In this document: one piece after another, positions 1-64,000 of the stretch | Numbering within the stretch: the first letter of the stretch is position 1 | Layout: every line of letters begins with the position of its first letter | NCBI RefSeq assembly: GCF_022045235.1 | Contig: NW_027266308.1 | Location: 60,202,001 to 60,266,000 of the forward strand | Direction of reading: 5' to 3' | Length of the DNA: 64,000 nt | Origin: Haliotis cracherodii | Lineage: Eukaryota | Translations under genes and position numbers: made by a program | Notes under the pieces: model-generated | The model's database searches: none | What the model saw: the letters and a program-made list of their open reading frames with translations, nothing else | Told to the model about the DNA's origin: nothing

Positions 1-12652: not shown

Positions 12653-13927
12653 TGCGTTCCGTTATAGTAGCGGTACTGCAGTGGTGACTGTAAACGTGGT
12701 TTATGGTAACACACCCTTACAATAATAATGGTGAGGGGAAATGGGGTTTAACGTTGCCTTCAAGATTATTGCACTTANNNNNNNNNNNNNNNNNNNNNNN
12801 NNNNNNNNNNNNNNNNNNNNNNNNNNNNNNNNNNNNNNNNNNNNNNNNNNNNNNNNNNNNNNNNNNNNNNNNNNNNNNNNNNNNNNNNNNNNNNNNNNNN
12901 NNNNNNNNNNNNACCCCCGACCTTCCGCTCTCCGGGCAGACGCTCAACCGCTATACCACTGTAGCGATCCGAGAGAGCAACTGCAAGTGTCATCTAGAAC
13001 ACTCACCGATTTCTTGCATACAGGAATATGCAAATAATCCTCTCAACGCCACATGTGTCTGCAGCGCACGCGCATTACCCGTTGTGTAAATCGTAGAAGT
13101 AGTACCAGTTGTTGTGATGACGTCGGCGGACTGACCGACATTGCAGTGTCAGCAGAAAAAAGCATGAAAAGCAGTAAAAACATTGTGTGCTTCTACAAAA
13201 CCACAAAACAGCATGCCGCTATAACAAATACTCTAACCACGTACCGACTTATATGTATGGATTCATAAATAATAAGGACATAATATAGCGCCCGGCTGTT
13301 GTAAATATACGTTTACTTGAGATGCATAAGGTTTGAATACAAAGGATAAAATTAATATTACTGAACAATGTTTAACATTGATCGATATTATCGGACGATC
13401 CTACAAGAGGACGGCTGTCAAATCCATTGTATAAAAAAATGGTGAGTTATTTTGCAATTTCAATATCATGTCATTGTAACGTTGAGGTTTAGCCATGTGT
13501 TGCGAACTTGGTTTATATTGTAAATAACATCTGAAGGTCAAACTGCTTGGGTCACGTCGTAATGATGCTGTCAAAGCGCGATCACGTCAACAGCTGCGCG
13601 ACTAATTAAATCAGCAGACGCTGAAGGAAATGCATTTATGTGGGTCATATGCACAGCACTTGCTGTATTCATAACTGAAATCAATTTCAAACATTCAGGT
13701 CATTCATGCGGAAAGGGGAAATATAACCATTTAATATCGTACATTAAGGTTTGATACAATGCAGCTATAGAACTGCTCGGTTCCAATGTGATGTTAACAA
13801 CTCCAATGCTATTGTATAAACGACCACAACAGCTTACAGTGCTCGGATTGTTTGTATTGCCACCATGCAACTGATGCTACTCTTATATCTAGTGTTGTTT
13901 ATTGCTGCATTTTACTTCAAGATCACC

Positions 13928-14424
13928 ACCGCATCCGTGATGGATAGAGCGCCGTCCTGAGAGTGGAAGGTTCGATCCCCGGTCGTGTCATACCAAGATA
14001 TGTTAATAATGTACTTGTTGTTTCCCTGCCTGGCGCTCGGCAATAAGAGTGAGTGAGTATGGTTTTACGCCGCTTTTAGCAATATTCCAGCAATATCACG
14101 GCGGGGAACACCAGAAATGGGCTTCACACATTGTACCAATGTCGGATTCGCACCCGGGTCTTCGGCGTGACGAGCGAACGCTTTAACCACTAGGCTACCC
14201 GACCGCACCTCGGCAAAAAGAGGATATAACAAGGACTGGTTTGTTCGGAGTCAGAAGACTGTCTGGATGGGTTACCCATGTCAAACTGCGGCATGGCATC
14301 TCAGTGCACTATAAAACCGGCATTTGTCTGGGTTTGTACAAGCAGCCACACACATGCGCATGGACGTCGCTCAATAATTTTTAACGCGACCTAAAACTCC
14401 ATTCACCTCACCTCACCTCACCTC
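13928..14424 (+). mobile_element. SINE family D, interrupted by a family A insertion
   Basis: tRNA-like head and Meta-like domain; the sequence resumes after 14222 and ends in a (CACCT)n tail. Confidence 0.8.
14050..14208 (-). mobile_element. SINE family A nested in family D
   Basis: TSD ctcggcaa(t/a)aagag at 14036-14049 and 14209-14222. Confidence 0.9.
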
Positions 14425-14425
14425 A

Positions 14426-14700
14426 AGACCCGTGAAGATCCGGGGTAGAATAGGTCTTCAGTAACACATGCTTGTCGTAAAAGGCGACTATGCTTGTCGT
14501 AAGAGGCAACTAACGGGATCGGTTAGTCAGGCTCGCTGGCTTGGTTGATGCATGTCATTGTATCCCATTTTGCCTGGATAGATGCTCATGGTGTCATTCA
14601 CTGGATTGTCTGGTCTAGACTCGATTATTTACAGACCGCCGTCATATAGCTGGAATATTGCTGAGTGCGGCGTTAACCAACCAACCAACAAACAAACAAA
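14426..14700 (+). mobile_element. SINE-like family C, full length
   Basis: Starts agacccgtgaagatcc directly after the family D tail and ends in (AAAC)n. Confidence 0.9.
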
Positions 14701-15399
14701 CCTCTAGATCAACAGCTATGACTACTGTAAATAGAATAAAAGGGACGAAATTAATTCCATAATCATACGAAATCTCTGCAAAAAGCAGACTCGCTTGTAC
14801 GATTCTGACTTTTACATGAGCAAGCGTTTATGAATCACTATCATAGTGATGATACCAAGTATTCGCGAAAACATGTGCGCATCCTGCTCCACCGGGGCAT
14901 CCGTCACAAACACACGCAAAGGCAAGTCAATCATTCACCTAATAAAAACACGGAACATATGGTACAATAAAAAAGGGAATTGCTCTCAGTTTAGTCTCTG
15001 ATGCGTGAAAATGGGAAATTGTAATTTAATAGGGACAGAAGTGTTCCCACTGAAATCGCCCGGTTTAACAATTTCCGGACAAACGAGCAATGGGTACTGA
15101 ATACGTTATACATATACGCGCTTCCAGCAGTAATTGTCAGGAAGGAAGGATTAACGGGGTTCAGACTAATGATGTTGATCATGAAACTACATCGGGTGAT
15201 GATGTTAAATACCATTACTTGGATTAAAATGCCTTATTAAATCTTTTCAACGGTGATATGGTGAGTATTACTTTCTATTTGTTTGTAGATAGTATGTTGA
15301 CATAATAACACACGTTTCAAGAAATACCTTTTTCTTTATCCATATTTTCCCCAAATATATCTCATTACTGAAACTCTTACTTTTTCCCCAATTCTAACG

Positions 15400-15690
15400 A
15401 ATAACCGAGATGTTTGATCCTCATTTCCCCAAAGTCTACCTCACAACTAAAACGTTTGATACTCATTTCTCCCCAAGTCTACTTCACAACTGAAACGTTT
15501 GATCCTCATTTCCCCAAAGTCTATCTTAAAAATTATAACTAAAACACTTGATTCTCATTTCTCCCCAAGCCTACCTAACAACTAAAACGTTTGATCCTCA
15601 TTTGTCCCCAAGTCTACCAAATAACTAAAACGTTTGGTCCTCATTGCCCACAAGTCTACCTCATAACTCATTCTTTTGATCCCCATTTCC
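15400..15690. repeat. ~42-43 bp minisatellite, about 6-7 units
   Basis: Unit approximately aactaaaacgtttgatcctcatttccccaaagtctacctcac. Confidence 0.85.
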
Positions 15691-15842
15691 CTCCATGACA
15701 GGGGGTGGCACCCCCGTTTTTCAAATGTTAAAAAATAAAAAACTCCAAAAAATGTTGCCAACCATGATAGCATGCAAAACTTTAAAATGGTTCATATATC
15801 GTGTTTGAGATTTTTGAGACTCCCCCACTCCCACTTAAGGTC

Positions 15843-16293
15843 GGTTGGTTTGTTGTTTAACGCCGCACTCTGCTATATGACGACGGTCTGTAAATAATCC
15901 AGTCTGGAGCAGACAATCCAGTGATTGACATCATGAGCATCGATCCATGCAATTGGGATACGATGACATGCATCAACCAAGTCAGCGAGCCTGACCACCC
16001 GATCCCGTGAGTCGCTTCTTACGACAAGCATAGTCGCTTTTTACGGCAAGCATGGGTTGCTGAAGACCAATTCTACCCCGAAGGGCTGGGACGAGTCCAA
16101 ATTTACTACCGATCCCTATTACCCGACCCAACCCGGGTACCCACTACAGTGAGTTTTTGTCATTAAACAATATATCACGTGACTAACCACGGGTCCGGGT
16201 AGTCCTGTGGGTACCCGGGTCCTACTCAGGACCCACCTGACAAGTACCCGAGTTACCCGTCCCAGCCCTACTACCCCGGGTCTTCACGGGTCT
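15843..16293 (-). mobile_element. SINE-like family C, full length, interrupted by a hAT MITE
   Basis: The family C 5' end resumes at 16271-16293, after the insertion. Confidence 0.88.
16081..16270. mobile_element. hAT-type MITE (190 bp)
   Basis: TIRs (t/a)agggctgggacg / cgtcccagcccta, an 8-bp TSD ctaccccg (16073-16080 and 16271-16278), and subterminal acccg repeats. Confidence 0.88.
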
Positions 16294-16444
16294 CCAACTT
16301 GAGGTACAAATGACCCAAGTGGAATATCTCCATTTCTGAAATCCTGGATCCGTCCCTGGATTAAACGAGTATCGAGTGGTCAATGTGTCACGTGGTTTAA
16401 ATGTCATTGTACCCCTGTGACGTGAACCGTTGTCGAACCGCCGA

Positions 16445-16650
16445 GTGAGTGAGTAAGTGATTTCACGACATGTCGGTCTAATGTGAGAAGACGTTTGACA
16501 TGTTGATAAGCACACGCGCACTGGTCTGGTGCTGATAAACCTTGAAACATAAAGAGTGTTATTCTGGGATTCGAACCCAAATTCACAGGTTTCTGGCACT
16601 TCTAAGAGACGCTCGGTGAATTCCGGCGCCTTAGCGGAGTGGACCCTATA
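16445..16650 (-). mobile_element. Old SINE family B relative
   Basis: (GAGT)n tail and the motifs gtgctga.aaacct.gaaacataa, attcgaaccc and ggcgccttag. Confidence 0.7.
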
Positions 16651-17515
16651 CCCACAAAACACACAGAACCAATCAAACCCAGATACTGGTTATTATTCTA
16701 CTAAACTATTGGCACACAGAGTTGTGGAACTATCTCCTGCCATTTTACACTGAGCTATTCCTCAGTGCGTCTCATTGTCAACCATTGTCGTTTTCAAATT
16801 ACGTACTCATATTTCAGTGTTACATCAATTACAAAAGAACTTGATAAAAAATCCTGTTTGGTTGACAAAAGAATATATCAGTCCCGAGGTTAAACCCTCC
16901 ATATCTTATGCATGGGTTTATCATAAATGCCACGGACGGCAATCAAGAACTGTTTATATCTAAATAAGCGTCCAAACTGCCGTTACACAGACGTGCGCAG
17001 AAGCCACAGAGGCGTCATTGCTGTCGTTGGCGTGGGGTAATGTTTAGCCTGCCGTTGACGTTTTGCTCAGATTTGCATTTACCCCGCGTTGTGGTTTTCT
17101 TGGCGAAGGCGCGTTGGTGGTGAAGTTTATTATGTCAAATTTGCATTTCAATAAAACTGTTGCTTTGATGTTGAAATTCAATAAATAAATAACAAGATCT
17201 GCAGTTTTGGTTGCTATATTTGCCCGTTTTCTTTTCGGCACATCATCACTGCTGCTGATGGTTGAAACACGATAAAGCGTATCGGTATGAACAATGAATC
17301 TATTTCTACCCATCAATTCCCTGGGAAATCGAAAAATGTTGATTATTCCACGGTAATAGCCAAATTTTTGTTGCATTTGACTTGTATTGCAAGTCCATTA
17401 GCAGCCTTACATCTCTGAAAAGATTTTCTTTCAATTAACAGCATGTGCACATCGTTAAGTCTTGACATACATGTAAATGAGGAACCTTGTGGTTAAAGTG
17501 TTAACTCGCCGCGTC

Positions 17516-17596
17516 TGTACCACACAATGTACCCATGAACCCGGGTCTTCGGTGTGACGAGCAAACGATTAAACCACCCGGCTACCCGACCGCCCC
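17516..17596 (-). mobile_element. SINE family A, head fragment
   Basis: gaacccgggtcttcgg.gtgacgagc...ggctacccgaccgcccc matches family A. Confidence 0.8.
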
Positions 17597-20020
17597 TTAT
17601 TCCCAATAAAACGACATCAGTCTTTATAATTCTTTTGTTTTGGTTCGTTTAAAAAAATGCTTCAGAATTGTAGGTTTACGTGATTAACACTTCATTCGAA
17701 AACAACCATAATTCTATATACATGTATATAAATGTCTCACCCTAAAAACAATAAAGACTCTTTTTGTGCAAAATACAAATGTCACCATATTGTGCTTATC
17801 CATACATTTTGGTCCTTCCACCTCAATTGCCTTGATGGGACCACTCTCGTCAGAAGTAAATTATCATCCACGACAAGGGCTCATGGTCTTATCACAAGGG
17901 CCCTGTTTGTGCATTACCGTATCGTTTCATCAGCGTCAGCACTTGACATCATCATGAGCTGACGGCTTCCCCAGACAGATTGTTATCAGACGTAGTGCAT
18001 CGCAGCCGTTGCACAATAACATAAGAACTGTCTCGGATTACACAAGAGCAGAAATTAGGCTATTGAAATGTTCAAATAACGCGTTTTCCTCAAACGCTAT
18101 TCAATCGCCTCCTAACATCACACCTGTGTCTGACGCGTCACACTCGCAATCACCGGCACGACTATCCCGTGCCGCACGTGCGCAAGATGTCATAATGCAC
18201 GTGAGACAGCGCTGTGACGGATCGTATCGGCGTGCACCTTACAATTTTGACTTTAATGACGCGTGTGGGATGTTGAGAGGAAAACTCATTCGGAAACAAA
18301 ATTACCATAGATCTTCATATGAATCAATCAAAATAATTAATTTCATTTAGGAAATATTAGTAGCGCACGTGAGCAGAATAAGGGCGGCTGACATATTTGT
18401 CAACCAGTTTTAGCGATTTGTAATCTGACAACTAGGTCAAACTATGGAATGTCACGTGTCACGTATGCTTTCTAGTTGGGCTATTTATCAAATAAGATTG
18501 GATTTTGACAGGAAGATGTGACTGCTATATGTGCATTGCTGTCATTATTCATTTTGTTTCTCCTCCATACAAATATATTTGTTTCGCATTCTTTACGATT
18601 TCGCTCCGCATATATCTATTTTCTATTTTAAAAATATCCATTTCTGTCATGTGATGCGAACGAAAAGAGTGAAAAAACCCAACATTCTTGGCATTTTTAA
18701 TTTCTTTCTCAACATGTCTTGTCAATTCTATCTTATCTATTTGATTGTTTCAAGAACTGTTTCTGACTGTCGCGATGTGACTCAAATTTCGCGAGGATGT
18801 CAAAGGATTACTAAAAACTAGTTTTTGGAACATATAATTGCAGTTTGTGCTGGAGTTGGTGGTAACAGTTGTTTAAAACACTGAGGACTTGCACCGCGCC
18901 AAATTTCGCAAGGCACACGAAGAGTTATGTGTGTTGGAAGCGCCAGGATCCGCAGATCGTGTGTCGCCAGAGTCACCCTTGGTCTGAGTGCGCCAAGGGC
19001 TCTTTGATTTCAGCAATGTGGAAAGCAGCTAAGGCGGACTTTGGGATTTCCTTTCGCTGACAAGAAGACAAACGTTTAGTCTCTGAAAATATATAGTTTT
19101 CATAGAAACGAATAACTCCATTTAAATTGAAAAGGAGCACAAATGAGATGGGAGATATCGAGTGGTCAGGCTCCCTGACTTGGTTGATGCATGTTCAATT
19201 GTTTACAGACCGCAATCATATAGCTAGAATATTGCTAAGTGCTGTTAATCAACAAGTAAAACAAACAAAACACGTTATACCACAGCGATCTGTACATAAT
19301 CGAGTATTGGTCTGTCAAACCAATGAAGCAACAACACTATTGTGCCCAGCCAATCCCCACTAGTCTGTTCGTACGCCAAACATGAGGTATTGAGACATAC
19401 TTCGGAATTCCCACAGGCATAAATTATTCCAGTCTTGATGGTGACTATTTTAGCATAGTAACAAAACACGTGGTCTGGAGTCTTCCGTTTTATGCTGACA
19501 CTGAACACTTTGTGGAAGCACTTGCGTCTACAAAGAGCTCTGTCATCACGTCAGAAATAGCCTCAGAATAAAGTTTCCTTCCTCAATATTGATTCTGCTG
19601 TTAGAATAGAACCTGTAGCGTCATTCCATTGTTTCGCGGCATAATATTTCAACTCCTACAAATAACTTCAGTCACCTATATCTGTTCCATGACGCGTGTT
19701 GGTGTGCTATTTTAGGGCTTGATAAGTTTGTATTGATTAATCAACCTCGGCCTATGTGCCTGTTGCAGGCACAGGCGTGAATGGCGCTACTTGCAGCTAT
19801 CAACAACGAGGCCTTGACGTCACGTCATTGTGGTGCCCGTAGCTGACGTCACATGCATGTCCGCACAAGTAAGTTATTTCAGTTTTGTCTTGCGAAAGGT
19901 TAAGGGTAATAATTCTATAAATCACATAAATATTTTTTCCCCAAGCAGGTTTTACACAGATCAGTGACGGTGTAATGATGTTATTCTTATGTTGATAAAA
20001 GTAGACGTTCAGGTAGACTA

Positions 20021-20188
20021 GGGCCGGCGGGGTAGCCCAGTGGTTAAAGTGTTCGCTCGTCACGCCGAAGGCCCGGGTTCGATTCTCCACATGCGTACAA
20101 TGTGTGAAGCCCATTACTTGTGTACACCGCCGTGATGTTGCTGGAATATTGCTAAAAGCGGCGTAAAACCACACTCAATCAATCAATA
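20021..20188 (+). mobile_element. SINE family A, full length
   Basis: 10-bp TSD aggtagacta at 20011-20020 and 20189-20198. Confidence 0.9.
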
Positions 20189-20189
20189 A

Positions 20190-20557
20190 GGTAGACTAAC
20201 CTTTAGTCTCTGAAAATATATAATTTCGATGGAAACAAATAACGAAATTGAAATTGAAAAGGAGCCCAGTGAGATTGGAGATTCAGACTGAGAAAATCTA
20301 GACTTGCTTTATTTAGGGCTATAGCATTATAGTAAATGCTGGGCGGATAGGAAACTGATATGGTTCAGGGACTGTGAGACAAACGACCAGCTTCCACCTA
20401 GTCCGGCTCACGGTCCCTGTAACCATATCAGTAAATAATAAAGCAAGTCTAGATTTTCCACAGGTTCTTCTCACCCGGATTACTTTTCAATTTAAATGTA
20501 GGTGCTTGTTTCTATCAACATTATATATATTTTCAGAGACTGAGCGTGTGTCTAGTC
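20190..20557. mobile_element. Foldback/MITE-like element with ~120-bp degenerate inverted arms and an inner ~25-bp inverted repeat
   Basis: agtctctgaaaatatat...aatctagacttgcttt (~20205-20311) mirrors aaagcaagtctagatt...atatattttcagagact (~20439-20541). The inner repeat is actgatatggttcagggactgtgag / ctcacggtccctgtaaccatatcagt. Single arms also occur at ~5365-5490 and ~19065-19157. Confidence 0.7.
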
Positions 20558-20884
20558 CTTCCGGTCGGCTCAAGATGACACACAATCAGGTTTAAGTTAA
20601 GGGTACTTGTAAAGTTGTCAGTTCACAAAACTTTATACTGCGAAACCCTGTTATTCTGGAAACCCTGTTAAACCGTCCGGTGAACGGCATCTATAATTTC
20701 AAGGGGTTCGGGCTAACGGGTGTTCACTGTACTACACGCAATCTATCCAAGTGGACCCGACAAGTCTTGATTCGGGATCCAAGGAAAACGTGGATGGGTC
20801 TTGGATGGTGTAAGTTTACATGGTGGTGATAACTGTGGAATTGATGGAGGTTTAACGCACATACTGGTTTAACGCACAATCAAC

Positions 20885-21450
20885 GCTAATGACATTATGC
20901 AAGTCAATAACGTTATGCTAAACTAGTCAATAATGTTACGCTAGTCAAGTCAGTGACGTTATGTTAGACTAGTGAATGCCGTTATGTTTGTCAAGTCAGT
21001 TACATTATGCTAGTACCCAAAAATATCCGGGTTAGAATTGGTCTGCAGCAACCCATGCTTGTGGGAAAAGGAGAGTATACACTTGAAAAATGGATTTGAT
21101 CATAGAATAACAAACGTTATCTAAACGTTACTAGACTGAAAGACCCGTGAAGATCCGGGTTAGAATAGATCTTCAGCAACCCATTCTTGCCGTAAAAAGC
21201 GACTATGCTTGTCGTTAGAGGCGACTAACGGGATCGGGTAGTCAGGCTCGCTGACTTGATTGATGCAGTCATCGTATCCCAATTGCGTGGATGGCTGCAC
21301 ATGATATCAATCACTGGATTGTCTGGTCCAGACTCGATTATTTACAGACGGCCGTCATATAGCTGGAATAATGTTGAATGCTGCGTTAAACAACAAGCAA
21401 ACAAACATTATGCTAGTCTAGTCAATGATGTCATGCTAGCTCCGTCAATG
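20885..21450. repeat. ~23-bp minisatellite interrupted by a composite family C insertion (21015-21404)
   Basis: Unit approximately acgttatgctagtcaagtcaatg, present on both sides of the insertion. Confidence 0.75.
21141..21404 (+). mobile_element. SINE-like family C, full length
   Basis: agacccgtgaag...(AAAC)n. Confidence 0.9.
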
Positions 21451-22254
21451 AGGTTAATTGTCACGCGAATTTAACAACGGGAACTACCATTCCCATAGAT
21501 CGCAGTTTAACACAGTGATCGTGGGTGTACTGATATATGGCGACACCTGTCGGCCGAAGCTTGGAATGTGCTTAGTATGCATATTAAACAGATGTTACTA
21601 TCAAGTGTAACAATAGAACAGGACAATGCTCACTCTCAATATACCAGCGACAGATCCACCGACGTGAGGCTTATTGATTATTGCAAGTACAACAGACGCC
21701 ATATATTACAGCGTGATAATCAGACTCGAGGGACCCCCGACAGATCTCAGCGGGTCGGTGTTGTCGTAATTGTTACTACCTTGTCAGTGTGATAGTGGTA
21801 TTGTTATGGCGATCAATGGGTCGGCCTCCTTCCCCGAGTAGTATCTTGGTGATTGACCTCTTATATCTTATACAGACGACGCAAGTGTCACTTCATGCCC
21901 GGAGTGAGTGAGTGAGTTTCACACCGTTAGCAGCAATATTACTGAAATATTACTCGACAACCTGGTAAACGATTATTCGAACAACAATTCACAGAATCAA
22001 CTTGGTGTATTGGACAGGATGGGCTTTCCTGGTTGTCACCTGTCCATGCTGTTCATAGCGAGCAGACATTTTAACCATAGGATCCACATTTAGCTAGACC
22101 ATGCACAAGCACGACGTTATGGGGTATGCCCAGGAGTATGGTTTTATCAGCGTAATTGAACTAAGATGTGTACAATAAACTGTATACAAAAAATTGAATC
22201 CTTCGGAAAATCTCAGTGTAAATATACTCTTTTATTTGTAAATGTCTCTCTTTG

Positions 22255-22370
22255 TCGATTCCCCACATGGGTACAATGTGTGAAGGCCATTTCTGGTGTC
22301 CCCCGCCGTGATATTGCTGGAGTATTCATTTTATTTATCGCTAAAGGCGGCATAAAACAATACTCACTCT
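22255..22370 (+). mobile_element. SINE family A, 5'-truncated
   Basis: tcgattccccacatgggtacaatgtgtgaag...tactcactc matches family A. Confidence 0.82.
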
Positions 22371-23025
22371 TTGTTTGTTGAATACGGTTAATCACTCTTC
22401 ATTCGATTTTCACATAACAAGCTTCGTCATAGCTTATCCGCAGCCCCGTCCGCCGGTATCGGAAGATAGTTATATTGTAATAACATGAGAAATAATAAAT
22501 GTATGATTTATTAATTTTCTCGTTCGTATTGACGTATATGACCCGCGGGTCTGTTGTCCTCGTTTGGACGGCTTTGTATTAGCAAATAACAAAGTATTGA
22601 TGGCACTTCACATCCATGACGCCGGTCATGAGTTGTGATAGTGGAGCCATTAATCCATTACGTCGACCTTGCCGACCTCCACTCAAGAGGATGTAATGGG
22701 ATGTATATTGACGGTTTGATTAGAGGAATGCATCTAGGCTAAGATATATGGGTCGCTGACCTACATACAATTGTACTTGGCAGTTATACAAAGACCAGGT
22801 TATGTATTTGCCAAGTGGATCATTGTTTGGGAATATACGCACACGCCCTTGAGTAAATGCTTTGTGTATTTCAGAACAGGAGTCGTGAAAAGAAACTGAT
22901 ACAACCAACAAAAAGTCAATACGTGATTCTTTCCACGTATCCGTATCGCGTCAGGTGTGCGTGTGTATGTGTGGCTGCCAGAAATCTTTAACATATAAAT
23001 CCTGTCCTAGGGCACGGGAATTGTA

Positions 23026-37942: not shown

Positions 37943-38896
37943 CTATCTGTAACTAGCATCACCTATGGTCCAAGTATTCTTTTCTTCTGTTTTAATTGAT
38001 TGTCCAAACACTACAACATTTGTTTTATCACTATTAATCTTTAGGTTATTTGTGGCACAAAATATCTTTAGTCCATCAAGTAACACTTGTAGCTTTTGGG
38101 GGAAATCGGCAAATAGAACTAAATCATCGGCAAACAACAAATGACAAATGTTGAAACCATTGAGTGTTAAATTATTGCTATCAGATTTGATATAATGTGG
38201 AAGGTCATTGAGGAATATATTAAATAATGTGGGAGACAAAATGCACCCTTGTCGTACCCCAGTGTTGGATTTAAAGGATTGTGAAATGCCCTTGTCAGTT
38301 TTCACTTTATAAGAGATATCACTGTATAGTGATGATATTATTTTAAATATGTTTCCTGAGATTTTATTTGATAATACCTTTGTTAGGAGTAGTGATCTGT
38401 CAACTGAATCAAAGGCCTTTTGAAAATCTACAAAGCAAATGTATAGTTTTTTCTTTTTACTTTTTGTAGAATCTATTAATGTTTTAAGAACAAATACATT
38501 ATCTGATGTTTGGTAGCCCTTCCTAAATCCAGACTGACAGTGGTCTTGTAATTGATTTTTGTCCATGTGTTCCATTATTCTTTCATTAATAACCTTACAG
38601 AATAGCTTACCTAAGCAGCTGCTTAGTGCAATAACCCCGTAGTTGTTAGGGTCAGTCTTATCACCCTTATGTAATGCGGTAACAACCGAGGCTGCCCAGC
38701 TCTGTGGAAAGTGACCGCTATTTAATACGTCATTAAACAGTTTAACCAACTGGTCTATCAATGAACAAGATATTGATTTTAAAAGTTCGTTACTTATGTT
38801 ATCTTCGCCTGGACTTTTGTTTGTTTTGAATTGTTTTATACAAGTGAGAATTTCGTTAGCTGTTATTGGTTTATTAAGACCGTCACATATATGCAT
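37943..38896 (-). pseudogene. LINE reverse transcriptase domain fragment
   Basis: 317-aa ORF with canonical non-LTR RT motifs, flanked by frameshifts and stops. Confidence 0.92.
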
Positions 38897-39104
38897 ATCT
38901 CCATGTCTTGAAGAATTTTGTAGAGGATTCAGAGAAGATATTTTTGTTTTAGTGTTGTAAATACTCCTGAAGTGGTTTGTTAGCTCCTCAGGGTCAGGGT
39001 AAACAGATTCCTTTTGGGATGAGGTTCTAAGTTTATTTAATAGTTTCCAGAATTTTTGGGGTTCCTTTTTTGACAGGGTTTCCAGTTGTTCAATGTAATT
39101 TTGT

Positions 39105-40047
39105 TTATAGATGTTTTCTTCTGAGTAGCTTCTTGTATTCTTTTTTGGCTAAAAGAGCCCTATTTTTAATTGATATATTGCTTTCTTTATTGAACTCTTG
39201 ATATTTTTGTTCCATATTACGTTTTGCCGCTTTACATTCAGCATCATACCATTGGTTTTTTGGTACATTGGATTTATTTTTGCAAGGTTTTGTTGACAAT
39301 TTGTTGACAGTTTGTAATATATCAGAGAAGGCATCATCAAGCGCTTCACATTCAGAACCATCTTTTGGACTGGAGGTTAACATAAAATTGTTTAAGGCAG
39401 TTTGAATATTGAAGTTTGAGGTAGCATCTTTAACACATGTGTGCCTGTTGGAATGCCAGCGTCTTCTACTCCTGTATTTAGTAAAGTTTACATTTGTGGC
39501 CTTATTAATGTTTTTGTTCATTTTAGGGAGATGATCTGTGGTTACTGAAAGTTTAAGGGATAGCTGGCAGTGATCTGATAACCATGTTAATGGTTTTATG
39601 TTGAAATATGAAATATTTTGGTAGATTCCTTCTGTGACTAACGCGTAATCAACAACGCTATGACCATTATACGTGTGACATGTAAAGTTGCCAAGTCTGT
39701 CACCAAAGGTTCGCCCGTTTAATATTATTAATTTACAGCACGTGGCTATATCAAGGAGCGATTTCCCATAATTATTTGTTTTAACATCAAGACTACATCT
39801 TGGGGTTTGTATGTCTGAGGTTATATCACTGGGTAGGTCTGGCAGGTGATCTGTGTTTTTATTATCAATACATTCATCCTCGCACGCTGTACGGGCATTA
39901 AAGTCCCCCCACCCCACCCCCCAAATGATCTCACCTAAATTAGAGAATTTGATTATTTCTTTAAGGAGGATGTCAAATGGATCAATATTGCATTTTGTCC
40001 AAAATGAGGACCCTTCTGGCGGTATGTAGATGGTACCTATATAAATA
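39105..40047 (-). pseudogene. LINE apurinic-like endonuclease fragment
   Basis: GDFNART, NGRTFGD..G.FTC, SVVDY and LSDH motifs. The frame extends upstream of the listed ORF to the truncation point. Confidence 0.9.
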
Positions 40048-40053
40048 TGTGTT

Positions 40054-40116
<63 letters not shown>

Positions 40117-40214
40117 AGGGGGTGTTGGAAGACACTTGTGAATGATATATGACATGGGCAGAAGCATATATATGTTGTTGAGTCGTGGCATGATGGCTGT
40201 GGCTCATAGGTGTG

Positions 40215-41289
40215 ATGTGAGGTGGGTAGGGGTACAGGTGTGAGGTGGGTAGGGGTACAGGTGTGAGGTGGGTAGGGGTACAGTGGGTAGGGGTACAGGT
40301 GTGAGGTGGGTAGGGGTACAGGTGTGAGGTGGGTAGGGGTACAGGTGTCAGGTGGGTAGGGGTACAGGAGTCAGGTGGGTAGGGGTACAGGTGTCAGGTG
40401 GGCAGGGGTACAGGTGTCAGGTGGGTTGGGGTACAGGTGTCAGGTGGGTTGGGATACAGGTGTCAGGTGGGTATGGGTACAGGTGTCAGGTGGGTATGGA
40501 TACAGTTGTCAGGTGGTTAGGGGTACAGTTGTCAGGTGGGTTGGGGTACAAAGGTGTCAGGTGGGTTGGGATACAGGTGTCAGGTGGGTTGGGCTACAGC
40601 TATCAGGTGGGTTGGGGTACAGGTGTCAGGTGGGTAGGGGTACAGCTATCAGGTGGGTTGGGGTACAGGTGTCAGGTGGGTAGGGGTACAGGTGTCAGGT
40701 GGGTAGGGATACAGGTGTGAGGTGGGTTGGGGTACAGGTGTGAAGTGGGTAGGGGTACAGGTGTGAGGTGGGTAGGGGTACAGGTGTGAGGTGGGTAGGG
40801 GTACAGGTGTGAGGTGGGTATGGGTACAGGTGTCAGGTGGGTAGGGGTACAGGTGTCAGGTGGGTTGGGGTACAAAGGTGTCAGGTGGGTTGGGGTACAG
40901 GTGTCAGGTGGGTTGGGCTACAGCTATCAGGTGGGTTGGGGTACAGGTGTCAGGTGGGTAGGGGTACAGGTGTCAGGTGGGTAGGGATACAGGTGTGAGG
41001 TGGGTTGGGGTACAGGTGTGAAGTGGGTAGGGGTACAGGTGTGAGGTGGGTATGGGTACAGGTGTGAGGTGGGTAGGGGTACAGGTGTGAGGTGGGTATG
41101 GGTACAGGTGTGAGGTGGGTAGGGGTACAGGTGTCAGGTGGGTTGGGGTACAGGTGTCAGGTGGGTTGGGGTACAGGTGTCAGGTGGGTTGGGATACAGG
41201 TGTCAGGTGGGTACGGGTACAGATGTGAGGTGGGTAGGGGTACAGGTGTAAGGTGGGTAGGGGTACAGGTGTCAGGTGGGTAGGGGTAC
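40215..41289. repeat. G-rich 23-bp minisatellite
   Basis: Unit ggtgggtaggggtacaggtgt(c/g)a. Confidence 0.96.
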
Positions 41290-41807
41290 GTTGTCCAAAT
41301 GAATTACGTGATGGTGTCAAAGTAAATTCAGACATTACGGGATGTTATCCAAGTAAATTCAGATATTACGGGACGTTGTCCATGTAAATTACGTGATGGT
41401 GTCCAAGTAAATTCAGACATTACGGGATGTTATCCAAGTAATTTAGGTATTACGGGACGTTGTCCAAGTAAATTACGTAATGGTGTCCAAGTAAATTCAG
41501 ACATTACGGAAGGGTGTCCAAGTATATTACGTGATGGTGTCCAAGTAACTTCAGAAATTACTGGATGTTGTCCAAGTAAATTACGTGATGGTGTCCAAGT
41601 ATACTGAGACATTACGTGATGATGGCCAAGTAAACTGAGACATTACGTGATGATGTCTAAGTAAACTGAGACATCACGTGATGATGCCCAAGTAAACTGA
41701 GACATTACGTGATGATGTCCAAGTAAACTGAGACATTACGTGATGATGTCCAAGTAAACTCAGACATTACGTGATGATGTCCAAGTAAACTCAGACATTA
41801 CGTGATG
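41290..41807. repeat. Minisatellite with ~22- and ~31-bp units
   Basis: gtccaagtaaa(ttcagaca)ttacgtgatg repeats. Confidence 0.9.
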
Positions 41808-43503
41808 TAATCCCAACAACACGGAACAGGATGGGAGGAAGGTTCATTACATATCACACGGATATAGAGCATGCTCTAAGACCATCTATGAGTTCAGGAT
41901 ATAGATGAGACCTAAACAAAAATATATTTGCATAATTGCATGTGTTTATTTCTTTAATCATGCACAGCATTTCAAGACCCAGCGTAGTAGTAATGCTTCA
42001 TGTCAATCACCCAGTTCAGGATAAACATCCGGATATTCAAGGTTCTCCTGAACACCGTGTTGTTAGAAACGAACATCAGACTACGCGCGGGTTTGCATAG
42101 AAGGTTTAGGTTGTCAATAAAGTTCGTCACAGAATCAGTGTATGAGACGTGTCCCGTCAATAGTCATTATGATGGTAACCATCAGCCCAGCACGTGTGTT
42201 GCTGCACGCAAGAATGAATGACGTTTCAGAAAACTATAATACACCGTGCTGTTACAGTAGAGCTTGAATATACTGGAAACCTGATAGTGTGGTATCTGAT
42301 GATATTGTTAGTACTTGACGCGGTTACATAATTCTCTTATATTGGATAAAAAGCTCAATGCATGTCANNNNNNNNNNNNNNNNNNNNNNNNNNNNNNNNN
42401 NNNNNNNNNNNNNNNNNNNNNNNNNNNNNNNNNNNNNNNNNNNNNNNNNNNNNNNNNNNNNNNNNNNNNNNNNNNNNNNNNNNNNNNNNNNNNNNNNNCA
42501 CACACAGGATCCTTGCATGCCACGAGCATGACATTTTTGACATTGTATAGCAATTCCAGTCGGGAACCTTAGGGATTTTAAATAAATCAATAGACAGACA
42601 TGATATTGTAATGTACTACACACAGGACGAGTGACAGTATGTTACTTTATTTGGATATCAATGTTTTCGTTCTAGATCTATCTATCTATCTATCTATCTA
42701 TCTATGTTAGCGTCTATTTGACACATCTTTAACCACCTTCCAATGATCGGCCAGTTGATCAATGATGACTAAAACACGTAATATATATTTGATATTGATA
42801 AATATGGGGATATAAACTGTACTCAACATTATCAAATAACGAGCTCTCATTGGACAAGAGCCTCTTACTGAGATCCTGTTAGCGCTGGATTAATCACTTA
42901 CAAAGCGCTTCCGTGTGGAAATTGCCAAGCAGTGACGTTCACAAAGTCCAACTCCGTTTTATGCACAATACCATCACCATCTGCACCACACCCGACGCAC
43001 TGTCTGGATGATATACTCCTGATATACGCAACCCTAAGTCCGCATAAATGTGGTGGTTTGGTTTGTTGTTTTGCGCCGCACCAGAAAAACCAGTGATTGA
43101 TATCATGTGCATCGATCCACGCATATTTTATGGTGATAGAAGTAAACACTATAATCTTAAATTCAGCGCAACGTTATATAATTCTCAACCAAAATGCCAA
43201 ATGCCTACCATAGTCCTCGCCACTTGAAATAGAATCACGAAATATCGCGATGATATATTAACGAAGATCGGTGCATGTGTGCTAATCCGTATAAAGTGAA
43301 AACAAGCCTTTCCGTCGACAGGACATATTACCTGGATTCACACTATGCTTGCCGTAAAAGGCGACTAGCGGAGTCGGGTAGACAGGCACGCTGACAAAGG
43401 TGACAGACAATCCAGTGATTGACATCCTGATCATCGATCTACGCAATTGGGATCGATGACATACATCAACCAAGTCAGCGAGCCTGTCTATATTAAACAT
43501 ATA

Positions 43504-43679
43504 CAGTAAACTACGGTTATAACGAACACGTTTATAACGAACTGACGGATATAACGAACTTACTTTTTTGGTCCCGACTATTTGCTGTAGTTATGCTGTA
43601 TATATGTGTATAACGAACTACGGTTATAATGAACAAAAATTAGTGGTCCCTTTGAGTTCGTTATAACCGTAGTTTACTG
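43504..43679. mobile_element. Tc1/pogo (Tigger-like) MITE
   Basis: Perfect 24-bp TIRs cagtaaactacggttataacgaac, flanked by TA on both sides. Confidence 0.9.
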
Positions 43680-43994
43680 TATCATACATTCCGCTGATTT
43701 CGTTGAGTGCGAAATTGAGCGATGTGGAAACCCTGGAAAAATCTATCTTCACAGGTTTCACGGTGTGGACGGGTTGATTGTCCTGACATGAAACTTTGAT
43801 TACAAGGTCACTGATTCCCAATATGCTTGTTTCAGTGTCGATAGTCATCGGTGTCTGCGCTGTATACTCACATTTAGGAGTATATGGATCCGGATTGGTT
43901 CGCCATAAAACTCAGCCATTGGCTAATTAAGTTGGCTCTTTGAGAAACTGCGTGTTTTAGGTCACAACGTTCTGATACTCGTACTCTCAATGTT

Positions 43995-44190
43995 TGTTTG
44001 TTTCTTTTGCTTGTTTGTTGTTTAACGACGCACTCTGTAATAGTCTAGCTATATGGCGGCGGTCTGTAAATAATCGAGTCGGGACCAGACAACCGAGTGA
44101 TTAATATCATGAGCATCGATCTACAATTTGGGATACGATGACATGCATCAACCAGGTCAGCAAACATGACCACCCGATCCCCTTAGTCGT
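43995..44190 (-). mobile_element. SINE-like family C, 5'-truncated
   Basis: Family C tail and body; further fragments lie at ~43060-43120 and ~43340-43485. Confidence 0.85.
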
Positions 44191-44291
44191 AAGTTAAACA
44201 AACTTACACCGTCTAAACCTAGACTAGACATGGGTGCTAGAGCGTACATCCTCCCTTTAAGACACAGCGTATTTGCTACTCGCCTCTTTCA

Positions 44292-44547
44292 AAAGATCTG
44301 GGGTAGAATAGGTCTTCAGCAACCCATGCTTGCCGTAAAAGGCGACTACGCTTATCGTTAGAGGCGACTAACGGGATTAATTGGTCAGGCTGGCTGACTT
44401 GGTTAATGCATGTCATCGTATTCCAATTGCGTGGATCGATGTTCATGATGTCAATCAATGGATTGTCTGGTCCAGACTTGATTATTTTACAGACCACCGT
44501 CACATAGCTGTAATATTGCCGTATGTGGCGTCAAGCAACAAGCAAAC
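44292..44547 (+). mobile_element. SINE-like family C, near full length
   Basis: aagatctggggtagaataggtcttcag...caacaagcaaac. Confidence 0.88.
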
Positions 44548-45329
44548 ACTATTTTCAAAAGCCAATATGCTTTTATAACTCCATTGGTATTGACTGTTAT
44601 GTATAAGATATGGCTGCACCGAGAATTTAATACCTCACCCCTCGGGCATGTCCGTATAAGACGAAGCATATTGCATCGCCATCGATTTCAAATTGTAATA
44701 CGTTCTTACATGTATATTATGGGGTCACAGACGTCCGGGCGTGTAATGTGCGTCTAAATCATCCGAGGTTCAATCGACGCCCAATTAAGACCATACATGT
44801 TTTTTAAGTCGTCTTTTAGCACAGAATATGACCTTATGCTCCCGAGTTACAGAATATCTATTTTAGCATGTCTAAGATGCTGCTCCTTAGAACTAAAAAT
44901 AGAAACGCTAAGTCGTTGTAACAACCCCCCTCATTACCAAATGAAAGATTTTCTAAATTTTGTTTAAAGGGCGTTGAAAAGCATTACATTTCCAAAGCCA
45001 TCCTCTGTTAACATTCGTTCCATTACCAAATGGTTTCAATAATCAGGCATTATCAATAACACTACAGATGTAAAAATGAAATTAATATAATAAAATAATG
45101 TTATTTTACAAAGAAAATTGAAAAACTCGTTTTAAACTCAATTTTGCTTCAGATTTTGTAAACATTTTCACATATTCTAACTTTTGTCTTTTTGTATGAA
45201 CATGTCAGTGACCTTGTATGTACTTGTACATGCAATTATAACGTGATACTGTAATAAACAACGCATTCATGCCCTCCGTGACAGGATCCGCTGAACGTGG
45301 ATTAAAATACCAAATTTACCTCCTCTGGA

Positions 45330-47020
45330 TAACAGGGTACTGTCTGCTCGAGATATAAAGGTACTGCTTCATCGGGATATAAAGGTACTGCTTCTTCGGG
45401 GATATTAAGTTACTGTCTGCTCGGGATATAAAGGTACTGTCTCCTCGGTTGGTTGGTTGATTGTTTAACGCCGCACTTAGCAATATTCCAGCTATATGAC
45501 GGCGGACTGTAAAATAATCCAGTCTGGACCAGACAATCCAGTGATTAATATCATGAGCATCGATCCACGCAATTGGGATAAGATGACATGCATCAACCAA
45601 GTCAGCGAGCCTGACCAACCGATCCCGTTAGTCGCCTCTTACGACAAGCATAGTCGCCTTTTACGGCAAGCATGGGTTGCTGAAGACCTATTCTACCCCA
45701 GATCTTCATGGGACTGCCTCCTCGACATATAAAAGTACTGCTTCTTCGGGATATAAAGGTACTGTCTTCTCGGTATATAAAAGTACTGCTTCTTCGGGAT
45801 ATAAAGGTACTGCCGCCTCGGGATATAAAGGCACTGCTTCTTCGGAATATAAAGACACTGCTTCTTCGGGATATAAAAGGGCTACTTCTTCGGGATATGA
45901 CGGCACTGCCTCATCGGGATATCAGGGTATTGCTTCCTCGGAATATCAAAGTACTGCTCCCCCGGGATATAAAGTTACTGCTTCATCAGGCTATAGGGTT
46001 ACTGCCTCCTCGGGATATAAAGGTACTGCCTCCTAGGGATGAAAGGGTACTGCTTTATCGGGATATAAGGGTACTGCTTCCTCGGGATATAAAGGCACAG
46101 CCTCCTCGGGATAAAAAGGTACTGTCTGCTTGAGATATAAAGGCACTGCTTCCTCGGGATATACCGTTACTGCCTCCTCGGGATATAAAGGTACTGTCTC
46201 CTAAAGATATAAACGTACTACTTCATAGGGATATAAAGGTACTGTCTGCTTGAGATATAAAGGTACTGTTTCCTCGAGATATAACGTTACTGCCTCCTAG
46301 AGATATAAACGTACGGCTTCCTTGGGATATATAGGTACTGTCTGCTCGAGATATAAAGGTACTGTTTCCTCGAGATATAACGTTACTGCCTCCTCGGGAT
46401 ATAAAGGTACTGCTTCCTCTGGCTATAACGTTTCTTGTTCCTCGGGATATAAAGGTACTGCCTCCTAGGTTATATAAAGGTACAGTCTCATCGGGATATA
46501 AAGGTACTGACTCCTCGGGATATAGGTATTGTCTGCTCGGGATATAAAGGTACTGTCTCCTCGGGATATAAAGGTACTGCTTCCTTGTGATATATAGATA
46601 CTGTCTGCTCGAGATATAAAGGTACTGCTTCCTCGGGATATAACGTTACTGCCTCCTCGGGATATAAAGGTACTGCTTCCTCGGGATATAACGTTACTGC
46701 CTCCTTGGGATATAAAGGTACTGCCTCCTTGGGATATAAAGGCACTGCCTCCTTGGGATATAAAGGTACAGCCTCCTTGTACTGCCCTATCCGGGATATA
46801 AAGGTACTGCCTCCTCGGGATATAACATAACTGACTCCTCGGGATATGTAGGTACTGTCTGCTCGGGATATATAGGTACTGTCTGCTCGGGATATAAAGG
46901 TAAGGTTTCCTAGGGATATAACGTTACTGCCTCCTCGGGAAATAAAGGTACTGCCTCCTATAGGGATATAAAGGTACTGATTCCTCGGAATATAAGGGGC
47001 TGCCTCCTCAGGATATAAAG
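45330..47020. repeat. ~24-bp minisatellite interrupted by family C (45447-45712, minus)
   Basis: Unit approximately tcctcgggatataaaggtactgcc. Confidence 0.95.
45447..45712 (-). mobile_element. SINE-like family C, full length, inside a minisatellite
   Basis: Reverse complement of the family C consensus. Confidence 0.9.
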
Positions 47021-47021
47021 T

Positions 47022-47220
47022 GGGGGGACTGTGGCCCAGTCGTCCAGGGCGCTGTATTTTGCTGTTAGGTCTCTTAGGAGTGCCCAGATACGCTGTGTTA
47101 TATTTCTGGGTTTGTCAGCACTGTACCTTTGGGTTTCACCGAAGTGGAAAACGTCTAAGGCCTGTATCCTTTCGGGCTAACACGCCATGATATTATTGAA
47201 ATCCTGTTAAAAACTCACTC
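47022..47220 (+). mobile_element. Old, deleted SINE family B
   Basis: gtggcccagtcgtcc...gtttgtcagcac...gggtttcaccgaagtgg...actcactc. Confidence 0.75.
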
Positions 47221-47574
47221 CCTTTTCTCCGTGTATTACTGTCCAGAAATATCTGATATGAAACAGCTGAGTGTCACTTGCATGAAATGCACGTGCAGCA
47301 CACAATCCGCAAGCGTTGTACATTTCAATTAGCAGCATTGGATGTATGTACACCACGTGATAAAATGGTAATCTCTCATCAGACAAGTCTCCAGATGTGT
47401 CTGGGATATTAGAACTCGTTCGTTGTTACCTGTTTCCCACAAAATCGGCAAGCTGATGTCTTATGCAAACAGCTGTGCCATGTTTTCAGCTATCCATCAC
47501 ACACAAGCACTCGTCCCAAGCTGCCCCATGTGTTTGTGAACAAGCCTCGCCTCAGTGGAGGGTAAACAAGACAA

Positions 47575-50500
47575 ATATGCATGTGTTTATTTCACAGTTT
47601 ATTTCAGTAATACGTCTCTTCTGCATCATATTTCTTAAATAAAATAAATAAAATAAATTGTACAAAATGTCAAAATGTCATTTTGGACCTTACATCATCT
47701 ATGCCACATTTTTTATAAATGTATATACAATCATATATAACTGTGACTTGGGGACATTGATAAAATTGCAATTCGTAGTTTCTGTTTCAGCATCCAACTG
47801 CGATAATGAATGAAAATGGTTGACAACACATCATTTGACTATGATTAGATCTACATATGGCTAAAAATGCCTCGTAGACAAGTTAATGCTAAGGTTACAC
47901 GATTCATTTACAGAACTCAGATAGCAATTATAACGTCAACAATTTCTTTGAACTTTGGATTATGTTATTTCAAACAATATAAACGGAAGCAATCTTCGTT
48001 TGGGTGTCTGATTATGCAAACTTTCAATTAATCAAAATGGCATTATTTGCGTTTTAAGGATTTTTGTATGACTAATTGAGCAGGTAACATGTCAGAAATA
48101 AACGCATACGTGGTACCTCTTAGATTCACTGCTATATGATATCTATGTTGAGACAATCTATGACAGTTGACCACTGGTCAAGTGATGGCTGGACTTTGGC
48201 CATCTGTGTAATGCTTTTATTGGTCTCTGTTGTCCTATAATGTCCGTTGATGGAAATGGGGGTGAAGCATGGAATGAAAGGTGGGCGAGTACTTCGGCGG
48301 GAGTGGGGGGGGGGGGGGGGAGAGGAGGGAGGGGGTAGGGGACAGTACAACCTACAATTGAAAAGATAAAGACATATGGCCTCAGATCAGTATCTCGAGG
48401 TCAAACATAACAATACCCAATACTTCAAATATAATAATTTTAAATATGCAAATCAATTCATAATTAAACCTAATTTCATAATCCAATATAACATAAGATC
48501 TTATCCATCAGATTCAGATTAAGGTAATGAGATCAACATGTTACTAATAAAACAAAATATCAACTCCCTTAGAAGTGTACCACCGCAATGGTATCCACAA
48601 ATCATTCACGAGTCACAGACAAAATGTCGGCCTTGGATCCAGTTTGAGGAACCCCATCAGGTTGGACCATCAGTGTCTCCGCCGTGCTTAAGCTAGTGTG
48701 TTTGAACAACCATCTCACAGCTGAAAGCTTTTAATATGAAATGTATTGATCTAGCATTGAGGCCTATAGCGCTCTCCAGTTGCAGGGGGCTATTCCTCAT
48801 TGATGGCCCAACAGGATTTCCGATGGATATAAAGCCGAGCTGAATTAATAAATCCGCGGTCTAATTTACAATTGAAGATAATAGCACAAATTCTATCAAT
48901 ACTGGAGAGTGTGAATTTTTCGACTTGAAAACTGCCAGTTGGGACAGACGCTATGATTTGGCAAATTGATATTGGTAACGGGAGTATCACTTGCAGATCT
49001 CAAGATTATTTCATGAATCTTTTAGATGGGTGATGTCGGCGCGGCGTATCGATAGCGCGCACTGGAATTGTTAAACATGGGTTATTCTGACGCGTTTCTA
49101 TTGAGGCAGCAACGAGTCCATCTGTCGCGAAGCCAAACATGGTAACACCTGTCGGCGATATGCATTTACAAGGAGGCCCCGATTTGTGTAGCTCTTGTTG
49201 AGGTGGTGCTCTCCAAGGATAACGGTACCTCTCACTCCGCGTCACGTCAACCACAGACTGGCGTCGCTGACGTGTGACGTCACAAACACCAGACCACGTG
49301 GTGCGTTGCGCGTAACTCGTTACAGAATGACGCTGCAGCTGGTTGTTCCTTATATGGAATATGCAAGCGCCAGAGAACATCTAACGGGAAACTGTAGCAA
49401 CTAAACATTACGATTCAGATCACGCATCGGGGGACGCGCATTTGAAATGTCGCTTTGTGTGGTGAACAATAAGTTATTTCTGCAGTTTGCCAAGTACCAA
49501 ATCAACAGCGAAGCCGCATATAAATGCTGCCTCGTTATAACACGATTAATTCAGTTGAAATGTCAAGCTGTTATAAAGGATCTTTAATCTTCACCATTCT
49601 TTCATTTTACATTAAACAATAAACGTGGCAGATAAAAGGAAAAGTTTGTTCTATAAGCAGTGCTCCAGACAGATTTCAGGATAAGAAAACTCATTTTCGA
49701 ATATAATGAGCGCTGTTTCCAACTTGGTAATAGTTGATGAATCATATAACGACTGTGATAACGACAACGATTGCCATTTTATATGATATAACATAACAGT
49801 AAGCCGCCATTTTGCTTTTAACAAGTAAAAATATAAACATAATGTACCGAGTAAGTCAAAAGAGTGACTTCAATACCGCGTTCCAGTGGGAGCATTAATC
49901 CTGAAAAATTCATGTCAGCTGTTTGGACTAGATAACTATGCACTAACAGCGGTACACAGAAATAGATGACAACAAAATCGATTTGTGGCTGGCGTTCGCC
50001 TGACTCTTTCAACTAGCTAAACGATAACGAAAGAACTACGTATAATAATAAGTGGTACTGTTGTCATTTGAGCTGAGAAAACTTGAAATAAGTGTCACTC
50101 TATAACAGATAAACAATTATGTCAACAGATTTGTAATCGAATTGTGAGTTTAATTTCTGTCTTGAAATATGTTTTGATAATTTGATATATTCCCCAAAAG
50201 ATCCTCTTTCGTCTTAACAACAGCTTACACTTACGTATAATAAATAAGTTATGAAGTAGACTAACAAAGCATCGTTTTAACAGATATAAAATACTGTGAG
50301 CACAAGAATTGTACCTTGCAGTATCTATAAAGCACCTGTCTGGAAGGTTTACTATTTCCGAGGACGGCTCGTCTATCCAAATCTCCTAACCTGCTTGTGC
50401 AAATACGGGACAAGATTCCACAACTAGGAATGTCTTTGGCGCTACGCTGAGACAATCACTGTAACTTTCAGAAATGTTACCCACGTGTGGTCAGCTGGCC

Positions 50501-51584
50501 CGTCATCACGTGACCGGGGTCCAATTGCATTTCATATACAGTTAGAATTATCAGACTTCCGTGAAAAGGCGTTATGAGACATATTCGATAGATCTTTATA
50601 AATTCAACTCTGGAGACATAACAATCCTACACGAATATGGTGTAAAGGATATTTTTAACTTTTGTTCGATATTCGAATATATTTGTATACGTATCTACAA
50701 GACGCAACCATCACGTCAAAAGGCAGGGACCATATACTGTATTCGGGGGATAAAGACTTCCTGCGACAGAAACAATTTCATACGTGGCGAGGGGCGGGAG
50801 GAGTTATAAAATTGTATGGAATGGCAGACAATGAATTCTTCAAAACGAAACAGGTTCGGGATACATTGTTTCGCAAAAGGATTTGGCATGTGACAATGGA
50901 TTCGAAAGTATATTGATCTGAAATATTTCAACGTACAGTGGAACCTCCTTAATGTGGACACCTCATATTTCGGACGGTTAAGATAGAGTAATGCTAAATC
51001 ACAACACATGTTTTATGACCGGAAACCAGAATAAATAGCTTCATGTAAACTGGATCGTCCTCATTAAGGAAGTTCCGCTGTACAGATCGAGTTAAAACGA
51101 CTCGTATCAAGTAATCACAATGCGGCATTCTTGCTGCAACACATGCCCCTGGGTTGTGGTCGCCTTTGTGGTATCCGGTAATACTTCAAAAGTACAGGTA
51201 TAGTATAGTCCTTGATGAGCCGGACTGATTCACAAAACAGGTGTCATTATAAACAAATATACAAATCCGATATATTATATACACTATTTATACCATGTTC
51301 CACTTGTTGGGCACAACTCGAAGGCCCGGTGCAAAATTTAATCCATGCACCACAATCATTAAAACAAAGCTGAGAATGCTTTCAGTGCGCATGTGTGAGA
51401 TTGTTGGCATGTGTGGAACAGCAGACGAGAGTTTCGCCTGACGGGCCTGGGAGCAGACGACCATACTCGCGCCATCACGGAATCACATTCGCTCTCACTT
51501 GAGGAATTCCTCATCGTCTTGCGAGCCAGCTGCATCCAATACCGATAATTTGTTCACAGTCTCTTAGGCCGTACACACATCGGA
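47575..51584 (-). other. Putative long 3'UTR of the SERTAD4-like gene
   Basis: Two minus-strand AATAAA hexamers (47586-47591, 47598-47603) are followed by a U/GU-rich element and preceded by AU-rich sequence. TGTATATA Pumilio-type sites occur at 47722-47729 and 51276-51283. The region lacks SINEs. The end point is inferred. Confidence 0.5.
50936..51080. mobile_element. Tc1/pogo-like MITE in the putative 3'UTR
   Basis: TIRs cagtggaacctccttaatg / cattaaggaagttccgctg, flanked by TA. Confidence 0.75.
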
Positions 51585-52180
51585 CTAAGTTTCGCCTAAC
51601 GCACGTATCAAATTATTAAACACTGTGTCCATATCAGAATAGATTTGTTTCTCCCTTTGTGAATCGGTTGTGAAGTTTTCGAGGGGTGTTTCAGATGATG
51701 AGAAGTTCCCAGTCTCTAAACTTTGCACCAAGGCGTCCGTGACCTCGTCCCCCATATTGCCGTCTGCTACTTGGATGTGTTCCTCACAGAACGCTGCAGA
51801 CGACAAGTAACTATTGTTTACAACCTCATAATCGTATCCGTTCTTTCTCTTATAAAACGGGTACCCTTTTGACACAGAAGTCGTCCTCTTTTCCTCTCGA
51901 ATTTCCGATTGCATTCTTCTCACCGTATTATTTATCAACACAGATCGTCTCAAAAAATGCTCCGGGTCCTCCATTTGACGAAGTTTCTGAATTGAGATTC
52001 GCAACACTTTTCTTCTCTCATCCTTCCTTTGTTTAGGGGTATTAAGGAATGGAGATATCCTTTTGGACGGCACAATCTCGTTAATATTCTCACATGAGTC
52101 TAAAGGGCATTTCCTTTTCAGTCCTCGACATTCGGAGGAGTCCAAGTCAATAGCCACACTTTCCCCGCCGACTGGTTTGT
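51585..52180 (-). CDS. SERTAD4: SERTAD4-like SERTA-domain transcriptional co-regulator, last coding exon
   Basis: The ORF contains a SERTA domain, [40 protein letters not shown]. It resembles human SERTAD4 as I recall it ([40 protein letters not shown]). A splice acceptor tcttttacatttcAG lies on the minus strand (AG at 52182-52181). The frame is open from 52180 (ac-KPVGGESVAIDL...) to the TAG stop at 51585. Confidence 0.92.
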
Positions 52181-55100
52181 CTGAAATGTAAAAGATACAT
52201 CAAAATCTCGAAATGAAATAACTACAAAATGGAACACCTATTACCATTATAACAGTATTTGCTAAATCAGCAATAATCACTACTAACCATGACATTATAA
52301 GTGTTAGATGAAGTCAAATACTTTTCAAACACTTACTTATCATATCAAAACATCACTGATGAATACTTAATACTAACATGCACCCATATCACAGGTCTAT
52401 AGGAAAAATCGATTTTTTTATCAGTAACTAATACATTGTAATGTATACATTAGTTATACGCACAGAATATGTATGTCGACTTCATGACGATCTAGTAAAG
52501 AATCTTTCCCATCTCGACTGATTGTTACGGTATGGCCAAGGGCTGTCGCTCAAGATGAATATTGATTACCGACTCGCTTAATTTGGCGGACCGTCAGTCT
52601 GACTTAAACGGAAACATGCTGACGGATAGAATAAAAATACACTATAACCACGTCAGACGTCACATATTGCTGACTGAATGGTGACGAGACTGAATATGGT
52701 CATACGTAAGCCTGAATTCCCAATAAACGCTTCCTGATCAACGCGGAAATGACCCTTGCTGCGGTGACGGCTGACTAAGGAAATATCGTCACAGAATGTC
52801 TCAACTCCACCGTGTGGGCAATCAACGCTCAGTAGACTTGTTAGTACTTCCATATAAGTACCGAACTTTAGACGCAAGTGGTACTCAATAGCAATTATGT
52901 AATTCCGCTTTCATGTTGATAACGCGGTATCTTGTTCATACGTTTTCCGAGGCGAGTTATCTATAACCAGTGTGTCAGCACTTGGTGTAGCGAACATGTG
53001 TTAAATAACTTCCGCTGTGAGAAATAGTAGGCGACTAACGGGGAATGGGGGTTCCGGGGGACTCCGAGCTTGCAGTCGGTCGTCAAATCAAAATACACGC
53101 TTTGAACATTACAGCCGTGTGAATATTTATTTATATCGCTGGTGGTCACGATGTTATCAAATATTGTATAATTCCCGTGGGTTTTCACTACGCGGTGCAG
53201 TAGTATGAAACGATGTGACACGTTGTGATTTGAAGCTTGTTTTCTTCATGAAAAAATATATAATTAATCCCTTCTCGTTTGTTCTTTTTATTGAGGTTTA
53301 CTTTGGTGATAATGTGAAACCCTAGTGGTAATGCTGATTCTCTAACGATCACGATGGGTTTTTTGTATTTTTTTAGAGAAATTTAAAAGAAATTCCATTA
53401 TTTATTCAAAATCTGTTTTTCATTAAACTTTTATTCGATCTATTTCTGAAAAAAAACCGTGTATTTATTAACAGCCTTTATTAGTTGTACAAAGTTTCTG
53501 GGTTTCTTTTTCGAATTTTCTTTCTTATTCGTCTAATACGGGAAGATGATTATTTGAATCGTGCTAAAGCACACACATAATGTACAGGAATGTGTAAACA
53601 AGCCAAACCATTGTGGTCTAGTTTATCCATCTACAATTTCCACTGAACAACCTATTCTGCTACTACTAAACCTGGCTAAATGCCGGACTCTTTCACAATA
53701 TCATTCCCCAGTTAACGTGACTGAATTAATTCCACTCGTAACTTCCACCAAATAACCCATCTGGGGCAATTCCGCCATCCATTCGTCTTCTCATTCTATT
53801 TGACCAGCAACATGCCCAGACCTATTAAACCGCGTCTGCTACACTACAGCTTGACCGGTCAAAATCCGCCATCTATCAGCTCGGCTTCCAAGACCAAGGT
53901 TTACTGCCCGATCTAAACAAGGCAGACGACAAGGATGAAGATTTGTCCCTGATTACTGTCGATGACTCTTGCTTCTTCCCATTAGGACCATTAATAATTA
54001 CTAAATCAGCAATCCCCTTGCCGGGCGAAAGGAATGATGTCAACACTGAGGGTCATTCAATTGCTCAGTTGGACGAAACTTTCCCCTGCCAATTATACAA
54101 GAGAGGTCTTTCCTACACGCTCCCATAGAGAGAGCACGGGAGTCCCGACGGTTGTTATTTCGTTACCTGTTTTCGTCAGTCAGCGTGCCCCAGTCCGACA
54201 GTGTAATTACGTAACATTTATATTAGGTCTCTTGCTATTAAACAGTAAACGGGGTAATGAACTTGCTGATGTCAGATCTATATTGTGGTGCAAATCAGAT
54301 AATGATAAGCTGTTACTGTGGTCATTAGACGTGTATTGATTGACTGGCCCCCTTACACGCATGTTGGTGGAAGTGGTATTTGAACAAGTAGCGATAAGAA
54401 CACGTGTGGCTAAGCGTAAGGGGATGCTTCACTATTTGAAACATACGGATGTAAATAAACATGACCTACATTTTAACTTACAAGCTCGTGGATAGCGGGC
54501 TGACATTCACTTACGCTACAATCAAGACCAGCAGAGCTAGACTGGATGGCCTTCAGAGCTGAAATCCCCCCCCCCCCCCCATCTCTCTCTCTCTCTCTCC
54601 TATTGATATAATATAAAATAATATAACACCCAATGAAACAAATCAGTGGTTAACATCATACGATTTATTTTAAGTGAGAGACACCTACGCTATCTAAATC
54701 AAACAATCAACATATTTGTTGAAAACGTCGTCCTTGTCTCACTCAACACTTTAACTACATACATAAACCAAAACACATTTAATGAATAAAACGTTTACAA
54801 CACGTATAACCGTTTGTTTAAACTCAGTATGAAAACCAACGGCGTTATTCACCCTCCCTGCCACACCCCTATATCAATTTGTATTATTGAATAAGCCTGT
54901 CCTTTGGTGTCGTCCACAGGCAGGTGCCCGAACATCGATCTCGTCGCCGTGTTTACCGCGGCTTGAGGAAGGGTGGGACAACGCCGACGGTGACCGACAT
55001 GCAGAGGTTGTTGTCGCCGAGCCAGTGTTTAAGTCGCCGGATAGGCACAAGGTCACATATAGTTTATTCTCGACTCCATGCAGGGAACTTTGTTTGAAGT

Positions 55101-58100
55101 CTCCGAGAAGCACAGCCTACTACAAAGAAACCTCTAGCCCTCGTCTTTACAAAACACATTTAGCATACCGCTTGGTTTAGATGACTATCATACAGAACTT
55201 GAAACTACAAGATGTTGAATATTCGTATTTGTCACGAATGTATCGAGTTCTGCCACTCTTTAACGAAGTTAACACTGGGCCCATGTTTGTAAGTTACTTG
55301 AACATCTTAAATAATTATATGAACTCCTAATGTCACTTCATATATGTATTAAGTCAAAAGACATATTTGTATTTTATGTAACCGGCCAATAACAATAACA
55401 TCTAAAAAATAGATGTTATGATTTTTCTTTCTGATGATGTGACGAAACATGTTGAAATTCGCGAGTAATTCGGTCGAATTCTGGAGAAACAGGAGTTTTT
55501 ATGAGTTGCCTAATAATGCAGTAATACCTTTTGAGCTAAATTATATTGTTGAAAGGTTACAATAGCTAGTACGACGTTCCAGGATGTCACAAACAGTACC
55601 TATTGTCGTAACCCACGGATGGTTTCACCCCGTCATTCAAATAAACAGGGTTGTAAAATGGAACTTGTTTTGTGAAATATACATGCATCGACACGATGCA
55701 AATAGTTGTATCTTCATCACCAATTCACAGATTGCGAATTTCACGATCATATTCATACTAACCCACTCGGAAATGATCGGGTTTTGCACCATCACAATGT
55801 GCTCTTACTGATACGAGCTCATCTAGATCAAATAACGCCTCTGCGAGTCTTTACCAACACACAAGGCGATTATAAATAAACAGTTAAGATATTTAAGTTT
55901 TCCATGCATGCATTCATCGTCGGCCCTGGGGCTCCAAGTCTGCTTATACAGCCCATGAGCTTTGATTACGGCCGAATAGCTCTCGTAACATTACACTGTG
56001 CCAGAGGAGAGACGCAATAAATCACTTTCTAGGATTTGCAGTCAGGACTTGTGGCACGGGTGCTCGATCTGGGCTGCCATGATGAGCCACTAAACCCTAA
56101 CCGTGGATATCTATCATCAAATATGGATGTCTGATATCTTTGGCCCTACCTTTGATGTTATTTTGTATATGTTCAATTAGTGATCAAATAGCTGGGTGGT
56201 AAGAATGACATTAATGGGAGGTTTGCCATTGCGATCCGGGCCTGTGCAATAACAGCTATCACAACCACAAGATTGCCACAGTTGTGGACATGTAAACTCA
56301 ATAGTCAATAAGACCAGAATATTCAAATTTTGAGCTTTTTAAACAGATAGAATTTCAAATAATTCTCCGAACGTCTAGACATGTCAATTTCAGATGTATC
56401 ACGTTACGATCAATGGGTAAATAATGGTTTTACAAGGCTGTGACGCAGAAACCATCAGTTTCTCGAAGCCACATAATAGTTAAAACACGAGTGGTTTCTC
56501 GCAATGTATATCACGTGTCAGTTCGTGAAGACACCTGTCAATCAAAATAGTTGAAATACGTACCAGTCCACAACCAACATAAACTATTCACAATATTTTT
56601 CGCTCGTAAAGTGGACGCCCCAAAATCAACAATTAAGTCAATTTCAACAATGCCCATTACAATAATTAATTAATTAAAGCAAAAGTCAGAAAAATAATAA
56701 GGCTCCAATGGAACGATATTTAATTACAGTTTATTAGTAAAATCGTTACGAGATTAGTAGGGTCAATGAATGACATTTTTCGGTAATAGTCCAAATCAGA
56801 GAGCGACCGATGTAGTTCATAATTAATATCGCTGCTCATCTATTTCGGTGAGCAATTGTTTAGATTTAGCAGTTTCCTGCATCGCTTCACGTCACAAGAA
56901 GTCTTTGTATCATAACTCGCGTCACAGCAAGTGCTTGCACTCAGTCCTATCTGTCTATTGCAGCCTGGCGTGCAAGTCATCCGTGAAATACACGGGTGAA
57001 ATTGACAAAAGCCTTCGGCAATTAACAAAGCACCAGGGAACAGGCGAGCGTTTGTGATCTGCCCAGTTGAAATTAAGCCCTCACCTCTCAAGCAGACAAT
57101 GGCGCTAGCCTATATGGTTTGAACGTCGAACAGAGCAGTGTATTGCCCCCAAAACACAATTGTAAATACCTCTAACGCACAATACACTTCCTAAGTCGGA
57201 TTGTATGTACAACTGGAAATTGACACGGGAATAACGCTAGACTGACTTCTCTCAGATCGATATCGATTAGGTTCATATCAGGATTTGAGATTGAACGACC
57301 CTTAAGAAACAGTGAGTCTATCGAAGATGGAATGAGGCTCGTTAATGCGGTAGTCAAAACATGCATGTATGTCCTTATAAACACGCAGCGAACAAGAGCT
57401 CCCCCCCCCCTCCTCCTCCTCTCCTCTCACAGATGGCATGTATCAACGCTGAAAGCTTAGCAGACACTTGTCTACAGTTCAGACCAGTCAACAGTCTGCG
57501 TTTGTCCACGGCGAGCCGCTCGAGCGATTAATACCAAAACATGTTCTTATCACACGGGCAAAATATACAGACGAAGCCCAGGATCTAGTGTTTTATGTAA
57601 TGACACAACCACGGGTATTGATTAGAAAGTACAGTCTCATTCACATAAAATTTACTTTGCAATTAAAGCAGAGCTTTCAAATATAAACCGGATTCAAATG
57701 TCGCATGCATTTAAGCTTCAATGAGATCAATGTTTGCTGCGCAGGAGAATCACTTAATGCACTTTCAGAGAGTAGTGTGAGGGTTTTATTACACTCGTGT
57801 TTGAAATGGAACTTGGCGAAATAAAAACAACAACAGAAGATGGCTATTAATTGGATGTTGAACAAAGACGGTTGATTGTAAAGCGAGCCTATATGCCTGT
57901 GACGCGACGCAAACATTACAACGGCGGATAGGTCAAAGATACACTGCGGTAAAACACGTAGACTACACGTGGTACACGGACATGCTTCGCTCTGGAGAGA
58001 GTTATCTCTTATTTCTTGAGATCATCTTTGACATGCGCGTTTACTGGCGTGAATAGGAAAATAGCGTAAACGCCACATTGATTTATATTCGGATGGTTAA

Positions 58101-58414
58101 TAATACAGCGTGTGCAATTATATTTGAAGAAGTCCTTCGTTGTGTGCATTACAGCGAAATTTTGCTACGAGACGAATAAGTACTTTGATGGTTCATTTCA
58201 TCTGATTTACCAAGTATGCATTATTCATTTCATCTGATTTACCAAGTATGCATTATTAAGCCTATAGATAAACAATATTTAACGTTCAACTTAAATATTA
58301 CACGAACATATCGAGTTACAAATATTATTTTTTTAAAGTCCAGATATTATTTTTTGCTTTATTTAACATTAAGCTTTAGATCACTTAATAACTATTACGT
58401 ATGAGATTACTTAC

Positions 58415-58610
58415 CTGATATACTTGACACATTTTTTACGTCTTCGGGTTGGGTCGTTGTGTCCTCCACGGGGGTGGGGACCGGGGTGTCGGCCCGAGGG
58501 GGTGAGGTTACAAAGTTAAAGGTAAGATCCGGTGAATTGAGGACTTCGTCAGCCCCACACAGTCTGTGGTGGGGGGTGCACAGGGGGTTCATCGATAATA
58601 CCACAGTCAT
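58415..58610 (-). CDS. SERTAD4: SERTAD4-like first coding exon (MTVVLSMNPLC...NVSSIS)
   Basis: ATG at 58610 gives MTVVLSMNPLC, matching the recalled human SERTAD4 start MTLVLSMNRFC. The consensus donor CAG|GTAAGT at 58415 leaves 1 nt (G), which joins the 2 nt (AC) of the downstream exon to give GAC (Asp) in frame. The spliced CDS is 792 nt (263 aa). The exon extends 5' to an acceptor ttttacttcAG at 58724-58723. Confidence 0.85.
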
Positions 58611-59074
58611 GTCTGAAGTAGCTTTCTGTCGGGGTGGCTGGTACACGCCCGACCCCCCTACCTCATTAATCAGTGGGGGAACACAATAACAGGTAGCTGT
58701 CCCACGTACAAGACCGGTAGATCTGAAGTAAAAGACAGTATGTGAAATATAGACACTTGGTCCAAAATGTTAATCAATTTAGTTACCTAAGTCTGAGGCA
58801 TTGCAGTGCGCTTCCTATCCCCCGACTCGCTAATAAGCGATCAAGACACATGGTTAGTTTGAGGAAACTGAAACGTTAGCTGATAGAGCGACAGGCAACT
58901 AACTCAAGAGCCCCGGCGTTCACAGTAGGCCCCAGAGAGTCACATACATCGCTGACAGTGACCCCAGTAACAAGTGTCTCCAAACAATGAACCCGACCAA
59001 CAGATAAAACTCTTTTTGTAAACACGACAGATTGTTAATCTATCGTGAAGAAAACACAAAATCAAAACAATTAC

Positions 59075-59570
59075 CTTTGTGAAGTTGAAATTACTTCCAA
59101 TGAATACTGTATGCGTACACAGGAATATATGTTATCCGACAAAGACGTTGTGATCCTAACAAAGTGTTGGTTGTACGATTGTGAACTTCACTTGGAACAG
59201 CTGTCTCCACCGTCAGAAGGCACGCGTATATTTGCTTAACAATACCAATACTGGCTGTTCCAGCTAGCGCCCGGCCGCCCTCCTGGACAATTCACTGTCC
59301 GATGATTAAGAAGCGCATTGTAAGAGCAAATTAAGACCGCTGCAGTAGACCCACTGAGTCTAGCTAAGGAAACACACGGATCTCGATTCACTGTCACATA
59401 CAACCAGTCGATAATAGATCCACACTGGTATGAGCAACCACTGGCTTCTTTGTCGCGGGACTGTTTGCGTTAGTGCAACCGTAGCAGACGATCTCTTTCC
59501 ATACACTGGCGAGGCGGTCGCGCAAGGGGAGTGAGTGGCGATATGTCACTCGCTGCGATTGGCCGATTCG
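59075..59570 (-). promoter_or_regulatory. Putative non-coding first exon and promoter of the SERTAD4-like gene
   Basis: A donor-like AG|GTAATT at 59075 is followed by T-rich intron-like sequence, and a CCAAT box (ggccaatc on the minus strand) lies near 59560. The in-frame reading upstream hits a stop with no ATG, consistent with 5'UTR. The transcription start is not determinable. Confidence 0.35.
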
Positions 59571-59934
59571 CCCGATTAATTGCTGTCAATGAAAGAGCGC
59601 GTGCCACTACCCCTACCCCCCTGTATAACGCTAATATCTCGAGGATCCCGCTTACCCCTTGGGTCAAAGGTGAAATGTGAGCTTTCATGGGTATCGTCAC
59701 ATTTTCCGACATTCCGCTCGTCTGGTAAAAATAGCTCATATTGAAGTGAACGGGACATATGTAATTACAGCCTCATGTTGCTGTGATTGTGTCTTATGTT
59801 GCCCCACATATAACAACACTGGGAGAAACGTGGAGAGAAACTGGACAATTAACCACTAGCTTCTAGCATCACTCGACATGGTTCGGGACTTTGACAGTTA
59901 GCCCTAGAGCGTGTACCCCGACAAGACTGACAAA

Positions 59935-60033
59935 AAGCGGGGTGGGGGTGGCTGGGAGGGGAGTGGACGGCGACAGAATTGCGGATGGTCTGAGTGGAGG
60001 GGGATAGCTGGAGGGCAGTGAGGCTGGGGAAAT

Positions 60034-60064
<31 letters not shown>

Positions 60065-60453
60065 CTAGGTGAAGGAGGGGTAGATTTGGAAGGGCTGGTT
60101 GGGGGATGCGGAGAGAGTTGAGATGAGGGGGATGGAGATACTACTGTTTGAAGGGGCGATGGAGTGGCGGAGAATGAGGATACGGTGGTAGGGGCGTGGT
60201 GGGAGGGGTATGCACATGGCTTTAGAGAGGGAGGGTGAAACGGCAGGGGTTGTAAATTAGGGGCCCTATTTAGGATGAAAAAAATAGGGCCCGGGTATAC
60301 GTTAGGGGGTAGAGGGTAAATACAATGTTTGTTGTTGTGTTGTTGTTTTTTGTTGTTGTTGTTTGTTTGTTTTTTGTTGTTGTTGTTTTTGTTTTGTTGT
60401 TGTTGTTGTTTTGTTTTTTTTTGGGGGGGGGGTGAGGAGGGGGGGGGGGGGGG
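59935..60453. repeat. G-rich purine tract with poly-G runs and (GTT)n
   Basis: About 30 consecutive G at ~60033-60064, with further G runs at 60423-60453. Confidence 0.9.
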
Positions 60454-61739
60454 TGTCAGACACTAGTATGGTTGTTTAAAGAGGTTGGTTTAATGACAGC
60501 TTGCAGATGGAGTTAAGATCATTCAAGTACAGCTCCAGACTACTGCCGACAGGTACTGTTGCAGCTAGAGGGGTGCAATGATTGTCAGGAAGCAAGTCTG
60601 CACATGAATGAAGAGGAAAATACAAGAAATAGAAATACAAAGTGGGTACCACGTAGGAGCAACGTCAGTCATTTAATATAAATACCCGTAAATGCCAGAA
60701 CAATGAATCCGACCAGAAAATGTGATTTTACGTCTCTTTTTATTAATATCGCAGTCGTATATAGATCCCAGCTGGGTGCCCTACTCTCCAGCGTGACCCT
60801 CTGACCGTGCACGTGGGGAAGGGGGGGGGGGGGGGGGGGCGCGGTAATTAACTGTCGCCGTATGTACAGGACGGAGCGGCTGGCCAGGGGGAGGCAGGAT
60901 GAACACTAGAAGGGCGTGGTGATTTTGTTTTTGAGCTGCGGATGTAATTAGAACAAAATTGAGATGGATGGTATGCGAGTGTTTAAGAAAAGGTCAAATT
61001 GAATAAATTATTTATTAAAGACGACGATCAGGGTTACCGAGGAGGCGTTCTACCAGAAAATCTAATATAACCCACGACCAATTGGTATCGGGTATACCAG
61101 CACCACGCTCCATCCTCCGCCCCCATCCCAACCCCCGCGATCTGTTATCCATATCTCAAAGTCACTCACTTACACCCCATTACTTCTAGCATACATACAC
61201 TTGATAAATCCCGCCATGTACCCATCTTTGTTAACAAACACATTGCTTGTGTTTTTAGCAATGGAACGCAGCGGCGTATATTATTCTCATCGATTGAACA
61301 GCGCAGGGGCATATAGCCACATCTCCCCATTGACAGCTGTACATGGCTCAGATCGACGATTTCTATTCTGAATACGAGCCGACTTGTTCCTGAATCATCG
61401 AACTTAGCATCTACTTAACAAAAGGCAAGACGACGTAAGATAATCTCTTTCCAGATCTCGCTGTGACGCTGGCGAGTATGCCTGTGCCACATGGAGTCTC
61501 CTTGCAATGCTATCAAAGCTAGAATTGTGTTCCCAAGATTCCCACACCACATACGAAATTCATTTAGGCCCGTGGTGGAGCCTACCCCATACTGGGAGTT
61601 GTATGCATGTTGGCCTGTGTCTGTGGGGGTGATTAGTCGTCCCCATACCCCACCCCCAGTCCTGGAGATACCGTTAGACGGGTAATCAGTACGTCGGTGT
61701 CATGAGTGTCAATTACGTTTAGGACCACCACGGCGCCTA

Positions 61740-61763
61740 CTACAACAACAACTACTACTACTT

Positions 61764-61807
<44 letters not shown>

Positions 61808-61870
61808 GCAACTACTACTACTACTACTACTACAACTACTATTACTACTGCAACGACTACTACTACTGCA

Positions 61871-61904
<34 letters not shown>

Positions 61905-62095
61905 TTGCAACAACTGCTGCTACCACTTACTACTACTACTACAACTACGACTACGACTACTACTACCACTGCTAGAGCAATCACTAAAATTTACTACATC
62001 TACTACTACCACCACTCCTACTACAACAACCACTACCGCTGCCACAACCACTACAACTACCACTACTACTACAACAACTACCACTACTGCATGTA
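61740..62095. repeat. (CTA)n/(CAA)n microsatellite
   Basis: Seen directly; a similar (CTA)/(CTG) tract lies at 63700-63872. Confidence 0.95.
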
Positions 62096-62115
62096 CTAAT
62101 CTACTTAGCTGTGAG

Positions 62116-62273
62116 GGCGGTCGGGTAGCCTAGTGGTTAAAGTGTTCGCTCGTCACGCCGAAGACCCGGGTTCGATTCCCCACATGGCTACAATGGATGA
62201 ACCCCATTTCTGGTGTCCCCCGCCGTGATATTGCTGAAATATTGCTAAAAGCGGCGTAAAACCCTACTCACTC
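62116..62273 (+). mobile_element. SINE family A inserted at the 5' end of a family C copy
   Basis: 13-bp TSD acttagctgtgag at 62103-62115 and 62274-62286. Confidence 0.92.
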
Positions 62274-62280
62274 ACTTAGC

Positions 62281-62490
62281 TGTGAGGATCCGGGTTAGAA
62301 CTGGTCTTAAGCAACCCATGCTTGTCGTAAAGCCGACTAACGGGATCGGGTGGTCAGGCTCGCTGACTTGGTTGATGCGTGTCATCGTATCCCAACTGCG
62401 TAGATCGATGGTCATGATATCAAATCACTGGACTGTCTGGCCCAGACTCGATTATCTACAGATTATGAACAAACAAACAAACAAACAAAC
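62281..62490 (+). mobile_element. SINE-like family C (single-hairpin subfamily)
   Basis: Family C sequence with one tgcttgtcgta..cgacta module. Confidence 0.85.
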
Positions 62491-63478
62491 TACTGTTAGA
62501 TGGTCTTGTTTGACAACGATGTAAGGATCTATACCGAAACATCGCCTCAGTAAATAAAAAAGTCGTTATCCATAAATTGTGTCCACTTTGTCATCCGTCA
62601 ACTTCTAAGTAACGCCAATAAAACAATTTACTGTTGCATATGGTACTACGGTTAACTTACACCGATGCGCTATTATCACCTGTAAATGATATACATAGCC
62701 ATCAGTAGTCTGATCTGGAGGCCGTACGTTGATTACAGGTGCGCTCGAGATCAGGTGCAAAAGTTACCTGCCTGGCTGATGCGTCGTCTCTTGAAACACA
62801 CGCGCGCACTAAGAGCGTGACGGCACACGCAGGTTTATAACCACAACGAGAGTACTCACCAAGTCACTCGAGTAAAGTTTATTCTCATAAATAAACATGT
62901 GACAGAGAGAAGATATACATTCATCACATTGTCATTTTTCACTGGCAAAACTGAACCGCCGTGTTTTATTTTAGAAGAAGAGCACGATTCCTAAGCTCAC
63001 ATACAACGCGGGATATATCTATGTTTACTTATTTCGGAGTTGCTGACGCACTGGACAAACAACACGTGCACTTGTCTTGTAACAACCGTGTCTGACAGAC
63101 TGCGCAATAAACCAAGGGCTTTGTTGTGGGTTACATATATGACAGAGCAACGCCGTGCATTCGGTGACTTGAAAACAGTAACTTCAGCTTGTGGATTGAG
63201 GCGCTATATAATTGACGCTTTGGAGGATTGACATGTTGGTTTTAGCTATCCAACAACAAGCACTCACACCTATGATAACAATTATATTATCTACAGTTCA
63301 CCACAACCGCTTTCATTGCCATTGTTATTAGCACAAGCAGAACAGCCACTGCCACTTTAGTAGCGATTGGTGCTACTTCAACGGATGTTGTAACATATGC
63401 TTCCACCCCTACAGCTACACTAAGACTGCTACTACTTCGACTACTACTACTGATGCTGTTGCTGCTGCTGCTATTACT

Positions 63479-63697
63479 AGACCCGCGAAGATCCGGGTTA
63501 GAATAGGTCTTCAGCAACCCATGCTTGTCGCAAGAGGCGACTAACGGGATCGGGTGGTCAGGCTTGCTGACCTGGTTGATGCATGTCATCGTAACCCATG
63601 ATCGATGCTCATGATATCGAACACTGGATTGTCTGGTCCAGACTCTATTATATACAGACCGCCGTCGTACAGCTGGCGTTAAACAACAAACAAACAA
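63479..63697 (+). mobile_element. SINE-like family C (single-hairpin subfamily)
   Basis: agacccgcgaagatccgggttagaataggtcttcag...(AAAC)n. Confidence 0.88.
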
Positions 63698-63801
63698 AAA
63701 TACTACTACTTCTACTGCGACTACCACTACTTCTCCTACTGTTGCTACTACTGCTACTGCGACTACAACTACTGCTGCTGTTGCTACTACTACTTTTACT
63801 C

Positions 63802-63848
<47 letters not shown>

Positions 63849-63872
63849 ACTACTACTACTACTACTACTACT

Positions 63873-64000
63873 GGGGCGGTCGGGTAGCCTAGTGGTTAAA
63901 GTGTTCGCTCGTCACGCCGAAGATCCGGGTTCGATTCCCGACATGGGTACAATGTGTGAAGCCCATTTCTGGTGTCCCCCGCCGTGATATTGCTGAAATA
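63873..64000 (+). mobile_element. SINE family A (runs off the window end)
   Basis: Nearly identical to the 62116 copy. Confidence 0.9.

Follow-up and report, generated by a model that had tools for sequence, protein, structure and literature searches.

The 5' head of family C, a short retroposon of Haliotis cracherodii, is a conserved and covarying RNA structure that probably defines the 5' end of the element, as the preliminary description of this DNA had proposed; swap tests show that its stems covary, and in several independent families the element starts at the base of S1, the first stem. We consider it likely that this head, the LP domain, represents an undescribed class of functional RNA, either an exonuclease block or a tandem-pseudoknot ribozyme, that moves among non-LTR retrotransposons, SINEs, and RNA viruses. 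It would free SINEs from a promoter of their own, and a LINE with an HDV-like ribozyme upstream of the domain would record natural loss-of-function variants. Our tentative preference between the possible activities, from sequence comparison, is that the head is a 5'->3' exonuclease-resistant RNA (xrRNA) that sets the 5' end of the element.

Family C is a known SINE type (LP-SINE) with a known head; it is the fold and the viral distribution of this head that we did not find in print. The head corresponds to the LP (LINE-promoter) domain known from mollusc SINEs and from LINEs of the Nimb/RTE type, which was taken as a promoter (PMC4758252). In the part of that source available to us, a ~70-nt LP head is common to Nimb-17_LMi, I-3_DR, and RTE-9_CPB and replaces the tRNA head in LP-SINEs, which are named Hdi_LP, Hmi_LP (consensus length, 255 bp), Lsa_2, Oco/Oed_LP, and Sgl_LP, and the L1Tc promoter/ribozyme is offered as an analogy. 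LP-SINEs are known from Haliotis, Littorina, and oysters (PMC4758252, Matetovici et al. 2016). Family C shares with them a ~70-nt non-tRNA head, a LINE-type tail, and target site duplications (TSDs) (PMC4758252), and the features that identify LP-SINEs were found in it, namely, the LP head, variable TSDs, a short tandem-repeat tail, and a LINE-related 3' tail. It may be identical with Hdi/Hmi_LP. Scallop SINEs in the supplement of PMC4758252 have the same core and, judged by eye, fit our model stem for stem; a published scallop SINE starts on C. The available part of PMC4758252 proposes a promoter and gives no structure, virus, R4-like carrier, or partner LINE. Our literature search, which left some key HDV papers and bioRxiv supplements outside its scope, returned no paper on LP structure or viral occurrence, and the core sequence was absent from the available text of PMC10520033 and from one supplement of PMC10085705.

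Family C is ~250 to 275 nt long and ends in a tail of AAAC/AACC repeats. Its exact 33-nt head had 4,636 matches in the 1.18-Gb genome, against 0 for the reversed control, and among 71 copies that were sampled without selection and whose 3' end is intact, 31 reached the first 10 nt. A TSD was called for 57 of 129 distinct full-length copies: 29 were blunt at the first base, 7 stood one base and 4 two bases before it, 6 extended into the element, and 11 ended farther away, the last group being probably mutated TSDs. Under stricter counting, 38 copies yielded 19 TSDs, of which 13 were blunt, 5 had one extra base at the junction (A in 3, T in 1, G in 1), and 1 had two. The base preceding the head was A in 37, C in 24, G in 24, and T in 17 of 102 heads, i.e., flanking DNA, while the first base was G in 83. 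Given the blunt junctions, family C starts at the G of GACCC (position 14427 of the window, the whole 64-kb stretch analyzed), with no excess of extra G. Thus, the common start previously given as (a)gaccc holds, except that its optional first letter is flank. A cap-derived G as the first base of family C was ruled out by the boundary bases and the TSD junctions, with an extra G at 1 of 19.

The copy on which the description centered runs from G1 to the end of its (AACC/AAAC)n tail (14427 to 14702, plus strand) and is slightly decayed; we looked for a TSD around it and found none. The heads reported at 3360, 8741, 14427, 16292 (minus), 21142, 29390, and 63480 are all present, but not all seven belong to full-length copies. 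The element at 3360 to 3505 (plus) consists of the head and ~75 nt, stopping after ~147 nt with its 3' part absent, and the one at 15844 to 16292 (minus) is split after 23 nt by an insert of ~190 nt. This insert (16081 to 16270) is GC rich and has inverted-repeat-like ends. Full-length copies lie at 8741 to 9007 (plus), with a TSD and one extra base before G1; at 21142 to 21407 (plus); and, missing from the earlier list, at 45714 to 45448 (minus), with a TSD. The copy at 29390 to 29631 (plus) has a TSD that ends directly before G1, so that both TSDs reported earlier, at 8741 and 29390, were confirmed. The single-core head at 63480 to 63552 (plus) was the top-scoring copy of the window under our covariance model (72.9 bits) and belongs to the training set of that model. 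Elsewhere in the genome, three family C heads stand in tandem at a spacing of 104 nt (G000:C1:4975531-4975771, L294 to L296). The window also holds a decayed reverse-transcriptase region (37535 to 39235, minus) with similarity to RTE-like proteins (tblastn E value, 4e-38).

As claimed, family C has no tRNA head, and the 64-kb window contains no tRNA gene. The A- and B-box patterns likewise had no match in the family C head; this is a weak test, as the tRNA-SINE that served as control was matched by the A-box pattern alone. Judged by the tRNA search and these weakly validated patterns, family C has neither the tRNA-like head nor the A/B boxes of a tRNA-derived SINE. The proposed Rfam search, run on the window, the head, and 17 related loci, matched no family to the domain, including the models for the hammerhead, twister, twister sister, pistol, hatchet, and hairpin ribozymes. 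At the other end, an APE-RT-RNase H LINE of the same genome has a 3' end to which the 3' tail of family C aligns; in the 14427 copy, this tail domain (14637 to 14676, plus) is homologous to that LINE end and to the tail of a local tRNA-SINE. The terminal repeat is (ACTC)n in that LINE versus (AAAC/AACC)n in family C, and given this difference, a sister lineage of the LINE would be the likelier partner. A tRNA-derived SINE at 14040 to 14210 (minus) has the LINE-type tail in common with family C and a terminal (ACTC)n like the young LINE described below. In three small-RNA runs, 53 reads mapped to family C.

The domain is predicted to form two tandem H-type pseudoknots with an invariant hairpin. 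In pseudoknot 1, the order is S1 5' strand, one U, S2 5' strand, S1 3' strand, AGAAU loop, and S2 3' strand. Its 5' part occupies 14427 to 14444 (plus) in the 14427 copy, with the S1 5' strand (core CCCG) at 14427-14432, the single-U loop at 14433 (U in 26 of 30 instances), the S2 5' strand at 14434-14440, and the S1 3' strand CGGG at 14441-14444; the segment 14445 to 14459 (plus) then holds the conserved AGAAT loop (14447-14451) and the S2 3' strand (14453-14459). Pseudoknot 2 comprises the P3 5' strand, P2 5' strand, P3 3' strand, U, P4, UAA, and P2 3' strand. P3 and the enclosed P2 5' strand lie at 14460 to 14472 (plus), 14460-14463 pairing with 14469-14472 around the P2 strand at 14464-14468, which reads ACACA here and ACCCA in most copies. 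The near-invariant core (14473 to 14490, plus) consists of the U and the P4 hairpin GTCG/CGAC, whose 7-nt loop, U-A-N-R-A-G-G, may be T-loop-like. A 22-nt tandem duplication of the core that ends in TAA (14491 to 14513, plus), with one P4 substitution in this copy, is typical of one subfamily, and the P2 3' strand CGGG (14514 to 14517, plus) closes the pseudoknot.

We scored each stem by its own partner against swapped partners in 30 diverse instances with 5,000 permutations; some of the instances are related, and about five were missegmented by the script. The z scores were 8.7 for S2, 4.0 for S1, 4.9 for P2, and 5.4 for P3, none of which was reached in any of the 5,000 permutations. RNAalifold found P3 and P4 unaided, with 13 double changes at the first P3 pair. 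When 34 sequences were aligned with MAFFT, 89.8% of pairing cells were compatible with pairing versus 80.9% after shuffling, and double changes numbered 51 versus 19 (0 of 500 shuffles), under a shuffle control that ignores relatedness. All seven S2 pairs and all four P3 pairs had double changes in a model-fitted alignment that includes 11 weak rows. P4 is nearly invariant and hence has no covariation support, and single copies folded no better than shuffled sequences (z of -1.8 to +0.5 for seven copies). About 25 bases of the domain are near-invariant, partly as an effect of the search patterns, since all related loci were picked by the core pattern and the invariance of the core is thus partly built in. 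AGAAT, which is outside the search pattern, stood within 35 nt upstream of 42 of 48 core matches.

These tests rearranged the structure drawn in the preliminary description. Its stem GAAGATC/GGTCTTC (S2) is real, but its pseudoknot between the loop GGGT and the downstream ACCC (z of 0.6) and its closing stem between the 5' CCCGT and ACGGG (z of -0.4) scored no better than swapped partners in the 30 instances. The true partners are exchanged: the 5' end pairs with the loop (z of 4.0), and ACCC pairs with the bases after CTAA (z of 4.9). A hairpin does follow, in the register GTCG/CGAC, whereas TGCT pairs upstream with AGYA. We also considered a pairing of GCYT with AGGC and rejected it because viral copies break it. 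The stems covary as stated, on the evidence of other taxa and not of the presumed sister family C', which is a single diverged copy (11961 to 12036, minus) that keeps S2, P3, and P4 and whose best other match among 40 scored was 78% identical.

The misfit to the canonical HDV topology was upheld. HDV-like ribozymes have a nested double pseudoknot with the P1 3' strand after P3 and a P1.1, whereas the covarying helices here run S1-S2 and then P3-P2-P4. The conserved +1 G in a wobble pair was also not found: family C has G as its first base, but other families have C or T. The HDV-like Rfam models had no match on the domain, while the neighboring HDV-like motif of the young LINE was detected. 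An HDV descriptor matched 0 of 47 sequences but also missed the positive control, L116.

A shorter pattern retrieved 12 viral stretches, 8 of them with AGAAT upstream, which represent six distinct RNA-virus contigs and one DNA-virus contig of 212 kb. Five of the RNA-virus contigs encode, respectively, RdRP_4, RdRP_3, a Peptidase_A21 capsid (found twice), a nodavirus-type capsid, and an S-domain capsid; the sixth has a polymerase-like ORF without a Pfam match. In all six, the domain lies on the sense strand, 10 to 175 nt after the last long ORF, and none has it on the opposite strand; the core is 53 to 172 nt after the stop codon and 14 to 119 nt before the contig end. Tandem copies occur in two of the six. 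A covariance model trained on 12 nonviral sequences gave the RNA-virus copies 41 to 66 bits, versus at most 26 for pattern-matched decoys. In the DNA-virus contig, which is presumably iridovirus-like, the domain is intergenic (L031:2960-3040), between a 152-amino-acid (aa) ORF and a long kinase-like ORF on the same strand.

A 23-nt core pattern retrieved 44 metagenome stretches, in which the ORFs downstream of the domain are reverse transcriptases. L058 and L072 encode APE and RT and, as we read these ORFs, would be RTE-like LINEs; L057, which we take to be R4/Dong-like, encodes an RT with a C-terminal zinc-knuckle/PD-type region after an (AAT)n run; and L042 has an APE behind two tandem intact domain copies at the LINE 5' end. 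The ORF starts 12 to 340 nt downstream of the domain in three LINE contigs. Its sense-strand position in the 3' untranslated region (UTR) of all six RNA viruses and its place at the head of R4-like and RTE-like LINEs indicate that the domain works as RNA. In four multicopy families, the copies diverge in their flanks from the point where the first stem begins; family C and the MOX family have G as their first base, and the others have C or T. Regardless of that base, the boundary falls at the base of S1, which is 5 to 6 nt ahead of the loop U. Behind heads other than those of family C, no LINE starting with an intact domain was found in sixteen 9-kb stretches. Among prokaryote genomes, there were five pattern matches; three comprise the full domain, lie on contigs of bacterial metagenome-assembled genomes (L202, L204, and L205) that are short or eukaryote-like, and are likely binned host DNA. 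One contig, L073, is in its entirety a satellite-like tandem array of 74-nt units, each a complete domain, and in L059:3-1043 (minus), a baculovirus F-like ORF begins ~360 nt downstream of the domain.

In the abalone genome, a young and intact LINE of ~6.2 kb (L388:96-6270; G000:C80, near 9137095) begins with a 56-nt minimal HDV-like ribozyme directly followed by the LP domain. Two copies are 99.9% identical, and the element encodes an ORF1 of ~450 aa and an ORF2 of ~1,230 aa with APE, RT, and RNase H. The ribozyme matched Rfam with an E value of 0.0014 and 29 bits, under the curators' threshold of 44. The domain version of this LINE had 785 matches in the genome; all 30 sampled copies had the ribozyme upstream and started at it, and none of the 30 kept the U...U-A-A core. 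Likewise, the LP core was altered in 58 of 60 parsed HDV-bearing copies and intact in 2. The opposed U/U was mostly replaced by a canonical pair (G-C, G-U, or U-A), by at least two routes, and one S2 pair underwent a compensatory change. Among 62 copies, a shared second state was found at 2 of 56 positions of the ribozyme, 13 of 72 of the domain, and 20 of 102 of the downstream UTR; behind the ribozyme, LP thus varies like ordinary UTR. These changes suggest redundancy, in that the usual job of LP would overlap that of the HDV-like ribozyme, i.e., making or guarding the 5' end. No virus had an altered U/U position in a single copy; the upstream member of a tandem in one viral 3' UTR (L229:4213-4288) has G-C in place of U/U, as in the HDV-bearing LINE. 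The ORFs of the young LINE subfamilies are 72 to 79% identical while the first ~300 nt are closely shared, and swapping of 5' modules among these subfamilies is suggested. Many young copies cluster on C2 at 20.8 to 21.7 Mb. One antisense small-RNA species of ~30 nt, a piRNA size, maps to L388:159-189 (127 molecules in run X22).

We favor an exonuclease block because it would account for where the domain sits in viral 3' UTRs, for its tandem copies, for a start that does not depend on the first base, and for a boundary at the S1 base; the lack of a cap-G signature together with the relaxation of LP behind the HDV-like ribozyme supports it. In this scheme, family C copies inside host transcription units would be cotranscribed, and Xrn1/Xrn2 would trim the host read-through RNA and stop at S1, i.e., at the first base of the element. 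The protected RNA would then be reverse transcribed by a Nimb/I-type LINE that recognizes the shared tail, and the element would need neither a tRNA promoter nor a cap. In viruses, the block may yield a short noncoding 3' RNA or protect the end of the genome. Once a LINE had gained an upstream HDV-like ribozyme, which cuts and is nuclease resistant, it could dispense with the LP core; HDV folds are reported to be exonuclease resistant (PMC11371274, available part). As for known systems, xrRNAs of plant viruses stop Xrn1 precisely at the base of P1 (PMC12397905). Like LP, xrRNAs of classes 1 to 3 and coremin are compact and pseudoknotted, lie at the start of the 3' UTR in unrelated viruses, and are sometimes in tandem, and they have a T-loop-like hairpin and a 5' boundary at the base of the first helix (the available parts of PMC12397905 and PMC10520033). 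Indeed, the sense-strand location near the 3' UTR start was found in all six RNA-virus contigs. Unlike them, LP consists of two tandem H-type pseudoknots, has no shared sequence that we could find, and occurs in cellular retroelements, its resistance being putative; our model has neither the three-way-junction double pseudoknot nor the pairing of apical loop and 3' end described for classes 1 to 3 in the available part of PMC12397905.

Several points count against the exonuclease block. [quoted passage not shown] Protected viral fragments would be short, the distance from the domain to the contig ends being about 90 to 200 nt, and the literature search found no xrRNA in a retrotransposon in print. 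Moreover, the loss of the core in HDV-bearing copies is required by a self-cleaving ribozyme but merely allowed by an xrRNA.

Such a ribozyme, of a new class, cutting immediately ahead of S1 and freeing the element from read-through RNA, is possible but rather doubtful. It would account for the sharp 5' boundary without a cap G, the high conservation of single-stranded bases, and, in the HDV-bearing LINE, the uniform start at the other ribozyme with the core gone and the U/U paired by at least two routes while an S2 pair is compensated. LP also heads LINE clades that use HDV-like ribozymes (R4-like and RTE-like; available clade list of PMC5786205). On the other hand, the +1 base of LP is G, C, or T across families, while to our knowledge it is conserved at the cleavage sites of known ribozymes. 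No Rfam ribozyme matched, and a cut right after the last ORF would strip the 3' end of a virus; ribozymes do occur in linear RNA-virus genomes, but those published are mostly before ORFs (PMC13725137, available part). The intact tandems of L042 and the two copies with both the HDV-like ribozyme and an intact core were retrotransposed whole, and efficient self-cleavage would remove them. Intact tandems, the place after the last stop codon in six RNA viruses, and the variable first base fit the block better than self-cleavage.

A third reading, in which the domain is a platform that binds ribosomes, initiation factors, or LINE proteins (resembling a 3'-CITE in viruses and hijacking translation or RNPs in LINEs and SINEs) and the 5' end is made otherwise, is unlikely. 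It agrees with the viral 3' UTR position, the short distance to the ORF in three LINE contigs, the invariant loop bases, and the partial retention of stems behind the HDV ribozyme. However, it leaves unexplained why unrelated families share a start at the S1 base and why the tRNA head was replaced (PMC4758252), and LINE RNA left uncapped by the HDV ribozyme should need a platform more, yet its core relaxes. The published proposal of an internal DNA promoter, with the RNA fold second or incidental, fits the 5'-end position and the tRNA-head replacement (PMC4758252, available part) and has a precedent in L1Tc Pr77, a dual promoter and ribozyme, but it is quite improbable, as a promoter-only role cannot explain copies in RNA viruses without a DNA stage and as there are compensatory changes in four helices, families that start on C, and junctions without an excess of extra G.

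With respect to the 5' ends of LINEs, LP occupies the same position as the HDV-like ribozymes of R2, R4, RTE, L1Tc/ingi, and LOA (available parts of PMC5786205 and PMC8256844) and probably shares their job, a precise 5' end without a promoter. It differs from them in lacking the nested P1-P2-P3-P1.1-P4 order and the HDV-type L3 and in its variable +1 base. The twister ribozyme of Schistosoma RTE is a second ribozyme class at LINE 5' ends (PMC8501958, available part); the LP fold differs from it and has no Rfam twister match. The 70-nt module, common to three clades of LINEs, several families of SINEs, and six mutually unrelated RNA viruses, bears on how the RNAs of promoterless LINEs and tRNA-less SINEs acquire exact 5' ends. 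Should it block Xrn1, it would be, according to our literature search, the first xrRNA found in cellular mobile elements as well as a new fold, and if it cleaves, it would be a new ribozyme class; either activity, if true, would provide a compact tool to protect or define RNA 5' ends.
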